Positions 1 through 64,000 of a stretch of DNA of 64,000 bases are shown here, one piece after another (within the stretch, counting starts at the first letter, position 1; every line of letters begins with the position of its first letter). A model generated the notes under the pieces. It did no database searches and had not been told where the DNA came from. It worked only from the letters and a program-made list of their open reading frames with translations. A program made the position numbers and the translations under genes. This DNA comes from a virus. The stretch covers positions 20,324 to 84,323 of the IMG/VR virus record IMGVR_UViG_3300033148_003679; one strand, given 5' to 3'.

Positions 1-726
1 AGCAGATATAATGGTTATCGATACCGGTGCCCGACGAGTCAAAAATTCGTTTACAATTGCATCCCAAACCCTTTCACGGTACACTATGGACTCGGCTTCT
101 TTACGATTCTTAAAAAAATCGTCTACAACTCCGATTACATAACCGGAACCTGTTAGACCACCTGTTAGACCTGTAGACACTATATCGCCGGTAGATTCCT
201 GCCATTCTTTTTTCACTTGATCATAATAGTCCGTTCGCCAAAGAGCATCGGTTCGTTTTTTCACACTTAACCGCACGTTCGGAAACAGTTTATGATATTG
301 CGGCGACTGAACAATGTTGCGAGCTTTACGAGAAAACTTATGTACGAGATTAGCACCATATCCTGTAAACATCATGTCAGGTTGCATAAACGCTAGTCTA
401 CCTGCCATATACGGTGGCAAAGCACAAGAAACCATATCCGATTTTCCTGCCCTAAAATGAGTTTTAATAGCCAGAAATGTATCATATCCGTCTAACAGAT
501 CTTCAACGGCCTGGTCAATACGTGCGGCAATAATCCTTGTATGTAACCCTTCACAAAACGGTTGCGGCATCCACCATACATATTTCATGAAATCAAGGAA
601 ATGGGTACGGGCACGGGCACGACGACGCAACTCTCGTGCAGCGTCTAACAACTTTCGATCTTCATGCGCGCTCATCTGCCGTTTCGCCGCAGTTTCAACG
701 CTGCTGACAGGGATACTATTGGCCAT
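1..726 (-). CDS. terL: Terminase large subunit, N-terminal ATPase part (runs off the window edge)
   Basis: Not in the ORF track; translated by hand from ATG at 726: MANSIPV...RARARTHFLDFMKYVW...IKTHFRAGKSD (Walker A variant of PPRxGKS)...GLTGGLTGSGYVIGVVDDFFK (Walker B). Overlaps the terS stop. Confidence 0.9.
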   Translation of the reverse strand, partial: MANSIPVSSVETAAKRQMSAHEDRKLLDAARELRRRARARTHFLDFMKYVWWMPQPFCEGLHTRIIAARIDQAVEDLLDGYDTFLAIKTHFRAGKSDMVSCALPPYMAGRLAFMQPDMMFTGYGANLVHKFSRKARNIVQSPQYHKLFPNVRLSVKKRTDALWRTDYYDQVKKEWQESTGDIVSTGLTGGLTGSGYVIGVVDDFFKNRKEAESIVYRERVWDAIVNEFLTRRAPVSITIISA

Positions 727-1687
727 CTCGCATCTTTCTTATCCGTCGTCCTACATCTTTAATCAGGTTGGGTCGAGGATCAACGTCGGGACTCTTTTTC
801 TGTTGCGGTTCTGGTATATCCATATCCGAATCGCCAACATTCCAATCATCGTCTTCTTCTATTATATCTTCTGTATACAAAGACTCTTCTTCACCATACA
901 TAATTTCATCGCCAACGTTTTCAACCTCGAACCCGTCATCCAAATCTGCAAAAACGTTTTCCATTATATCGCTAAACTCTTGATCTTCTTTTGGGGTCAA
1001 AGTGGTTTTAGTTGGCAAAGTTTCGGGCGGTGGAATCTCTATGTTTAACCCCTGTTTCTTCGCAATTGACGTTATAAGATTGTGTAAAAAAGCGTCACTC
1101 TGGCTAGACGTTTCGAGACTACCGTCAGTCCGCGATATACCTATACCAAGATGTTTTGCAAGCGTTTTTAGAGCTTCTGGTTTAGAATACAGCTTTACTG
1201 TAGTAGTAGTTTTACCGGATTTGTCAATCACCTGTTTGATTTCGCTGATTGCAGCAGCAACGTCTTCTGGCAGATCAGCTGAAGGAATAAGTCGAATCCA
1301 TTCACTGACTGTCCCGGTTTTCTTTTCATCGTCCTGCGAACTCTCTGTACGTCCCCACTGTATAACATCAGTAATCTTTACAAATGCCAGTCGAGCAAGT
1401 TCTTCTACAACTTTATCAGCTGATACAAACGTTCTTCGCATACGTTCAGCTTTAGCGTCCGCAATAGCGTCAAGAATCTTCTGCTGTTTGATTAACGCCA
1501 GTCCTGTCCGACGTGCAGTTTTAGGAGAATATCCGGCACGAAGAGCAGCTTTCGGTGCACTCATATCTATTAGATATTCGTATACAAATCTCTGTTGTAA
1601 ACCTGATATGCCAGTTTGCTCTTGATCTATTTCAGGTTTAGACCGCGACTTGGGTCTGTTAGATTTGTTATTAGACTTGTTTGCCAT
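716..1687 (-). CDS. terS: Terminase small subunit with acidic C-terminal extension
   Basis: QQRFVYEYLIDMSAPKAALRAGYSPKTA HTH, ADKVVEELARLAF, VKLYSKPEALKTLAKHLG; directly upstream of terL. Confidence 0.9.
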   Translation of the reverse strand: MANKSNNKSNRPKSRSKPEIDQEQTGISGLQQRFVYEYLIDMSAPKAALRAGYSPKTARRTGLALIKQQKILDAIADAKAERMRRTFVSADKVVEELARLAFVKITDVIQWGRTESSQDDEKKTGTVSEWIRLIPSADLPEDVAAAISEIKQVIDKSGKTTTTVKLYSKPEALKTLAKHLGIGISRTDGSLETSSQSDAFLHNLITSIAKKQGLNIEIPPPETLPTKTTLTPKEDQEFSDIMENVFADLDDGFEVENVGDEIMYGEEESLYTEDIIEEDDDWNVGDSDMDIPEPQQKKSPDVDPRPNLIKDVGRRIRKMRDGQ

Positions 1688-1866
1688 TATTCTGGTGTTT
1701 CTCCTCGTCGTTCCTGATCTTTCTGAATAGCATAGCCTTGAATACGCGCCCGTCGTTCAGCCTCTTTTCGAGCAGCTTCGTTTCCGAGCGTATATGTATA
1801 ACACTTTCCTGTTTTACCCCATCGGAATCCAGGTTTGCCATCTTTTCTACATGGTTGGACAGGCAT
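1687..1866 (-). CDS. Small phage protein (59 aa, MPVQPCRKDGKPGFRWGKTGKCYTY...)
   Basis: Hand-translated; GGAGG RBS upstream; its stop overlaps the terS start. Confidence 0.7.
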   Translation of the reverse strand: MPVQPCRKDGKPGFRWGKTGKCYTYTLGNEAARKEAERRARIQGYAIQKDQERRGETPE

Positions 1867-1891
1867 ATTTTAGTACCTCCATTTCGATGCT

Positions 1892-2509
1892 CTATTCTTC
1901 TATTTTGGTGTTAAGCAACGGCAAAGCTAACGGTGAACGGGTTTCAACACGTTGTAAAAAACTTTTTGGAGCGTCGTATATGAGTGTCGGTGCTGTAACA
2001 GTTATCCTGTCAACTTCATCGTTAATATCTTCGAGAGATGTTTCTGCGCCATCGTCTTTATTTGTGCTGTCGTCTTTGTTCTTGTCATCCATCTTATTAT
2101 CGTCACTGCCATGAATATCGCCAGACTTTACTGCCATCTGTTTTGTTGGCAACATAATTGTAGACACACTAGACGATATATCGGCATCGTCGTAACCTAC
2201 CAGAGTGTTGCGCGACACGGCATGGTCACCTGTCGGGCCTATAGTTAGAGCCGAGCCAATACCTACTCCAAGAGCGTTGAGTGCCGAACCTATCCCGACA
2301 GATACCGGGTTAAGAGTTGAAGCTGAAATTTCCAGAAACTTTTCAACAGGTCTTACAGCAGATTCAACTACTTTTACTATAACACTATCTGTTTCCGGTG
2401 CTCTATACACGTGCGTAGTCTGGACAGCTTTCCTGTCTGTACGAAACGTAGCACAGCTAATAGACAATAGAAGAGTAACACATAACATAACATAAACTTG
2501 TAACTTCAT
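1892..2509 (-). CDS. Putative lipoprotein
   Basis: Hydrophobic N-terminus ending in a lipobox-like LSISC. Confidence 0.55.
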   Translation of the reverse strand: MKLQVYVMLCVTLLLSISCATFRTDRKAVQTTHVYRAPETDSVIVKVVESAVRPVEKFLEISASTLNPVSVGIGSALNALGVGIGSALTIGPTGDHAVSRNTLVGYDDADISSSVSTIMLPTKQMAVKSGDIHGSDDNKMDDKNKDDSTNKDDGAETSLEDINDEVDRITVTAPTLIYDAPKSFLQRVETRSPLALPLLNTKIEE

Positions 2510-2514
2510 TTGGT

Positions 2515-3078
2515 TTAACCTCTCTTCTTTCTTTTTCGTAAAGCCGCCTGTACCCTCTTGTTCTGTGTAAGTCGGGACAATGCTCTAAGAGGATGCGAAT
2601 AACCAGCCGCTTTAACAGCTTTAAGAGGGTCTAACCCTTCGCGACGATATATCACATAGAGAGCCTGTTTTTCGGTCAAATCTTTGTATTGAGACAGTTC
2701 CGTTATCTTGACCTCTGGTTTATCAGTATAATCGGATTCCTGAAACTTATTCACATCCAGTTTACCGGCTAACGTTTCGGCGACAACCCGCATCCGCTGA
2801 TTGACTTTTATCTGTTTTTCGAGCGGTATATCAACTTTGCTGTTCTTGAGTTTATGTGACATGTCTCGTAGAAGTTTGGACACAACCTCTTCGTACCGGA
2901 AATTTATCTCGTCACCTTCAATTTCTTTCGCTATCTTTTTAAACGATTCCTGGGCTAACCGTCTGACAAACAATCTATACCGTATTGGACATTTTTTGAT
3001 AAGTATTACGAGATAACTTACAAGAAAAGTACTGACAATCCCGATAGGAAACAAATGTTCTACAATCCATTCTATCAT
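2515..3078 (-). CDS. Membrane-anchored protein with C-terminal terS-like HTH
   Basis: N-terminal TM helix; LTEKQALY...KAVKAAGYSHP resembles the terS HTH. Confidence 0.55.
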   Translation of the reverse strand: MIEWIVEHLFPIGIVSTFLVSYLVILIKKCPIRYRLFVRRLAQESFKKIAKEIEGDEINFRYEEVVSKLLRDMSHKLKNSKVDIPLEKQIKVNQRMRVVAETLAGKLDVNKFQESDYTDKPEVKITELSQYKDLTEKQALYVIYRREGLDPLKAVKAAGYSHPLRALSRLTQNKRVQAALRKRKKRG

Positions 3079-3112
3079 TTTTTATATTCTCCTGCTACTA
3101 TATACATGTTTA

Positions 3113-3277
3113 TCAACGACGCCGGTTACGCGGTCTACCACGACGAACCGTTCCGCGACGACTTGTTCCACGACGCGAAACATTTAAGCTCCGTCTAGTA
3201 CCGGTCCTACACGGGCCTAACCCGCGTCCAGTACGAGGACCTGCACCGTTCGGGCCTGTCCCATCTCTATTGGGCAT
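3113..3277 (-). CDS. DUF5320-like small Gly/Arg-rich protein (54 aa)
   Basis: Hand-translated MPNRDGTGPNGAGPRTGRGLGPC...RRGRPRNRRR; GGAGGTG RBS. Confidence 0.7.
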   Translation of the reverse strand: MPNRDGTGPNGAGPRTGRGLGPCRTGTRRSLNVSRRGTSRRGTVRRGRPRNRRR

Positions 3278-3397
3278 ACTTTTTCACCTCCTTGTTATTG
3301 TTGTCCGACTCTAACTCCTGTGTACTACCTACATACAACGTCTTTTTTCAGTTCATTGTTCATTATTCCTGTATATTACCTATGTACCGTCACTTTA

Positions 3398-3426
3398 CAT
3401 ATATCACAAAAAACAGGTTTTGTCAA
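3398..3426 (-). promoter_or_regulatory. Sigma70-like promoter for the packaging operon
   Basis: TTGACA-17 nt-TATATG with extended -10 TG. Confidence 0.5.
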
Positions 3427-3605
3427 ATGTATATTCGTGATTTAACTTTTTGATCTTATTTATGATATAATAGATTAGAAGTTGAATGCAGGGGAATGTT
3501 AGATAAAGAAAGAGAAGAGATATGGCAAGGTTAATACAGAGATATAGGGGTGAATTGTTGGTTTGTTAGTCTGCTGGTTTATTGGCCTGAAAGATTAGAC
3601 TTGGT

Positions 3606-5828
3606 TTACGAACATTTACTCCAACCACATTCCAGACATACACGACAACCGCCTTCAGAAACCAATTGGCTATCGCATAGAGGACATGTATCGGGAACTT
3701 GCTGTAAAGTGTCGTACGATATATCTGACGTATTATCTGTGCAATTGTTAGAACTGTTATTATTGTTCCAGAAATGTTCTAACGCCCGGCCAATAGCGTC
3801 TGGACATGACAATACTTTTAATTGTTTACCTTTACAAGACAGACATCGGATACCGCGCAGTTGTTCGATCACGTCCGTAACATTTACACCTGCACGTAAA
3901 GCTAACGATACGATTCTGCTAATAGCCTCGCTTTGCGCCGGACACCCGCCGGCTTTACCAAGGATAGTAAACACTTCACAGATTCCGTCGTTGTCTTTGT
4001 TGACGGTAACGTATAGCGTACCACAAGCGACTCTAAACTTTGTAGTTGTACCTTCTGTAACCTGGTCACGGACACGTGGACTGATAGACGTTAGACTAGT
4101 ACTACTGGAAATGTTTTGAGATTGAGACGATGAAGTAAGTATCTGTGTTTCTTTACATCCGTCCCGGAACACTGTAACACCTTTACACCCCATTTTATAT
4201 GCCATTATATACGTATTTCTCACATCTGCTACAGTAGCATTATGCGTAAGATTGACAGTTTTTGAAATTGAATTGTCCACATATTTCTGGAACGCCGCTT
4301 GCATAAGCACATGAGATGAAGGGTCTATATCATGTGCAGTTTTGAACACTTCTTTTGTTCTGTCAGGGACACCGTCCATATTCTGTATACTACCACCAGC
4401 TTCCGATAACTTGTCAAAGAAGTTTTCAATCCCCCAATACTGGTTCTTCTTTGCATATCGTTCAAATACGGGGTTGACCATCTGGACATATTCGTCGTCG
4501 ATTTTCCGGTTGTATATAAGTGCATAGTTAGGTTCGATACCAGACGAACAGTTTGCAAGAAGAGAAAGGGTGCCAGTAGGTGCAACTGTAGTACATGCAG
4601 CGTTCCGCATATTTGCAAATTCACGGTACCATTCGCTCCCTTCAAACCCGTCGAAACTGCTACGACTCGCACCCAGAGATGCAGACGCTGTATGTGCCAG
4701 ATTAGAAATAATTCTCATAATTTCCGAACCTAATTCCCGAGCTTCTACAGAATCGTATGGGATTTCCAGCATATACAAAACGTCTGCAAACCCCATAACG
4801 CCTAACCCGATCTTTCTATTACGTAGTGTAGCCGTCCTGATCTCGTTTGTAGGGTATACGTTTACAGATATTGTATCATCGAGAAATCGTACACATGTGG
4901 AGACAGTTTTGGACGCAAGTAGTTTCGAGAAGTCAAATGAACGGGTAGATTCATTTACAAATTTCGTGAGGTTTATAGAACCCAGACAACAGCTTTCGTT
5001 TGCTAACAAAAACTGTTCGCCACACGGGTTACACGCTTCGATTCTACCGAGATTTGGTGTAGGATTAGTCGCGTTTACTTTGTCAATAAACAGTATACCG
5101 GGATCGCCGCAAGCGTGGGCTGTAGAACATATCAGGTTCCATAATTCGACGGTTTTTACAGATTTGTATACTTTACTGCCAAATTTCAGGTTGAATGTCT
5201 CTTTACCGGACAATAGATGATCCATAAACTCGTCTGTAACCGATACAGAAATGTTAAACGCTTCAAGACCGCCATTCCTTTTACACTGGACAAACTCTTC
5301 GATGTCAGGATGGTCGATACGTAGAATACCGATGTTGGCACCTCGACGCATACCACCCTGTTTTACCCGCTGGCAAAAAGAATGGATAGCTTGCATGAAA
5401 CTTATCGGGCCGGAAGCTACTCCGTTAGTGGTTTTGACCCGTGCACCGCGTGGCCGTAACTGTGAAAAGTCGAACCCTACACCACCGCCAAGTTTCTGGA
5501 TTATAACCGCTATAGAGTTAGCATCGAGGATACCTTGCATAGTATCCGGCACGTTTACAACAAAACATGCCGATAACATGGATGGTGAACCTTCCCGACC
5601 AGCGTTGAATAGTGTAGGTGAATTGGGCAGAAATGTACCGGATTCCATTAGAGAATAGAACTTGTTCTCCCATTTTGTTTGATATGGTTCCAGTTCAGCT
5701 TCTGCAATATATCTGGCTACCCGCCGCCATAACATGTCTGGAGATGTTTCAACAAGTATATAGTTTTCGTCTCGAACCAAATATCGTTTTTCGAGTAAAG
5801 ATTTTGCAAGTTTTGTTAATTCTGCCAT
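3606..5828 (-). CDS. nrdJ: Class II (adenosylcobalamin-dependent) ribonucleotide reductase with C-terminal TSCPD/zinc-ribbon domain
   Basis: PNSPTLFNAG, SACFV, NPCGEQ, RKIGLGVMG, VAPTGTLS, SSGIEP, SCPDAIG, CPLC...CLECG. Confidence 0.95.
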   Translation of the reverse strand: MAELTKLAKSLLEKRYLVRDENYILVETSPDMLWRRVARYIAEAELEPYQTKWENKFYSLMESGTFLPNSPTLFNAGREGSPSMLSACFVVNVPDTMQGILDANSIAVIIQKLGGGVGFDFSQLRPRGARVKTTNGVASGPISFMQAIHSFCQRVKQGGMRRGANIGILRIDHPDIEEFVQCKRNGGLEAFNISVSVTDEFMDHLLSGKETFNLKFGSKVYKSVKTVELWNLICSTAHACGDPGILFIDKVNATNPTPNLGRIEACNPCGEQFLLANESCCLGSINLTKFVNESTRSFDFSKLLASKTVSTCVRFLDDTISVNVYPTNEIRTATLRNRKIGLGVMGFADVLYMLEIPYDSVEARELGSEIMRIISNLAHTASASLGASRSSFDGFEGSEWYREFANMRNAACTTVAPTGTLSLLANCSSGIEPNYALIYNRKIDDEYVQMVNPVFERYAKKNQYWGIENFFDKLSEAGGSIQNMDGVPDRTKEVFKTAHDIDPSSHVLMQAAFQKYVDNSISKTVNLTHNATVADVRNTYIMAYKMGCKGVTVFRDGCKETQILTSSSQSQNISSSTSLTSISPRVRDQVTEGTTTKFRVACGTLYVTVNKDNDGICEVFTILGKAGGCPAQSEAISRIVSLALRAGVNVTDVIEQLRGIRCLSCKGKQLKVLSCPDAIGRALEHFWNNNNSSNNCTDNTSDISYDTLQQVPDTCPLCDSQLVSEGGCRVCLECGWSKCS

Positions 5829-5915
5829 AAGGCTGGGTTCTCCTTTAGCCGAGTCTCGTTCGTAATTCGTTCAACCACTTGCGAAACGTCTGATCTGCTA
5901 TAGTAGTAGGTTTAG

Positions 5916-7271
5916 TCATAGATCGAGTACCCCTTGCCGGGACCAATGTTCAATCCGCTGCCGCGCGATCTCACAATACTGTTCGTCCTTCTCGATCCCA
6001 ATAAACGAACGGTTCTCCAGATAAGCGGCAATACCAGTTGTACCGCTACCCATGAAAGGATCGAGTACCGTGCCGCCTGTTGGCATACGGGTCAATCGGC
6101 ACAGATATCGCATAAGAGGGACATTTTTCACTGTGGGATGCCCGTTACGATGGCATCTTACTTTTTGACCTTTATCATTTAGATGGTGCGTTGAATCCAG
6201 TTGGCCACATTTCAAACATGGCAGATGACCTATAAGTCCTTGTTCTCGTTCAGACCGAGACGCTTTACTAGTATAGCATATTCGTTTAAAGTAGCGGGAC
6301 ACACCACCAATGCCCGGATACCGTGTAGTTACTACTCCTCCACCGATATTGATCGCGCTACCCTTGTTCTTCCCACCACCGGTTTTATAATTACCTTCAG
6401 TTGTAATTTCACTCTGCTCGTCCACCATCTCGGCAGCCGTCTCGTCCAAGATTAGATTCGCAGGCCAGCGACCTTGTACTGTCTTTTCTGCTGCCTCCAT
6501 CCCAATTTTATTCCATCCATCATCATTTAAGTTTCTATTCTTAGTCAATCCTGGCTGGTATGTATGCTCTTCCTTCCCTATCCGCGCCCCGTCAATCCAT
6601 AACCCGGCAACTCCCCACTTTTCGGCATTCTGCGCGAACGTACCGTCCAGCGGTTTCATCGCTAACACAATTGGCTCGTATGCAGGTTTGAGTGCCGTCC
6701 CATACCCGTCCCACTGCTTAGCGAGATCAGTTGCAGGAGCGGTGATGTCAACACCATGACCAAAAGATTCTGATGTACCATAACCACTGTTTTGACTATG
6801 TATTGTATAATTTGTGTCACGGCCTTGTTCTCGAAATTGGATTGACTGTGTTTTGCCAATTACTTCCCTCTCAACCCCTGCTGCCTTATCAATCGCCTTG
6901 CTAATATCATGCGATTTCGGAAAGCCTGACCCGTACACCCAAAGTAACGGCCCGTACAGAAATCCCATACAATCCCGTATCTCCCACCCTGCATCTTCGA
7001 TAGCGCACGTCAACCGATGATATGTACGGGTACCGCCAAACGCTATAAGCATCGCACCTGGTTTGGCTACGCGGAGAGCTTCGTGCCATAGTTCAACATT
7101 TGCGGCAGGATTGTCCTTTGGTTTATCAAACTCTTTTGCCATGAACCCTATCATATACGGCGGATCGCAGATTATCGTGTCTACACTATTCTCCGGCATC
7201 TCGCGCATAACGGTCAAACAGTCATCGTGATACAGGATCGTCTTCCCATACTCATAATACGGTTCAGCCAT
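5916..7271 (-). CDS. N6-adenine/N4-cytosine DNA methyltransferase (beta class)
   Basis: DPPY catalytic motif, HPTVK, VLDPFMGSGTTG SAM-binding motif. Confidence 0.92.
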   Translation of the reverse strand: MAEPYYEYGKTILYHDDCLTVMREMPENSVDTIICDPPYMIGFMAKEFDKPKDNPAANVELWHEALRVAKPGAMLIAFGGTRTYHRLTCAIEDAGWEIRDCMGFLYGPLLWVYGSGFPKSHDISKAIDKAAGVEREVIGKTQSIQFREQGRDTNYTIHSQNSGYGTSESFGHGVDITAPATDLAKQWDGYGTALKPAYEPIVLAMKPLDGTFAQNAEKWGVAGLWIDGARIGKEEHTYQPGLTKNRNLNDDGWNKIGMEAAEKTVQGRWPANLILDETAAEMVDEQSEITTEGNYKTGGGKNKGSAINIGGGVVTTRYPGIGGVSRYFKRICYTSKASRSEREQGLIGHLPCLKCGQLDSTHHLNDKGQKVRCHRNGHPTVKNVPLMRYLCRLTRMPTGGTVLDPFMGSGTTGIAAYLENRSFIGIEKDEQYCEIARQRIEHWSRQGVLDL

Positions 7272-7462
7272 AATTCAAATATTACCTTCTATCATATAGC
7301 TAGCTAGCACTCAACTATCAACACAATCATTATATATGTCGAACCAGTTTACGCATCGTTGTTGCTATATCCTCCTAACAAGAACTAACAAGAATTACCC
7401 CGCTCAGAGCTTTTTATGGCAAGCCGGACCTTTTTACTATAAATCGAGCGGGGTAACAGACT

Positions 7463-7771
7463 CTATTTTTTCTTTTTCTCTGACGGTTTCCGTTTCGCTT
7501 TTGCTTTTTTCTTTGATTTAACACATTTTAACTCACATCTACTCAAAATCGCTACTTTAGGTATCTTTACCAACCCGTCTACTATACCACTATTCGGTTC
7601 CTGTGTCAGTACAACCATTACATAAACATTGTCTTCTGCATAAACCTGACCTACCGTAACCATCTCGAAAGGATCACCCTCAAAAAACTTTTCGGCTTCC
7701 TCTTTTGTAAACCATCTCATGTTGTCCGGCGAATTCGCGTCTATCCATTCAATTCTTTCTACTGGTAACAT
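7463..7771 (-). CDS. Hypothetical phage protein
   Basis: IEWIDA...TVG...IPKVAI pattern; sits in the minus-strand operon. Confidence 0.6.
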   Translation of the reverse strand: MLPVERIEWIDANSPDNMRWFTKEEAEKFFEGDPFEMVTVGQVYAEDNVYVMVVLTQEPNSGIVDGLVKIPKVAILSRCELKCVKSKKKAKAKRKPSEKKKK

Positions 7772-7944
7772 GGTCTATGCCTTATCTGTTTCTTTTCTAT
7801 TGTTATACTGTCTATGGCCAACAGAATACTTTGTCACATGCAAATTTCGTTTCCATGCAGGCCAACTCTTTATCGTCGCTCGGGCTACACTGGCCAGTTT
7901 CCAGAAATCCATATTCTCAACATTAATACGTTTGGTTATTGCCA

Positions 7945-8151
7945 TTACTTTTTCCCGTCACTTGCATATAACCCGTCTCTATCTTCCCACTTAAAACTAG
8001 ACTCCTGCTGAAACTGTCGTTTAAGACAGAGCCGACAATGCCGGTGTTCTCGTCCACGCTGAGTCCACGATTTACCATCATATTTCCACCAATGTCCGTA
8101 TATAGCACAGATTTCGCCATTAAGAGCCATTTCCTGTACAGATGTCGCCAT
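7945..8151 (-). CDS. Hypothetical small protein
   Basis: GAGGAG RBS; CxxxGH...HCRLC motif. Confidence 0.55.
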   Translation of the reverse strand: MATSVQEMALNGEICAIYGHWWKYDGKSWTQRGREHRHCRLCLKRQFQQESSFKWEDRDGLYASDGKK

Positions 8152-8196
8152 TTTTGTATTCTCCTCTACACGAAGTCTGTAGGTTTTGCAGTAAGT

Positions 8197-8484
8197 CTAT
8201 AGGTCTTGTAACAAATCGTTTACCCGGTTATGTATTATTACTAACGGTGGTTCGGGCGGATCATGTAAGGGTTCGATAAGCCCGCCCCCGCCACACGTCT
8301 GGCAAAACGGGTTATGTCCGTCACAGTCGGGACACAACTCTAACACAAACGGGTTACACCAACAAGGGGTGTCAACATAGTTGGTATGTTCCTTTATATC
8401 TGTCCTTGGCGACGGCATTATATGTACAATATCGTCTCGTTCTTTATTAGCCCATTCCCATCCAGAACAGAATCTTGTGCACAT
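8197..8484 (-). CDS. Hypothetical Cys/His-rich protein
   Basis: EH...CWCNP...CPDC...CQTCGG...IHN. Confidence 0.55.
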   Translation of the reverse strand: MCTRFCSGWEWANKERDDIVHIMPSPRTDIKEHTNYVDTPCWCNPFVLELCPDCDGHNPFCQTCGGGGLIEPLHDPPEPPLVIIHNRVNDLLQDL

Positions 8485-8499
8485 GTTCCTGCTATTCCT

Positions 8500-8793
8500 T
8501 TAAGTAGTAAGGTGGCTATACTTATGCTTCAGCAACCACTCTTGCGAGTCGTCGATCCAAGCGTATGTCACGAATTCGCCGCTGTGATCCATAAAGGATA
8601 AAGTGTCATTATCCCCTTTGGCTGTAGTTATTAGCCGAATTGAGAAGTCGCAGGATTGATACGCCTGAATGATTATCTTCTCTGCCTTATTGTGGGTCAT
8701 TTTTGTTGGTAATTCGTGAATATCCATTTTCTGATTATTCCTCTCAAATATCGTCTTGTTTCTCTGCTCTTTTAACAAGAAAAATAGTAGCAA
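8500..8793 (-). CDS. Hypothetical protein (true start probably at MDIHEL)
   Basis: ORF track; downstream of the promoter at 8898-8927. Confidence 0.45.
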   Translation of the reverse strand: MLLFFLLKEQRNKTIFERNNQKMDIHELPTKMTHNKAEKIIIQAYQSCDFSIRLITTAKGDNDTLSFMDHSGEFVTYAWIDDSQEWLLKHKYSHLTT

Positions 8794-8876
8794 GGCGATG
8801 CTCGATGCCGTACACAGAAAGGAGGAGGAAAGAGTAGAGGGACATCACATAACCTTGCTACTATAATTATTTCCTA

Positions 8877-8927
8877 TGTACTACCTACGCATGATCTATT
8901 ATACCATAAACAAGAGCAAAAAGTCAA
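8877..8927 (-). promoter_or_regulatory. Sigma70 promoter plus conserved leader
   Basis: TTGACT-18 nt-TATAAT followed by AGATCATGCGTAGGTAGTACA. Confidence 0.75.
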
Positions 8928-9094
8928 ATTACAACTATACCCGCACCCGCCACTATTACCGCTCTTTCCTGCGCACTCCTTGATAACTTCTTGCCATTGT
9001 TATCATTTGCCGCTGGGGCGAACAATCCTGTAGAAAATTTTTGGCCTATACAAAAAGCTGACAGAACAGTGAAAAAAGAGGTGGGGGTGAGTGA

Positions 9095-9700
9095 TATACT
9101 AACCTTATACTAATTTCATACTAATTCATACTAATTTAGTATATCCAAGTACTGCTGGCAAAACTGTCAACCATTAATATTGTCCTCTTCGGGGTGTGAC
9201 AAAAGAATAAGCAAAAGGATAACTATTCGCTCCGGAACTCCAGTGTTACAATCAGTTTGCCGTATGCTCTCTCGATATTGTCGAGCCACCACTCATCTTC
9301 AAACTGTTCCATGCACTCATTGGTCTGTAAGGGATCCATGTCAGATAGAATTGAAACGACAAGCTGTGCAAATCCGCCGGACTCGGGATCTGTGATGATA
9401 TAGAGAAAGGCTTCCGATATTGAAATGTATTTGCCAGCATTCCGAAAGATGTCACCTAGTAAGACTAACAGGAACCGATTTTTTTCAATAAACGAGACTA
9501 CAGCGTCGCGTTCGCGGAATATGAAACATGTTTCAAGTGAGTCTATCGTGGATGCAGTAGCTTTTTGTCGAAGGAAATGAGGAATTGCAACATTCTTAAA
9601 GTGATAATGCCGGTTGAAAAGGAGCATCGAGTTTACCGCCTTTTGTTGTATTCTCTTTATACTAACCTTACACTAATTCATACTAATTTAATATATCCAA
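9095..9700. repeat. Direct repeats (9095-9148, 9658-9700) built of ATACTAAY units, flanking one gene
   Basis: TATACTAACCTTA(T/C)ACTAAT...CATACTAATTTA(G/A)TATATCCAA occurs twice. Confidence 0.8.
9223..9627 (-). CDS. Hypothetical protein
   Basis: 134 aa ORF with AGGCGG RBS, lying between the direct repeats. Confidence 0.6.
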   Translation of the reverse strand: MLLFNRHYHFKNVAIPHFLRQKATASTIDSLETCFIFRERDAVVSFIEKNRFLLVLLGDIFRNAGKYISISEAFLYIITDPESGGFAQLVVSILSDMDPLQTNECMEQFEDEWWLDNIERAYGKLIVTLEFRSE

Positions 9701-9723
9701 ACTTATTTAAACTCCTTTGTGGT

Positions 9724-9776
9724 CTGACTTTTTAATTTTGTTTATGGTATAATAGATCATACGTAGATAGTACACA
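9724..9776 (+). promoter_or_regulatory. Promoter plus leader pointing antisense into the Dam-like methylase
   Basis: CTGACT-18 nt-TATAAT AGATCATACGTAGATAGTACACA; an inverted copy of 10873-10925. Confidence 0.6.
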
Positions 9777-9784
9777 GGCAAATT

Positions 9785-10873
9785 TCAGGATCCCTTTTCA
9801 AGTAAAAACAGGAACTCTTTATTAGGTTTCTGTACATCTCGTAACCATTGATTAGTCCATTTCATGCCTGCCATCACATTCTTCTTGTAGTCGAGTTCCA
9901 CGACTTCCAGAACCTTGCCGTTACTTTGCAGAATATCGTTGAGTTCATTAGCTGTTGCTCGACCACCAGAACTGTAGGACAGGATGATCCACCGGGCTTG
10001 AGTTGTTTTAATCAATCTCTCGATTGCCTCGACTGCAATGAAACGCCCGCTGACGCTACGTCGAAAGTTCTCAAATACAGATACAGCCACCTTGTCCGAC
10101 GTGTCCTTGCGACGATTCGCCTTGCCGAACAAAACAGGCTTGTCGAAGAGGCAGATGCTCGTCCAGACGTGGTAGTAGGATGCATACCGGACTCGCGAAG
10201 GTGGCATCTTCTCGTTGTTCGATCCGTAGGGCGGGTCGAAGTAGGCAAGGTCTACGGACACACGTGGGACGAGATCAAAGATGTCACTTCGGAACACTTG
10301 GTGTTCTCGTGATGCCTTAAAGACATCCGGCACCTTGAGCATCAGTTCCTTGTATGAACGAGCAGACCAGTCCTTGAGATACGAAACGAAATGGCCAAGG
10401 GTATTATCCACCCGATCCAGTGCCAATATGAGACTGGTAAGAGCCACGGCCCGATCAACACCATCAAGATCGAGTGAGTCTATCTCCTGCCGGATAGCAT
10501 CCAGTTTTCGCGTATTGTGTACTTGCCAAGGTTTCTTGAGACCGTCCTGCTGGACTGCACAGCCCCCGTTGGGTTTTCCACCGTAGTGCTCTGTGAACCA
10601 ACCATCAACGGGGGATACGGCATTAAGATGAGCGATTAACTCCTGATACTGCCAGGGTTGTTTCTGATTGAGAAGATAGCAGGTGCCAAAGACTTCCGAC
10701 CAAACCGCAAGATCGTTGCACAGAACCCTATATCCAGACTTTGCTAAAGCCTGTGATACACGCGTAGTCCCAGAGAATCCATCCAGTATCGTGCGCGCAT
10801 TAACACGCTTAACAAGTTGAAGTATCTGCGGAATTAGCTTCGCTTTTGAACCTATATACTTAATACTTTCCAT
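9785..10873 (-). CDS. DNA adenine methyltransferase (D12/Dam-like class)
   Basis: KYIGSKAKL, LDGFSGT, YFDPPY, ILSYS motifs. Confidence 0.9.
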   Translation of the reverse strand: MESIKYIGSKAKLIPQILQLVKRVNARTILDGFSGTTRVSQALAKSGYRVLCNDLAVWSEVFGTCYLLNQKQPWQYQELIAHLNAVSPVDGWFTEHYGGKPNGGCAVQQDGLKKPWQVHNTRKLDAIRQEIDSLDLDGVDRAVALTSLILALDRVDNTLGHFVSYLKDWSARSYKELMLKVPDVFKASREHQVFRSDIFDLVPRVSVDLAYFDPPYGSNNEKMPPSRVRYASYYHVWTSICLFDKPVLFGKANRRKDTSDKVAVSVFENFRRSVSGRFIAVEAIERLIKTTQARWIILSYSSGGRATANELNDILQSNGKVLEVVELDYKKNVMAGMKWTNQWLRDVQKPNKEFLFLLEKGS

Positions 10874-10925
10874 GTGTACTACCTGCGCATGATCTATTAT
10901 ACCATAAACAGAATCAAAAAGTCAA
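10873..10925 (-). promoter_or_regulatory. Sigma70 promoter plus leader for the Dam-like gene
   Basis: TTGACT-18 nt-TATAAT AGATCATGCGCAGGTAGTACAC-ATG. Confidence 0.75.
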
Positions 10926-11111
10926 AAACGCACTACAAATAAAACACTGCATATAAGACACTGCATACTGTAAATAAAGCACTTTATAAACAAGGTACTA
11001 CCTGCAAATAAAGCACTATAACGCAATACGAAAAAGAATGCGGAGCGTCAAGTGGCTGGGGTTTGGGATTTGAGATGAGAATATGGGAGAGGGTGAATGG
11101 TCACCCCCCCC

Positions 11112-11520
11112 TGTCAAGAGAAAACAGGTTGACGCACCTTTTGTCAACAGATAACAGGAAACAGGTTGCACTGGTAGTTGTCAAGAGAAGGGTTTGCACT
11201 TGTTTACTAGTTTCTGGTGTATGTCAAGGGAGTGGTTTGCGCTGGGAGGGTACGAGGTTGTCAACTGTTTACATTATTCTGTTCTGGTTGTAGGTGTCAA
11301 GGAAGGAGTTGCGGTGTCTATTGCTGGTGTTTGTCAAGAGAAGAGTTTGCGTTTGTTTTAGCAGTTCTAGTAAGAGAGAGGGTTGAGCGCGGAAAGTATG
11401 AAAATGTATGTACTTGTCAAGAGAAAAGGTTGTACTGGTTGTAGTGGTGGTAGTAGTGGTTGTCAAGTATAGAGGTTGCATGCGGGTGGAACGCGGTATG
11501 GTGAGGTAGTGTCAAGAAAT
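11112..11520 (-). repeat. Array of ten TGTCAA (TTGACA on the minus strand) motifs, consensus about TGTCAAGRGAARRG(G/T)TTG
   Basis: Copies at 11112, 11142, 11179, 11222, 11259, 11295, 11332, 11415, 11461, 11510. Confidence 0.8.
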
Positions 11521-11829
11521 GAGCGTGCAATGGCTGGTTTAGAGTGGAGCAAGTATCGTGCCGTGGCGTGAGGGACGCGAGGTTGGCGCGTAGCAGGCGA
11601 ACTCGAAAACGCTATATGATCTATCGCTGAAATCTGGTAAACTTGGGTATGATACTTGCTAGCGGCAGCAAGAAACATACCAGTCGAATCCGACCAGGGC
11701 AAGAGCACTTGAGCCGGCATAAACCGTTGATATTACTGTACTTATGGCAGAAACGCTCAAAAGGGCACGATATGCGGTATGTTTGATAGCTATGTAACTT
11801 GTTGAGTGGTAAGGACTTACAGATTCGGC

Positions 11830-11858
11830 TTGACAACGCATACAGGGCGTGGTATAAT
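11830..11858 (+). promoter_or_regulatory. Consensus sigma70 early promoter
   Basis: TTGACA-17 nt-(TGG)TATAAT. Confidence 0.85.
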
Positions 11859-11899
11859 TAGGTATGATGAAGATGATGAAATGAAAGGAGGTGAGATTG

Positions 11900-12157
11900 A
11901 TGGAGAACCAAAGCGCAAAGGTAGCAAAAAGGAGAAAGATTATGATAACCACTGAGTATATTGAAGGAGTTAGTGAAAGAGTCAAGGCGTCTTATCGCAC
12001 CGCATGGAACTACTTCAGAGATATAAGAGATGACGCGACACGCGCAGAATTGAAAGCGGTGGGAACGCGGATTGACCGATACAGGGATCAGCTTGCAACG
12101 CTTGAGCATATGCGCCAAGTGAAGTTGTTGAATATGGGATCAGACAAAAGGAGGTGA
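11900..12157 (+). CDS. Hypothetical early protein
   Basis: AAGGAGGTG RBS; first gene after the promoter. Confidence 0.7.
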   Translation: MENQSAKVAKRRKIMITTEYIEGVSERVKASYRTAWNYFRDIRDDATRAELKAVGTRIDRYRDQLATLEHMRQVKLLNMGSDKRR

Positions 12158-12414
12158 ACGAAATGAAAGACGTGAAAGAGATTAAGGTAGCGGTATGGGC
12201 AGAGCAAACGGGTTTTCGTGCAGGCACGCGATGCCTCGACACGGATCTCTATGACGACGACAACGATGATGTGAACGTCTACCGAGGCACCGCGAAAGAG
12301 CTACTTGATGTTGCAGCCGCCTACCGTCGGAACGCGGCACAGGACGCTGCTCATACCCACACGTACGAACTGCGAGTTGCACGAATTCTAGAGGAAGAAG
12401 TAGCAAATACTTGA
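12154..12414 (+). CDS. Hypothetical early protein
   Basis: GGAGGTG RBS; in operon. Confidence 0.7.
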   Translation: MNEMKDVKEIKVAVWAEQTGFRAGTRCLDTDLYDDDNDDVNVYRGTAKELLDVAAAYRRNAAQDAAHTHTYELRVARILEEEVANT

Positions 12415-12486
12415 AAACTCGACACTGGATCACTGGATTAGCTGGACCAGAAAGTTTAGATTACATTTGTAATCCAATAAGACAGT

Positions 12487-12680
12487 GACTATAGTTATAG
12501 TTTACAACTATGGTCATAGTTCACGACTATGATTATAGTTCATACTTGGAGAATGAAGTAAAGAGAGGACACGAAAACGTAATTTGGTTGCAGAAACGTA
12601 ATTCGATTACGAGAATGTAATCTGGTTACGAGAATGTAATCTGCGCCTTGTGTGCCTTGTGCGTGTGCCTTGTGCTGCAC
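12487..12680. repeat. Palindromic repeat cluster: 3x19-nt ACTAT-N4-ATAGT, about 4x20-nt G(A/G)TTAC-N6-GTAATC, and GTGCCTTGT repeats
   Basis: Read directly; the ACTAT units recur at 13833-13870. Confidence 0.8.
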
Positions 12681-12691
12681 GTAAACTCAAT

Positions 12692-12720
12692 TTGACAAAC
12701 AGTACTGAATGTGGTATAAT
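12692..12720 (+). promoter_or_regulatory. Consensus sigma70 promoter
   Basis: TTGACA-17 nt-(TGG)TATAAT. Confidence 0.85.
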
Positions 12721-12788
12721 ATATGTAAGGAAGAAGAAAAACAACCAGACGAATTAGAATGCCAAGGACAAGGAGGTGAAATAGAGAA

Positions 12789-13115
12789 ATGGATGAACAG
12801 AAAGAGAAACAAGTGTTTATGGCAGAGCCAAACACAACACCCGACCAAATTGTAAAACTGAGATACTGTGACATACCGAGTGAAGCTACTGCCGGTATAC
12901 TGTTGATCGACGACAATCAAGAACTCAGTGTCAAAGACAAGGCATTACGCACATTGAAGATTGAACGACGTGACGGTGACTCGCACCTAAAAGCGTGGAT
13001 TCGCGCAATGTGTATAGAGAACGGATTCGAGTATACCGAACCTGCGCCACGTGAAATTACAGACTCGATTCTTAATAATGCTGCTGCTAGTCGGTTTATG
13101 TTCGTCATTGCATAA
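12789..13115 (+). CDS. Hypothetical early protein
   Basis: AAGGAGGTG RBS. Confidence 0.7.
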   Translation: MDEQKEKQVFMAEPNTTPDQIVKLRYCDIPSEATAGILLIDDNQELSVKDKALRTLKIERRDGDSHLKAWIRAMCIENGFEYTEPAPREITDSILNNAAASRFMFVIA

Positions 13116-13152
13116 ACAAGGAATTTAGAAGTACAAGGAGGTGAATAGAGAA

Positions 13153-13350
13153 ATGAACAAAAATCAGCAACAGACAATTCAAGAAATGATAGGTCGTCGT
13201 GTTCGTGTAAACGATTATGGTGATATATATCATGGCAAAGTTTATGCAATTGTGCAAGGACCAAGCGATGAGCCTGTGGTACGTCTTCGATTGGATGACT
13301 CAAACATGAGGTTTGAAGCATTATTGAGCGAATGTGCTAGAGTAAGTTGA
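13153..13350 (+). CDS. Small SH3/Sm-like beta protein
   Basis: IGRRVRV...HGKVYAI...VRLRLD; its RBS block ACAAGGAGGTGAA(A)TAGAGAAATG is shared with the previous gene. Confidence 0.6.
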   Translation: MNKNQQQTIQEMIGRRVRVNDYGDIYHGKVYAIVQGPSDEPVVRLRLDDSNMRFEALLSECARVS

Positions 13351-13607
13351 CTTGTATATGTCAGATATAGACGTAAACCGTTTTACCCGTATAAGGTGAC
13401 ACAAAAAATGAATAGCAACAAGCAGGATACGACAATCGAAGAGTGTATGCCACAGGACTGGGCAGAGTGTCAGTATTGCGGTACTTTGTTTCTGACAATC
13501 GACAAGGCAGACATGTTCTGCTCGGAAGATTGCGAAATCCGGCACGATTGTCTGGATGAGGACTATAGCTAACGAGGACTATAGCTAACAGAGAGGAGCA
13601 CCAGAAA

Positions 13608-13805
13608 ATGGACCAGAAACAACTCCAGAAATGCGCCTATTGCAAACGATTATTTGAGCTCGACGACTGGTCGGACGTTTACTGCTCACCCGAATGCGAA
13701 GAACAGGCAGCTTTGAGCGCAACATGCGACGCAGAACTGGTTTACAATCTGATGGAGTCAATCGGTTTGAGCTATTCAGACGCAGTTTCGATCACGATAT
13801 CGTAG
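13608..13805 (+). CDS. Small zinc-finger protein
   Basis: CAYC...YCSPEC; GAGGAG RBS. Confidence 0.6.
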   Translation: MDQKQLQKCAYCKRLFELDDWSDVYCSPECEEQAALSATCDAELVYNLMESIGLSYSDAVSITIS

Positions 13806-13832
13806 CAACTATTACACTTGTAATACAACAAC

Positions 13833-13990
13833 GACTATGGTCATAGTTCACGACTATAATTATAGTTCAACCACGAAATTGTGGTTAGGGCATGTAAATG
13901 GTTGGACGTGTGTGCCTTGTATGTGGCGCACATACGTTTGTGTGTATATTTTACATGTGTATACTTTGTGTGTGCCTTGTATACAGTTCA
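13833..13990. repeat. Second palindromic ACTAT-N4-ATAGT pair plus TGTGTGCCTTGT repeats
   Basis: Near-identical to 12505-12543. Confidence 0.75.
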
Positions 13991-14095
13991 CATGTATACA
14001 GAATTGAGGTTGGAATGAACCGTGCATTCTTGACAGGTATAGTTGTGTGCGTTGTGTTGTGTGAGCGAACATGAAATTGAGAGGAGTAGCCATAA

Positions 14096-14425
14096 ATGAA
14101 GCACAAACAATACTTGAAAGTTGGCAAGATGGCAAGTGGTGAAGAAGCATGTGTTACTGTTTCACTTGTTACGTCAGCCTTGGGGGATTATTGGACAGCG
14201 CGGAGGTTGAAACGAGATCTCGACCCTGACAGTCTGTTTGGTGAAACAATTGACAAAACAGTGGACTATATTGAGTATACTCCATCTGACAGTCCGTTGC
14301 GACATCCGAAAGTTCAAGAGTTACTTGCTAGTATTGTGGATGTGGTAAGTGAAGGTTGGCAGGAGCCAAGAGCACCAGCATGGATCGCGTTTGATCTTGG
14401 CTGGACACCGAACACAGAAAGCTAA
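14096..14425 (+). CDS. Hypothetical protein
   Basis: GAGGAG RBS; 109 aa. Confidence 0.65.
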   Translation: MKHKQYLKVGKMASGEEACVTVSLVTSALGDYWTARRLKRDLDPDSLFGETIDKTVDYIEYTPSDSPLRHPKVQELLASIVDVVSEGWQEPRAPAWIAFDLGWTPNTES

Positions 14426-14445
14426 CAGAGAAGGAGATTAAGGAA

Positions 14446-15090
14446 ATGAAGGTCGTACTAACAAAAAGTCAGTTACACATTATTGGCGGTGCACTTACGG
14501 AAGGAGAACTTGTACTTAGAAACGTACACATTACTCCACAGTTTTTAGAGGTCATAAACGGAAATACATGGTCGAGAGTATACATTGACGAAGGTATGGC
14601 CCGAGCCGAAGCTGTACCTGGTGATAATGAGCCGGAAAGCATTCTTCTTTGCGTTGACGATTTGCGAGACGCGCAGAAGTTAGCAAAACAGACTGGTAAA
14701 GTTCAACGGGTTGTAGTGATCACGGCAACAGAACATGACAAACCTGTTGAGATCTCGATTGTCGAGATTAGTAGTGGAGTTGTTTTATCTCTTGAAACGG
14801 TCGAAGAGTTTGGCAAAGTAAAGTCTCGGTCAATAGTTGATGTACCGGTTGGATCGTACCCCGATATTGTCAAAAGTTATCCACTTGACTATGACGATAG
14901 AGATTTTGCAATTGCACGTCTTGACGCTGGTTTGTTGATCAATTTACTTTGCTCAACGCAAGCTAAGCATATAGATTTTATGATCCGGGCTAATCCTGTT
15001 GAGAGAAATAGTGTTATACGGATTCGCAATCGCAATGTCAATACTAATGACCCGAGATTTGAAGCTATACTTATGCCGGTCAGGACTTGA
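14446..15090 (+). CDS. DNA polymerase III beta-clamp-like protein
   Basis: GSYPDIVKSYP, LDAGLL and terminal AILMPVR resemble the DnaN GxFPDY...FNxxYL...VxMPMR motifs. Confidence 0.55.
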   Translation: MKVVLTKSQLHIIGGALTEGELVLRNVHITPQFLEVINGNTWSRVYIDEGMARAEAVPGDNEPESILLCVDDLRDAQKLAKQTGKVQRVVVITATEHDKPVEISIVEISSGVVLSLETVEEFGKVKSRSIVDVPVGSYPDIVKSYPLDYDDRDFAIARLDAGLLINLLCSTQAKHIDFMIRANPVERNSVIRIRNRNVNTNDPRFEAILMPVRT

Positions 15091-15344
15091 TTAAAGCGCG
15101 AAAAGTGAAAGGAGAATTTGAGATAATGGCAACAGAGAAGATTGAGCGCAAGTCTACAGAACTAGTCCAGAGCGGAGAAACTTATATAAGGAAACATATA
15201 GCACATAAACTGCTAGTGTTGTGTGCTTTTTGCCATGAACCGTTGGAATGGACACAAGGTGATTTTTGGTATTTGTCGCCGGACGATAGCGTGAGGTGTC
15301 CTGTGTGTGGAAACAGGATCCCTGTTCGCGAGTTGCAGTGGTAG
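15087..15344 (+). CDS. Zinc-ribbon protein
   Basis: CAFC...CPVCG. Confidence 0.55.
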   Translation: MIKARKVKGEFEIMATEKIERKSTELVQSGETYIRKHIAHKLLVLCAFCHEPLEWTQGDFWYLSPDDSVRCPVCGNRIPVRELQW

Positions 15345-15384
15345 AACGTTAGCAGGCAGATTGCTGACAAAAGGAGACAGGACA

Positions 15385-15843
15385 ATGGAAGCATTTAGAA
15401 AGGTGGTACGTATTGGAACGAGTGAAACATATGGCGGTAGACGGTACTCTGTATATTGTAAGATCGAATATGATGAGAACGGTAGATTTACAATATCCGG
15501 GGTTGAGGGTCCGCTTGCAAACGGAAGATGGCTGGGTGGTTGTGGTCAGATTAACGCGCACGATTGGAATATAGTCAAATATGCTCCGGGCTGGAATGAA
15601 TCGAAAGAAATGGAGTTCCGTAAAATATGGGAAAGATGGCATCTCAACGATTTGACACTCATGTGTGAACATCAACGCGCACGCGGTGAGACTTACCCAA
15701 CGCATCCGAATGCCATATGCCCTGAATGCGGGTATGCACCCGGTACCCAATCGTTGTTTGAAGATGTACCTGACAATGTGCTGCGGTGGTTGCAGGATTT
15801 GCCAGACGCTGATCGTGTCCCTGCCTGGGTGTCATTGACATGA
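15385..15843 (+). CDS. Hypothetical phage protein
   Basis: AAGGAG RBS; GCGQI...WERWHLNDL...CPECGY. Confidence 0.7.
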   Translation: MEAFRKVVRIGTSETYGGRRYSVYCKIEYDENGRFTISGVEGPLANGRWLGGCGQINAHDWNIVKYAPGWNESKEMEFRKIWERWHLNDLTLMCEHQRARGETYPTHPNAICPECGYAPGTQSLFEDVPDNVLRWLQDLPDADRVPAWVSLT

Positions 15844-16024
15844 ATTGCCGTTAGGATAAGGCAAGATATTTCTATGTAAAAGAGAAGTGTAGACGACCGA
15901 CTGCAAAGAACATGGCAAGGGACTATGCCGAAACGTGTGTGCCTATGTGTGCATAACTGTGTGTGTACTTGTGTGTGTACTGGACATGTGCTATGCGTAT
16001 GCAACTATATATATCTCGAATGAT

Positions 16025-16053
16025 TTGACTTTTTGCCGCGAATGTGGTATAAT
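16025..16053 (+). promoter_or_regulatory. Sigma70 promoter
   Basis: TTGACT-17 nt-TATAAT. Confidence 0.75.
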
Positions 16054-16215
16054 AAGATATAAGAGTAGGTATAGGGGTGTGTAAATATGTGCGTATATAC
16101 ATAAGACCATGTGTGCTCTTATCTATAGAATGTAACAATGTAACAATGACATTCTATGGCAAAGAGAACCGAACTGTTTTTATTGCGTTGTGTGGTTACA
16201 AAAGAGGGTTGAACG

Positions 16216-16533
16216 ATGGACTTTCTGACGGATAATGAAAATCGGATATTGGCAGGAGGTTGCGGTCAGTTGGCTGTTATTGACACTGTTCCTCCAGACT
16301 GGCAGCAGTTACCAGATCATAGCTACGAGTATAGAGTATTAGACAGAAACGTACTCGCTGTTGTTTCAATAAACAGTGCTGTCGGAGATTGTGCAGTTTA
16401 CATTGGTGCTGTGCCGGGCCATGACCATGACAATGAATGGCAAGCTGTCGCTGCGGTTGGTAGCAAGGTGAGCGAGACAATTGCTCTGGCGATATTCCCG
16501 TGGCTGAAAGAGTATGAGTACAGAGATTTCTAA
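16216..16533 (+). CDS. Hypothetical phage protein
   Basis: AVYIGAVPG...VAAVGSKV...IFP. Confidence 0.65.
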   Translation: MDFLTDNENRILAGGCGQLAVIDTVPPDWQQLPDHSYEYRVLDRNVLAVVSINSAVGDCAVYIGAVPGHDHDNEWQAVAAVGSKVSETIALAIFPWLKEYEYRDF

Positions 16534-16573
16534 AAGATGAGAAAATGGTGGGCGTGAAAGGTTTTGCCGCGAC

Positions 16574-16603
16574 TTGACAAATGGTACTCGAATGTGGTAT
16601 AAT
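16574..16603 (+). promoter_or_regulatory. Sigma70 promoter
   Basis: TTGACA-18 nt-TATAAT. Confidence 0.75.
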
Positions 16604-16728
16604 AGTAGTGCGGTGGTGGAAGATAATGTTACGAAGCTAGTGGAGAAGGGGATGTAACCATGGCAAAACATATAAACAACTGGTACGAGATTTAGTAAAA
16701 AGGCAGAACAGATAAGGAGTACAGGGAA

Positions 16729-17031
16729 ATGAAAATTTACTGTGAAGATTGTATATGGGTCAAACCAGCAGAAAATGTGCAACCAGGAAAAGAAATGCTC
16801 TTTGCCAAATGTGGTTGCCCGGAAGCTGGAGTAGGGCCATATGTTACGAGAAAAGAGAGTAAAGAATACTGTTCTGTTGTAAACCATTTTGGCCGATGCC
16901 GACACTATGAGTCTGAGTTTAGACCGCGGTTATCGGTATGGCATAGGTTGTTCTCGTTTCTGCACCGCGACAAACAGATAGAACTCGGGAGTGTTACTAT
17001 ACGGAAAGGTGGTAACGATGTTGTTGAATAG
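16729..17031 (+). CDS. Cys-rich hypothetical protein
   Basis: CEDC...C...C...N...C pattern; AAGGAG RBS. Confidence 0.6.
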   Translation: MKIYCEDCIWVKPAENVQPGKEMLFAKCGCPEAGVGPYVTRKESKEYCSVVNHFGRCRHYESEFRPRLSVWHRLFSFLHRDKQIELGSVTIRKGGNDVVE

Positions 17032-17239
17032 AAAGGCTGTAAAGGAGTATGCAAAAACGGTACGGCCAGGGATAAGGGTTAGTACAGACTATATCGAGGC
17101 GTTAAACAATAACGTTGCCGAGATAATAGCTGCCGATATACGTATTAACGGAGGTCGTAAGACATTAACGGGTGAGGTGATTCGGTATTGTAAGAAGTTC
17201 AATGCGTTAGCCACACCAAGACGGAGGAACAGACGATGA
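17018..17239 (+). CDS. Histone-fold-like small basic protein
   Basis: MLLNRKAVKEYAK-x4-GIRVSTDYIEAL...IIAADIRINGGRKTL: helix / RVS loop / long helix / RKT loop. Confidence 0.6.
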   Translation: MLLNRKAVKEYAKTVRPGIRVSTDYIEALNNNVAEIIAADIRINGGRKTLTGEVIRYCKKFNALATPRRRNRR

Positions 17240-17661
17240 AAACCTGTACGGATTCTGTACCGAATTTTAGTATGAGCAATCTGGAATATGCAGACGAGTA
17301 TAACGAACCGGCACTAACATTCGAGCAAGAGGATGAGGTTGCCGAAATGATGGAACAACAGAAAACGGCAGAATGTGAAATGTGTTTTGGACTCGAAGAG
17401 CATGGCAACATGATAACTCGACATTTCTATATTGGAGATACCCGCAGCTATCCCTACGAGATTCAACTATGTCCGAGATGTTGTGACCGTTGGGACAACA
17501 CTCCTACCGGCAACTATAACCGATGTATAGTCTGCCATGAAGGATGTTCTGTACCGGGCGAAGATTGTGTAGAAGTGGTCGCACATGAGATACCAGCGAA
17601 CCAGCAACATGTATTTGTACGAGGTGTATTGTGTGCGGAATGTTGTGACAGAATGTTATGA
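17236..17661 (+). CDS. Multi-Cys zinc-binding protein (paralog of 44280-44591)
   Basis: ECEMC...YEIQLCPRCC..WD...RCIVC...LCAECC. Confidence 0.65.
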   Translation: MKTCTDSVPNFSMSNLEYADEYNEPALTFEQEDEVAEMMEQQKTAECEMCFGLEEHGNMITRHFYIGDTRSYPYEIQLCPRCCDRWDNTPTGNYNRCIVCHEGCSVPGEDCVEVVAHEIPANQQHVFVRGVLCAECCDRML

Positions 17662-17708
17662 CGTTTGGGAAAATGTGGTATAAGTAACGAGTAAAGGTAG
17701 GTGGGCAT

Positions 17709-18059
17709 ATGAAGTTTGTAAAGAAAGATTCAACACTGTCTCGGGTAGAAGTGACGCGAACATTTCTGGAACTGTCCGTGTCCGAACAGGTCAAGCTGTG
17801 GAGCGCACTTGAACTGCTCCAAAGGATAAAAGAACGGTTAGAAGCTGCTGGTTATGGTACAAGTTGTTGGATGTTTGATGCGGGAGAAGTTGAGTGGCTT
17901 CGAGAACGATATGGTATAAATGGATTTGAGGTTGACTTTAGGCAAAAAGGAATAGAAGATGCAGAAGTTGCTGCTATAGTGAAAAAGGTTATAGAAAATG
18001 ACATGGATCGGACTGGGACGACGAGGAAAAAGGTAGGAGGTGATTCAGTGGCAAAATAA
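17709..18059 (+). CDS. Hypothetical protein
   Basis: ORF with RBS in the plus-strand operon. Confidence 0.55.
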   Translation: MKFVKKDSTLSRVEVTRTFLELSVSEQVKLWSALELLQRIKERLEAAGYGTSCWMFDAGEVEWLRERYGINGFEVDFRQKGIEDAEVAAIVKKVIENDMDRTGTTRKKVGGDSVAK

Positions 18060-18313
18060 CTACACGGCAAGTCTGTATGTCTATAGCAAGCAAGAAACAC
18101 GTACAAATAAGGAGTATATGTCATGTCTCTTTCAGAAGCGCGATATCTTTTACAGCTATCCCCACACGCTACATTACGGCAGAGCGCATGTGCCGGTGAA
18201 GAGTCTCGGTGGTGTATTAGGTTAGTACCAGACGGTCCTGAAATATGGGGGTTTGACATGGGGTTGAAACGAATAAGAGAGACGCAAGAAACTCGGGATG
18301 TTCTTGTACCAGC

Positions 18314-18343
18314 TTGACAAACTGGTATGGTTTGTGGTATAAT
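18314..18343 (+). promoter_or_regulatory. Sigma70 promoter
   Basis: TTGACA-18 nt-TATAAT. Confidence 0.75.
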
Positions 18344-18557
18344 AGGTGTGTAAGGTGGAAGCAGAAAGGAAATAAGTTCATGATTGATCGGAAACGATCT
18401 GCTTTCCTGATTCAAGATTGGCGGTCAACAGTACGGTTACGGCGTTTAGATTCGCAGTTACACCGAGAAATACGGGCGAACGCTGAACAGATAACTGAAC
18501 TTCGTAAACAGCTGGAATCTCTTCGTGTACAACATCTTGCATTGTTAAAGTATATAG

Positions 18558-19025
18558 ATGCAAGAGAGGAATAGGACAATGGATAAACAAGAGTGGCGTA
18601 CGTGGCCGAAAAATAAAGGCCCTAAAGATATATGGCTGTTAGAACGAAAGATACGTTTGCTACAACAAGGAATACAGGAAGCGAGTAAAGTAATAGAAAA
18701 GTTGGGAGAGATTTGCAAGTTAATGAACGAGAGGACGGAATCTCTTCGTGAAAAAAACCGTTCATTGTTAGAACAATGGGATGATGCCCGGTCTCGGTAT
18801 GTGGAAGAGACGTTAGCGTTGAGTAAAGAGAATGATCGATTAGCCAGAAAAGTAGAAGAACAGCGGGCAGTTATAGGTTTCTATGCAAGCGAATATCATT
18901 GTAGACGGCAAAGCGAAGGTGTGCAACAAGACGATTCCGAGAGACTTTTGTGTTGGTGTAATGATGAACTTGGTCGAGAAGATTTCGTCGGAATCAAGAG
19001 GACACGGAACAATGATACAGGTTAA
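18558..19025 (+). CDS. Coiled-coil hypothetical protein
   Basis: Heptad-rich ORF. Confidence 0.55.
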   Translation: MQERNRTMDKQEWRTWPKNKGPKDIWLLERKIRLLQQGIQEASKVIEKLGEICKLMNERTESLREKNRSLLEQWDDARSRYVEETLALSKENDRLARKVEEQRAVIGFYASEYHCRRQSEGVQQDDSERLLCWCNDELGREDFVGIKRTRNNDTG

Positions 19026-19290
19026 AGTCGATATAGAAGGTGTACAAGTTGCAATTGTAAATATCGTGGATATTGGGTGGAAATTAGGATGTAACGGTTT
19101 TGGCTATTATGGGATAAAAGGGTACGAATTTCGGAATGAGTTCGGTTCCCAGTTCGGTTCTCTTAGAGAATACACTGCTGAAGGGCGGTTACTTTATGCT
19201 CGTGACGACGAACCTATACCGATACTTGAATTTGTACTGGCAGTATTAAAAGAGTTAACCAAAATACCAAAAAAGGAATAGTTAAATAAA

Positions 19291-19653
19291 ATGGATGAAA
19301 AGCTTCAGAACAAGTTGTTTAAGATTATATTGACAACATTACTTTTATCTTGGATTTGTACAAGTTCCCTATTTCTTGCTTGTATACGTCTTGATAAAAA
19401 AGTTACAGAACTCAGTGCCACATATTACGAGACGCAAGCGGAATATGAAACTACACGTCTGGCGGATCTGTCTGCGTATCATGCTGAGATTAAAGCCGTT
19501 CAAGACGCACAAAACGAGTTTAGCCAAGAGGTGCAAAAAAGGTTTGATGCGCTCATAGTGACAGAAAACGAACATATTGCTATAACAGAAAAGCTCACAG
19601 AACTTGTAAAGAAGATTGCAAAAGAGAACGACGAAATGGAAAAATGGAGGTAG
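19291..19653 (+). CDS. Membrane-anchored coiled-coil protein
   Basis: N-terminal TM followed by a coiled coil. Confidence 0.6.
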   Translation: MDEKLQNKLFKIILTTLLLSWICTSSLFLACIRLDKKVTELSATYYETQAEYETTRLADLSAYHAEIKAVQDAQNEFSQEVQKRFDALIVTENEHIAITEKLTELVKKIAKENDEMEKWR

Positions 19654-20712
19654 AAACGATGGCTGGCATGAATATCGCGTTCACACAACAGGAAGCCTTG
19701 TACGAAGCTGACGATATAATCTTTCGACTTAACCAGGCATTATCTATACACGATGCCAGACTCGTTTATGAAGCTCGGAAAAGTTTACAACAGTTGGTTA
19801 ACGATCTGTTCGAGTCCGGTCTCTACAGTGGCAGTCTACGCGATGTCCTGACAAAAATCGATTATAACTTGTGGGTTGAACATATGAATTTTGTTTGACA
19901 GGATTGGTGCTAACGACAAATCTATAGTAGTAATCGAAGATGGTGAAGTTCTTGAAGTGCGTCAACTCGTTATAACAGGAGATAGCTAGAGATGACAGAG
20001 TTTTTTGGACAACCAATAAAGACATGGGGTGGATTGAAGTTTTGGAAGGGTAAATCCAAAGGGTTTAAGAATATGAACGACGTACTGGTAGAACGAATAG
20101 AGAAGTTGGAGACAAGGATAAGGTCTCTTGAAAAGTCTGCTCCATGTGTTTGTGACCATTGTGGAAAACCGGCTATTGTGAGATATGACGCTGTAAGCTG
20201 GGAAATTCCTCTTCAGCTAACACTATTACTGTCTGGAAAATGGCAGAGTAAAGCTAGAGTTGTCTTACATTATGACTGTGTTGGAAGGTCAAAACAAAAC
20301 AGGCGAAAGAAAGACAGACGTGCAAAAAGTACCTACAGTCCAAACGATAGACGTGTTGCTAACAGACGACGACGGCAGAAGAAAGTTACACGTAAACCGA
20401 AACCGAAATAGTCTAACAAGGCAAGACAAAAAGAGGATATAGATATGAGTTTCTTTTATGCTACTCGATCTCCGCGACATCGTGCTCATGAAGTGTATAG
20501 GTTCAGATCGAGAGAGTCTCGTTCTGAATGGGTTCGGAAATTAAAAGGTAAATCTGTCCGGCCACAGAACCCGATTGTGCGGTACGCCGTAAAAGAGAAT
20601 GATTGGACTTGGCGTGGATCTGCTGGCAACAAGTACCAGATTGCTTATGTTGGTAAATATGTAGTAGAACAATAGTTGAACGTTGTATGTAAATAAGTAT
20701 ACAGGAAAGTAG

Positions 20713-21183
20713 GTGGTATATAGAATGGATGATATGCAGGCAATTGTTCGTAAAATGGTTGTGTCTGTTGTAGACGACCGAATGCAAGGTATAAATGTTC
20801 AGCTCAAAACATTGTGCCGGAAAATTTCGGTTATTTGTAACGAGTTGCAGTCTGTTCATGAAAAGAAACTTGAACGTATTCGGGAAATAGCAACGAGCGA
20901 CAAAGAGGGTGTACGAGCTACAGATATAAGCGAATCTGTCCGAGACGTGTTTGCAGACTTTTTTGACAGTAAAGACGATCCTTTGGCAGACGTTGTTTCT
21001 AAACGGTCTGACAAAAAAGAGGATGACGGCAAGAAAGTTAAACCTGGTGTACTTGATATAGCGGAAACGAGTATAAAAAGTAAACCGACAAAACAGAATG
21101 TTGTACCTGCAAGCAGTTCGAGTTTAGCGTCTCAGTTTGGAAAGTTTGACGGTGGTAACGGCGAGATTCAGCAGATAGTGTGA
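20713..21183 (+). CDS. Hypothetical protein immediately upstream of the pentamer arrays
   Basis: 156 aa ORF. Confidence 0.6.
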   Translation: MVYRMDDMQAIVRKMVVSVVDDRMQGINVQLKTLCRKISVICNELQSVHEKKLERIREIATSDKEGVRATDISESVRDVFADFFDSKDDPLADVVSKRSDKKEDDGKKVKPGVLDIAETSIKSKPTKQNVVPASSSSLASQFGKFDGGNGEIQQIV

Positions 21184-21214
21184 GACGAGTGTAGAGTGTT
21201 ATGTGATACATTGC

Positions 21215-21704
21215 AGTAGGGTGTGGTGAGGTCGGATAGGGTCGTGTCGGGTGAGGTAAGGTATGGTGCAATGGGGTAAGGTCAGGTGAGGTAAGGTGCG
21301 GTAGGGATTGGTCTTTCTTCAATAAAGGAATGGTATTAGATAAAAGGAACGAAGTAAGCATTAGAATTTGATAGAGTAATGTCAAGTAGAGTCGGGTCTG
21401 GTCAGGTGCGGTGATGCAAGGTGAGGTGCGGTCGGGTTAAGTACGGTGCGGTGTGGTCATGTCGGGTACGGTCTGGTGCGGTGCGGTCGGATCTGGTGCG
21501 GTAAGATAAGGTGAGGTAAGGTTACTTTTTTTCTAGTAAAGGAATGATAGGCAGTAAAGGAGTGCAAATTAGAGTGTAACATTCAATATGGTGAGGTATG
21601 ATAGGGTGGAGCGGGGTCTGGTCGGGTCCGGTCAGGTATGGTGTGGTATGGCGAGGTCCGGTATGGTCAGGTGAGGTATGGTACGGTGCGGTGGGGTAGG
21701 GTTT
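21215..21704 (+). ncRNA. Three GGT-NN pentamer arrays (21215-21314, 21370-21524, 21590-21704); putative guide RNAs
   Basis: Strict 5-nt phase with constant GG(T/C) and variable NN. Each array ends ggtA(G/A)-gg(t/a)T; arrays 1 and 2 are followed by a pyrimidine tract and TAAAGGA. Confidence 0.75.
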
Positions 21705-21841
21705 GGAACACAAACTCACAATGACCATGATAAAATGCGATGGCAAGTACAAAGAAAGGAGAACGCTTATAAGACAACGAATGTGGTGTGGTTGGTTTTG
21801 GGAATAGAAGAACGAAAAATAAGTAGAAAGGTAGGTAGCCA

Positions 21842-22447
21842 ATGTATCAATCTGTGAATGTAAAAATAAAGGGTGTGGCTCCAGTTATGTTTCACAACCC
21901 GCAACTTGCAAATCCTCTTAACTCGTTTACACAGGGAATCAAGAAAATCTCTGCAAAACGAAACAAGACAGAAGAAGATTTTAAAGAGATGTCCAGACTG
22001 GAATTTTTGGGCGGTCTCTATGTAGACGACAAAGGTAAGGTAATCGTTCCGGCAGAAATGCTGGAAGCGTCTCTACTGTCTGGTGCCAAGAAGAAGAGAC
22101 GTGGTGCTAAGTTTAAGGCGGCGGTTTTGGTGCCGGAATCAGCTCGTTTGATTTATGACGGGCCGAAAAATATCGAGAAGTTGGGACGGGACTCTCAGTT
22201 TGTCGATATTCGGAACGTTACAATTCAGCGTAATACAATTATGAGAACTCGACCTGTTTTTAAGACATGGCAAGCTGAGTTTATGATAATGTTTGATTCT
22301 ACCCTAGTTAATAAGAACGAGGTGGAAGAAGCATTGAACGATGCTGGGCAGCAGTGCGGGATTGGAGATTATCGGCCAAGATACGGACGGTTTATGGTAG
22401 AAAGTTTCGATGTACTTGGCCCTGCAAACGAAGCTGTTACGGTATAG
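21842..22447 (+). CDS. Stand-alone RAMP/Cas7-like RNA-binding protein
   Basis: N-terminal VKIKGVAPVMFH (RAMP beta1 / P-x-x-H), IVPAEMLEASL (RAMP IPGSSLKG-like), RTRPVF..W, C-terminal Gly loop AGQQCGIGDYRPRYGRF. Confidence 0.75.
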   Translation: MYQSVNVKIKGVAPVMFHNPQLANPLNSFTQGIKKISAKRNKTEEDFKEMSRLEFLGGLYVDDKGKVIVPAEMLEASLLSGAKKKRRGAKFKAAVLVPESARLIYDGPKNIEKLGRDSQFVDIRNVTIQRNTIMRTRPVFKTWQAEFMIMFDSTLVNKNEVEEALNDAGQQCGIGDYRPRYGRFMVESFDVLGPANEAVTV

Positions 22448-22456
22448 TTAAACAAG

Positions 22457-22514
22457 TTTGCCTCTGCTCTATTGCGTGAAAGTTTATAGACAAGCGTAAT
22501 AGGGCAGAGACAAA
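22457..22514 (+). other. Intergenic RNA hairpin
   Basis: TTTG.CTCTGCTCTATTGCG pairs with CGTAATAGGGCAGAG.CAAA, including G-U pairs. Confidence 0.7.
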
Positions 22515-22540
22515 TAAATATAATCACGAGGTAAATACAA

Positions 22541-23017
22541 ATGAGTAAGACGAAAGCTATAGTACAGAGTACTTATGAAGGTCTCGATTTTACAGAGTTA
22601 CGAAAAGGTGACATTATTTCGGTAGCTGAACTGGAACGTCTGTTTGGCTTTTCCCGTTCTATGAACGCATATTCTCTTGCAACCATGCAACTCTGTAATG
22701 ATATTTCGAGATATTTCAGAAGTATCGGTGAAATTGTAACTGTGTGTACAAGAGATTATGCGATTCATATTCTACGCGATTCTGAAGCTGCCGAGTATAA
22801 TGCACTGAAGTTTAAACACGGAATTGACACGGCTGACAGAGCACATGAACGCGCTTTAGCCGTTGATATTGGCAACCTGAAACAGGAAGAGGTTTTAAGA
22901 CATGACCGTAAGTTGTATATTCAAGGTCGTATATTACAGAGTATACGGGTAGCAAGAAAGAAAGCATGTCGTGTTGTAGCACATCATAAGGGTGAAGGGA
23001 TGTTGGTGTTGGAATAG
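22541..23017 (+). CDS. Accessory protein of the pentamer-array locus
   Basis: GAGGT RBS; 158 aa, lying between the RAMP-like gene and arrays 4-7. Confidence 0.75.
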   Translation: MSKTKAIVQSTYEGLDFTELRKGDIISVAELERLFGFSRSMNAYSLATMQLCNDISRYFRSIGEIVTVCTRDYAIHILRDSEAAEYNALKFKHGIDTADRAHERALAVDIGNLKQEEVLRHDRKLYIQGRILQSIRVARKKACRVVAHHKGEGMLVLE

Positions 23018-23043
23018 ACGTGGGTTTTGTTGAAGTCTAGTAA

Positions 23044-23748
23044 TGCAGGATAAGGTAGGGTGGGGTGCGGTACGGTGTGGTGCGGTCCGGTCTGGTCTGG
23101 TGAGGTAAGGTCGAGTTGGGTCGGGTAGGGTATGGTGCGGTACGGTTTGGTATGGTGATGTTAGGTAGGGTCTGGTTAGATCGGGCCTGGTGATGTAAGG
23201 CAAGGTTGGGTAGGGATAGTCTTTCTTTAAGTAAAGGAGTGCAAAATAAAGTGCAAACAAAAAGTGTTGTCGACTGTTGTGATATAAGGTCAGATCAGGT
23301 GAGATCGGATGAGGTCGGGTGATGTCGGGTGATGTCGGGTTGAGTGAGGTCGGGTATGGTCTGGTTCGGTGCGGTCAGATCTGGTGAGGTATGGTAGGGT
23401 TACTCTTTTTCTAGTAAAGGAGTGCAAGTGAAAAGAGTGTAAAAAACATAATTGCAATGAGATTCAATATGGTGAGGTGAGGTTTGGTATGGTGAGGTGA
23501 GGTCTGGTGAGGTCGGGTGAGGTATGGCTTGGTGGAGTCGGGTCTGGTCGGGTGTGGTGGGGTGGGGTTAGGTAGGGTATGGTGCGGTTAGGTTCGGTAG
23601 GGTTTTTTCCATAAAGGAGTGTAGAATAAAATGCAAACAAAAAGTGTTGTCGATTGTTATTGATATGAGGTCGGATGGGATTGGGCGCGGTGCGGTCGGG
23701 TCGGGTAGGGTTTGGTGGGGTGGGGTGAGGTTTGGTCGGGTAGGGTTT
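23044..23748 (+). ncRNA. Four GGT-NN pentamer arrays (23044-23218, 23288-23402, 23471-23605, 23669-23748); putative guide RNAs
   Basis: 35, 23, 27 and 16 units, separated by linkers containing TAAAGGAGTG(C/T)A. Confidence 0.75.
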
Positions 23749-23805
23749 CTCTCTCACATAAACGAATACAAACAAAGGAGCGAGCAAGTAAGGGAACACA
23801 ACGTC

Positions 23806-24330
23806 ATGGACAATCACTCGGAAATCAAAGAAGGGTACAAAGTGTGCAGAGTTGTCGATGGCAACAAACTGGTCTCGGCCACATTTTGTGCTGCGGGTGG
23901 ACAAGTCAGTTACCATGTTGATACATGGACGTATCCGTTAGTTGGTTGTGGGCCATTAACTGTATTTGATTCATGGGACAATGCCAAGAACTTTCAGGAA
24001 CGAGTACCGAAAAATATCGAACGGATTTATAATGTGTCGATGGTGGTGAAAGGATTTTCGTTTCTTGTTATTAGAAGATGTTCATATATACTGTCGCTCG
24101 AAAATAAAATATGGATTCAGAGTATGTTGTTTCATTATGATCAGTTATATAATAGAGATATATATACACGGGAAGTTCTTGTAAACGACTTGCCGCCTAG
24201 CACTGTACTTGACAATCAGTTATATAATAGAGATATATATATACGGGAAGTTCTTGCAAATGATTTACCGCATGGTACTATACTTGCTGACAGAGTTAAG
24301 TTGCACAGATTAGATAAAAGGGAAGTGTGA
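23806..24330 (+). CDS. Hypothetical protein (paralog of the next gene) with an internal ~75-nt duplication
   Basis: EGYKVC...YP..CGPLTVFD...DLP.GTILA; QLYNRDIY.REVL.NDLP occurs twice. Confidence 0.65.
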   Translation: MDNHSEIKEGYKVCRVVDGNKLVSATFCAAGGQVSYHVDTWTYPLVGCGPLTVFDSWDNAKNFQERVPKNIERIYNVSMVVKGFSFLVIRRCSYILSLENKIWIQSMLFHYDQLYNRDIYTREVLVNDLPPSTVLDNQLYNRDIYIREVLANDLPHGTILADRVKLHRLDKREV

Positions 24331-24836
24331 TGGACAGTAGCATAAGAGATAAAGAAATTAAAAAATGTTGTGAAGGGTTTAAAGTATGTACAATTACAAC
24401 GGATAATCTTCTGATTTCAGTTGCACCTTATAGCTTGTACGCTCTTTCACCTCGTTTGGAAGAAGTTACATATCCGCTTGGTGCATGGGCATATCCACCA
24501 CCTAATTGCGGCCCTCTAACCGTATTTGACACGTTTAATAATGCTGAAAGTTTCCAGACAGAAATACAGAAAGTTATAGAAGAACTCAAGGAACTTTTGA
24601 GTGACCGTAATTATTCAGGTACGGTTATTGGCCGTTGTTTTTATATGCCATCACAAGAATCTTGTATATGGTTTCCGTGTATACCAGGTTTCCGTCCAGT
24701 TCGGGGTGGAGGTGTTCGTCTTGGCAAACCGGGCAATTATATAACTGCAAAAAATGATTTACCTCAAGGAACTATTCTTGCCAGTTCTGTTAAAGTGTAC
24801 AGCTTAATAGGTTCTGATTATGACGAAAAAAAATAA
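24327..24836 (+). CDS. Hypothetical protein (paralog of the previous gene)
   Basis: EGFKVC...YPPPNCGPLTVFD...DLPQGTILA. Confidence 0.65.
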   Translation: MMDSSIRDKEIKKCCEGFKVCTITTDNLLISVAPYSLYALSPRLEEVTYPLGAWAYPPPNCGPLTVFDTFNNAESFQTEIQKVIEELKELLSDRNYSGTVIGRCFYMPSQESCIWFPCIPGFRPVRGGGVRLGKPGNYITAKNDLPQGTILASSVKVYSLIGSDYDEKK

Positions 24837-24848
24837 ACCGCGCTCAAC

Positions 24849-24878
24849 TTGACAAACCGTTCTTGTTTATGGTATAAT
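24849..24878 (+). promoter_or_regulatory. Sigma70 promoter
   Basis: TTGACA-18 nt-TATAAT. Confidence 0.8.
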
Positions 24879-25119
24879 AGATGTAGTGTTAAGGAAGCAA
24901 CTGAGTGCCATGTACTTGGCTAAAACAAGTACGGAACGGAAGGGTATGCGGCAAGTGTGTTGATGGACACTGGTAAAAAGATTTCGAGAAGAGAGAATGT
25001 TAGCTCAGTGATAAGAACCGGTATACGTACAATTAAGATATAATCTGGTATGAGCTATAGATTATTTATGCCGCATACCCTTCTATACGTATAGGTGGCA
25101 CACAGGTAGGGGTAATATA

Positions 25120-25704
25120 ATGAAAAGAAGCCGTCGAGATAAACGGAAACCGGCTGATAGAAAACCTGCACAGAAAAGGCGGGCTCAAAATCGTAAACGT
25201 GCAAAAACCGATCCGTATGGTGTAACCCGTCGTCTAATATATCTCGATCATATAAGTTGGGTACAGGCTGAACGGATGGCATATGCAGCGCAACAGTACC
25301 TTACGTCACAGTATAGTACAAGTGTTCGGAACATTAGTGCAAGTGCTGTTGTACGTATGGCGTTAGACTTTCTCTTGGTTACGTATAATGGTGCAACTGA
25401 TGTAGAGAAAGCCAAGATGTTGAACAAGTTGGGTGAACGAAGGCGAAATTCTAAATCTGTAGATGGAGAAAAAAGCAGGATGGGTAAAGAACGTTCGACC
25501 GAGATAAAGACAGAGAAAATAGATGTGCCAAGAAAAGACGATATAGACCGTGCGATTGAAATAAGCAGAAAAAGGGGGTTTATGCAAGAAGCTAAAAAAG
25601 AGATTAGACGTGACGGAGTAAGGATTAGTCGGCCTATTTCGCCGAATGAAAGCCATAAACGGAAATTTCCGGATTCGTTTATAAGACAGAAAGATGCAGA
25701 TTGA
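25120..25704 (+). CDS. Basic protein with a ribbon-helix-helix-like segment
   Basis: RRLIYL...SASAVVRMALD. Confidence 0.5.
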   Translation: MKRSRRDKRKPADRKPAQKRRAQNRKRAKTDPYGVTRRLIYLDHISWVQAERMAYAAQQYLTSQYSTSVRNISASAVVRMALDFLLVTYNGATDVEKAKMLNKLGERRRNSKSVDGEKSRMGKERSTEIKTEKIDVPRKDDIDRAIEISRKRGFMQEAKKEIRRDGVRISRPISPNESHKRKFPDSFIRQKDAD

Positions 25705-25754
25705 CAAACGATACTCTAATATGTTATAATAGATCGTGCGTAGGTAGTACACAG
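25701..25754 (+). promoter_or_regulatory. Sigma70 promoter plus conserved leader
   Basis: TTGACA-18 nt-TATAAT AGATCGTGCGTAGGTAGTACACAG. Confidence 0.8.
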
Positions 25755-25957
25755 AAGATGTAAATGGTATACAGGAACAGAGAATCGTCGCAAACTATTT
25801 CTTCTCATCTTCTAATACAAGTCGTCTCGATGCGGGTTAGCGGTTTTGCTCCTTTCCCGCTTGGGAAATGTTTTGTCCTCCCTTCATTTCCCATATAGCT
25901 GCATTTTGACGGCAAGGCGATTCTCTGTTCTGCTACACTATCATAAAAGAGAGGTAA

Positions 25958-26962
25958 ATGTTCGACATGGAATGTCCGTATAAAATACCTAGTACAACGA
26001 GTTTTTGTCATCATCATATACCAGACGACTCATTTCGGGACGCGCCCGGATTCTGTGCTGCCGGCCATCATTTTTTGTGTGAAGAAAGAGTTGCGAGTTG
26101 TACGTTGGTAATGAGCCAGTCACAAGTTAAAACGTATTATGAATGTAAAATGAAGTATTGGCTTCGGTACATATACGGGATCAGACGTAAAAAGAGTACA
26201 CTTTCACCTGCTATAAAGATGGGCGCAATTTGGGACAAGTTTGTAGCGAGCAAATATAATGATATTGAGCTGAACCTTGAATCGTTATTGAAAGAGTATG
26301 CAGTAAAAGATGTTGATAGAGCTAAACTATGTGCGTTAATGGACGCATGGGATTCGTTGGAAATCAAGTTGAAACTTAACGGGTTCCTGTCATGTCAGGC
26401 AGAAGTAGCGCAACGGTTTGACCAGACAGATGGCCGACAGTTAATTGTACGCGGATATGTGGACAGACTTTATGATACATGGTTTGCAGAAACTAAACTT
26501 ACAAAAGATCCGAACAGATATGATAATATATGGGATTTACACAGTCAGATCGGTACATACTTTTTGTTAATGCCGAACATTAACGAATGTGTTATGGAGA
26601 TTACACGGACTCCGCAATTAAAACAAGGTAAACGGGAGACTATAGACGATTATTATAGAAGGATATTCGGAGATATTATTGCACGTCCTGGCTTTTATTT
26701 TATAGGGTGGGACGCTAACACCCGACAGTTTGGCCGACCGCCATATTATCGGAACGAGATGCGGTTGGAAACGGTTAAAAACAGGTATAGATGGATAACG
26801 CAGGAGATTGCTGAAAGAACAGAACGGGGTACATGGTATTGTGAACAGGGCTATATATGTTCCCCTTATTATAGAGATTGTGACTATAAACCTGTATGCG
26901 TAATCGGCGGTGTAGGCCATGGAGTAAACGAAGTGTTGTACGAGAGACAGAAAAGGAGATGA
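25958..26962 (+). CDS. PD-(D/E)XK (RecB/Cas4-like) exonuclease
   Basis: SQSQVKTYYECKMKYWLRY, RGYVDRL...ETKLT, Q..TY, C-terminal C..C.Y..VC. Confidence 0.8.
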   Translation: MFDMECPYKIPSTTSFCHHHIPDDSFRDAPGFCAAGHHFLCEERVASCTLVMSQSQVKTYYECKMKYWLRYIYGIRRKKSTLSPAIKMGAIWDKFVASKYNDIELNLESLLKEYAVKDVDRAKLCALMDAWDSLEIKLKLNGFLSCQAEVAQRFDQTDGRQLIVRGYVDRLYDTWFAETKLTKDPNRYDNIWDLHSQIGTYFLLMPNINECVMEITRTPQLKQGKRETIDDYYRRIFGDIIARPGFYFIGWDANTRQFGRPPYYRNEMRLETVKNRYRWITQEIAERTERGTWYCEQGYICSPYYRDCDYKPVCVIGGVGHGVNEVLYERQKRR

Positions 26963-26967
26963 TAAGA

Positions 26968-27165
26968 GTGTTTGGAATTGGCGTGACAGAACTGTTAATT
27001 ATTCTTGGTATAATGATTCTAATTTTTGGAGGCAAAAAAATTGCAGGGCTAGGTAAAGGTGTCGGTGAATGTATAAAAGAGTTTCGGCACGCATTTAAAG
27101 ATGCAGATGAAGTTACAGTAGAAATTGCAAAGGAAGTTGAACAATGCAGAAAGAAAAAGAGGTAA
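26968..27165 (+). CDS. tatA: Twin-arginine translocase TatA/E subunit
   Basis: (M)FGIGVTELLIILGIMILIFGGKKIAGLGKGVGECIKEFRHA: typical TM, FG hinge and amphipathic helix; GTG start after AGGAG. Confidence 0.9.
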   Translation: MFGIGVTELLIILGIMILIFGGKKIAGLGKGVGECIKEFRHAFKDADEVTVEIAKEVEQCRKKKR

Positions 27166-27560
27166 GTAGGCGTGGATTTTTAGGTGTTGCTGGTAAACTA
27201 GCTGGTGCTACGGTTGCTATTAGTACAATTACTAGACCAACCGAAGCTCACGTGAAAGAGTTGGCCGAACACGGATCGTTAAAAAGTAAAGTTCCGTTAA
27301 TTGGTACAACGGCAGAAATTGATTTTGTTTCAGAAGATTCGATGATATTAAAACCAACAGATTTTAATGTTGACAGCTCTGTCCCTATGTGGGATTTATC
27401 AAAAGAATCAGTTGTTTTGTTGTTGCCAGATGGCACTACTTTTGATGCCAAACTTCTATGGCATAAATACGTACTCCCTATAGAAACAAATAAAAGGTTC
27501 AACATTTTTAATTTAAGCCTAACATTAAGCGTGTCTGACAAAAGGTATCGAAAAGGTTAG
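27144..27560 (+). CDS. Protein with a twin-arginine signal peptide
   Basis: VSRRGFLGVAGKLAGATVAISTITRPTEA|H matches S-R-R-x-F-L. Confidence 0.75.
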   Translation: MQKEKEVSRRGFLGVAGKLAGATVAISTITRPTEAHVKELAEHGSLKSKVPLIGTTAEIDFVSEDSMILKPTDFNVDSSVPMWDLSKESVVLLLPDGTTFDAKLLWHKYVLPIETNKRFNIFNLSLTLSVSDKRYRKG

Positions 27561-27879
27561 AAATAAACGAAGTGTTGTACGAGAGAAGTGGGACAAAAAA
27601 ACATGATTGATGAAACAACTCCTGAAATTTATTCTCCGTTTCTGATTAGGTTCTCTAAAGGAGAATCGATAAAGTATCCGCGTTCTAACGTTAAAGGGCA
27701 CAGGTACTTCGCAACTATTGTTACGACCGTAACTGGTGAAGTGTTGTTAAAAGTAAGTATAGAAACCTTTTTGTATCTGCCAATAGCTTTGTACCGAAAC
27801 TGGACAAGTATAGAGATGAGCGAGGAAGAAGTTCAGAAACTGTAAAAAGTGTACATAAATCACAAGGAGATATAAACCA

Positions 27880-28698
27880 ATGGAATTCATTTCTGGCGTA
27901 GACATACAAGAGTCAACTGGTTTGTTCGCGTTCATATACGGTGGTACAGGGGTTGGTAAATCCACTTCATTGATCCAATCGTTACCAGACCCGATCCTCT
28001 ATATCATGACCGAACCACGTGACCCGGCAGCGTTCCAGGCGGCAGCTAACAGACCGGGCGTAGAGATATATTATGGCCAATACGAAAACTGGTACGATTT
28101 AATAAATCTTACTGCAAACCCATCGAATTTTGACGGGTATAATTCCGTTGTAGTAGATTCTATTACGTATCTAATGAAAGTGCGGCTTACAGGCGAGATA
28201 ACTAACGAGAGTTATGAAGCGTTGCCGGCAGACAAAAAGTCGCGCCGTTCTCTTGTAACACAGACTCGTATGGCTCTTGACGATTGGGGCGGTATGGCAA
28301 ATCAGATGTTCCGGTTGTTTGAAGACTTGGGCACTCTGTCAACTACAGGTAAATGCGTTGTAGTTACGGCTTTACTTACATCACATCCTAAATGGTCGCC
28401 ACAACACGAATATGCACCTGCTCTTGCCGGAAACCAGTTTAGTGAAGGTATGCCGAGTGGTGTAGACCTGATCGGTTGGGTTCGGGACTCTAATGTGGTT
28501 GACCGGAATACAGGACAGAATACAGGTGAAATTACATGGCCGCCTATAGTAGATTTCAGGTCTAACGCAACTCATATCGGTAAATGGACTGGTATACGGC
28601 CACAAACCGGTGTGATATTTTACTTGAACATGAAAGATATTATAGAGGCTAAAGGGTGCGAGTTTAAAAGTGCAACAGAAATAGGCCGACCGTTATAG
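27880..28698 (+). CDS. AAA_24/Sak4-like P-loop ATPase (recombinase)
   Basis: FIYGGTGVGKST, SVVVDSIT, DWG, VDLIG; lies between the nuclease and the SSB-like gene. Confidence 0.8.
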   Translation: MEFISGVDIQESTGLFAFIYGGTGVGKSTSLIQSLPDPILYIMTEPRDPAAFQAAANRPGVEIYYGQYENWYDLINLTANPSNFDGYNSVVVDSITYLMKVRLTGEITNESYEALPADKKSRRSLVTQTRMALDDWGGMANQMFRLFEDLGTLSTTGKCVVVTALLTSHPKWSPQHEYAPALAGNQFSEGMPSGVDLIGWVRDSNVVDRNTGQNTGEITWPPIVDFRSNATHIGKWTGIRPQTGVIFYLNMKDIIEAKGCEFKSATEIGRPL

Positions 28699-28751
28699 TG
28701 GTGGCTTTCAGGAATTTTACGCTAATGATGTTTAGAAAGGAATGAATCTAC

Positions 28752-29099
28752 ATGAGACTTGAAGATGTATACATGCCGTTTGGAGATGAAACCGTATGGG
28801 GTGGGGCGTGGCAGTATTATATAGTACAAGTATGCGACGAAGAGGGATGCTGTTTCTTAACGCCAGAAGGAAAGAGACAACGAGATCCATGTCTTATGGG
28901 AAAGAAAGTGGCAGAAGATTGCGAAGTTATATATAGAGATGAGATGGATAATCATGGACTTCATCTTAAAGTGCTGCCAGCCATTATTAGGGTTGGATAT
29001 ACTGTTGCAGAGAGACAGCGAGATCACTTTCAACTGGAATCCTATAATAAGCTAATACGTATATTGAAAGAGGCATTGGAGATACCAAGAGATAAATAA
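28752..29099 (+). CDS. Hypothetical protein
   Basis: AAGGA RBS. Confidence 0.55.
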   Translation: MRLEDVYMPFGDETVWGGAWQYYIVQVCDEEGCCFLTPEGKRQRDPCLMGKKVAEDCEVIYRDEMDNHGLHLKVLPAIIRVGYTVAERQRDHFQLESYNKLIRILKEALEIPRDK

Positions 29100-29155
29100 A
29101 TTTCTCCATCTTAAAGACAACGATATGTGACGGTATAGTAATAGTAGCAGGCAAC

Positions 29156-29183
29156 CGAGTACGAGTACGAGTACGAGTACGAG
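29156..29183. repeat. (CGAGTA)4+ tandem repeat
   Basis: Read directly. Confidence 0.9.
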
Positions 29184-29330
29184 AAAGGATGGTGATTAAA
29201 ATGCGGTGAAACTAAACACCTTCGTATGCTACTGTCTGGTATACGAAGTCAGGTTCTGGAACCTGAAACAACTTCGCGAAGGGTGAAAGTAACAGAAACA
29301 TTTTATACAAGAAGAAAGGTAGATCTACAA

Positions 29331-29924
29331 ATGGGTATAGCAGATTTTGCAAACACCGAGTATACTGCACCGCCATTGCCAGACGGCGAATATATATGGC
29401 AGTTTGAAGCACCTATAGAATTGCAGAGCGGTGAAAGTGACGATGGACGACAATATCAGTATGTTGTTCTGAACGGTAGAATTATTGGTGGTGAACATGA
29501 TGGCCGTCAGTTTACTCACAAGATCTTTACGACCAGTGATTATCCTAGCAGGAACCCGGCAGCAGATTTCTTCGGATTTCTGGTATCAGCTGGTATGGCT
29601 CCGCAACTAGATATAGCCGGGGTAACACTTGAAACGGCGTTTCATCCCAACACAATGCTTATTGTATCGTCACAGTTGCCGGGACGAACCGTAAAAATCT
29701 CTGTGGCTCAGAAGACCAGTTCTCGTGGTACATTTCCGCGAATTATTAAAGTTGCACCGAATGTAGCTGGCGCGGCTACGGCACCACTAGCAGGTCAACC
29801 GGTACCGCAAGTACCAGGTGCTGCTTCTGTACCGCCGTCTCCGGCTGGTAATGTACCGCCTCCTGTACCAAACGTGTCGTCAACACCGAATATACCACGT
29901 GTACCACCGGCACCAGTAGGTTGA
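29331..29924 (+). CDS. DUF669-like single-stranded DNA-binding protein with a Pro-rich tail
   Basis: PLPDGEY...IIGGEHDGRQF; typical neighbour of Sak4. Confidence 0.65.
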   Translation: MGIADFANTEYTAPPLPDGEYIWQFEAPIELQSGESDDGRQYQYVVLNGRIIGGEHDGRQFTHKIFTTSDYPSRNPAADFFGFLVSAGMAPQLDIAGVTLETAFHPNTMLIVSSQLPGRTVKISVAQKTSSRGTFPRIIKVAPNVAGAATAPLAGQPVPQVPGAASVPPSPAGNVPPPVPNVSSTPNIPRVPPAPVG

Positions 29925-30123
29925 TAACGTAGATGGTACACAGGGGGTAGAAGTTAGAAGATAGTATAACAGGTTAAAAGGTTATGGGCGGTATAGAAAT
30001 TCCAGCAAACAAATTAGGTAGTATATAGAAACCACGAATACAGAACATGCTAAACCCCAACTCGTTATAACAGTAACCGGAATAGTATATGCCGCCCATA
30101 CAAAAAAACTGGGCAATCATAAT

Positions 30124-30675
30124 ATGAAAATAATTGATCTTACAGGAAAACGGTTTGGTAAACTTGTCGTGTTAGGCATGTTGCCGAAATCCGGAAAAGG
30201 TATACCGATAAAATGGGAATGTCAATGCGATTGTGGTAACATTACGTCTGCGTTGGGTGGTAATCTACGTGGCGGTAGACGTGTATCGTGCGGGTTATGT
30301 AAACTCGAAAGAAAACGTGGGCCGGATTCGCCACTTTTTATAGACCGTGTAGGTGAACGGCACGGAAAACTTACTGTAAAGAAGTATGAAGGGGTTGTTA
30401 CGACTAAAAGTAATAGACGTATACACCAATGGTTATGTCAATGCGATTGCGGTCAATATCGTATAGTTGGAAGTCCGTCACTCCGTAAGGTATCGTCTTG
30501 TAAGGCGTGTACACATAAACTTAAACCGCATGAAGTTAAGTTTATTAGAGAGAAGTACCAGAAAGGTGATAGAGAGTATGGCGGAGCGGGGTTGGCGAAG
30601 ACTTTTGGTATAAGCGAAAGTTATGTTAGTAGGATTATGAAAGGCACTAGATTGAACGGAGCGATGTATGAATAA
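30124..30675 (+). CDS. Protein with two HNH-associated DLTGKRFG..W.C.CDCG repeats and a C-terminal HTH
   Basis: IDLTGKRFGKLVV...WECQCDCGN; LAKTFGISESYVSRI; no HNH catalytic motif seen. Confidence 0.75.
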   Translation: MKIIDLTGKRFGKLVVLGMLPKSGKGIPIKWECQCDCGNITSALGGNLRGGRRVSCGLCKLERKRGPDSPLFIDRVGERHGKLTVKKYEGVVTTKSNRRIHQWLCQCDCGQYRIVGSPSLRKVSSCKACTHKLKPHEVKFIREKYQKGDREYGGAGLAKTFGISESYVSRIMKGTRLNGAMYE

Positions 30676-30870
30676 GAGTTTAATCTCAGCATTTTTGTTA
30701 ATAGTTCTGTTCTTATACCTGGTTATGTACGTTACGAAAATGTTTATGAAATGAGGGGTTGGGTATAAAAGAAAAGTACTGGTATTAGAAGTCGGTATTA
30801 GACCGAGGCGCGAAAATCGTTGAATGTTATATGTAAGTAGTATACAGGTTATAGAGATGTTTACGAGATA

Positions 30871-31596
30871 ATGGCAACCAAAAAGTCTGTCAAAAAGTCT
30901 AAACGCAAGTCTGTGAAACGTAAACGAGGTACAAAGTCTCGGCCAAAAGGCGTTGCGTCTTATGCAAGAACTTCATGGACTCAAAACATGTTTGAATCTC
31001 CTGTTTCTATACCAAAAGGATTTATACTTGCAATTGACACCGCTGAACAGAAACCTTTGTTTATACCAAAACGAATTGCAGACGGTGAACAGATTGTTTT
31101 ACCGTCCGGGTTAACATGTCAAGGTAGAGTTCTGCCAGACGGCGATTATAGTGTAATAGGATTGGAACGGGTAGTAGCCGTTGAACTTAAACGAATGAGT
31201 GACATGTTGTTGTATATAGGGAAAGAACGAATAGCTAAAACTATCCCGAAACTCAGACGGTTACAGAACTATTGGTGGGCGGCTGTAGTTGTCCAAGAGT
31301 CAGAACGTGACATTATATCTGTTAATACAATATACGAGACGCAGATGACACCTAATAAGGTACGCGGTTTTTTTCGGTCACTTCATGTTCATTACGGTAT
31401 TCATAGCTATTTTAATCGAGAAGCAGAACGATGCGAATACTGGATACTAGAACACTTGACTTATGCCTTTACAAAACTGTTAAAACAAGAATGCCAAGAT
31501 TTGTGGCGTCGAAAACGAGATGGTATAATTGCTGCTACAGATTATGTTCCGCTTCCTGAACCGTCTGTACGCGGTAAGAATGTTGGTTGGAAATGA
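30871..31596 (+). CDS. ERCC4/XPF-family structure-specific nuclease
   Basis: IDTAEQKP, GDYSV, VELKRMSD (ERKxxxD-like). Confidence 0.8.
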   Translation: MATKKSVKKSKRKSVKRKRGTKSRPKGVASYARTSWTQNMFESPVSIPKGFILAIDTAEQKPLFIPKRIADGEQIVLPSGLTCQGRVLPDGDYSVIGLERVVAVELKRMSDMLLYIGKERIAKTIPKLRRLQNYWWAAVVVQESERDIISVNTIYETQMTPNKVRGFFRSLHVHYGIHSYFNREAERCEYWILEHLTYAFTKLLKQECQDLWRRKRDGIIAATDYVPLPEPSVRGKNVGWK

Positions 31597-31914
31597 TTGG
31601 AACGTAGACGGATGAAACGGAATGGTATAAATATGAGCAAAAATGATAAAGATAAGGGAATGAAGTTTGTTGTACATACCAATGATGGCAGGAAAAAGAT
31701 ACGAGATTGTTGTACTTATGCGTCCATATCCGAAACCTTTTTATTAACATTAGCTGGAACGGAAGTTAACGTAATACCTGTCAAAAACATTGTACTCTTA
31801 CAAGCATTTAGATGTACTGTAACACATAAGTATAGTGCTGACCAGATTATATTCGAGCCCGTGCAACTAAATTCAAATTCTTAGCATAGAGTATATGGGA
31901 AAGGAACTTAGCTG

Positions 31915-32151
31915 ATGGGTATAAGGGACGTAGCGCGTACAGATTTCATGTCAAAACAAACTGTGCCAGAACTTAACGCAAAAGAAATGGCAGCGGCTAA
32001 CGAATGTGCCGAAGTTCTTCGTACAGTAGCAGACAATAAACGCGGATTATATATATGGGAGATTTGTAACGAGTATGATGTAGACCATCATAAAATTGCC
32101 AGACATCTTGCACAGAGAGCTAACAGTAGACGTGCTAAGAATAAATTATAA
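31915..32151 (+). CDS. Hypothetical protein
   Basis: AAGGA RBS. Confidence 0.55.
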   Translation: MGIRDVARTDFMSKQTVPELNAKEMAAANECAEVLRTVADNKRGLYIWEICNEYDVDHHKIARHLAQRANSRRAKNKL

Positions 32152-32165
32152 GGATAGAAAATGCC

Positions 32166-32744
32166 ATGGCCAAAAGAAAATCAATTGCAGATAATGCTAA
32201 CATGGAATTTATAACCGATTCCGGTTGGGATAAAGGGACACAACGGCGGGAACATTTGAGAGGTAAAGTAATAAACGCTTTTAGAAAAGGAGTTGTAGCT
32301 TCTGATAAAAGAGGCCATTTTCAGCAGATAGGATTCAAAATCCAACCTATTTTTATAGATCTTCTACATAAAGTGGCTGGTATAATGCCGGACGCTTTCT
32401 GGTATCGGAAAGGTCGAAAATCTCAGTCTGCTATTTATAGAACCATTTTTGTTATAGGTATCGAGACGGCGTTGAATTATGTGGAAGAAGAAGGGTTGTT
32501 AGACGATCCTGCTCTTAAAGAGATACATGACCAGCTCGAAACTGCCGAAACGTTGTCTGCTATTGTAAATATAGCGGAACAACGGCAGGAAGTCGAAGCG
32601 TTACAAAAACGGTTACTTTCCAGCGCGAACATAAATGAGATAAGTCAACATGGCCCTAGATTGGCTCGTAGTATTAAGACCTTGAATGAGATTGAAGATG
32701 GGTTGGTCGAGATGCTGGGTACTAAAGGTAACGCACGGAAATAG
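32166..32744 (+). CDS. Hypothetical protein
   Basis: 192 aa ORF in operon. Confidence 0.6.
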   Translation: MAKRKSIADNANMEFITDSGWDKGTQRREHLRGKVINAFRKGVVASDKRGHFQQIGFKIQPIFIDLLHKVAGIMPDAFWYRKGRKSQSAIYRTIFVIGIETALNYVEEEGLLDDPALKEIHDQLETAETLSAIVNIAEQRQEVEALQKRLLSSANINEISQHGPRLARSIKTLNEIEDGLVEMLGTKGNARK

Positions 32745-32755
32745 GTAAACCAAGC

Positions 32756-33139
32756 ATGAATTTTCGTAGTCCTCTCAGTGTAATCCGCCATTTCTGTCTT
32801 TCATGTACTGGTGGCGGTATAAAAGATATACGAGAATGTACTGGTAACAGACCGTTTGGCAGCAGACATGCTCCTTGTATTTTGTACCCGTACCGTATGG
32901 GACACAGGCCGGGACGATGGGATACAACACTTTTTGGCAAACGGTATAGTGCTAGACGAGCTATACAACTAGAATGTAAACGGTGTCAGAATACACGAGA
33001 GCGCGACGTTGTACTTGATTGTACGAGCCAAGACTGTCCGTTATGGAAATGGCGGTTAGGCACTCCACCCGAGTATAAGAAACGTATTGATAAAGAGCGG
33101 TTACAAAAACATGCTCGGTCAATCCGCCAGAAGAAGTGA
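32756..33139 (+). CDS. Tandem Cys-motif protein
   Basis: Two IR..C..C...C....C.L...R.G units. Confidence 0.7.
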   Translation: MNFRSPLSVIRHFCLSCTGGGIKDIRECTGNRPFGSRHAPCILYPYRMGHRPGRWDTTLFGKRYSARRAIQLECKRCQNTRERDVVLDCTSQDCPLWKWRLGTPPEYKKRIDKERLQKHARSIRQKK

Positions 33140-33397
33140 AAAGTCTGTTACTTTCATGTCAAAAAACGCCACTGTTACAAGAGATATTGGCGTAGAATCC
33201 ATTTTTATTGAGAAAAGGTAGTAGGACACTACGGAAAGGCGCGTCTCGGAAATTAGGGCAAATTAGGGTAAGGCAAAGAGTGGTTGGATACAGAAAAAAG
33301 GAACGGTATGGAAAGGTGGCGTTTCGGAAATTGATATAGAGCGTTCATGAATACTATGTAAATCGAACTATATAGATATGAAGAATAAAAAAAGATA

Positions 33398-33676
33398 ATG
33401 AAACGCATTAAACAAGTAAAGCCGAAAAAGCGACAAATGAAGTCTAATAAGCCTGCACGGGACTCGGAAATAGTGATTTCCAGAAACGGTACAGAGTATC
33501 AAGTTGCTCCGTCTGGTTCATGGCATAGAATCACTCGTAAACTCAGCAAAAGACAGGTTAGAGAACGAGAGGCAAGACGGTTGACACAACTGCAAGAATC
33601 AAAGCACAGGTTAGGCCTTGACAAAGACAATAATAGTGATGGTCATAAAGATAAAGAAGATAAAGGAGTAGAATAA
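33398..33676 (+). CDS. Basic hypothetical protein
   Basis: ORF track. Confidence 0.5.
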   Translation: MKRIKQVKPKKRQMKSNKPARDSEIVISRNGTEYQVAPSGSWHRITRKLSKRQVREREARRLTQLQESKHRLGLDKDNNSDGHKDKEDKGVE

Positions 33677-34117
33677 GGTTACCGAGCATGAAAAAGCAAA
33701 ATGATAACTTCATGAGCAAGTATACAACATCTAATACCATACCTACGTTATAAATTAAATGATAACTTATAACCTGATTTTTCAGGTTACCAGTCTTTAG
33801 ACCCACTGATATAGGACGAAAAGTCGTGGATAACTTGGAACAGAAGTTTTCAAGTACATTTTTTAGCATTACGGTCAACAGTAAACAAGAGTTTTTGTAA
33901 ACTATCGCGTTTAGTTTTCTGAACATAGGAAGGATTTGGTAACTACTATGCTGGGTTTTCCTTACTTTTGTCTACAGAGAATAGTAGTTGTAAACTTAAG
34001 CGAGAAGTTAGATAACTTGGCCGATACATGTTATATAACAACGGCGAAATGTTTACCTGTCTGTAACCAAGAAAAAGGGTGGATGTCTGTCAATAGTAAA
34101 CCAGGAGAAATAGCAGG

Positions 34118-35785
34118 GTGATAGAACAGATAGAACAAAAAGGTCTCGACATTTCCGCCGATATAATTGAAGAGACGCGTAAATCTTTCTCGAATTTTCG
34201 GGACAAGGAGTATAGACCTTATCAGCGTGAAGCGATAGAGTTTATAATGAATAGCAACAAAAAGGTTACCGTAATAGAAGTTCCTACCGGTTCGGGCAAG
34301 TCGCTTTCTGGTATGGTAGCTGGCAAAATGTGGGGTGATATGATATATCTGTGTTCCAGTATTCCACTCCAACACCAGCTCCAGCATGATTTCCCGGAAG
34401 CCGAGATGTTGAAAGGTCGGTCAAATTATCCATGCTTGCGGTTGCCGGTAAAAGGTATGAGCGCGGCAGATTGTAATCATAGCAAATCTAATCCTTGCGT
34501 GTTCAAGGGTAGTACATGTCCATATCATAGACAGAAAGAAATTGTATTAGCACATCCATTACGAATACTCAACTATTACTATTGGCTGAACGAGTGTTTT
34601 CATGTCGGCAGGTTTAAGGACAAAAATAAAAAGCGAATAATTATTGCTGATGAAGCCGACACTTTTGAAGATATAATGTTGGATTTCGTGAGTTTAACAT
34701 TTTCATCTTATGTTCTTTCCAGATACAACATTCCGATACCAGAACGGTTAACAGCTACAGATGGTCGGGTATCGTATTGGGTTGATTGGGCCGAGACTGT
34801 GAAGAATAAAATGGACGATTATTTTGCCGGTCTTGCTCTTAGAATCGAAGTGTTGGAAGAAGATGGAGAAATAGAATCGCCGGAAGCTGTTGACGTGTTA
34901 AAGGAATATAAACAAGTTGAATCGATATTAACGCAACTGTCAATGTTTCTAAGTTATGTGGATGATACATGGATATTTGACCGGCAAAAACGAAAACATG
35001 GCGAGTATTGGACGTTTAAGCCAACATGGATTTCGTCTAAAATAGCTGAAAAGTTTTTTCTCGATAATGGTTCAAAATTCGTTTTAATGAGCGCACATCT
35101 ACCGCCACTTAAAGTTCTATCCCAGATGCTCGGTATAAAGCTGGTAGATATGGATTATTTTTCTGCACCGTCCCTGTTTGTTCCTGAACGACGTAGAATA
35201 TTTTTGCAGCCTGTTGCCAGTTTAACCAATAGAACATGGGATACATCGTTACCATCTATTCTCAAATATATAGAGATGTTAGCTGAACGATATATGAATT
35301 ACAAAGGACTTATCCATACAGTAAGCTATAAACTGCGTGACGCCATTATGGCTCTCAACAATCCACGGTTTATAACCCACGAAGGGGCAAAAGATCGCGT
35401 TGAAATGTTGAAAAAGTTTGAGCAGTCGCCCGATCCTTTAGTCATGGTCTCGCCGTCAATGGAACGTGGAATAAGTCTTGAACACGAAAAGTGTCGATGG
35501 ATCGTGTGGCCGAAAGCACCTTGGCTGAATAAAGGTGATAAACAGGTAAAAGCGCGGTTGTATACGGGTGGTAAAAACGGTATAGGCCAAGAATGGTATA
35601 ATGCCATGATGGCCGCAAGTGTCGTCCAAGGATGTGGCCGTGGCACTCGGTTCGATACAGATTGGTGTGATAGTTGGTTGTTAGACCAACAGATATATAA
35701 CTTGGTGACAGGAAAATATAGTTGCGAATATTTCCCGCCATGGTTTAGAAACGCGTTGGTGTACCCTTCGACAAAAAACAAGTAA
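34118..35785 (+). CDS. DinG/XPD-family SF2 helicase with Fe-S cysteines
   Basis: YRPYQ, PTGSGKS, LKGRSNYPC, DEAD, MSA, RGIS, QGCGRGTR...LLD. Confidence 0.9.
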   Translation: MIEQIEQKGLDISADIIEETRKSFSNFRDKEYRPYQREAIEFIMNSNKKVTVIEVPTGSGKSLSGMVAGKMWGDMIYLCSSIPLQHQLQHDFPEAEMLKGRSNYPCLRLPVKGMSAADCNHSKSNPCVFKGSTCPYHRQKEIVLAHPLRILNYYYWLNECFHVGRFKDKNKKRIIIADEADTFEDIMLDFVSLTFSSYVLSRYNIPIPERLTATDGRVSYWVDWAETVKNKMDDYFAGLALRIEVLEEDGEIESPEAVDVLKEYKQVESILTQLSMFLSYVDDTWIFDRQKRKHGEYWTFKPTWISSKIAEKFFLDNGSKFVLMSAHLPPLKVLSQMLGIKLVDMDYFSAPSLFVPERRRIFLQPVASLTNRTWDTSLPSILKYIEMLAERYMNYKGLIHTVSYKLRDAIMALNNPRFITHEGAKDRVEMLKKFEQSPDPLVMVSPSMERGISLEHEKCRWIVWPKAPWLNKGDKQVKARLYTGGKNGIGQEWYNAMMAASVVQGCGRGTRFDTDWCDSWLLDQQIYNLVTGKYSCEYFPPWFRNALVYPSTKNK

Positions 35786-36022
35786 AAAGTGTTGAGAAGG
35801 AGGTTAAAATGAATTGTGGTCTACTACGCTTCATGACAAGTACCTTATACTTGGTAGTCTTAGTTGTTTTGGTTGTGGCAATCCTGTTTTTACTTACTCC
35901 TATAATAGCGGTTGGCTTAATCTTTGGCGTTCCTATACTAATTGTCTGTGCACTTATTGTAGGATGGTCACAGCTAATATCATGGGCACTTGAACTAAAC
36001 GAAAAAAAGTCTTGAAAGGGGG

Positions 36023-36052
36023 TTGACAAACCGCTCTTATTTATGGTATAAT
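36023..36052 (+). promoter_or_regulatory. Sigma70 promoter
   Basis: TTGACA-18 nt-TATAAT. Confidence 0.8.
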
Positions 36053-36110
36053 AGAATGTTGAAAGTTAATGAGGGAAGAAAAAAGTTGTGAGTAATCAGA
36101 AAGGAAATCT

Positions 36111-36593
36111 TTGATGAGTAACAACGGACAAGATATGTCTCTTGCAAATCTTCAACGGCAATCCACTATGGACGTCGAATCACATTATAGACTACAGGCA
36201 GTTAAATGTCGAGATGACGAGGTTCTTCTGGCAATTATCGTGGCGCAAACTGGTGACCAAATGAAAATGGCTACCAAAATGATTAAAATTGACAAGAAGT
36301 TTGCGAAACTGGCACAAGACGATGGTATGATGTTCCAAATCGCTATTCTTCCATATGGTGTTCTTTGTCTATGGGGGTCGTTGTACGGAACACTTTTAGA
36401 AGAATGGCAGGTTGCGCTCATAAACGGGGTAAAAGGCGATACAATAAAATCTGTTATAGAAAATGTGGTGTCCGCCTTGCATATTGCTAAGCTCAACAAA
36501 AAGGTCGGACAAGGTGACGGGAATGAAGATGGTGATAAAACAGATGAAGACGATCAAACGGATAACGAGAAGTTTCCACATCTTATTGTATGA
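36111..36593 (+). CDS. Hypothetical protein
   Basis: First gene after the promoter. Confidence 0.6.
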   Translation: MMSNNGQDMSLANLQRQSTMDVESHYRLQAVKCRDDEVLLAIIVAQTGDQMKMATKMIKIDKKFAKLAQDDGMMFQIAILPYGVLCLWGSLYGTLLEEWQVALINGVKGDTIKSVIENVVSALHIAKLNKKVGQGDGNEDGDKTDEDDQTDNEKFPHLIV

Positions 36594-36606
36594 AAGGTGA
36601 AACGAG

Positions 36607-36960
36607 ATGAAGTTCCCGAAAGTTCTTAAAGAATTGGGTGCATGTTTTGAAGGACAAGACTGGGTCGGCTACCATGGCATGAAATGGGCTTGGGAAAACT
36701 GCGAATATCCTGGATGGATGCTATGGTTTCTATATAGAGTTTGTGAAATAATCGCGGACGAATTTTCTTCATGGCCAGAATTATCACAGATTGAAGATTT
36801 GGAGGTCAAGATTGAGCTTAAGTATTCGATGCCACGTTCAACACCTTTTCGTCCATGGTATCTCGATTGCAGCGGTCCTGAAAACGAATATGCGTGTAAC
36901 TATATTCGTAAACATGTAAAGTTGGGCAAACTATCGGAAGTGGTTAGAGCGATAAAATAA
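36607..36960 (+). CDS. Hypothetical phage protein
   Basis: LGAC.EG..W...AWENC...WMLW. Confidence 0.65.
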   Translation: MKFPKVLKELGACFEGQDWVGYHGMKWAWENCEYPGWMLWFLYRVCEIIADEFSSWPELSQIEDLEVKIELKYSMPRSTPFRPWYLDCSGPENEYACNYIRKHVKLGKLSEVVRAIK

Positions 36961-36971
36961 GGGTATGGGGC

Positions 36972-37316
36972 ATGACAAATAAACGACTTCTAGTATATGT
37001 TGCAGGGCCATACTCTGCTCGATGGTGGTGGCAGAAACTATGGAACGTCTGGCAGGCATGGCGGGTTGCAAGAGATGTATGGCAACATGGACATATGGCA
37101 CATTGTACTTATATCGAGACTGTGTTTCTGGACAATGTTATGTCGCATGACGAATGGTTGACACGAGATTTGGTTATCCTTACTCGATGTGACGCTATGA
37201 TAATGTGTCCAAGATGGAGAACGAGTAAAGGTGCTGTAAAAGAACATAACTTTGCTGTTGAACGAAACATGCCAATCTTTTATAATGCCGATAGATCGCC
37301 GAAAGTAGATGGATAA
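36972..37316 (+). CDS. DUF4406 / nucleoside 2-deoxyribosyltransferase-like protein
   Basis: VYVAGPYS...DLVILTRCDAM...WRTSKGA..E. Confidence 0.8.
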   Translation: MTNKRLLVYVAGPYSARWWWQKLWNVWQAWRVARDVWQHGHMAHCTYIETVFLDNVMSHDEWLTRDLVILTRCDAMIMCPRWRTSKGAVKEHNFAVERNMPIFYNADRSPKVDG

Positions 37317-37588
37317 TGAAAAAGATTACAATCAATAGACTAATAGCAGATAACCGAGTAGAATCGTCAACCATAAAGTTGCCTGACAGTATTGATCCCG
37401 TTACTTTTATCGAGTTTATACATTTTATGGCAGACGGGTTACGGCATGGAGAAGAAACGTATGGGGCTATGTCGTATATGAACAAAAATTTGCAGGATGA
37501 AATAGGAGAAGAATGGCGGGATACTGCAACTTGGGCGTTTCTCGGATGGGACAGAATGAGACGAATACAAGATAGTAGAGAAGAGTAA
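37316..37588 (+). CDS. MazG-like / dNTP pyrophosphohydrolase-like protein
   Basis: G...YG...N...E..EE..D pattern. Confidence 0.45.
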   Translation: MKKITINRLIADNRVESSTIKLPDSIDPVTFIEFIHFMADGLRHGEETYGAMSYMNKNLQDEIGEEWRDTATWAFLGWDRMRRIQDSREE

Positions 37589-37600
37589 AGGAATAATACA

Positions 37601-38047
37601 TTGTCTAGTATATTAGAAATGAATAGAGAAGATTTTGAGAATGTACCGTGTTGTGAGGAAAAATATAAGACAACATCGCCCAGGATGATTTGCGATAGTC
37701 TTGTTATTCTGCCAATAGAATATCGACCTAAAAACTCTAGCGGATTTGGATATGTAGATGTTATAGCTGTGCGAGGTGAAGAAGCTGTTTGTCGGTATAA
37801 AGGCGGAGTTGATATGTTGAATATGGTGAACAAAAGTCCGTCCCAAAACATGAAAATTGTATGTGGTTCTTTCCAAGCATACAAAGCGTATAGCCCGGCA
37901 GATTGGGCCATAGACTTTTTGCCTATAAGTGGTTTAGTACGGATACACCCTCTTGTTCATCGTATACTCTGTGTTCCAACATTAACCACGCTTATGTTAT
38001 ATCCAGTAGAATGGGAGGAAGGATACGACGATGGCAATTTGTGTTAG
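37601..38047 (+). CDS. Hypothetical phage protein
   Basis: DSLVILP...SGF...WAIDFL..SG.VRI. Confidence 0.6.
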   Translation: MSSILEMNREDFENVPCCEEKYKTTSPRMICDSLVILPIEYRPKNSSGFGYVDVIAVRGEEAVCRYKGGVDMLNMVNKSPSQNMKIVCGSFQAYKAYSPADWAIDFLPISGLVRIHPLVHRILCVPTLTTLMLYPVEWEEGYDDGNLC

Positions 38048-38279
38048 ATGTAGTCAATGTGACAGGATATTAGTAGTAGAGCAGTGTGAGATCAATGACA
38101 ATGGCGACATTAGTCTGGCTGTTGAACCTTGTCCCGGCTATTTTCTTGAAGGGTATAAAGCTGGATGTAAGATTTGTGAGTTTGGCAAGATATATGAAGT
38201 TGATAAGATTACTAAAGATTTAACAATGGCGTTAGGCAGGTGGAGCGAAGGAAAACCTGGGAAAGTGGAGAATAGTTAA

Positions 38280-39020
38280 ATGAACTCAAAACCACTTACA
38301 AGACAAGAAGTTCTTGCTGTCGTATGGTCTAAAAAATATGGAACACGGAGCGATTTTCGAGGGAGAAATCTGCGGGGAATTGACTTATCTTATGGAAATT
38401 TGAGTTATATTGATTTACAACAGGCAGACTTATGCAATGCAAATTTACGAAACGTTAACTTGTATAAAGCAAATTTGCGCAACGCAAACTTACAGTATGC
38501 TAATTTACGATACGCCACATTACAGCATAGTCATTTGTTTAATGCCGATTTATTTAATGCAAATTTACAAAATGCAAACTTGCAATGTGTCAACTTGCAA
38601 GATGCTATATTGCAGTACGCCAATTTATCCGGTGCCAATTTGAGTGGTGCTAAAGGGTTACTAGATTCAAGTACATTTTTGACAAAACATTTTGCTTCGG
38701 ACGATTTTGGTATAATTGTATACAAAATCTTTGGCAGAATGTTTTATTCTAAACCAGATTATTGGCAAGAAAAAATCGGGGCTGTAATAGAAGAGGTCGT
38801 AGATTCGTGCCGTACTATAGATTGTGGATGCGGGATAAACTGTGCAACATGGGAATGGTGCCAGATTCTTAAAGCGTGGAGGGATACAAGGATGATAGAT
38901 ACAAGGATATGGAAATGCAGGATTCGATGGATAGATTTGGCTGATGTTGTTGTGCCGTATAATACAGATGGAAAGATACGGTGCGGTAGATTAGAGTTGA
39001 TTGAAAGAGTTGGGATGTGA
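38280..39020 (+). CDS. Pentapeptide-repeat protein with a phage C-terminal domain
   Basis: A(N/D)LxxANL repeats; CGCGIN...VVPYNTDGKIRC. Confidence 0.85.
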   Translation: MNSKPLTRQEVLAVVWSKKYGTRSDFRGRNLRGIDLSYGNLSYIDLQQADLCNANLRNVNLYKANLRNANLQYANLRYATLQHSHLFNADLFNANLQNANLQCVNLQDAILQYANLSGANLSGAKGLLDSSTFLTKHFASDDFGIIVYKIFGRMFYSKPDYWQEKIGAVIEEVVDSCRTIDCGCGINCATWEWCQILKAWRDTRMIDTRIWKCRIRWIDLADVVVPYNTDGKIRCGRLELIERVGM

Positions 39021-39103
39021 ATGGAACAGTGGGAATGGTCGGGAAAGAAATAGATATGGCGGTATTGAAATTGAAGCAAAGAGCATGAATGGAATAACAG
39101 AAA

Positions 39104-39550
39104 ATGTTTACAACAATAGAATGCGTTAAATGCGGTGGTGACGTGAAAGTTGAAAGTTGTCAGATAGATGCTCATGGAGACATTACGGTTTTATTGTCTC
39201 CGTGCAAACAGTGTGTCAAAGAAGCAAAGCAAGAGGGGTATGGCAAAGGGTTCTTACATGGATCGTGTCCTCCTCTTCCCCCTAGGACGCGACAAAGAGA
39301 ACGCGATAAGGACAGCAAGTCCGAGCCTGTCGCGGCATATTATGGTGTACGTGATAAAGAAGGGAGATGGTGGAATAGAGATACTTTGCTGGCAAAGAAC
39401 CCTTACTTACTCGATCATGCTACTGCCGCGCAGGAGATAATTAACCAGCAGACATATGGATTTGTTACCTGTATGAAGCCCAAGATTATCGCTTTTGACA
39501 AGGACAGGCAGGAGATTGTCGGAGCTGATGAAACCGTATGGCGCGGGTGA
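39104..39550 (+). CDS. Zinc-ribbon protein (N-terminus paralogous to 38031-38279)
   Basis: C..C...V..C.I...GDI.....PC in both. Confidence 0.55.
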   Translation: MFTTIECVKCGGDVKVESCQIDAHGDITVLLSPCKQCVKEAKQEGYGKGFLHGSCPPLPPRTRQRERDKDSKSEPVAAYYGVRDKEGRWWNRDTLLAKNPYLLDHATAAQEIINQQTYGFVTCMKPKIIAFDKDRQEIVGADETVWRG

Positions 39551-39771
39551 AGGAGAGAACGAATGAGCAAACCGAAACCAGAAGAGACGTTGAGCGACGG
39601 GACGGTCGTGGTGCTTGAGGGTTACACATGGCGTAGAGCTTTGTACGATGATGGTTATGGTGCGCTACGAATCGACGAACAGGCTGCGGAATCGGCATGT
39701 GATGCAGACGAACAAGTTGTAGAAGTCTGGGTAGCAAAGGCAGAGGCGAATGAAGAGAAGGAGGCAGAGAC

Positions 39772-40146
39772 ATGAAGATTAAAGAGGGATTAGACGCGGA
39801 TTGGCAACAATACGTTGAAGTTAATAGCGATCTTTATGGATCTGCTACTGTACAGTATGCTCAACGGTGGGCAGAACTGATGGAAGAACGAATGAGTGCC
39901 GGTGAATCCATCGCAGAGGGAATGGCTAAAGAAACTTCGCATGCGGCAGATACGGATGGGATTACAGTTTTTATGTATGGTGCCGCTGTAAGTATCTTGT
40001 CCCATTTCTGGGAGTACGGAGAAGAGTTGCGGCAATGGCATAACCTTTCCACTCAAATTGGTGATGAGGGCGAGAAAGCGAATGAAGATGGAGAGGTTTT
40101 GAATCCAGCGTTGTTAAGTTTTGGAAAGGCAAACGCGAGCAAGTAA
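39772..40146 (+). CDS. Hypothetical phage protein (paralog of 52935-53321)
   Basis: MKIK...QRW.ELMEE...AKETSH.ADT.GIT.FMYG.AVSILS..WE.GEELRQWHNL. Confidence 0.8.
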   Translation: MKIKEGLDADWQQYVEVNSDLYGSATVQYAQRWAELMEERMSAGESIAEGMAKETSHAADTDGITVFMYGAAVSILSHFWEYGEELRQWHNLSTQIGDEGEKANEDGEVLNPALLSFGKANASK

Positions 40147-40158
40147 GGAGATCGAGAA

Positions 40159-40716
40159 ATGAAGAAGTCGAAAGTTGTAGTGATAGGTGTTGCAGTTCTG
40201 GTTGGAGCGGTGCTTGGATTTGGCTGGGCGTGGCTGCCGGGCGGGTTGGAGTATCGGGCTGCCCAGGCGCAAGCCGAACCAGAGTTGCCGGCCAACACGA
40301 AACTGACAAGTCAGGCGGTCGATATTGTCGTTCGGGTCGCTGCCGATCTGTCAGCCCGATATGACGTCGATAAAGTCAACATCTATGTTCAGCCGCTCGG
40401 CGGCGACTGGGAACTGATATACACGGAAGAAAACGTGTTGCCAGGCGATGAGGTGCCGTTTACCGTCAATATGGCTGAAGGTACAGTCTGGTTGGTTGGC
40501 GCGACGTTGGTTGACCCCGCAGGCAAAGAAAGTGTGATGAAAGGTACATTGCGTTATCCCGGACAAGACGAGCCTCTGTACCTAGAATGGGACACGACTC
40601 CGCCGCCAGCACCTGATGTACTGTTACTTGGCTCGGCAGACGTGAACGGCGACAAGTTTGTGAACGCTATTGACATCCAGCTTGTAATCAACGCGGTATT
40701 GGGATACGTTGCGTAA
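40159..40716 (+). CDS. Exported protein with a C-terminal dockerin-like half-repeat
   Basis: Signal peptide; DTTPPPAP; ADVNGDKFVNAIDIQLVINAVLG. Confidence 0.75.
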   Translation: MKKSKVVVIGVAVLVGAVLGFGWAWLPGGLEYRAAQAQAEPELPANTKLTSQAVDIVVRVAADLSARYDVDKVNIYVQPLGGDWELIYTEENVLPGDEVPFTVNMAEGTVWLVGATLVDPAGKESVMKGTLRYPGQDEPLYLEWDTTPPPAPDVLLLGSADVNGDKFVNAIDIQLVINAVLGYVA

Positions 40717-41095
40717 AAGAATTTAAGAGAAGTGCGCGAAAGGAATAAAAATGAAACCATATCTGTTGGACGATGAACCTGTAACATCAAATGAGCTTAT
40801 TGACGCTGCAAGGCGAATTGATCCCGTCTTCGGTCAAGATGGATTTCTAACAACTTCTGGTGCCGCACGCATACTTAGAAGTGCTGGCTATGAAGTAGAA
40901 GAAAACGAGAGGCACACATGAACGGAATAGACACCGATAAACATAGCGGCGGTTGACATCCAACTCGTAATCAACGCTGCACTGGGGTACGCGTAAATAA
41001 TGATTCTGTTTTACGAACAATGGTGACCGGCTTCGCCAACTGACGTTCACATTAGACTGAACCCGTTGTTCGCGCATAAAAAGGAGAGACTCATG

Positions 41096-41572
41096 ATGCG
41101 GTATATCATAACGCAAGCGCATCTTGACGCTGCTCGAAACGCACATGCATGCGAGTCCAGGCTGAACCTATACCATGCTGGCGACAACCTGTTTGACAAA
41201 CTGACGTACGACGATGCGGTTTGGATTGAAGATAATTTGCCGGGCAATGCAAAATCGATATTGAATGCTTTCGGCGTACCGCTTTACGCTATGGCGCGCG
41301 ACGGCTGCGGCTACGGCCACGGTTACGGCTACGGCGACGGCAATGGCTATGGCTATGGTTACAGCTCCGGCGACGGTTACGGCTACGGCTATGGCTATGG
41401 CTACGGCGACGGCTCCGGCTCCGGCTCCGGCGACGGTTACGGCTACGGCTATGGCGACGGCTACAGCTCCGGTTCCGGCTTCGGTTCCGGCTTCGGCCAC
41501 GGCTCCGGCTCCGGCTACGGCTATGGCGACGGCTATGGCGACGGCTACGGCTATAGCTACTGCGACAATTAA
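41096..41572 (+). CDS. Gly/Tyr/Asp-rich repeat protein
   Basis: GYGYGDG repeats; paralog of 41965-42339. Confidence 0.75.
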   Translation: MRYIITQAHLDAARNAHACESRLNLYHAGDNLFDKLTYDDAVWIEDNLPGNAKSILNAFGVPLYAMARDGCGYGHGYGYGDGNGYGYGYSSGDGYGYGYGYGYGDGSGSGSGDGYGYGYGDGYSSGSGFGSGFGHGSGSGYGYGDGYGDGYGYSYCDN

Positions 41573-41670
41573 CATCGGGTTTGTGATCAACGCGGTGCCG
41601 GGATGGGTATAGGCGACACGTTGGATGATAATGTTGTTGGACGAAACAAAACGAACATGAGGAGACAAAC

Positions 41671-41968
41671 GATGACTAACAAAAAGAGACATGTAATTGT
41701 GACCACAGACTCTAGCCGACGAGGGGTATTTTTCGGAACGCTCAAATCGGGTGATGTCGGTAGCCCGGTAGAGTTGACAGATGCTCGGATGATCGTCTAT
41801 TGGTCTGCCGCCACACATGGGGTACTTGGCTTGGCGGCGACAGGCCCGGCAGATGGGTCGAGAGTGGGGCCCAGTGTACCACAAATCCGGCTCGATGGTG
41901 TAACGGCGATCATCGAGTGTACACCAGAAGCTGTTGCACGATTTGCAAGCGGTGAACTCTGGAGTTGA
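41671..41968 (+). CDS. DUF6948-like phage protein
   Basis: VIVTT..RGVFFG...L.DAR...W...LA..GP...IIECT.EA. Confidence 0.7.
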
Positions 41969-42339
41969 AAACGATGATGCGATACATCATAACGCAGGCG
42001 GATATTGACGCTGCCAGAACAGCACGTGCATGTGAAAATAGACTGAACCTATACCATGTTGGCGACGATCTGTTTGACAAGCTGACGTATACAGATGCAG
42101 TCTGGATCGAAGATAAATTGCCGGACAGTGCAAAAACGATATTGAATGCTTTTAGCGTACCGCTTTACGCTATGGCGCGCGACGGCTGCGGCGACGGCTT
42201 CGGCTACGGCGACGGCTCCGGCTTCGGCTTCGGCTATGGCTACAGCTCCGGTTCCGGCTTCGGCTCCGGCTTCGGCTACGGCTACAGCGACGGTTCTGGC
42301 GACGGCTTCGGCCACGGCTACGGCAGCGGCGACAATTAA
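41965..42339 (+). CDS. Gly-rich repeat protein (paralog)
   Basis: MMRYIITQA...AC...DKLTY.DAVWIED...YAMARDG shared with 41096. Confidence 0.75.
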   Translation: MKTMMRYIITQADIDAARTARACENRLNLYHVGDDLFDKLTYTDAVWIEDKLPDSAKTILNAFSVPLYAMARDGCGDGFGYGDGSGFGFGYGYSSGSGFGSGFGYGYSDGSGDGFGHGYGSGDN

Positions 42340-43088
42340 CATCGGGTTTGTGATCAACGCGGTGCCGAGATGGGCATAGCATGAAAGGATGAAATGATGG
42401 ATTGGGAATATATAAATACTTGGGTACGGGCGATGTCTCAAGAGTTCGGCGGCATTGTGTATGATAAAGAAGACGGAAACAGACGCCTTGATTGGGGGCA
42501 AGCATTATGTCGCCAAGTGTTCGGGATTGATTGGATGAACAATCCTGCATGGCGAGATGCTGACAATTCGCCGACAGTTCCCCTTGAGGTATGGAAAGCT
42601 GCGAAAAAATGGCGTCATGGCGATTGGCCTGAATGGGCAGAGGTATAAACCAATGAAATAACTTTTGCAGCCAGCGGCGGCGCGATGGCGCGTCGGTAAG
42701 GGTATGCGCTCTTGCTATCAGGATTAGTGGTGCGACGACAGCCCATGTAAAGGTCGGAAAAGGCGTATACGTGAAGGGAAGTACGGTGGGGTAACCGTAC
42801 CTGCTGGCCGCGCATGAAAGGAAACGGATGATGATACAGACATTGAACGGAGTTTTAATTCCCGAAACCATAGCTGAGGCAGAGTTTCTATATGATGGGA
42901 CAAACGATATTTCCGATCTCGACAATCCCGACAAGACATCTGCCGAGGCCGTAGCAAGACACCTTGCAGAACAAAAGGCAAAATACGGAATAAGAGACTG
43001 ACCATGCGGCCAGCGGCGATCTGGCATGTAGCACAATTCTAGATCGATGCTTGGCCAGATTCCTGCTGGCCGCGCATGAAAGGATGAG

Positions 43089-43313
43089 ATGATGAGAAGA
43101 GATTTGATATTCAAAGTGCATGAGACTTGCCGAGATAAAAAATATCCAGGCGTAGCTGATCTTTTCGCTTTCAACGAAACTATTGATGCTGGGATTGGCA
43201 GTGCTTATACTTCAGTAACAATGGATCTTCTTGAAGATCTTGATACTGAACTTGCCACAAGAGTTATGGCTGGAGAGACAATAAGATGTCGATTGGAAAT
43301 TGTAACTGACTAA
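43089..43313 (+). CDS. Hypothetical protein
   Basis: Uses the AAAGGA RBS supplied by the repeat element. Confidence 0.6.
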   Translation: MMRRDLIFKVHETCRDKKYPGVADLFAFNETIDAGIGSAYTSVTMDLLEDLDTELATRVMAGETIRCRLEIVTD

Positions 43314-43360
43314 CTTTTGCAGCCAGTGGCAACGTATAAACTCAACGCGGCAAAAGAGGG

Positions 43361-43642
43361 GTGTACAGAATGAGAATAGCAACACTACCTAATTGCAGTG
43401 AATGTGGGCGATTTTGTATCCCACAAGATAGCGGCACAATGTATGGTAGTTATAATGATTATGAGCCGCCCGAAGATGTTCTGTTGTGCCCACGTTGTGC
43501 CGATAGAAAGATGGCAGAAGCGATAAGGGCCCCCGCAACAATCATAGTCGGGTGTTGGTGGAGGAAACCGGATTATGTATCTGTAGCAAAAAGTATTTTA
43601 CGCCACAGAAGGAAACATGGCAATGTTCAAGACCCTAAGTGA
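43361..43642 (+). CDS. Zinc-binding hypothetical protein
   Basis: CSECGRF...LCPRC. Confidence 0.55.
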   Translation: MYRMRIATLPNCSECGRFCIPQDSGTMYGSYNDYEPPEDVLLCPRCADRKMAEAIRAPATIIVGCWWRKPDYVSVAKSILRHRRKHGNVQDPK

Positions 43643-43821
43643 TACGAAGTATATTGGTGTTGACCCGGGATTGTAACTGACTGACCGTGCGGCCAGCGGC
43701 GGTGCTGTAGCGTCGGGTGGTTGGTGAGGTTGACGTTGTGGCTACAGGAACAGGCAACTCGCGGGTAAAGTGTAGGGCTGAGGTTACCCCTACCCGCTGG
43801 CCGCGCATGAAAGGGCATGAA

Positions 43822-44043
43822 ATGATGACGACACGTTTCCAGTACATCCATTTCGTGAGAGTAGAACAGAAGAAAAAGACCTCGGTCTGGAGTTGTCGAA
43901 ACAATCAATCTGGCGTAGAGTTGGGAATGGTTAAATGGTATTCGGCCTGGCGGCGGTATTGCTATTTCCCGACTACACAGGGCATATATAGTGCTGGTTG
44001 CCTGAGAGATATTAGATTGTTTATGAGCGCATTAAGAGGCTAG
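43822..44043 (+). CDS. Hypothetical phage protein
   Basis: KKTSVW...LG.VKWY..WRRYCYFP...Y...CL.DI..F. Confidence 0.65.
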   Translation: MMTTRFQYIHFVRVEQKKKTSVWSCRNNQSGVELGMVKWYSAWRRYCYFPTTQGIYSAGCLRDIRLFMSALRG

Positions 44044-44279
44044 AAACTAATGGAACAAAGGGATTGACCATGCGGCCAGCGGCGACGCTGTATGAAAGGA
44101 TGGGATGATGGATGAAGAAGAATGTGAACAATGTGGCAGAGACATGTCGAGTGTCAGGAATGTCACTGCGATTATTGTGAAAGATGTATTACATCGCACG
44201 GGTGTGACGTAGACAAGGATGGAGAGAAGCTGCCGACAGATGAGTAAAATGAATAGCCGCGCATGAAAGGGTGACGATG

Positions 44280-44591
44280 ATGGGAGAACCCAAGATGACA
44301 GAATGCGGTATGTGTCTTGAGACGTACAGCGCCGACGAGATGACAACCCGATTCTTCTTTCACAAGGATAAACGGTATGAGATCGTCTTGTGCCTGGGAT
44401 GCTGTAAACACTGGGACTGGATGCCGGACGGGCAGATATACCGATGTATCGTATGCCGTCAGAATCGCTCTATACTCGACGACAAAGGTGTACCCATCAC
44501 AGCATACACATTGCCGCTCAATCGTGGCCCTGTGCCCATATCGGGTGCCCTGTGCGCGGAATGTTGCGAGGCTTGGGGGATCGAGGTGTGA
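44280..44591 (+). CDS. Multi-Cys protein (paralog of 17236-17661)
   Basis: ECGMC...YEIVLC..CC..WD...RCIVC...LCAECC. Confidence 0.65.
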   Translation: MGEPKMTECGMCLETYSADEMTTRFFFHKDKRYEIVLCLGCCKHWDWMPDGQIYRCIVCRQNRSILDDKGVPITAYTLPLNRGPVPISGALCAECCEAWGIEV

Positions 44592-44657
44592 ATCATGGCT
44601 TGGCTATATATGCCGGAATTGGCAGACTCGAATTGAGAATAGAAAGGAGTAGCAGAT

Positions 44658-45410
44658 ATGGCTGAACATCCGATTCCATTTAACGGCAAGATGGTGCGAG
44701 CGATCCTTGCCGACGAAAAGACACAGACGCGGCAGGTTATCATGCCACAGCCGCCTGAATGGGTACACGAGCTTCGTGTTGGTGTAAGCGGTTTGTGGGT
44801 TGGTTTTGACAAGAACGGTCAAGAGCAAGGATATGAAGTACGTTGTCCTTACGGTGAGCCGGGCGACACGCTCTGGATAAAAGAGACATTTGCAATCAAA
44901 TATCGGTTGCCGTTGCCACCATCACTTGGAGACACATATGAAAGGTATGAACCGGATACGAGACATGGCGTTGTGTATAAAGCCGACGGGGTAAGCATTG
45001 ACAGTGAAGGTGGGGAAAAATGGACGCCTTCGATCCACATGCCGCGCTGGGCATCTCGGATCGATCTGGTCAAAACGGATGGCCGGGTTGAACGGGTACA
45101 GGAGATAAGCCGACGAGACGCGCTTGCAGAGGGCGTTCTCACGTGGCGCGACAGTATGACTTGGGAAGAGACAGTTGAGAAATATGGTGAAGCCCGAGCA
45201 TTAGCTCTTGTTGGCCATCCTGTTGAATGTTTTGCATATATGTGGAATTCGATCTACACAAAACCTCGTCCCCGAATCCGAGACGGCGCGATTGCGTTTT
45301 ACGAGAGTTTCCCTTGGGGCGGCGAGAAAAAGACTGGTGAATATCGCGGTAAACCGTGGCATATACAACCGAACCCCCTAGTCTGGGTAACAGAGTTTGA
45401 GCGGTTATGA
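44658..45410 (+). CDS. ASCH/PUA-like phage protein
   Basis: PIPFNGKMVRAIL...KTQTRQV, CPYG.PGD.LWIKET, WTPSIHMPRWASRI, NP.VWV.EF. Confidence 0.8.
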   Translation: MAEHPIPFNGKMVRAILADEKTQTRQVIMPQPPEWVHELRVGVSGLWVGFDKNGQEQGYEVRCPYGEPGDTLWIKETFAIKYRLPLPPSLGDTYERYEPDTRHGVVYKADGVSIDSEGGEKWTPSIHMPRWASRIDLVKTDGRVERVQEISRRDALAEGVLTWRDSMTWEETVEKYGEARALALVGHPVECFAYMWNSIYTKPRPRIRDGAIAFYESFPWGGEKKTGEYRGKPWHIQPNPLVWVTEFERL

Positions 45411-45606
45411 AAGGAGAAAGACATGGACGCAAAACTAGTAGCGGACTTAAGACGTGCCCGTGATGAGGTGGCAGACGCTTATGACAAAATCGCAGTTGCA
45501 TATAGGGCAGTGGGTCTTATATATCACGAAGCCGAAGCCGAGTATATGAGGGCCGAGAAGGAAAAACGCGATAGGACAAAGCAAGAAGAACGGCAGGGTT
45601 ATAACG

Positions 45607-45888
45607 ATGGGTGAACAAGACGATTTGGCTGAAGTGAAGGATGCAAGTCCTGTATTGCTCGACGAGCAAGGTCACTTGTGGTGCAAGGATGTAGGTACTC
45701 TACATGAATTCGCCAAAAAGCTGGGGATGAAAAACGAGTGGTTCCAAAAAGGCAGGCACCATTCAAATCGCCATTATGACGTGTGGGGATCAAAACGAGT
45801 AGCGGCGATTAAAGCTGGGGCTATGGTGATAACATCTCGTGAGCTTCTGCGGCGAATCAAAGAGGAGCGAGCCGATGGGCGAAAATGA
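45607..45888 (+). CDS. DUF4031-like protein
   Basis: HL...LHEFA..LG...WFQ...HYDV...R..AI.AGA. Confidence 0.75.
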   Translation: MGEQDDLAEVKDASPVLLDEQGHLWCKDVGTLHEFAKKLGMKNEWFQKGRHHSNRHYDVWGSKRVAAIKAGAMVITSRELLRRIKEERADGRK

Positions 45889-46070
45889 AGAACAGCGATG
45901 TAAAAACTGTCGGTATTGGCGTTCTATGCCAAGCAGATACGAAGGTTTATGTCATCTATTGCCACCCGTTCAGGTATTGAGTAGTATTGGGCCGACAATG
46001 AGTTTCCCTGTAACTCACCCTGATGCTTGGTGTGGTCAATGGAATGCCCGGGGAGAGAAGGAGAAATGCG

Positions 46071-46688
46071 ATGTTATATAAAACGATACTAGCCGACCCG
46101 CCATGGTCGTACCGGAACAAGAATACGGGCGGGTCGATGACAAGTGGCTCGGCAACGAAATATCCGACGATGACTATAGCGGAGATTGGGGCATTGGATG
46201 TAGCGAGCATCGCGGCGAGAGATGCTGTGCTGTTCTTGTGGGCGACCGTCCCCCTATTGCCTGAAGTGATGCCAGTGCTCGCAATGTGGGGTTTCACGTA
46301 CAAGACTGCATTGTTTTGGGTGAAGACTGGGCGAAATGGGATGGGTTTCTGGTTCAGAGGGGGCGTGGAAATGTGTCTCGTCGGAGCGCGTCGAGGGACA
46401 AAAGCATTGAGATCGCAGCAGTCAAACGTGATCTATGCTCCTGTAAGAGCACATTCACAGAAGCCAGAAGAGTTCTACAACCTCGTGGAACCAGTGACAA
46501 AGGGACCAAGGGTTGAATTGTTCGCACGAGCAGTGCGACCAGGCTGGCGCTCAATTGGGTTGGAAACTAACGGCGAACGGCTATCTGTTGAGGATTTCAT
46601 CCGAGAGGAGACACAACGATGTGCGAACATGACGAACAGAAAACACAAGACGAAGATGCCGTCTGTGCGCGATGCGGACGGCATGTAG
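46071..46688 (+). CDS. MT-A70-family adenine methyltransferase
   Basis: ILADPPW, LFLWAT, WGF.YKT..W.K, HSQKP, ELFAR. Confidence 0.9.
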   Translation: MLYKTILADPPWSYRNKNTGGSMTSGSATKYPTMTIAEIGALDVASIAARDAVLFLWATVPLLPEVMPVLAMWGFTYKTALFWVKTGRNGMGFWFRGGVEMCLVGARRGTKALRSQQSNVIYAPVRAHSQKPEEFYNLVEPVTKGPRVELFARAVRPGWRSIGLETNGERLSVEDFIREETQRCANMTNRKHKTKMPSVRDADGM

Positions 46689-46806
46689 ACATGGTGATTC
46701 AGCTTTCATGGTTGGGCAGAGAGAGCCGGCCACTGTGTAGAAAATGCTTTGATGCGGCATGTGCAGAAACAGTGAAAAGGGCAAAGAAGTCTCGGAAGGA
46801 AACGCG

Positions 46807-47520
46807 ATGAGTAAAACCACTGGTATAGAGTGGGCTGACGCAACATGGAACCCGTGGCAGGGATGTCATAAAATCGATGAAGGGTGTCAGAACTGCTATA
46901 TGTACCAAGAGAAGTTACGGTTTGGACAAAACCCGACGAGAGTTATACGGTCAAAACCTGCGACATTTAATGCTCCGCTGAAGTGGACGGAACCGCGCAG
47001 GATATTTGTCTGTTCATGGTCAGACTTTTTTGTCAAAGAAGCGGACGAATGGCGGGAAGAAGCATATCAAGTCATGTGCCAGACACCGTGGCATACATAC
47101 ATGGTTTTGACTAAACGACCAGAACGTATTAAAGACAATACTTTTCCTGAAAATATGTGGATTGGCGTTTCGGTATCAAGGTGTGGAATAAGAGGAGCGC
47201 AACGAATAGAAGGTCTGCTTTCTCTCAAATCGCCCATCTTGCGATTCGTGAGTTTTGAGCCGTTACTTCAGCGGGTAACTTGTTCTCTGGATGGTATAAA
47301 CTGGGTAATTTGCGGATGTGAATCGGGACCATATCGACGGCCTTTTGACGAATGGTGGGCTAGAGATTTGCGAGATCAATGCCTTGCAAACAATATCCCC
47401 TTTTTCTACAAACAGGGGCGGGACGAACAGGGCAAGGTTGTTCGTTTGCCAAAGCTGGATGGACAGGTATGGGCACAGATTCCAGATGTGCAGAAGGGTC
47501 ATAACGATGGGCGAATATGA
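46807..47520 (+). CDS. DUF5131 / phage Gp37-Gp68 family (radical-SAM-like) protein
   Basis: IEWADATWNPWQGC.K...GC.NCY, LTKRP, SFEPLL, WVICG.ESG, FFYKQ. Confidence 0.9.
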   Translation: MSKTTGIEWADATWNPWQGCHKIDEGCQNCYMYQEKLRFGQNPTRVIRSKPATFNAPLKWTEPRRIFVCSWSDFFVKEADEWREEAYQVMCQTPWHTYMVLTKRPERIKDNTFPENMWIGVSVSRCGIRGAQRIEGLLSLKSPILRFVSFEPLLQRVTCSLDGINWVICGCESGPYRRPFDEWWARDLRDQCLANNIPFFYKQGRDEQGKVVRLPKLDGQVWAQIPDVQKGHNDGRI

Positions 47521-48006
47521 CGGGCATAATACGCGACAAGCGCATGTATTGATGGCAGCGTGTCGATATGCACTATCGCAGGCAGAAACGCACGGGTTTT
47601 TTGAAGACGATATAGTTTTGGAGATTGTATTGGAATGGGATAATTTGAGTCCAGTAGACCGTGTCATGATTCTCGCTGATATAGAAGCTGCGGAGAGAGA
47701 TACACCTTGTCTGCCCAATGTATGGAAAAAGATCGCGAGGCTAGGAGTATACGACGATGAAACGTAAGTGGGTTAACGAAGAGCAGATATGCAAAACATG
47801 TTGGGCGTATGACTCGGATATGGCATGTCCCTGTTGCGGTACGCCGATTGGAGATGGGTGGGGATGGTGTCGCGAATATGAACGTGTAACGCGGGCGCAA
47901 AGTACGTGTGTGTACTGGGGCGAAGGTGCTGAAGGGTACGGCCAAATACGAGAGGCACTTGAGAAATTGATTAAAGCAAACCAAGAAGAGCGGAAAGGTC
48001 ATAACG

Positions 48007-48375
48007 ATGAGCGAACAGACAGAGAATAAAGACGAAGCGGGATACAGTGGATGTGGGCTCGTCTTCGAGGTACAGACAGCCGAAAATCTCATTTGTGGTC
48101 AAGATGGGCTGTGCTCCGAATGTGCAAAACGTCTTGCGGCAGAAAACGCGGTATGGCAAAAGCGGTGGGCGGCCATGTCGTGCTCTGTGGAAGATGCTGA
48201 ATCTGCCGCATGGCTCGACGATACGGTATGGGAAACAGAGAACCCGCTGTTGCAGTTCTGGTTCAAAGTCCAAGAGATAATCGAACAAGTGGAAACCGAT
48301 TATCCGCTACCAGATCGAGGATACCAGATCGAGGAGATAGAAAGGAGAGAAAACGCGAATGGAACGAGAAACTGA
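48007..48375 (+). CDS. Hypothetical protein
   Basis: ORF in operon. Confidence 0.5.
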   Translation: MSEQTENKDEAGYSGCGLVFEVQTAENLICGQDGLCSECAKRLAAENAVWQKRWAAMSCSVEDAESAAWLDDTVWETENPLLQFWFKVQEIIEQVETDYPLPDRGYQIEEIERRENANGTRN

Positions 48376-48637
48376 TTTTATAGATGAAAGAATAGGTTCC
48401 CGGTGGAAATGCGGAAAGGAGTTTACTATTAGAGAGATTGCCGAGACGTTATCGGTTAGTGATTCCATCGTTTTACATGCAGTCAGACAGAACCAGCTCA
48501 GAATGCATCGGGCTGGTTGTGGGAGTGAAAAAAAGGCTACAGTAGAAGACATTGCGGCATGGCTTCAGGATGATGAGTTTGTACGACGTGTATTTATTGA
48601 CCATCCGTTACCGGGCCGGGGAGATGCAGAAGAATGA
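48359..48637 (+). CDS. HTH_17/excisionase-like DNA-binding protein
   Basis: FTIREIAETLSVS...V...L...DIAAWL. Confidence 0.6.
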   Translation: MERETDFIDERIGSRWKCGKEFTIREIAETLSVSDSIVLHAVRQNQLRMHRAGCGSEKKATVEDIAAWLQDDEFVRRVFIDHPLPGRGDAEE

Positions 48638-49082
48638 AGATAGGACGTGTAGAAGTTTATGACCCACCTTCAGTTTATGTTTTACCTTCGCACTATAATG
48701 ACGGTAAATGCCGTGGATTGAATCGTCTAGTCGCTTGGAAGAATGGACGGGAACGATGCGAACGTAACGCGACAGAGACAGTGGAAAGAATACCGTTCTG
48801 CTGGCAACATGCGCAGATGGCGAGGGGGAAGAAGTAGACATGCGAGACGGTGAAATAGTCGGAATGCGTTTCGGGCCACGGTTTAAATTCGGTACTATTG
48901 CATACGCGTATATGGTTAGCAATACTTACGATCAGCTTCTTTACCGCGACCATATGCAAATGATGGCCGATGCAGGGTTTGGAGACCCATGGAATCATTG
49001 TGCCCGTATGCCAACTTTAGTTGTCGTAAAGGATGGTGTTCTATCTTTACCGGCAACAGATACTAGTATAGAGGTATAAACC

Positions 49083-49772
49083 ATGAAACCTGTATTAGCA
49101 TGGCATTTCTTGTCGGCAGATCGACGACTTGGATATGGTGACGGACGGTTAGTGCGCACACGCCAGACATTGCGCGCCGAAGGCGAACCTATGTTATGTA
49201 AAAACGGAATGCATGGATCCCGACGTATCCTCGATGCGCTTATATACGGACAGGGTGCGGTTGTCGAACGGGTGGAGATTGGAACAGACCTGCCGTATAA
49301 GATTGTTAAACAAGAAGATAGACTTGTTGGTACATGGCGTAAAACGTTATGGTGGATTGATGCAGAGATGATCTTACACGAGTTTGCCTGCCGAGAGGCG
49401 GAAGATGTCTTGAAGTGTATAGGCATAACAAATGAAGCAAGTTGGAACGCAATTCGCACGAAACGGCTGTGGATGCAGGGTAAAGCTACTGTAGAAGAAT
49501 TGAATGATCAGGTAAATAGTTCGATTGAATGGGGAACTCATTGGCCTGTTGATTCGGCAACTTATTGGGCAATTTGTCAAACAGCTCATCAAGCAGCTCG
49601 CTGGGCAGCTGATCGGGCAGCTTGTTCAATGGCTCATTGTGCATCTGATTCGATAACTTGTTACGCAATTCGTCAGGCAACTTATTGGGCGACTCATCAG
49701 GCAGTTTGTTTCGCGCAGAACCAGCGGTTGACAGCAATGGTATGTACCGCGTACCGACAACAAAAAGGATAA
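49083..49772 (+). CDS. Hypothetical phage protein with Ala/Trp-rich repeats
   Basis: LAWHFL...LC.NG.H.S..ILDAL.Y...FAC..A...R.W..G.AT..EL. Confidence 0.7.
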   Translation: MKPVLAWHFLSADRRLGYGDGRLVRTRQTLRAEGEPMLCKNGMHGSRRILDALIYGQGAVVERVEIGTDLPYKIVKQEDRLVGTWRKTLWWIDAEMILHEFACREAEDVLKCIGITNEASWNAIRTKRLWMQGKATVEELNDQVNSSIEWGTHWPVDSATYWAICQTAHQAARWAADRAACSMAHCASDSITCYAIRQATYWATHQAVCFAQNQRLTAMVCTAYRQQKG

Positions 49773-50064
49773 CACATAAAATGGCTCAACTGATTCTAAA
49801 ATGTCATTGCGAACATAAATATCAAGACAAAAAGTATGGCGTAGGAATGCGGGTACATAACGAGTGTGCCGAGAAAAATGGTAGAGTAATGCGGTGTACT
49901 GTATGTGGACAAGAACGAAATATCGGGGGAAGGAGTTGAAAGAGAAGGAATTGAATACGAAAATAGTAACAATACGGACATGTATAACGTGTTGATACTG
50001 TTTATAGCAGTTTTTCAGCGTTCATTACATCGGCAACTTATTTTTCACTGGAACTGGAGGAATA

Positions 50065-50694
50065 ATGGCTTTTTATGCAATCCGAATCATTAACGCTCAT
50101 GGTCATGGAAAAAAAATCTGGCTTGATTATACGCCTAACGGTCATCCTTTCTGGAATACTAAACCATGGGTTATAGTGGAAAAGAGTACGGCTAACAAAC
50201 TGTTTAGAGCTATTAACGAGATTGAAGGAGTTCCACGTAACGAGATGATTCTTACAACATTTGAAGAGTCGTCTGGAATAATTTCTCTTGGTAAAGCGAG
50301 ACGGTTAGGTTTCGTTGTTATGTATATTATATGTAAAGAAGGGGCGACTATAAACGATGTAGAGTTTTCGACCCCGTTTCTGTGGGTTGAACCTGTATTA
50401 GACGGATACGAACAGTCAAAAACTGTTTATGAATATTCGTGGACTAGTACACCTATGGCGTATATCGACCATTTTAGTGCAACTGAATGGTTGAAACGGT
50501 ACGAGTCAGGTGACGGGAAATGTATAGATTATATGAGAGACAGTATTGCTGCGACATATATTAAGGCTAAAGATCGGCCAAAAGGTATGGTTTCGCCGAT
50601 TTACATTTCGTTAAAACCTGTAAGACGTAAAATAGGGGCAGGAAACAGACGTAGACTGAAATCGCAAAAACAAGTAAAAAGGGTAAAAGTATGA
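50065..50694 (+). CDS. Hypothetical protein
   Basis: GGAGG RBS. Confidence 0.6.
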   Translation: MAFYAIRIINAHGHGKKIWLDYTPNGHPFWNTKPWVIVEKSTANKLFRAINEIEGVPRNEMILTTFEESSGIISLGKARRLGFVVMYIICKEGATINDVEFSTPFLWVEPVLDGYEQSKTVYEYSWTSTPMAYIDHFSATEWLKRYESGDGKCIDYMRDSIAATYIKAKDRPKGMVSPIYISLKPVRRKIGAGNRRRLKSQKQVKRVKV

Positions 50695-50907
50695 TGAAAA
50701 TTAGAGGCGTTCAATACGGTGCACGGTATAACACTTTTAGTATCGTTTGCGATTGTAACAACAAACCTTTTGACGTTCGGGTAGACCGGCTGATAGTTGT
50801 GTGTCCCGAATGTGGGTTACAAGAAAATCTTATGAGTTTGCGGGATAAATATCTGGGTGTAGACGGTGGACCGAATGCAGAAAGTGTAAAAATCTAGTTC
50901 GTTAGTG

Positions 50908-51867
50908 TTATTGTCCAGCTGTAAGACTCACAGTAGACTCGACGAAGAACCGACGTTCTGCACCCTTTTTTCGGCGTACAGGAACAATTTTCAGTTCAGG
51001 TGTACCTAGTACAGCAGGACAATAATGGCCTTTTGCAATATAATTGTCTTTAAACGCTGTTTCTTCGCCATCAATATACCCTTTTCGGTATCCGCCTGTC
51101 CGTACATACCACATGTTTTCGTTACTAACACGTATTTTACCGGCATTGTCTTTTAGCCGCAAGACTTGGCCTGGCGCAGCCTGTTGGTCGTGGTTATGTC
51201 CGGCTAGATAGAAGTTGGCACGGGCAACGTCTCTTAGTCTGGAAACAGCGTTTATAGACCCGCCTTTTGTCCGGCCACCGCCTATAGTCTCGCCATGGAC
51301 GGCTAAAATGTCTTGGGCAAGATGTGATCCACCAGCTCCGATTACAAGTCTGACCATAGCCATTCCGCCGAGATTGACGGTAGGGAACCCATGTTCGCCG
51401 TTAGGATCTTTTGCCAGCCATCGTTTATTGAGTTCTTCAACGAGATAATCCGTCCCATCTTTCCATGCACCGTTTTTATACTTTACTATCCCTCGATGGT
51501 TTCCTTCGATATTAAACAGTATTCGACCAGCCATAAAGTCAATGCTAGAAAGGAAATCGTCCATTTCTTGTTGATACATATTGGCTACTTTAACGACTGT
51601 ACCTTCATGCAACTCGGCGTTCCGTAAAGCGTTTCGTTCTGTCCGTGTTATCCCCTCAATTTCATCGCCCAAGAGTATAAAGTATACTTGTAACCCAGCG
51701 GCTATCATGTCTTTTGTGCGCGATAGAAATCGGTTGAACTCACCTTGTGCATGAAAAGAACAATAGCGGTGAACGTCGCTTAAAGGAAAAATGTAGATAG
51801 GTTCGTTAATATGAGGTACGTAGACTGTAACTTTATGTTTCGAGAAACGATACGGTTCGGTAAGCAT
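50908..51867 (-). CDS. Calcineurin-like metallophosphoesterase
   Basis: SDVH, LGD, GNH, HG, GHNH motifs. Confidence 0.88.
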   Translation of the reverse strand: MLTEPYRFSKHKVTVYVPHINEPIYIFPLSDVHRYCSFHAQGEFNRFLSRTKDMIAAGLQVYFILLGDEIEGITRTERNALRNAELHEGTVVKVANMYQQEMDDFLSSIDFMAGRILFNIEGNHRGIVKYKNGAWKDGTDYLVEELNKRWLAKDPNGEHGFPTVNLGGMAMVRLVIGAGGSHLAQDILAVHGETIGGGRTKGGSINAVSRLRDVARANFYLAGHNHDQQAAPGQVLRLKDNAGKIRVSNENMWYVRTGGYRKGYIDGEETAFKDNYIAKGHYCPAVLGTPELKIVPVRRKKGAERRFFVESTVSLTAGQ

Positions 51868-51877
51868 AAAAGTTCCT

Positions 51878-52246
51878 CTACTGTTTCGTAAGCGAATCTT
51901 CTATATTTCTAATTTTTATACCTTTGTTGCGTGCTATATACGCTTGCTGTTTTAATTTCAGGATGCCCCAGTGTTCTAATCTGTTCTGTAACATCTCTTC
52001 AGCTTTTTCGTCTCTTGTTTCTGCAAAAACGTCTCGCACTTTCTGTTTAATGCCATTAGCGGCAACATCCCAAGGTGTATCATTGTCGTCATTACCACTC
52101 GCAGACATTTTTTCTATTGCCAGAATGAGGTGATCGTTTAGTGACACTGCCGTTTTTGCCACCTTTTTGCCTTTATTTCGACCGACAAAATAGAGGATGA
52201 GAGATGTAATGGCAGCGACGATCAGTTTTATTAGTTCAATATCCAT
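51878..52246 (-). CDS. Single-TM protein, possible holin/lysis accessory
   Basis: N-terminal TM; lies downstream of the tail genes. Confidence 0.45.
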   Translation of the reverse strand: MDIELIKLIVAAITSLILYFVGRNKGKKVAKTAVSLNDHLILAIEKMSASGNDDNDTPWDVAANGIKQKVRDVFAETRDEKAEEMLQNRLEHWGILKLKQQAYIARNKGIKIRNIEDSLTKQ

Positions 52247-52479
52247 TATTCTTGTATATCCTTATTCTTCCAAGAGAACCATCCCACAACAGCCAATATA
52301 GCATAAATCGCAAACAAGATTGATTGCGCATATAATTCTACCGTCCAATCAATTATAGCCCATGTAACATTCGAGAAAAACCAAAGCAGAAAACATAGAC
52401 GATTCTTTTTGATGTTTAACACGACACCACAAAGAGACGTGCCAGCTATTGGCCATTGTAACCAATCTAACCAATCCAT
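52246..52479 (-). CDS. PnuC-like small membrane protein
   Basis: G..LN..K...CF..W...N..W...Y.Q..LF..Y......GW..W. Confidence 0.65.
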   Translation of the reverse strand: MDWLDWLQWPIAGTSLCGVVLNIKKNRLCFLLWFFSNVTWAIIDWTVELYAQSILFAIYAILAVVGWFSWKNKDIQE

Positions 52480-52488
52480 TATTCATAA

Positions 52489-52929
52489 TTACTCCTGCTG
52501 TTCGCTGTCTCTCTCGTTACTTTTCCTCTGTTCAAACGAGTCCATAAAATCCCATACAGCACCTACAACGGCAATTGTACCGGATTCGCCAACAAGATTA
52601 TAGATCATCTCGAACTCTTGTGGCGTTATATCCGACGTTTTACCGCCATAAGCCTTTTTACAAATGTCGTTTCTCATCTTTTTTTCTTGTGGCTTGATCT
52701 TATCCCCGGCATAAGGACGACCTGTTTGAGGGTCGATTGTACCCCACATCATTGCTGTTATAACGGCGTCTGCAAGAGTCAAATCAACAATCTCTTGGGT
52801 CATTACAGGTATACCGGTTTCAGGATTAATCACTTCTTTCCCGTCATCGTCTTTTACAGGAATACGTTTAGCGGTTGGTATAGGTCTACCGTCAACACCT
52901 GTCAATACTGTAGAAAAATCAATCTTCAT
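52489..52929 (-). CDS. Hypothetical tail-associated protein
   Basis: MKIDFSTVL...DG.PI...; late-operon context. Confidence 0.6.
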   Translation of the reverse strand: MKIDFSTVLTGVDGRPIPTAKRIPVKDDDGKEVINPETGIPVMTQEIVDLTLADAVITAMMWGTIDPQTGRPYAGDKIKPQEKKMRNDICKKAYGGKTSDITPQEFEMIYNLVGESGTIAVVGAVWDFMDSFEQRKSNERDSEQQE

Positions 52930-52934
52930 GTATA

Positions 52935-53321
52935 TTACCCTTTTTCCTTATGGTCATTCGCTTCTACCTTTCCGATATTTAACAACGCTAGATTCAAAAC
53001 TCCATGATCTTTGTTTGCATTTTCACCTTCATGACCAATTTGGGTGTCAAGATTATGCCATTGTCGTAATTCTTCTCCATGTTCCCAAACTTGAGACAAT
53101 ATACTTACAGCACATCCATACATAAACCCAGTAATTCCTTCTGTATCTGCTTTATGTGATGTCTCTTTGGCAATTTCTGCAACAGACATACCGGCACTTA
53201 TTTGTTCCTCCATTAGCTCTACCCATCGTTGAGTATACTGTACCACGGCAATACCGTAGGGGTCGAAATTAGCTGCAACAGTTTTTTGCCAATCTGTCTC
53301 TAGTCTTGGTTTAATCTTCAT
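52935..53321 (-). CDS. Hypothetical phage protein (paralog of 39772-40146)
   Basis: Near-collinear protein similarity. Confidence 0.8.
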   Translation of the reverse strand: MKIKPRLETDWQKTVAANFDPYGIAVVQYTQRWVELMEEQISAGMSVAEIAKETSHKADTEGITGFMYGCAVSILSQVWEHGEELRQWHNLDTQIGHEGENANKDHGVLNLALLNIGKVEANDHKEKG

Positions 53322-53402
53322 TTCTCTGTTTTTTTCTCTTGGTTTGCTATTAACGTTACAACTTCTCCGATTTCCTCTTCGGACAGTTCGGATAAACGGC
53401 AA

Positions 53403-53780
53403 CTAAGGGCTCGTACCAGTTTCTTTGTCACTATTTCTGGCCAGATTGTTCATCACTATGGTATGGATTTTAACTATAGACTTTTCGACAGACTGTAAGG
53501 TTCTTTTAGTATTTCTTGTCTCTGTAAGAATCTCTTCTATATCTTTATCGAGTCGTTTAAAATGTTCGTCATGTCGAATAACAAGTATACTAAGATCATC
53601 GAGTTTAGACGCCTGTCCCGCATCCCAGTCAAGATGGTTCTGGAAATCGTTTCTACCTTCCGAAGACCTGATTTGTAAAGTTACGAAAGCAGAGACGATA
53701 AACATAACTGCTACAAAGATTTTCCAGTTATCTCTAACCGCTCTTACCAGACCGTTTACATCATTATTCCTCTGTTGCAT
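53403..53780 (-). CDS. TM plus coiled-coil protein, holin-like
   Basis: Single TM then heptads; has its own promoter at 53811-53840. Confidence 0.5.
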   Translation of the reverse strand: MQQRNNDVNGLVRAVRDNWKIFVAVMFIVSAFVTLQIRSSEGRNDFQNHLDWDAGQASKLDDLSILVIRHDEHFKRLDKDIEEILTETRNTKRTLQSVEKSIVKIHTIVMNNLARNSDKETGTSP

Positions 53781-53810
53781 ATTTCCAATCTTCTATAACA
53801 GGAACGATCT

Positions 53811-53840
53811 ATTATACCATGTTTATACCTGAAATGTCAA
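53811..53840 (-). promoter_or_regulatory. Sigma70 promoter
   Basis: TTGACA-18 nt-(TGG)TATAAT. Confidence 0.75.
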
Positions 53841-53851
53841 ATCAGGGTTTG

Positions 53852-54235
53852 TCATGGTATAGGTTCCGGTTCTGCTTGTATTGCATCTATTTCGTCTTTC
53901 ATTGCCTGTAACCCCGCAATTGCGCAATCCAGGTTGTGGAACACGGTTTTGCGCCTCAACTCTTCCAGCGATACCGCTTCTATATAATGTGAGACTTGTA
54001 CCGTAACTTCTTCACCCGTCATATGTTTCCCGCCTCGATCTACACGGATCTGTTGGTCGCACCCGTCTCTTGCACATTTGACCAGTTTGATCTCAGTTTC
54101 ACCGTATGTAGGATGTTCGACTGGAACCAAAGACGCTCGGTCGTTATATGGGGTCAGCACATGGGTGACAATCCCTGTCCGTTCAACTTCAATTTCAACT
54201 TCTTCCGGCTCTTCATTTGCCATTGTTCTGTTCAC
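53852..54235 (-). CDS. Hypothetical protein following the tail tip gene
   Basis: AAGGCGGTG RBS. Confidence 0.6.
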   Translation of the reverse strand: MNRTMANEEPEEVEIEVERTGIVTHVLTPYNDRASLVPVEHPTYGETEIKLVKCARDGCDQQIRVDRGGKHMTGEEVTVQVSHYIEAVSLEELRRKTVFHNLDCAIAGLQAMKDEIDAIQAEPEPIP

Positions 54236-54253
54236 CGCCTTTCGCTCTTTCGT

Positions 54254-57200
54254 TTATACTTTGTAGATTATAGTGATTTTAACCACATCGTTTTCCTGCC
54301 ACCCGGTCCTTCCCTCGAACACATCGATCATCTGGTCGTCATCGTTCCATCGGACAGTCATCCCGAAATCGTTGTTACTAGGACTTGTACTATAATAATC
54401 CTGACCGTGAAATATTCCGGAACTGGCATCCTTTTTCCCCAGCCCAATCCACATAATATCGTCGGCATCACCTTTCGTCCAACTCTCCTCGAATGTACCT
54501 GCCGTCGCTTCGCCCGCCGTCACGGTATGTTCGATAAACTCGATCTTGAATGTGGTGGAGCCGTCTAGTTGGATACCGCCACTAATACAAACTTCTCCCG
54601 TATCTGCTACCATCAATCTTGAAACACCATCTGAAGCTAAATGAAGATTATTTGTCCCTACTACTTGCATCACTAAATCATTTCTTGCGCTTCCAGTTAT
54701 TACGCTACTTGTTCTGTCAAGGATTAGTCCTCCTTGATTTGTCCCTGCATTACTGCTATCTTCAAATCTTAACTGAGCAATTTTTGAACTAGTATTAGCA
54801 TCCAGCAAGATATTAACATTCTCCCCAATTCCTTGTGCATATAACCTTGTTACTGTTGTTGGTGTTCCTCCAAACCAAGCGTTTCCATTTACATGTAAAT
54901 TAGTTCCGGGCGCAATACCAATACCCATTTTCCCGCCAGAAGTAAGTTGAATCCCTATGTTCCATGTAATCTCGTTTCCCTGTGCAACACCAGAATCATA
55001 GACGATGTTCAGGTTATCGGCAGCCGTTTTCATAATCCCGAAATTCGAGCCTGTATCCGAACTTTTTACCGTCGCGCCATCCGCATAAGCGTCGAACAGG
55101 AGACCGACAGACCCGCTACGGTTTGGTGCATGAATGGCAAACCGGGGATAATCGTCTGTACTTTCGGTGATCTGTATACCGACATGATCCGTACCGTCTA
55201 TAGCAAGGGTGGCTTCACCTATACCGCCGTGCGGCGCGTCTGTTACACCGATAGCTACATGCCCACCGGTGTAGTACACGACCGTTCCAGCTTTACTCCA
55301 CCATCCTCCTGCTGATGCTGCGACTGTGAGATCGTATTCGTTACCGAGTTCGTCCAGATAGTAGAGGAGACCATCTGTGGATTTGACATAGACTTTACCT
55401 TGATTAGCGACATTGGATGGGGTTGTAGCTCTATCATCAAATACCAAAACGCTTTCCACACGTAAGGCATTATCACCGGCAAGTGTTGTAAAATACCCGG
55501 CAAACCCAGAAACAGAATATCCCCTAACTCCATGAAAACTTTCCGAAGATCCCGAAACCCCTACACTGGTTGTTGAAATCCCTCTAACACCAGTAAGAGA
55601 TTTAGATCTTCCAATCAGACCTTGCTTCCGTGAATCGGCACTACCAAAATGTCCAATAACAAAGTCCCCATTATGAGATGTAATACCAATCGTCGCCAAC
55701 TCTTCAACCGTCCCGTCGCCACGATCTCCATAAAACAACATCTCGCCTCTAGCCCGAGAATATGCCACTATTTGTTCAGCAGGATACATCAAAGAGTTTA
55801 CCGGGTTAGCCAACACTCCACTACATCCAGTCAACTGGTTACCACTTATCCCCGTATACGTAAAACTATTTATTTCACCGGTTCCGTTATGTATAATATA
55901 CGCATTCGCACCGCCAGTAGGCGGGTCACTATCAAAATCCGTCGAGTCACCGGCATTAACTTCTGTATCGTCAGCATCTGTAGCTTCACTTAAATATGAA
56001 CCGCTAGTAACGAAACTACCGGTTATACTCAACCCTGTATCGAGTTTTTCTGTAACAATCGCTTGGGCAGCAATCTCGGTTGCAGTAACCGTATCGGCTT
56101 GTAACAACCCGGCATGTTGTAATCTATTAGCTTCTGCCGGATACGCTGTACCGCCGTCGTTTATACATACTAACCATCTGTCCTGTACAACTTCGCCGGT
56201 CGGCGGATCGCCGGAATCATATATTATAGATTTGTCGTCTGTAACTTTAAACTCGTCTGGCTCCCAAGAATCCCAATATATATACCGTTTATCGGTCGAA
56301 TTCACTTCAACCGTACCAGAAACATGGTTACCACTCGTATTAACATATTCAACTTCTATACTACCGGTATTCTTTACATTCCACGACACGCTACCAGCAG
56401 GATCGTCGCTAGTCCATTTCAGGTTGGTAAACACAGGGATGTTAAACTCGACATGAGACGGTCGGACATAACCTGCAACTATACTCTGTTCTCCAGCTAA
56501 TTCACTTTCCTGTCCAAACACGTCTACGGTAGACACGTCAACATGATATTTTGTACCAGCAGTGCATGGTAAAGCTACTGATTTTTGGCTATCGTCAGAT
56601 ACACGTAAAGAATCGCAAGGAATGTCAATTCTATCACCGTCAGTAGCAGGCGAATCGGTATTCAGATAAACTCTAAAATGCGAGAAATCATAAGCCGGGT
56701 CTCCGTTTTCGTCCACTTGGTGTGCAAGCCAATAAACCATTATACCGAAAGGTACAGATTCGAGATGTAACTCTGCGGGTGCAGTAGGATAAAAGTTTAT
56801 AAGCGTCAACACACTTGCATTTTCGCTATATTTGCCAAATGTATTCCTCGCTTTTACATAAAAAGTAAACTCTACATCATATGGATCGTCTGAAAAGTTT
56901 TCCCACATAAAATGCGTATCTTTTCCCTTATATATCAGACTTGTATCGTCGTCGTCGCCCCATTCCGTTCCGGTTACAGGGTCAACGCGAAGTTCGTACC
57001 ATGCCAAATCTTTGCTATCGGCTTCTGTCCATGAAAGATAGACGTAGTTATGCCGGAAATGACAGAAATCTTCCGAACCGGTAATCACGTCACTATGCTT
57101 GAAATATACATCGTCGGGCGGTAAAGAAGGGTCAGCTACTGTATGGTGGAATGCTGTAGCAGACGCAAGTTTTCCTCTACCGGAAATCCATCCTATATGT

Positions 57201-60200
57201 CGCCAGACAGGAACAACTTTTACAAAAATCTCGTCGCCAACTCCAAACCAACATGCACTTTCCATTTCATAACGATTTTCGTCTATCCGACCAGTACACA
57301 ACCGATACTGATCGTCGGTCGGCGTATAAGTGTCGCCAGCCGGTCTTACATGTCGGTATATAACAAAATAGTCGAACCATGTCGTATTCTCGTCTATACC
57401 GCTCCAAGACACCTGTACACTTGGCACCCATGTCCCGTCATCGCCCATATGACCGCTATCGCCAAATGTAACGTCTGTTACAGCTGGCAGATCGTCCGAT
57501 TCTGGCAAATATCCTGTATTATCAATCTCGATTACACTGGTAGCGTCATATATATCGTCACTATACTCGGTAGCGGTAATTTCAATTTCATGGTTACTAT
57601 TTTTCTGTATTGTAAGTACTCGGAACAGTTTTACGACTTCTACATTGGCACCAGATTTCCCGATAGCATAAGGACAGCCATGTAACGGCAACTGGTCGGT
57701 GTCCCATACTTCACCGTCTGCAAGATAGACGTTTGACCCTGCGGACACAATTGCGCCACCGTCAAACTGAGAATGGTCTAAATCCTTTTCAACAATCGTA
57801 TCGTCGCTACGAATCTGTGTTCTGATTTCCAGTGTTTCGCCAGTATTGATTGTAATAGGCCCAATATCTTCCCACGCTATAAATGATGCAGGTTCGCCGG
57901 TTGCACCGTTTGTGCTACTTTTAACAGTCCCGCTATATTCGCGCCAGTCAGGACTTATATCGCGCGAAATTCCGAACACGTCACCTGCCATAACTCCAAG
58001 AGCACTGGTAGTAGTCGTAAACTTGGTTATACGTGGCAAATTCTTTTCAGTGTTTATAATATGTCGAGCGAATCGTAACGCTTCTGTCCGACGAACAATT
58101 CCAGGAGCGTTTATAGTCGAATGTTGGATTGGGTTACCGGCTTGTATAGACGTCTGGTCAATTACAGTTACTTCGTCTGGTTCCCATTGGTTATCTTCGT
58201 CCCGAAACTGGACTGTAACCATGTTATGCGTTTCTTTGTTAGAAACAAACGATTCGTTTATTACAGTTTCTTTTACGTTACCGGCAGAAAATATCATGGT
58301 AGGTGTGGTAACTTTATCGGGTACAAAAAACACTTCGCTACCAGACCATATCGGCCATGCAAGAAACGACGAACATATACTTTTGACCACGTCTGTTGCA
58401 GATTGTACCGTATCAATAGCTATACCTATTTTATGCCGAGTTTCGAGACTTCCTGTATCGTCATATTTTATAACATCTTCATCGGCATAATTGCCTGCAA
58501 CTATGGTTTGCGTATCGTTTATTTCTGTCGTAGTAAGAAACTGGCCCGCTCCGTATCTGTCGTTCGACAAAAAGTCATAGAGACAATAGAACGGGTTTTC
58601 GCTGTATACTTTAGCACCGGGAGTACCAGGTACAGTATCAACTTTTAACCCTTTTACAAGAGTCGTAATCTGCGGCATACTACCTTGCAGATTCTTTTGT
58701 GCTAAAGCCCGTATTGCGACTAAAGCTGTATATGGATATGTTAGAGGATCAGAACCATAATCGTCTTCCCATCTTACTTCTGTAATCCCGTCAACGTATA
58801 AAGCCATCTCTGTTTCTGTATCGTGGGCTGTTACAGAGTCCGGTGACGCTTTTATTATACGTACATCATATTCGCCGGATGTAAGGTTACCGTCAGAGTC
58901 ATAAAAAGGATAGGTTATGATCCGACGAATTGGCACTGTAGACATTTGAAAGTCAAAAATCTTATCAGCGGCAAATACAGACAACTCGTCACCGGTATTA
59001 TATTCATGTGTAAATACATGTTCATGTTCTTCATTACCGGTAAAACTTGTAATATCTCTTATCTCATTTTCAGTCTCGTCGTTCTTCTGTTTTAACGAAC
59101 CAAACACAAAAGTATCAGAATATCCCCAATACGGTTTTCCCGTAGTTGGCATAATAATAGATGCCATGTTGATTAGAGCGTTAGTATATGTAGTATAACC
59201 TCCGTCATATCCCCAACCTTCTACCCAATGGTTTTTCTTCCCACCGTCTCCATAAAAGGGTTCAATAGACCCAACTTTAAGTGAAGTTTGACCTTCTGTA
59301 ACCGCTTCTTCTAAAGTAGTCTGGTACCAAGTTGTATAGTCTGGGGCACCAGTACTCCATCTGGCACGCATCCATTTAGAATCGTCGCCACTATCAGATT
59401 TAAGTCGAAACTCTACAATTACAGCATGTGGCCCAACGGCTTTAGTCGGTGAAGACAATCCTGTCCGATACATATAAGGAACACGATAATGAATTTTTAT
59501 TGCGTTAATATTTTCGCCAGACGATGTACCTTCAGGTAGATCCCATACTTTATTCTTTTCGAGTTTATGGGTAAACGATCTATAGTAATAAACATGTTCG
59601 TATCCAGGAACATAAGTTTGGGTATGTGTACCCATACGGACAGCAACTTCACATCCCGTAAAGTTAGAAATAGGCTGTTGATTTATAAGTATTTTGCTAC
59701 CGATTGCACTTATATCAGTATCTTCAAAATCAGTATCTTCTGTATACCCTGCCACAGATTCGACAGGCCCTTCACACAGACCCAACATTACGTTTAATTT
59801 CTGTTCGTCTCCGTCCATTTCGACAAACATATTTATAATGTTGCCACCAAGGTACTGTTCGCCGTATAGAACAGGAACAGGTCCTTGGGTTGAAGCTACA
59901 GTTCTAACCGATTCCCATCCATATGTGGGGGATTGACGGTGAGTTTCAGGCGGTTCGTATGTTAGTGCCGCATAGACGGAATAAGCACTCAAAGCCCAGA
60001 ATCCTGTGGCAAGAAGGTTGCCAAGACCAAAAGAATAACTAACTATTCCAGCCGCGCTGGTAGTTGTCCCTATTACGCCCATAGCGGTGCCAATAGTAGC
60101 AAGTATACTTATAGGCTCTTTAACAGCCGGAATGACCACAAAACTATCGTTACGTTCAACCTGATACGACTCATAATCTTCTACCGCGATTTTGCCGGTT

Positions 60201-60367
60201 TCGGCATGTAGAATACACCAGTCTTCGGTCAAATACTCTTCTTTTATATAATCTGCTAACCGTCGTCTCTTTTTTGTAAACGGAACGAATTTGGTTTTAC
60301 GGCCAGCAGGATCGAACGGGTCTGGAATGATCCGAACTACAATGTCACCCGGTCTATATGTTGACAT
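54254..60367 (-). CDS. Tail tip / host-specificity protein (lambda gpJ-like, with a gpI-like N-terminus and C-terminal fibre)
   Basis: PTYGW...PVPVLYGE...LGLCEGPV, YPYTALV, NPFYCLYDFL...RYGAG, FN3-like repeats, G.V.IG fibre repeats. Confidence 0.9.
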   Translation of the reverse strand: MSTYRPGDIVVRIIPDPFDPAGRKTKFVPFTKKRRRLADYIKEEYLTEDWCILHAETGKIAVEDYESYQVERNDSFVVIPAVKEPISILATIGTAMGVIGTTTSAAGIVSYSFGLGNLLATGFWALSAYSVYAALTYEPPETHRQSPTYGWESVRTVASTQGPVPVLYGEQYLGGNIINMFVEMDGDEQKLNVMLGLCEGPVESVAGYTEDTDFEDTDISAIGSKILINQQPISNFTGCEVAVRMGTHTQTYVPGYEHVYYYRSFTHKLEKNKVWDLPEGTSSGENINAIKIHYRVPYMYRTGLSSPTKAVGPHAVIVEFRLKSDSGDDSKWMRARWSTGAPDYTTWYQTTLEEAVTEGQTSLKVGSIEPFYGDGGKKNHWVEGWGYDGGYTTYTNALINMASIIMPTTGKPYWGYSDTFVFGSLKQKNDETENEIRDITSFTGNEEHEHVFTHEYNTGDELSVFAADKIFDFQMSTVPIRRIITYPFYDSDGNLTSGEYDVRIIKASPDSVTAHDTETEMALYVDGITEVRWEDDYGSDPLTYPYTALVAIRALAQKNLQGSMPQITTLVKGLKVDTVPGTPGAKVYSENPFYCLYDFLSNDRYGAGQFLTTTEINDTQTIVAGNYADEDVIKYDDTGSLETRHKIGIAIDTVQSATDVVKSICSSFLAWPIWSGSEVFFVPDKVTTPTMIFSAGNVKETVINESFVSNKETHNMVTVQFRDEDNQWEPDEVTVIDQTSIQAGNPIQHSTINAPGIVRRTEALRFARHIINTEKNLPRITKFTTTTSALGVMAGDVFGISRDISPDWREYSGTVKSSTNGATGEPASFIAWEDIGPITINTGETLEIRTQIRSDDTIVEKDLDHSQFDGGAIVSAGSNVYLADGEVWDTDQLPLHGCPYAIGKSGANVEVVKLFRVLTIQKNSNHEIEITATEYSDDIYDATSVIEIDNTGYLPESDDLPAVTDVTFGDSGHMGDDGTWVPSVQVSWSGIDENTTWFDYFVIYRHVRPAGDTYTPTDDQYRLCTGRIDENRYEMESACWFGVGDEIFVKVVPVWRHIGWISGRGKLASATAFHHTVADPSLPPDDVYFKHSDVITGSEDFCHFRHNYVYLSWTEADSKDLAWYELRVDPVTGTEWGDDDDTSLIYKGKDTHFMWENFSDDPYDVEFTFYVKARNTFGKYSENASVLTLINFYPTAPAELHLESVPFGIMVYWLAHQVDENGDPAYDFSHFRVYLNTDSPATDGDRIDIPCDSLRVSDDSQKSVALPCTAGTKYHVDVSTVDVFGQESELAGEQSIVAGYVRPSHVEFNIPVFTNLKWTSDDPAGSVSWNVKNTGSIEVEYVNTSGNHVSGTVEVNSTDKRYIYWDSWEPDEFKVTDDKSIIYDSGDPPTGEVVQDRWLVCINDGGTAYPAEANRLQHAGLLQADTVTATEIAAQAIVTEKLDTGLSITGSFVTSGSYLSEATDADDTEVNAGDSTDFDSDPPTGGANAYIIHNGTGEINSFTYTGISGNQLTGCSGVLANPVNSLMYPAEQIVAYSRARGEMLFYGDRGDGTVEELATIGITSHNGDFVIGHFGSADSRKQGLIGRSKSLTGVRGISTTSVGVSGSSESFHGVRGYSVSGFAGYFTTLAGDNALRVESVLVFDDRATTPSNVANQGKVYVKSTDGLLYYLDELGNEYDLTVAASAGGWWSKAGTVVYYTGGHVAIGVTDAPHGGIGEATLAIDGTDHVGIQITESTDDYPRFAIHAPNRSGSVGLLFDAYADGATVKSSDTGSNFGIMKTAADNLNIVYDSGVAQGNEITWNIGIQLTSGGKMGIGIAPGTNLHVNGNAWFGGTPTTVTRLYAQGIGENVNILLDANTSSKIAQLRFEDSSNAGTNQGGLILDRTSSVITGSARNDLVMQVVGTNNLHLASDGVSRLMVADTGEVCISGGIQLDGSTTFKIEFIEHTVTAGEATAGTFEESWTKGDADDIMWIGLGKKDASSGIFHGQDYYSTSPSNNDFGMTVRWNDDDQMIDVFEGRTGWQENDVVKITIIYKV

Positions 60368-60788
60368 ATGCCGTTTCCTTAAACCTGAAAAACCCTTTAA
60401 CTCTAAGCGAATATATAGGATGGGTCAGTTTGTATACAACTACACCGTCTATATCTGTACAATGAATAAACTCTTGAGAATTAAGCATTGTACCGATATG
60501 TATCCCTGGTTTTGTTATAGGAATAAACGTTACTAAATCGCCCAGTCTAACAGCAACTCGATCAATTTCTTTGACATGTTTATAGAAGTTTTCGGCCCAG
60601 ACAGCGGCGGCAACGGAAGTCTCGTAATGATAATCTGGTACTAGAACACCTCGTTCTCGTGCAATTGCTTGCATAAGACCAAAACAGTCGAACCCGTTAC
60701 GTATAGACCGGCCACCGTCTATAAACTTTATACCCAGATATTTTTGTACAATCTGTTTCGGATCAAGTTCAGTTCTCATAATCGCCAA
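60354..60788 (-). CDS. NlpC/P60 tail assembly protein (gpK-like)
   Basis: GFDCFGL...GDLV...HIG...FIH. Confidence 0.88.
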   Translation of the reverse strand: MAIMRTELDPKQIVQKYLGIKFIDGGRSIRNGFDCFGLMQAIARERGVLVPDYHYETSVAAAVWAENFYKHVKEIDRVAVRLGDLVTFIPITKPGIHIGTMLNSQEFIHCTDIDGVVVYKLTHPIYSLRVKGFFRFKETAYVNI

Positions 60789-61444
60789 AACCGTTTAGAC
60801 GGTATTCCCGGGAACCCGCCGAACCTTTCTCTATTTCCATGAACTCTACAATTAGTTTCGGATCTGTCACATGTCCCGTCATCTTCGTCCCATGATCCCG
60901 GTTCTGTCGGGTCGCCGTTCCCATCTTCCGGCCAACATCCCAGTCCTTTATACTTAAACTGGCAGAAGTTTCTTGTATACATTCTGCGCGGGACACGAAC
61001 GTTAAGCAGATCGAACCGAGACGTAAGTGTAAATGTCCAAACATCACCTGTCATACTTTCAGGTCTGTTTGCATTATCAATCCAATAAGTGTCTTTTATA
61101 TAAGCATTATCGTCATCGCGGGTATCCCACCATATCTGATATATTTCAACTTTCCGGCCACGTAACCCGTTGTTGGTCTGGATATACGATTCCATTTCGC
61201 GTGAAACGTTACAAACCGTAACAGTAACAGAAGGGATTGATCCGTCTTGCGTTTCTTTTATACTTGTATGCGAAATGTCCCATGGCTTCCACGTTTCACT
61301 GTTCCAACCGGGATCTTCGTCCCAACTGGTTAACCGCAACTCGTCGTCAGGTATACCGGGTACACTTATACGATATAAAAAAACAGGTTTGTTCAGCCTA
61401 TAGTTCTTCCAAAATATAAAGTCACTGTCTAAAGTACGTGGCAT
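60776..61444 (-). CDS. Minor tail protein L-like
   Basis: P.R...CQFKYKG.GC...CDRS...C....N..RFGGFPGI Fe-S motif. Confidence 0.88.
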   Translation of the reverse strand: MPRTLDSDFIFWKNYRLNKPVFLYRISVPGIPDDELRLTSWDEDPGWNSETWKPWDISHTSIKETQDGSIPSVTVTVCNVSREMESYIQTNNGLRGRKVEIYQIWWDTRDDDNAYIKDTYWIDNANRPESMTGDVWTFTLTSRFDLLNVRVPRRMYTRNFCQFKYKGLGCWPEDGNGDPTEPGSWDEDDGTCDRSETNCRVHGNRERFGGFPGIPSKRFWRL

Positions 61445-61496
61445 ATCCTATCTCCAGAAAGAAGCATGTTTATATTCGTCCAGACCATATTATTGT

Positions 61497-61838
61497 TTAT
61501 ACAGCACTCCTTTTCTTAAACGACCATGTAACATAATAGCCGCCATTTTCATAACTGGTTTCCATTTGCCCGTCAAACCTTACATGATAAGCTACATCGT
61601 TAAACGGTTCTGTCCACTGAAAAGTATAAAAAGGCCCGGTTTGACTTTCAAAAAATGCTTCGTATTCTTGCATCTGTGCTTTGGTCAAAAACGGCGATTT
61701 GAACGACCATCCGATTACTTTGTTGGAAGACACTACACGTCTATTTTCAAAACCGTTTCTGGCACGCGATATAAGTACATTATACCCTTTAATCTGTTTA
61801 CATGTTTCATAAGCCAAATTAAAAGTTCCGCCAGCCAT
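61497..61838 (-). CDS. Minor tail protein M / distal tail-like
   Basis: G.E.R...FF....G....F.W..P; lies between tape measure and L. Confidence 0.75.
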   Translation of the reverse strand: MAGGTFNLAYETCKQIKGYNVLISRARNGFENRRVVSSNKVIGWSFKSPFLTKAQMQEYEAFFESQTGPFYTFQWTEPFNDVAYHVRFDGQMETSYENGGYYVTWSFKKRSAV

Positions 61839-64000
61839 TATCTGAACTTTCCTTCACGCTTGAACACCTGCCGGGTTACCCCTGCATGTAGACTATCTTT
61901 TGTAATAATGTTTGTTATGACTTCTTCACCCCGTTGTGACGTCATAGCTGCTGGAATAATGTTAGGATCAAAAACTGTTAAGATAGTTATGTTACCTTCC
62001 TGTTTCCCGGCACTTTCGCCTTTTGCAAGGACTCTTTCACCTTTTAACAGATTATAAAGTCCGTCACGAGGTACGTTTGTTATACCGGTATGTCCGAACC
62101 CCGGGGGCAGACCTGCTGTTGCCCCTACAGAACCTGCTCCAATTGTTGCAGCACCCGCACCAGCACTAGCAGATGGTAACACTCCCGCAAAAGCCGCTTT
62201 CATTCCAGCTTTCCATCCAATGCCACCAAGGACTCCGCTCATACCGCCTACAATAGCAGTTGTAGCAAGTTCTGCCAGTACACGCGAAGTAATGTCAAGC
62301 ACCATATTACCCCAAGCTCTAAAAGCGTCACCCAGACTATGCAATTCGCCACGAAACACGTCAGAAAACATTGTGCGAAACGAATTTGACATATCGCGCC
62401 ATATACCCGTATAAATCCGTTTGAGCGGTTTAACTTGTTCTAACAATGTTTCCATGAGATTGAGCTTTTCATCTTTTTCAGGTACTTTAGCCACTCTTTT
62501 ACGGAACGCTTCAAGTTGCACTTCCAGTTGCCGTGCCCCCATCATGTCACCTTTCTGGCGAAGCTCGTCAATCCCTTTAGTCAACCGTTCTACTTCTTCA
62601 TTGAACAGACGGGTAGTAATTATTCCTTGTTCTTCCCATTTGAACAAAGTCTTGTCAGACGCAAATCGTTGTACTCGTTCCCGAGCCGTTTCGAGCTGTT
62701 CTTGCAGTTGCGTTAGTCCAAGAATAGCAGAGATACTTCGTTTATCTTCCGGCATAGAACTTAACTCTTGTATTCTTGACTTTATATTGGCTATTTCTTC
62801 GTTAAGCATTTTCATTGTACGTACATCAATGCCTAAAGCAGCAGTCTCAAAGAGTACCAGTTCAGACGTTGTATGCCCTAACAATTTCATCTCCCTTTCA
62901 AGATTTCTTATATCTGCCGTCAACACTACATACGCATCTGAAGTCTTATCAACTTTTTCTCTTGCAGCAATGAAATTCTCCCGTTGTTTTTTTAGTTCAG
63001 CAACAAGTTTGCTACTCATTTCTATTGATGTTTCTTCTATTCCATGAAGAGTATTATACGCTTCTTTTCTCTCTTCAATCTTCAAATTCAATTCGTGCAT
63101 AAGTGCAAGTAATGTTTCTTCAGCTTCTTGTTTCACCTTAGGAGCTAAAACCATTTTCTCGCCAAAAAGTCCTATCTCTGCACTAGATTCTAAAATCTCT
63201 TTGGTTCGCTCTATCAACTTTTCAAGTTTCTCGATTTCTTTATCGAATTCCATTGGGATTTTGATACCAAAACCTGCTTCTCCTTCTTGTCTTATTGTCT
63301 GTAACTTTCTCTCAACAACTCCTAAAGTATCTTTTATTCGGTCACCAACTTCGTTATTTAGTTTATCTATTTCTCCGTACATTTCATTCAATACTAATCT
63401 TAGCTTTGTAATCTTCTCATCCATATACTCTATAACTTTTTTCTGCCGTTCACTTAACTCTGCCAGACCTACACGAAGCAATGCAGGAGTGGGATGTTGT
63501 CGCGCATACTGTTCAAAGAGATGTTCTCTTCTTTTTTGCAACTCGTTAATTTCTTTTTCTATGTCAAGAGTTTCCAGTAAAAAGAATTTTCTTTTCGCTT
63601 TCGCAACATCTTTGTCCATACCCATCAGAGTAGGAACAAGTTTACCAAGTTCAGCGGGGCCAAATCTTGCACCACGAAACCTCTCAAAAAAAGCGTCAAG
63701 TTCTTTTTTACTTTTTGCAATTTCTAATTCCCAAGTCACTCTTTCTTTTAAGAGTTTCATTTTAGCGGCTGCGTTTTCAGCTATTCTAGCACTCTCTCTC
63801 ATATACCGGTTTAGAGATTCTATCTCTCTCCCCGTACCTTTTGCAGCACGTCCCAACTTCCATCCAGCAACAGCCGCTGCTGTTATACCTGCTATCCATG
63901 GCGTTAGAATAAGCAAACTTTTTGACAGTAACACGCCAAATTTTAGTATAACTACACCCAGTTTCGTCATGGATAAAAGTGCGAGCTGTGAACCAACCAA
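61838..64000 (-). CDS. Tape measure protein, C-terminal part (starts beyond the window)
   Basis: Long helical Ala/Glu/Lys-rich ORF; terminal HTG...VP.DG...L.KGERV; upstream of M-L-K-J. Confidence 0.88.
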   Translation of the reverse strand: MVGSQLALLSMTKLGVVILKFGVLLSKSLLILTPWIAGITAAAVAGWKLGRAAKGTGREIESLNRYMRESARIAENAAAKMKLLKERVTWELEIAKSKKELDAFFERFRGARFGPAELGKLVPTLMGMDKDVAKAKRKFFLLETLDIEKEINELQKRREHLFEQYARQHPTPALLRVGLAELSERQKKVIEYMDEKITKLRLVLNEMYGEIDKLNNEVGDRIKDTLGVVERKLQTIRQEGEAGFGIKIPMEFDKEIEKLEKLIERTKEILESSAEIGLFGEKMVLAPKVKQEAEETLLALMHELNLKIEERKEAYNTLHGIEETSIEMSSKLVAELKKQRENFIAAREKVDKTSDAYVVLTADIRNLEREMKLLGHTTSELVLFETAALGIDVRTMKMLNEEIANIKSRIQELSSMPEDKRSISAILGLTQLQEQLETARERVQRFASDKTLFKWEEQGIITTRLFNEEVERLTKGIDELRQKGDMMGARQLEVQLEAFRKRVAKVPEKDEKLNLMETLLEQVKPLKRIYTGIWRDMSNSFRTMFSDVFRGELHSLGDAFRAWGNMVLDITSRVLAELATTAIVGGMSGVLGGIGWKAGMKAAFAGVLPSASAGAGAATIGAGSVGATAGLPPGFGHTGITNVPRDGLYNLLKGERVLAKGESAGKQEGNITILTVFDPNIIPAAMTSQRGEEVITNIITKDSLHAGVTRQVFKREGKFR

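What the first reader, a model, noticed from the sequence alone, without database searches (positions are those of the whole stretch)
21215..23748. Candidate RNA-guided system: seven GGT-NN pentamer arrays around a lone RAMP/Cas7-like gene
Seen: seven non-coding arrays (about 20, 31, 23, 35, 23, 27 and 16 units) keep a strict 5-nt phase, with a constant GG(T/C) triplet alternating with a variable dinucleotide. Each array has a different NN string and nearly all end in the same tail. They flank a two-gene operon whose first product has RAMP hallmarks. No cas1/2/3/6/10 and no CRISPR repeat-spacer array is present. Known: Cas7/RAMP proteins polymerise along guide RNA with a fixed per-subunit period. 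Inference: one subunit binds each pentamer, holding GGU and presenting NN, which gives a programmable non-contiguous guide probably aimed at rival phages/MGEs or host defence genes. I recall a recent report of phage 'VIPR' systems with GGY/NN RNAs and a Cas7-ancestor-like protein. I cannot verify that here, so this may be a new member of that class rather than wholly new.
Basis: partly seen in the sequence, partly recalled or inferred. Interest (0 to 1): 0.96.

Follow-up and report, generated by a model that had tools for sequence, protein, structure and literature searches.

The report
Phage VIPR locus with long guides
This is a genuine example of the recently described phage VIPR system, in which a small Cas7-like protein and five-letter-repeat guide RNAs bind DNA by a gapped code; it is a new member of a known class, with unusually long guides and unknown targets.

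Summary
Seven in-phase GGY-NN pentamer arrays (19, 26, 23, 32, 23, 27 and 16 units; 141 of 166 units keep GGY) lie on the + strand around a two-gene operon, and nowhere else in the complete 84-kb phage genome.

The 201-aa protein matches the solved SUSP1 Vipr protein (PDB 36pp, E 4.9e-36). It keeps the published GGY-contact residues and folds like Csm3/Cas7. The 158-aa partner is a remote vap1 relative (hhalign 95%). Relatives of the protein carry same-strand arrays in 77 of 80 viral loci and 68 of 76 genomic loci.

This is therefore a VIPR system, in print since April 2026 (bioRxiv 10.64898/2026.04.26.720920 and three later preprints). This scan has also noted VIPR loci before on other DNA (707 notes in at least 455 genomes).

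Particular to this locus:
- The guides are about twice the family's usual length (median 23 units against 11-12).
- The tail is private to this lineage.
- The vap subfamily is divergent.
- A strong hairpin sits between vipr and vap.

No self-target was found. Seven seed scans of public collections found no target, and the host is unknown. Verdict: new member of a known kind, modest interest.

The parts
21220..21335 (+). vrRNA gene 1: 19 GGY-NN units (21220-21314, 15 with intact GGY) plus a shared tail holding TAAAGGAATG (21323-21332)
21395..21566 (+). vrRNA gene 2: 26 units (21395-21524, 21 intact); variant terminal units; tail with two copies of the TAAAGGARTG motif (21537, 21555)
21590..21726 (+). 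vrRNA gene 3: 23 units (21590-21704, 21 intact), ending in GGTAG-GGTTT. It lacks the shared tail; a stable hairpin overlaps the last units (folded stretch 21690-21740, -13 kcal/mol, z -2.66)
21842..22447 (+). vipr: 201-aa RAMP/Cas7-like guide-binding protein
   Evidence: PDB 36pp_D 'SUSP1 Vipr protein' E 4.9e-36; phrog_4652 E 2.4e-54; model pLDDT 93.8; Foldseek top hits are type III-A Csm chains and Csm3, E 6.9e-7; contact residues kept
22456..22515 (+). strong hairpin / inverted repeat between vipr and vap (16-bp uninterrupted stem), with no run of U after it; role unknown
   Evidence: -30 kcal/mol, z -5.93, 0 of 200 shuffles fold as well
22541..23017 (+). vap: 158-aa Vipr-accessory protein, a divergent relative of SUSP1 vap1
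   Evidence: tblastn relatives beside vipr in 20 of the 80 IMG/VR loci; profile-profile match to the vap1 family at probability 95.3%, E 2.3e-8, 109 columns; model pLDDT 84.3
23054..23243 (+). vrRNA gene 4: 32 units (23054-23213, 28 intact) plus shared tail (motif at 23232-23241)
23288..23426 (+). vrRNA gene 5: 23 units (23288-23402, 16 intact) plus shared tail (motif at 23415-23424); the tail hairpin has 9 pairs, -7.9 kcal/mol
23471..23623 (+). vrRNA gene 6: 27 units (23471-23605, 26 intact) plus shared tail (motif at 23612-23621)
23669..23748 (+). vrRNA gene 7: 16 units (14 intact). The terminal motif GGTAGGGTT occurs twice (23704 and 23739), so this may be two short guides. No shared extended tail.

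Best explanation
The locus is a VIPR (Viral Interference Programmable Repeat) system of the SUSP1-like, type II-like architecture, carried by a complete, uncultivated 84-kb phage with direct terminal repeats. Seven + strand genes give vrRNAs made of GGY-NN pentamers closed by two conserved units and, in most, a short tail. By homology with the solved SUSP1 complex, one Vipr protomer binds each pentamer. The protomers form a helical filament that buries GGY and presents the NN pairs. The NN pairs then base-pair with double-stranded DNA while every third target base is skipped. The filament sits on the target and blocks transcription, and the Vap1-like protein enhances the effect. What the data here show: the arrays, the homology of both proteins, the conserved contact residues, the co-occurrence in relatives and the absence of self-targets. 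What is inferred from the SUSP1 and P. fulva experiments in print: transcription of the arrays, filament assembly, the 1-nt skip rule and silencing. If each array is a single RNA, the guides (16-32 units) would read 47-95 bp, about twice the length described so far. The NN composition fits codon positions 1-2 of the coding strand, so the targets are probably protein-coding genes of a rival element or of the host. Which genes they are is unknown.
For: Arrays: seven, + strand only, and none elsewhere in the genome; far beyond shuffles.

Vipr protein:
- E 4.9e-36 to PDB 36pp_D 'SUSP1 Vipr protein', residues 5-188 against 4-189.
- 35% identity in alignment A1. SUSP1 H17, K33, R39, G87, R138, D177 and R179 are invariant; E71, M72, K82 and C173 are kept; W178 is replaced by Y. 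The roles of these residues come from the cryo-EM preprint.
- AlphaFold model with pLDDT 93.8 and pTM 0.86.
- Foldseek against PDB: 104 matches at E <= 0.001. The top rows are chains of type III-A Csm complexes and Csm3 (E 6.9e-7, TM 0.58/0.56).

Co-occurrence: 77 of 80 IMG/VR loci and 68 of 76 genome loci that encode a relative have at least one in-phase GGY array on the vipr strand.

Vap: relatives next to vipr in 20 of 80 IMG/VR loci; hhalign to the vap1 family at 95.3%.

GGY integrity: 85% of units, the same as in the functional SUSP1 arrays by the same caller (39 of 46).

No self-target: the best NN identity in the own genome under the 1-nt skip is 50-66%. That is no better than the skip-0 and skip-2 controls (50-63%) or shuffled guides, as the discovery paper reports for its own systems.

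Other genes: Cas1, Cas2 and Pfam RAMPs are absent.

Viral setting: the record has direct terminal repeats and is 100% complete by CheckV. Terminase, tail fibre, helicase and ribonucleotide reductase genes are present.

NN composition: it fits 'sense codon positions 1-2' best for 5 of 7 guides, and by 33 bits in sum over the next of six models trained on 44 of the phage's own long ORFs.
Against: - No natural target was found. Seven exact seed scans (six of IMG/VR, one of JGI metagenomes) gave either nothing or hits whose remaining units matched at chance level.
- Nothing here shows that the arrays are transcribed or bound.
- The closest Vipr relatives are only 53% identical, and I could not fetch DNA for them. 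So hypervariability of NN against constant GGY between close relatives could not be checked.
- The shared tail folds no better than shuffled sequence in 6 of 7 cases, and no pseudoknot like the one in SUSP1 was shown.
- BLASTP of Vap against SUSP1 vap1 is not significant (E 2.2); only the profile comparison links them.
- On a FastTree the window's Vipr sits in a different part from SUSP1, without strong support. The published type could not be checked because the type tables are in supplements that I could not read.
- The Pfam RAMPs model does not match the protein.
- The composition test assumes that the targets share the phage's codon usage.
Confidence: 0.9

Rival explanations
1. It is a VIPR locus, but each long array is not one guide. 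The arrays are cut, or initiated internally, into two or more vrRNAs of the usual 9-16 units, for example at degenerate units or at internal copies of the terminal motif.
For: - Array lengths here (median 23 units) are about twice the family median of 11-12 and twice the 9-16 units stated in the discovery paper.
- vr7 holds the terminal motif GGTAGGGTT twice.
- 25 of 166 units have a degenerate GGY, scattered inside the arrays.
- The paper's fig. S18 legend describes staggered arrays that are processed into several vrRNAs.
Against: - The phase is unbroken within each array, unlike the staggered arrays seen in L057, L059 and L069.
- The terminal motif is internal only in vr7.
- Degenerate units are as frequent in SUSP1's short, functional vrRNAs (85% intact in both).
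- Arrays of 23 or more units also occur in relatives: 13 of 294 and 7 of 205.
- No ribozyme or other Rfam family matches the locus.
Confidence: 0.25
2. It is a decaying or idle VIPR locus. The genes are recognisable, but the guides no longer match anything and the system does nothing for the phage.
For: - No target was found in IMG/VR or JGI metagenomes with seeds from four of the seven guides.
- vr1, vr2 and vr5 have 4, 5 and 7 degenerate units.
- vr5 holds a low-complexity run of alternating units.
Against: - Both ORFs are intact and all tested contact residues are kept.
- GGY integrity equals that of SUSP1.
- The NN positions stay at nearly maximal entropy while GGY stays fixed, which is the signature of selection on the scaffold.
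- The seed searches needed 9-10 perfect consecutive units and covered only three collections, so a blank is weak evidence.
Confidence: 0.07
3. The arrays are coding. The open frames on the minus strand that run through them (for example 22934-23260 and 23464-23916) would encode Pro/Thr-rich repeat proteins.
For: Minus-strand ORFs of 41-150 aa cover the arrays, because the complement of GGYNN rarely makes a stop codon.
Against: - The period is 5 nt, not a multiple of 3, and the constraint lies on three fixed letters in every frame.
- The same arrays accompany Vipr genes on the vipr strand in 145 of 156 loci.
- In SUSP1 they are shown to be small RNAs bound by Vipr.
Confidence: 0.01

Closest known systems
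Type II VIPR system of Escherichia phage SUSP1 (vipr, vap1, four vrRNAs; bioRxiv 10.64898/2026.04.26.720920 and 10.64898/2026.04.26.720927; PDB 36pp)
   Same: - A Vipr protein of about 200 aa (35% identical, contact residues kept).
- An accessory gene directly downstream.
- GGY-NN vrRNA genes on both sides of the operon and on the same strand.
- Conserved 3' ends.
- No self-targets.
- A phage-borne locus.
   Different: - Seven vrRNA genes instead of four.
- 16-32 units instead of the 6-15 that my caller finds in SUSP1, or the 9-16 stated in the paper.
- A different tail, whose motif is found in none of 160 other loci, with no demonstrated pseudoknot.
- A Vap related to vap1 only at profile level.
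- A 93-nt spacer with a strong hairpin between vipr and vap, where the SUSP1 genes abut.
- Host and targets unknown.
Pseudomonas fulva prophage VIPR (type II; same preprints)
   Same: The same architecture (vrRNAs, vipr, vap1) and the same published mechanism. Pseudomonas loci with vap1-type neighbours appear among the relatives (L116, L119, L120).
   Different: That system is in a temperate prophage and targets resident prophage regulators. Here the carrier is a phage with terminal repeats, and no target is known.
Cas7-family backbone subunits of class 1 CRISPR effectors (Csm3 of type III-A)
   Same: The predicted fold: RRM core, glycine-rich loop near the C-terminus and a beta-hairpin thumb. 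The best PDB fold matches have E 6.9e-7 to 5e-5 and TM about 0.5-0.58. One subunit binds per fixed stretch of guide RNA.
   Different: - 9-15% sequence identity.
- The Pfam RAMPs model does not match.
- No CRISPR array, cas1 or cas2.
- The period is 5 nt on the RNA and 3 nt on the target, instead of 6 and 6.
- The guide is non-contiguous.
Solo (orphan) vrRNAs of VIPR-null phages and F5 satellites (bioRxiv 10.64898/2026.10.15.759431)
   Same: The same GGY-NN grammar and the same decoding rule.
   Different: Those elements lack vipr and borrow a rival's protein. This locus has its own vipr and vap. Its guides match neither vipr nor the arrays in the 80 related IMG/VR loci above shuffled-guide level.

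Membership tests
VIPR system | Vipr protein homologous to the reference Vipr (SUSP1) | tested here: met
   phmmer against PDB sequences: 36pp_D 'SUSP1 Vipr protein', E 4.9e-36, near full length; 35% identity in A1; phrog_4652 E 2.4e-54
VIPR system | Minimal RAMP fold (RRM core, G-loop, thumb) without a second RRM | tested here: met
   Model with pLDDT 93.8. The best PDB fold matches are Csm complex chains and Csm3, E 6.9e-7. This rests on a predicted structure, not a solved one.
VIPR system | Residues that hold GGY and the skipped base (SUSP1 H17, R138, D177, W178, R179, E71, M72, C173, K33, R39, K82) | tested here: met
   All are identical in the window protein except W178, which is Y (aromatic kept). 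The residue list comes from Results part 1 of the cryo-EM preprint.
VIPR system | Tandem GGY-NN (YNNGG) pentamer arrays next to vipr on the same strand, with fixed GGY and hypervariable NN | tested here: met
   Seven arrays with 166 units, 141 of them with intact GGY; entropy 0.3-0.5 bit against 1.9-2.0 bit
VIPR system | Invariable 3' tail after the repeat tract (a pseudoknot in the SUSP1 clade) | tested here: inconclusive
   The terminal units GGTAG-GGWT close 6 of 7 arrays exactly and 1 in a variant. The extended tail motif is in 5 of 7 arrays and nowhere else in the window. The hairpins are weak: 6 of 7 fold no better than shuffles. A pseudoknot was not tested.
VIPR system | Minimal locus: vipr plus one vap gene, with no cas genes and no CRISPR array | tested here: met
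   A Vap relative is next to vipr in 20 of 80 loci. Flanking ORFs have no relatives in 158 VIPR loci. Cas1, Cas2 and Pfam RAMPs are absent, and there is no CRISPR-like repeat. cas3, cas6 and cas10 were not searched one by one.
VIPR system | vrRNAs are expressed and co-purify with Vipr | not testable with these tools
   No sequencing run could be listed
VIPR system | Guides match natural targets under the 1-nt skip rule (at least 80% NN identity) and do not match the own genome | tested here: inconclusive
   There is no self-target: the best match is 50-66%, equal to the controls. No external target turned up in seven seed scans.
VIPR type II (SUSP1 / P. fulva type) | Accessory gene is vap1 (predicted DNA-binding) | tested here: inconclusive
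   hhalign of the Vap family (11 sequences) against the vap1 family (7 sequences): probability 95.3%, E 2.3e-8. BLASTP gives E 2.2. No significant PDB fold match: the weak Foldseek rows are winged-helix regulators at E of at least 0.14. Whether the authors count this subfamily as vap1 is in supplements that I could not read.
VIPR type II (SUSP1 / P. fulva type) | Position in the authors' Vipr phylogeny | tested here: inconclusive
   FastTree of 147 rows. The window lies nearest L006, L039 and L086, which carry the window-type Vap. SUSP1 lies nearest rows with vap1. The two Vap labels separate with one change, but no well-supported clade holds the window. The type table (data S4, fig.
Class 1 CRISPR-Cas effector (Cas7) | CRISPR repeat-spacer array and adaptation genes; a RAMP that matches the Cas7 family models | tested here: not met
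   No CRISPR-like array, no Cas1 or Cas2, and the Pfam RAMPs model finds nothing in the genome

The most novel reading that the evidence does not exclude
Each array is one long vrRNA of 16-32 units. Vipr would then build filaments of up to about 30 protomers that read 47-95 bp of codon positions 1-2 on the coding strand of genes in an unknown host or rival element. That would be a long-guide form of VIPR, twice the length studied so far. One guide (vr6) may be aimed at a ParE/RelE-like toxin gene, which would make the system an RNA-guided counter-defence.
Probability: 0.3. Interest if true: 0.5.

Novelty: new member of a known kind. Interest (0 to 1): 0.3.

Why it matters
The class itself, RNA-guided DNA recognition by a non-contiguous code, is already in print and is being worked out experimentally. 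This locus does not open a new question. Its value is as a well-defined, divergent natural example: at most 53% identity to any Vipr in the large protein collection searched, and 35% to SUSP1. It has seven guides of about double the usual length, its own tail and a divergent accessory protein. If the long arrays act as single guides, they set a new upper bound for filament length and footprint. That bears on how specificity and mismatch tolerance scale in VIPR, and on tool design. Finding the targets would also show whom an uncultivated environmental phage is fighting.

Tried and rejected
Target hunt. I decoded each guide as NN-x-NN. I scanned 9- or 10-unit exact seeds as follows:
- vr6 units 13-22, vr4 units 1-10 and vr3 units 6-15 in IMG/VR: 0 hits each.
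- vr6 units 1-9 in IMG/VR: 20 hits.
- vr4 units 14-22 in IMG/VR: 1 hit.
- vr7 units 4-12 in IMG/VR: 1 hit.
- vr6 units 14-22 in JGI metagenomes: 14 hits.

On extension, the units outside the seed matched at 4-14 of 36, 5 of 46, 4 of 14 and 7-16 of 36 positions, which is about chance. vr1, vr2 and vr5 were never used as seeds.

Seven metagenome hits (L164-L167, L170, L173, L174) share one conserved stretch that matches vr6 units 12-25 at 26 of 28 positions. It is non-coding in that frame, lies in high-GC contigs just upstream of a gene and has no Rfam family. I rejected it as chance plus copy number.

One in-frame metagenome hit (L162, a 90-aa ORF behind an overlapping 84-aa ORF) carries the seed peptide, but only 9 of 36 other positions match. 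Its only Pfam row is ParE_toxin at E 0.17, below the cut-off. The phage has no ParE_toxin gene. The lead is neither confirmed nor excluded.

Host. All of these left the host unknown:
- No near DNA match in the phage collection.
- The helicase is at most 27% identical to cultured phages.
- No tRNA genes.
- The Atlas look-up of the ribonucleotide reductase gave mixed phyla.
- Vipr relatives in genomes span many phyla.

Expression. No sequencing run could be listed, and no RNA holder was listed.

Vap fold. Foldseek found nothing at E <= 0.001. VIA-align matched only the C-terminal helical hairpin, at Z of at most 9. The PDB profile search gave only PprA at E 0.84.

Related loci. A single-protein search of IMG/VR found none; an alignment was needed. 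Rfam found nothing in the locus. The consensus promoter and terminator scan gave nothing at the arrays. Complex prediction was not used because no binding claim depends on it. The supplements of the VIPR papers (type tables, locus lists, target tables) were not opened. They may already list this locus or its clade, and they decide the type.
Full report
WHAT IS THERE

Reading 20600-24400 and scanning both strands of the window for in-phase GGY gives exactly seven arrays. All are on the + strand.
- Three lie upstream of a two-gene operon: 21220-21314, 21395-21524 and 21590-21704.
- Four lie downstream: 23054-23213, 23288-23402, 23471-23605 and 23669-23748.
- They hold 19, 26, 23, 32, 23, 27 and 16 pentamers.

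Of the 166 units, 141 begin with GGY (136 GGT, 5 GGC). The rest are mostly one change away (GAT 11, TGT 6, AGT 4). Positions 1-3 carry 0.30-0.47 bit of entropy and positions 4-5 carry 1.93-1.96 bit.

Chance does not give this. In 200 shuffles of the region the best in-phase count was 6, against 28 observed. The rest of the window reaches 4, and the 20 kb of the genome outside the window reaches 3.

SETTING

The window is bases 20324-84323 of an 84,323-bp virus record with direct terminal repeats, rated 100% complete. It encodes a small terminase, a large tail-fibre protein, a helicase, a ribonucleotide reductase and DNA methyltransferases.
- It has no near relative among 50,697 phage records.
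- Its helicase is at most 27% identical to that of any cultured phage.
- It has no tRNA genes.
- The host is unknown.

THE PROTEINS

Vipr. The 201-aa product of 21842-22447 has no Pfam family. It belongs to phrog_4652, of unknown function (E 2.4e-54). It also matches one solved structure by sequence: 36pp chain D, 'SUSP1 Vipr protein', E 4.9e-36 over nearly the whole length.

I fetched the SUSP1 locus and aligned the two proteins. They are 35% identical. The residues that the cryo-EM preprint names as holding G1, G2, Y3, the skipped base and the non-target strand (read) fare as follows:
- H17, K33, R39, G87, R138, D177 and R179 are invariant.
- E71, M72, K82 and C173 are kept.
- W178 is replaced by tyrosine.

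An AlphaFold model built from 31 homologues is confident (pLDDT 93.8). Its best fold matches in the PDB are chains of type III-A Csm complexes and Csm3, at E 6.9e-7 and TM 0.5-0.58. That PDB library ends on 8 April 2026 and so lacks the Vipr entries. The RAMP/Cas7-like call is therefore correct.

Vap. The 158-aa product of 22541-23017 has no family and no significant BLASTP match to SUSP1 vap1 (E 2.2).
- It has relatives right beside vipr in 20 of 80 related IMG/VR loci, while vap1 has relatives in 11 others.
- Profiles of the two sets align with probability 95.3% (E 2.3e-8, 109 columns).
- Its model (pLDDT 84.3) is a small alpha/beta N-terminal part followed by a long helical hairpin.
- Fold searches were uninformative.
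- I read it as a divergent vap1-like accessory protein.
- The ORFs that flank the locus have no relatives in 158 VIPR loci.

RELATIVES

The large protein collection holds 53 proteins at E <= 1e-10, and the nearest is only 53% identical.

Alignment-based scans gave 80 IMG/VR loci (the best 80 of 277 confirmed) and 76 loci in genomes of many phyla. An in-phase GGY array of at least five units lies on the vipr strand in 77 of 80 and in 68 of 76 of these loci. On the opposite strand the figures are 7 of 80 and 11 of 76.

Array length in these relatives has a median of 12 units (294 arrays) and 11 units (205 arrays), with 90th percentiles of 19 and 16. Only 13 and 7 arrays reach 23 units. The window's median is 23, and all seven arrays have 16 or more. 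GGY integrity is ordinary: 85% here, 85% in SUSP1 by the same caller, and 80-85% in the relatives.

On a FastTree of 147 Vipr rows, the window lies nearest loci with its own Vap type (L006, L039 and L086, the last from a Pirellulales MAG). SUSP1 lies nearest loci with vap1. The two Vap labels separate with a single change, but support is weak.

TAILS AND ARRAY GRAMMAR

- The motif GGTAGGGWT occurs seven times in the window, all in the locus. It closes six arrays, and there is one internal copy in vr7.
- The motif TAAAGGARTG occurs six times, all in the locus on the + strand, after arrays 1, 2 (twice), 4, 5 and 6. It occurs in none of 160 other loci.
- The pyrimidine run before this motif can pair with it to give a short hairpin, but in 6 of 7 cases the fold is no better than shuffles. 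vr3 instead ends in a stable hairpin (-13 kcal/mol, z -2.66).
- The spacers after vr4 and vr6 are 86% identical over 56 nt. The array starts and ends of vr2/vr5 and of vr3/vr6 resemble each other. The clusters therefore grew by duplication, followed by change of the NN letters.
- No Rfam family, ribozymes included, matches the locus.
- A consensus sigma-70 scan finds nothing at the arrays, so how they are transcribed is open.

HOW IT MOST LIKELY WORKS

The mechanism is taken from the experiments in print on SUSP1 and P. fulva. I read the Results, Discussion and two Methods sections of the discovery preprint. I read Results part 1 of the cryo-EM preprint. I read the abstract and sections 8 and 17 of the competition preprint.

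In those systems one Vipr protomer binds each pentamer. GGY is buried, and the NN pairs bind the target strand while one base is skipped. The result is a filament on DNA that silences transcription, and vap1 enhances the effect. The steps shown here are the parts list and its conservation. All functional steps are inferred by homology.

Three further results are consistent with this mechanism:
- There is no self-target under the 1-nt skip (best 50-66% NN identity, the same as for the skip-0 and skip-2 controls and for shuffled guides).
- The guide cannot pair in register with its own gene, because the gene has a period of 5 and a target has a period of 3. This is an inference.
- The NN dinucleotides fit a model of codon positions 1-2 on the sense strand best among six models trained on 44 of the phage's own ORFs. 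This holds for 5 of 7 guides, and by 33 bits in sum. It agrees with the published wobble-skipping.

TARGETS

I did not find them. Seven exact seed scans, drawn from four of the seven guides, gave no hit that extends beyond the seed. The only support I could add is one metagenomic toxin-antitoxin-like ORF that carries the seed peptide and hits ParE_toxin at E 0.17, below the cut-off, with the rest of the guide not matching. That remains a lead.

COMPARISON AND NOVELTY

VIPR was published as preprints from April 2026, and a fourth preprint recovers VIPR arrays independently (passages read). This scan has itself noted VIPR-type loci 707 times in at least 455 genomes.

The locus passes every membership feature that sequence alone can test. 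Expression and targeting are untested. The authors' type (II, or another type with a DNA-binding vap) cannot be settled without their supplements.

What is particular here:
- Guide length. The papers' text speaks of 9-16 repeats and guides under 100 nt.
- A tail private to this lineage.
- A divergent Vap subfamily.
- A very stable hairpin between vipr and vap (-30 kcal/mol, z -5.93).

Interest is modest.

Noticed in passing
window 22456-22515: A 16-bp perfect inverted repeat / hairpin in the 93-nt spacer between vipr and vap (-30 kcal/mol, z -5.93), with no run of U after it. SUSP1 has no such spacer. It could be a processing or stability element, or an operator for the Vap protein.
   Followed up: partly
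window 23704-23712 and 23739-23747: Array 7 contains the terminal motif GGTAGGGTT twice, so it may be two short guides (about 7 and 5 variable units) or a partial duplication.
   Followed up: partly
window 23223-23278 and 23603-23658: The spacers after arrays 4 and 6 are 86% identical over 56 nt. Arrays 2/5 and 3/6 share start and end units. The two clusters are related by block duplication with later change of the NN letters.
   Followed up: partly
window 21784-21802: A short degenerate run of GGT-like pentamers lies between array 3 and the vipr start. It may be a remnant of a further array.
   Followed up: no
window 23806-24330 and 24327-24836: Two adjacent paralogous ORFs of unknown function lie directly downstream of the locus. 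The first holds a 75-nt tandem duplication (24140-24286, 87% match). Neither has relatives in 158 VIPR loci.
   Followed up: partly
window 41301-41553 and 42179-42333: Long hexamer repeats (ACGGCT, 42 and 24 copies) lie inside a 10-kb stretch of higher G+C (0.46-0.525 against about 0.40-0.45 elsewhere).
   Followed up: no
L164-L167, L170, L173, L174 (for example L167 3650-3700): A conserved non-coding stretch just upstream of a gene in high-GC metagenome contigs matches units 12-25 of guide 6 at 26 of 28 positions. No Rfam family matches it. I judged it to be chance.
   Followed up: partly
L057, L059, L044, L069 (IMG/VR loci): Relatives carry up to 15 arrays separated by 2-10 nt with phase shifts, like the 'staggered' arrays of the paper's fig. 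S18 legend. L074 has one array of 41 units, and a genome locus has one of 56.
   Followed up: no

What the first reader, a model, noticed from the sequence alone, without database searches (positions are those of the whole stretch)
23471..23605. Array 6 decodes, as codon positions 1+2, to a RelE/ParE-toxin-like motif
Seen: NN string GA GA TT AT GA GA CT GA CG GA AT TT GG CG CT CG GT GG GG TA AG AT GC TA TC (AG TT tail). Inserting one free base after each NN gives [DE][DE][FL][IM][DE][DE]L[DE]R[DE][IM][FL]G-R-L-R-V-G-G-Y-[RS]-[IM]-A-Y-S. Known: RelE-family toxins carry the motif YRLRVGDYRIIY. Inference: the guide may target a RelE-like toxin or abortive-infection gene while skipping the wobble base, which would make it insensitive to synonymous escape. 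A chance resemblance is possible.
Basis: partly seen in the sequence, partly recalled or inferred. Interest (0 to 1): 0.85.

Follow-up and report, generated by a model that had tools for sequence, protein, structure and literature searches.

The report
VIPR guide RNA spelling ParE/RelE motif
This stretch is a guide-RNA gene of a recently described phage system (VIPR) that reads DNA two letters out of every three, and the twelve units next to its tail probably spell the hallmark motif of a ParE/RelE toxin gene, although no real target gene was found.

Summary

It is one of seven such arrays around a 201-aa gene. That gene matches the solved 'SUSP1 Vipr protein' (PDB 36pp_D, E 4.9e-36). So this is a VIPR locus, a class published in 2026 (bioRxiv 10.64898/2026.04.26.720920).

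The RelE/ParE likeness holds only for units 14-25:
- A ParE profile gives 23.9 bits, against a null of 9.6 +/- 1.7 (0 of 20000 draws).
- The 9-unit seed found 8 exact sites in 185,579 genomes. Three lie in phase in RelE/ParE-type ORFs, and two of these pass Pfam PF05016.

Against the reading:
- Units 1-13 do not fit ParE (-28.4 bits).
- No gene matches the whole array. The best is 32 of 50 NN positions.
- The best 12-unit match (23 of 24) is non-coding.
- 400 further genomes held no new ParE hit.

Verdict: a new member of a known kind. The toxin target is plausible (about 0.6) but unproven. This scan has noted VIPR before on other DNA: 421 notes in at least 317 genomes.

The parts
23471..23605 (+). 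Array 6: 27 GGY-NN pentamers, a vrRNA guide region (one long guide or two guides in tandem)
   Evidence: a single register throughout; 25 GGT, 1 GGC, 1 AGT. Same unit as the arrays next to vipr in phiSUSP1 and wV8.
23471..23535 (+). Units 1-13 of array 6: acidic, helix-like if read as codons; not ParE-like in register
   Evidence: -28.4 bits in the ParE register. The units 1-9 seed hits 20 IMG/VR sites, all in-frame D-D-L-I-D-E-L-E-R-type peptides in unrelated ORFs, and none extends.
23536..23595 (+). Units 14-25 of array 6: twelve units next to the tail that spell R-L-R-V-G-G-Y-[RS]-[IM]-A-Y-S, the ParE/RelE hallmark strand
   Evidence: 23.9 bits against the ParE profile; 0 of 20000 null draws reach it. 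Three in-phase RelE/ParE-type ORFs carry the exact 9-unit seed.
23596..23668 (+). 3' tail of array 6: GGTAG-GGTTT, a pyrimidine run, ATAAAGGAGTG, then the leader of array 7
   Evidence: Alignment of the seven tails: GGTA(G/A)GG is invariant or nearly so, and five of seven share the Y-run plus (A/T)AAAGGA(G/A)TG. Fold energies do not differ from shuffles (z -0.9 to +0.3).
21842..22447 (+). vipr: 201-aa Vipr (RAMP-like) protein gene
   Evidence: PDB 36pp_D 'SUSP1 Vipr protein' E 4.9e-36. phiSUSP1 ORF E 3.5e-38, 35% identity. 131 phage records by tblastn. phrog_4652 E 2.4e-54. No Pfam hit.
22541..23017 (+). 158-aa accessory (vap-like) gene by position
   Evidence: Sits directly downstream of vipr, as in wV8. 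No Pfam, PHROG or PDB sequence hit. BLASTP against the wV8 neighbour gives E 5.3. The Atlas places it in viral hypothetical clusters, TM 0.73-0.76.
21220..21309 (+). Array 1 (18 units)
21390..21524 (+). Array 2 (27 units)
21590..21704 (+). Array 3 (23 units)
23049..23218 (+). Array 4 (34 units)
23288..23402 (+). Array 5 (23 units)
23669..23748 (+). Array 7 (16 units)

Best explanation
Array 6 is a guide-RNA (vrRNA) gene of a VIPR system carried by a complete, uncultivated 84-kb tailed phage.

Mechanism, taken from the published work on the SUSP1 system and not shown for this phage: copies of the 201-aa Vipr protein line up along the transcript, one per pentamer. They hold each GGU and present each NN. 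The NN pairs with double-stranded DNA in which every third base is skipped. The bound complex blocks transcription.

Inferred here: the twelve units next to the 3' tail (units 14-25) are aimed, in the sense and codon phase of the gene, at the conserved beta-strand motif R-L-R-V-G-(G/D)-Y-R-I-x-Y of a ParE/RelE-family toxin gene. The gene would lie in a host, plasmid or rival element that is not in the collections searched. Units 1-13 would be either a second guide in the same tract or the part of one long guide that covers a non-canonical neighbouring sequence.

My odds: VIPR vrRNA about 0.95; ParE/RelE-type target for units 14-25 about 0.6.
For: VIPR identity:
- The flanking 201-aa ORF matches PDB 36pp_D 'SUSP1 Vipr protein' (E 4.9e-36, residues 5-188 of 201).
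- It matches a phiSUSP1 ORF (E 3.5e-38) that is flanked by 1+3 arrays of 10-15 NNGGT units. wV8 has the same layout.
- There are seven phase-locked arrays with 168 units, 135 of them GGT.
- There is no self-target: the best skip-1 match of A6 in its own genome is 29 of 54, against a mean of 29.1 in 30 shuffles. The paper reports the same for its systems.
- The NN composition of the 154 guide units fits sense codon positions 1+2 of this phage's ORFs (+10.0 bits). The other five phase and strand models score -23.0 to -41.5 bits.

ParE/RelE reading:
- The profile score is 23.9 bits for units 14-25, against 7.3-10.8 for the other arrays. Null draws reach it in 1 of 5000 and 0 of 20000.
- A control profile of the Vipr family gives only 9.2-13.2 bits for all arrays.
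- The exact 9-unit seed (units 14-22) has 8 sites in genome contigs. Three lie in phase at ...RLRVGGYRII(Y/F)... in small ORFs of three phyla. Two of the three pass Pfam ParE_toxin (59.5 and 32.3 bits, cut-off 23). The third had no Pfam hit at E 0.01.
- Those three give 20 of 24 NN (83%) over units 14-25.
- The ParE-like stretch is the 12 units next to the tail. That is the guide length of SUSP1 complexes (11-12 subunits, assembled from the 3' end; passages).
- Targeting a conserved core motif in wobble phase has a printed precedent, a recombinase active site.
Against: - No natural target was found. The 13-unit pattern (units 13-25) has 0 exact matches in viral contigs, metagenome contigs and genome contigs.
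- Units 17-25 gave 4 metagenome sites, none of them in an open frame.
- None of the 8 seed sites extends beyond the seed: 25-32 of 50 NN over units 1-25, of which 18 are the seed itself.
- Among 227 natural ParE/RelE proteins, none is compatible with more than 13 of 25 units. Only 2 reach 10 of 12 for units 14-25.
- Units 1-13 contradict the ParE profile in register (-28.4 bits).
- The best 12-unit match is a non-coding spacer with 23 of 24 NN.
- In 401 genomes of one class, the 11-unit pattern with up to 3 mismatches hit 4 genomes. One is the already known ParE gene. The other three are a site with an in-frame stop and two unrelated ORFs. The reversed control hit 1.
- The family was picked after seeing the string.
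- Expression, RNA ends and the host are unknown.
Confidence: 0.6

Rival explanations
1. Array 6 is a VIPR guide, but the ParE/RelE likeness is a coincidence. The real target is another gene, probably coding, of a rival phage, satellite or prophage that the collections do not hold.
For: - No site extends beyond the 9-12 units.
- Units 1-13 do not fit ParE.
- At 19 of 22 NN, unrelated ORFs also match in phase: '...RRRVRGYRIAY...' and '...RLRVDGASIAY...'.
- One of 5000 shuffles reached the observed profile score.
- By my Karlin-Altschul estimate (not run), a 24-bit local match would be expected several times if all Pfam families had been tried.
- The targets printed so far are satellites, prophage regulators and vipr genes.
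Against: - The p-value for this family is about 1e-5.
- ParE/RelE genes are common on mobile elements, so the prior is not small (my knowledge).
- The match sits exactly on the family's most conserved strand and next to the tail.
- The Vipr control family shows nothing comparable.
Confidence: 0.3
2. The 3' twelve units are aimed at a non-coding site, such as the spacer between divergent mutL-like and serS-like genes seen in four GC-rich contigs. This could be a promoter block or a decoy, as with the REP-directed solo vrRNAs.
For: - This is the best gapped match found: 23 of 24 NN for units 14-25 and 26 of 28 for units 12-25, in L005, L007, L008 and L009. There is 1 mismatch in G004.
- Non-coding REP targets are in print.
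Against: - The four sites are one orthologous spacer, so this is one event.
- I expect roughly 0.1-0.3 such matches by chance in 596 Gb once the choice of window is counted (my estimate).
- Those contigs have 65-71% G+C, against 43% for the phage, so they are unlikely hosts.
- There is no Rfam family at the site.
- The gene names rest on my reading of the translations, not on a family scan.
Confidence: 0.05
3. The tract is not a guide at all. It would be either a protein-coding repeat or a protein-titrating RNA with 5-nt periodic GGU, like TRAP or CsrA binding sites.
For: The 5-nt periodicity alone would allow this. It was my first thought before the Vipr match.
Against: - Every forward frame meets TGA from the GGTGA units (sequence).
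- The neighbouring gene is a Vipr homologue with a solved structure.
- The same unit is shown to be a guide in SUSP1.
Confidence: 0.03

Closest known systems
Type II VIPR system of Escherichia phage SUSP1 (Vipr + vap1 + vrRNAs; bioRxiv 10.64898/2026.04.26.720920, .720927 and 10.64898/2026.10.15.759431)
   Same: - A homologous Vipr protein (35% identity, E 3.5e-38 and 4.9e-36).
- GGY-NN pentamer arrays on both sides of a two-gene core.
- A conserved 3' tail after most arrays.
- No self-target.
- NN composition that fits codon positions 1+2.
   Different: - The arrays here have 16-34 units, against 9-16 in print and 10-15 in my count for phiSUSP1.
- The tail sequence differs and shows no significant fold.
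- The accessory gene shows no sequence similarity to that of wV8.
- The phage is an uncultivated siphovirus-like genome with no close relative in GenBank phages or in IMG/VR.
- A toxin gene is not among the targets named in the main texts I searched: 0 occurrences of 'toxin' in three papers. Supplements were closed.
Class 1 CRISPR (Cas7 backbone on crRNA)
   Same: A RAMP-fold protein polymerises on a guide RNA and interrupts pairing at regular intervals (paper text).
   Different: - No CRISPR repeats, spacers or adaptation genes are present.
- The period is 5 nt with only 2 paired bases, against 6 nt with 5 paired.
- According to the papers, the action is binding and silencing of dsDNA.
Phage counter-measures against toxin-antitoxin defence (protein antitoxin mimics such as T4 Dmd; TifA against ToxIN, PMC10853763, seen as a search listing)
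   Same: If the ParE/RelE reading holds and the toxin belongs to the host, the outcome would be the same: a phage disarms a TA toxin.
   Different: Here the means would be RNA-guided transcriptional silencing of the toxin gene, not a protein or RNA that neutralises the toxin. Nothing of this was tested. Dmd is recalled, not taken from a call.

Membership tests
VIPR system | Vipr protein (minimal RAMP) encoded next to the arrays | tested here: met
   PDB 36pp_D 'SUSP1 Vipr protein' E 4.9e-36 over residues 5-188 of 201. phiSUSP1 ORF E 3.5e-38. 129 of 131 phage records cover at least 80% of the query.
VIPR system | vrRNA made of tandem GGY/NN (YNNGG) pentamers with hypervariable NN | tested here: met
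   A6 has 27 units, 26 of them GGY. Across all arrays, 140 of 168 units are GGY, and NN takes all 16 values.
VIPR system | Conserved, structured 3' tail after the repeats | tested here: inconclusive
   Five of seven tails share a Y-run plus (A/T)AAAGGA(G/A)TG. Small hairpins are predicted, but the energies equal those of shuffles (z -0.9 to +0.3). No covariation test was done.
VIPR system | Accessory vap gene beside vipr | tested here: inconclusive
   A 158-aa ORF sits in the right place. It has no Pfam, PHROG or PDB match and no similarity to the wV8 neighbour (E 5.3). The Atlas finds viral hypothetical clusters only.
VIPR system | vrRNA is expressed, processed and bound by Vipr | not testable with these tools
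   No sequencing run was listed for this stretch.
VIPR system | Natural target with at least 80% NN match under the 1-nt skip rule, and none in the own genome | tested here: inconclusive
   Own genome: no match beyond shuffles. Whole array: the best is 32 of 50. Units 14-25 only: 20 of 24 in three RelE/ParE-type genes and 23 of 24 in a non-coding spacer. The searches used exact seeds only, not the papers' nhmmer scan.
ParE/RelE toxin (Pfam PF05016) as the target of units 14-25 | The guide's NN read as codon positions 1+2 fit the family's conserved strand R-x-R-V-G-D-Y-R-I-I-Y | tested here: met
   23.9 bits on profile columns 53-64, and 10 of 12 columns score positive. 0 of 20000 and 1 of 5000 null draws reach it.
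ParE/RelE toxin (Pfam PF05016) as the target of units 14-25 | Gapped DNA matches fall in codon phase inside family members | tested here: met
   Three of 8 exact seed sites lie in phase in small toxin-like ORFs. Two of the three pass PF05016. Both Pfam-passing ORFs have an upstream antitoxin-like ORF.
ParE/RelE toxin (Pfam PF05016) as the target of units 14-25 | A family member matches the full guide | tested here: not met
   The maximum is 13 of 25 units among 227 proteins. Units 1-13 score -28.4 bits in register. There were 0 new ParE hits in 400 further genomes at up to 3 mismatches in 22.

The most novel reading that the evidence does not exclude
A lytic phage uses a VIPR guide to silence the toxin gene of a ParE/RelE toxin-antitoxin module. 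The guide pairs with the first two bases of each codon of the family's most conserved strand. Because the antitoxin gene lies upstream in such operons (seen in L002 and L004), a block inside the toxin gene would leave the antitoxin made. This would be an RNA-guided counter-defence against TA-based abortive infection or against the addiction module of a rival element. Units 1-12 might be a second guide for the acidic C-terminal helix of the cognate antitoxin. The only hint is weak: 17 of 24 NN in L003, reached by 6 of 200 shuffles.
Probability: 0.25. Interest if true: 0.65.

Novelty: new member of a known kind. Interest (0 to 1): 0.4.

Why it matters
VIPR was described only in 2026. Its printed natural targets are satellites, prophage regulators, other VIPR loci and REP decoys. 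A guide that spells the hallmark strand of ParE/RelE toxins would add toxin-antitoxin modules to that list. It would also give a concrete, cheap test of whether phages use programmable silencing against TA-type defence. The locus further shows arrays about twice as long as those characterised, which bears on how guide length and processing are set.

The finding does not reveal a new mechanism. The gapped code and its wobble logic are already in print.

Tried and rejected
**Target searches that found nothing useful**
- The units 13-25 pattern gave 0 hits in viral contigs, metagenome contigs and genome contigs.
- Units 14-22 gave 0 hits in viral contigs.
- Units 17-25 in metagenome contigs gave 4 sites, two with identical context. 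None lies in an open frame, and NN match is 24-30 of 50.
- A6 units 4-13 gave 0 hits in viral contigs.
- A6 units 1-9 gave 20 viral hits, all a common acidic peptide in unrelated ORFs, with 21-31 of 50 NN.
- Seeds from arrays 7, 5 and 3 gave 2, 1 and 1 viral hits without extension: 21/28, 21/28, 26/42 and 20/42.

**Shuffled-NN controls in the big collections** were not run. In their place I used local shuffles and the tool's reversed-pattern control.

**Broad anti-ParE guide: rejected for the sample searched.** There were 0 new ParE hits in 400 further genomes of one class.

**Arrays aimed at vipr of rivals: no sign.** The Vipr profile gives 7.4-13.2 bits, against a null mean of 10.5.

**A ParE gene in the phage itself:** none.

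**Host:** not determined.
- No tRNA genes in the window.
- No close phage in GenBank phages.
- No relative in IMG/VR.
- No names for the NCBI-held homologues.

**Rfam:** no family matched in 20900-24000 or at the non-coding match.

**Promoter and terminator scan:** no more sites than in shuffles.

**Sequencing runs:** none was listed, and no RNA holder was listed.

**Not used:** Structure prediction, fold search, complex prediction and read laying. The PDB sequence match made a fold unnecessary.

**Supplements** of the three VIPR preprints were closed. Their target tables may list toxins.
Full report
**What is in the sequence.** Window 23471-23605 (+) is 27 pentamers in one unbroken register: 25 GGT-NN, one GGC-NN (unit 12) and one AGT-NN (unit 14). 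It is the sixth of seven such tracts (21220-21309, 21390-21524, 21590-21704, 23049-23218, 23288-23402, 23471-23605, 23669-23748), all on the + strand. Together they hold 168 units, of which 135 are GGT and 5 are GGC. Three tracts lie upstream and four downstream of two ORFs, 21842-22447 (201 aa) and 22541-23017 (158 aa). The window is bases 20324-84323 of a complete 84,323-bp virus record with direct terminal repeats. That record encodes a small terminase subunit, a tape-measure protein, ribonucleotide reductase, methyltransferases and a helicase. It has no close relative in GenBank phages or in IMG/VR by the Vipr protein.

**What it is.** A literature search for pentanucleotide repeats in phages returned bioRxiv 10.64898/2026.04.26.720920. 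I read its outline, its Results and three Methods sections. It describes VIPR systems. These consist of a minimal RAMP protein (Vipr), an accessory gene (vap) and vrRNAs of 9-16 YNNGG repeats followed by a conserved tail. The NN dinucleotides pair with double-stranded DNA under a '1 nt skip' rule, and the skipped base falls mostly on the wobble position of coding targets.

The 201-aa ORF is a Vipr homologue:
- PDB 36pp_D, named 'SUSP1 Vipr protein', matches at E 4.9e-36 over residues 5-188.
- A phiSUSP1 ORF matches at E 3.5e-38 with 35% identity. It is flanked by one upstream and three downstream arrays of 10-15 NNGGT units.
- Phage wV8 shows the same layout.
- tblastn finds 131 phage records, and 129 cover at least 80% of the query.
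- 53 homologues exist among 195 candidates in the large protein collection, the nearest at 53% identity.

The 158-aa ORF has no match in Pfam, PHROGs or the PDB, and none to the wV8 neighbour. I call it vap-like by position only.

Five of the seven tracts are followed by a pyrimidine run and (A/T)AAAGGA(G/A)TG. The predicted hairpins are no more stable than those of shuffles. No Rfam family matches.

Two local checks agree with it. First, no array matches its own genome under skips of 0, 1 or 2 beyond shuffles. A6 scores 29 of 54 against a mean of 29.1, and skip 3 trivially finds the array itself. Second, the NN composition of the 154 guide units fits the dinucleotides at sense codon positions 1+2 of this phage's long ORFs (+10.0 bits over uniform). 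It fits the other five phase and strand models worse (-23.0 to -41.5 bits). For A6 alone the values are +3.8 against -3.2 to -6.1. The target's codon usage is unknown, so this is a rough proxy.

**Is array 6 RelE/ParE-like?** I tested this on natural sequences only.

(a) Seed search. The exact 9-unit seed (units 14-22, 18 specified bases) has 8 sites in one genome for each of 185,579 species.
- Three lie in codon phase at ...RLRVGGYRII(Y/F)... in ORFs of 88-93 aa from a Methylococcaceae, a Defluviitaleaceae and a Planctomycetota MAG.
- Two of the three pass Pfam ParE_toxin (59.5 and 32.3 bits, cut-off 23). The third has no Pfam hit at E 0.01.
- Both Pfam-passing ORFs have an antitoxin-like ORF just upstream.
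- Four of the 8 sites are one orthologous non-coding spacer, discussed below. One is an unrelated site.

(b) Compatibility count. Against 150 representatives of the family (6963 proteins at E up to 1e-3, the best 150 listed), units 13-25 are compatible with 10 of 13 residues at best. Shuffles give a mean of 6.4 and a maximum of 9, and 0 of 300 reach 10. Windows of the other arrays reach 5-8.

(c) Profile score. A profile of those 150 gives 23.9 bits for units 14-25 on the columns R-I-R-V-G-D-Y-R-I-I-Y-x. The other arrays give 7.3-10.8 bits in sense and 7.9-9.4 in antisense. One of 5000 shuffles of A6 and one of 5000 draws from all arrays reached the observed value. In a second run 0 of 20000 draws did, and the Gumbel p is 1.2e-5.

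(d) Control family. A profile of the Vipr family, whose genes are a printed target of some guides, gives 7.4-13.2 bits for all arrays and strands, against a null mean of 10.5.

**Limits of that likeness.**
- In the same register, units 1-13 score -28.4 bits. They miss the conserved L, G and Y of the loop before the strand. The last two units, which are conserved among arrays and probably belong to the tail, score -6.2.
- Among 227 natural ParE/RelE proteins, none is compatible with more than 13 of 25 units. For units 14-25, 2 reach 10 of 12 and 54 reach 9 of 12.
- None of the 8 seed sites extends: 25-32 of 50 NN over units 1-25.
- The 13-unit pattern has no exact match in any of the three collections.
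- The units 17-25 seed found only 4 out-of-frame metagenome sites.
- In 401 genomes of the class of the Methylococcaceae MAG, the 11-unit pattern with up to 3 mismatches hit 4 genomes. One is the known ParE gene. The other three are a site with an in-frame stop and two unrelated ORFs in phase. The reversed-pattern control hit 1.

The guide is therefore not a broad anti-ParE probe in that sample, and matches at the 86% level also occur outside the family.

**How I weigh it.** The p-value of about 1e-5 is for one family, chosen after the string was seen. By Karlin-Altschul scaling (my estimate, not a run), a 24-bit ungapped match would be expected several times if all Pfam families and all arrays were tried. 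A pure look-elsewhere argument therefore does not exclude chance.

Conditioning on the family points the other way. ParE/RelE genes are frequent on plasmids, prophages and satellites (my knowledge). A guide that covers their motif would usually score this high. The match also sits on the twelve units next to the tail. That is the guide length of SUSP1 complexes, which have 11-12 subunits and assemble from the 3' end (passages of 10.64898/2026.04.26.720927). A printed precedent exists for a guide placed on a catalytic core in wobble phase (passages of 10.64898/2026.10.15.759431). I put the ParE/RelE reading at about 0.6.

**The first half.** Units 1-9 read as an acidic helix. The seed finds 20 IMG/VR sites, all in frame as D-D-(L/F)-I-D-E-L-(E/D)-R-type peptides in unrelated ORFs, and none extends. 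From residue frequencies I expect a number of that order (my estimate).

One weak hint links it to TA modules. In L003, the antitoxin-like ORF just upstream of the RelE-like toxin holds NELEDELEDEIL, which gives 17 of 24 NN with units 1-12. That was reached by 6 of 200 shuffles. L002 gave 16 of 24 (reached by 26 of 200) and L004 13 of 24 (reached by 159 of 200). I do not build on it. Whether A6 is one 25-unit guide or two guides cannot be settled without RNA ends, and no sequencing run was listed.

**The rival non-coding match.** L005, L007, L008 and L009 carry the same spacer between divergent ORFs. I read these as mutL-like and serS-like from their translations; no family scan was run. The spacer matches units 14-25 at 23 of 24 NN and units 12-25 at 26 of 28. 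It is one orthologous site. The contigs have 65-71% G+C, against 43% for the phage. No Rfam family is there. I treat it as a probable chance match but report it as the best gapped match found.

**What is known and what is new.** The system, the gapped code, the wobble logic and the placing of guides on conserved protein cores are all in print.
- 10.64898/2026.04.26.720920: outline, Results and three Methods sections read.
- 10.64898/2026.04.26.720927 and 10.64898/2026.10.15.759431: passages only.
- 10.64898/2026.10.21.760802: passages only, and it reports 99 VIPR-like clusters.

'Toxin' occurs 0 times in the main texts of the first three. The 'rele' and 'pare' hits in the third are word-start matches to 'released' and 'parental' in the passages shown.

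This scan has already noted VIPR loci many times: 421 notes in at least 317 genomes. Some of those follow-ups claimed guides on defence-gene motifs, and one such claim was later marked down. That made me state the look-elsewhere problem plainly.

This locus differs from the characterised ones in two ways: array length (16-34 units) and the possible toxin target.

**Verdict.** This is a new member of a known kind, of moderate interest.

Noticed in passing
L005 524-549, L007 477-502, L008 6188-6213, L009 6727-6752 (G004:C7:22718-22752): One orthologous non-coding spacer lies between divergent mutL-like and serS-like ORFs in GC-rich contigs. It matches A6 units 14-25 at 23 of 24 NN positions, the best gapped match found. 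The contigs have 65-71% G+C, against 43% for the phage.
   Followed up: partly
L003 2391-3264 (-): Two RelE-like toxin ORFs lie in tandem (2391-2663 and 2935-3264), with an 84-aa antitoxin-like ORF between them (2635-2889). Its acidic stretch gives 17 of 24 NN with A6 units 1-12, reached by 6 of 200 shuffles. This contig has 44% G+C, close to the phage.
   Followed up: partly
window 21220-23748 (all seven arrays): The NN composition of the 154 guide units (GA 25, CG 23, GC 16 of all 168 units) fits sense codon positions 1+2 far better than the other phases or the antisense strand. CG is much commoner (14%) than CGN codons are in this phage's own ORFs (4%).
   Followed up: partly
window 21296-21320, 21511-21545, 23205-23240, 23389-23425, 23592-23625: Six of seven arrays end in AG-GG(T/A). 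Five are followed by a pyrimidine run and (A/T)AAAGGA(G/A)TG. The GGTAG-GG motif also occurs inside arrays (A6 units 21-22; A7 units 8-9; A4 units 2, 16 and 24), so it may or may not mark processing sites.
   Followed up: partly
window 24140-24286: A 75-bp tandem repeat (2 copies, 87% matches) lies inside ORF 23806-24330, just downstream of array 7.
   Followed up: no
window 41301-41553 and 42179-42333: There are long runs of the hexamer ACGGCT (42 and 24 copies) in a region of raised G+C (about 0.50-0.53).
   Followed up: no
L023, L026, L031, L034, L040 (IMG/VR contigs): The A6 units 1-9 seed falls in the N-terminal helix of one recurring phage ORF that continues to an ...INSPGG... motif (my reading: ClpP-type prohead protease). 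Four other hits are a small ORF family starting MPTVYTEVEVDV. None extends along the guide.
   Followed up: no
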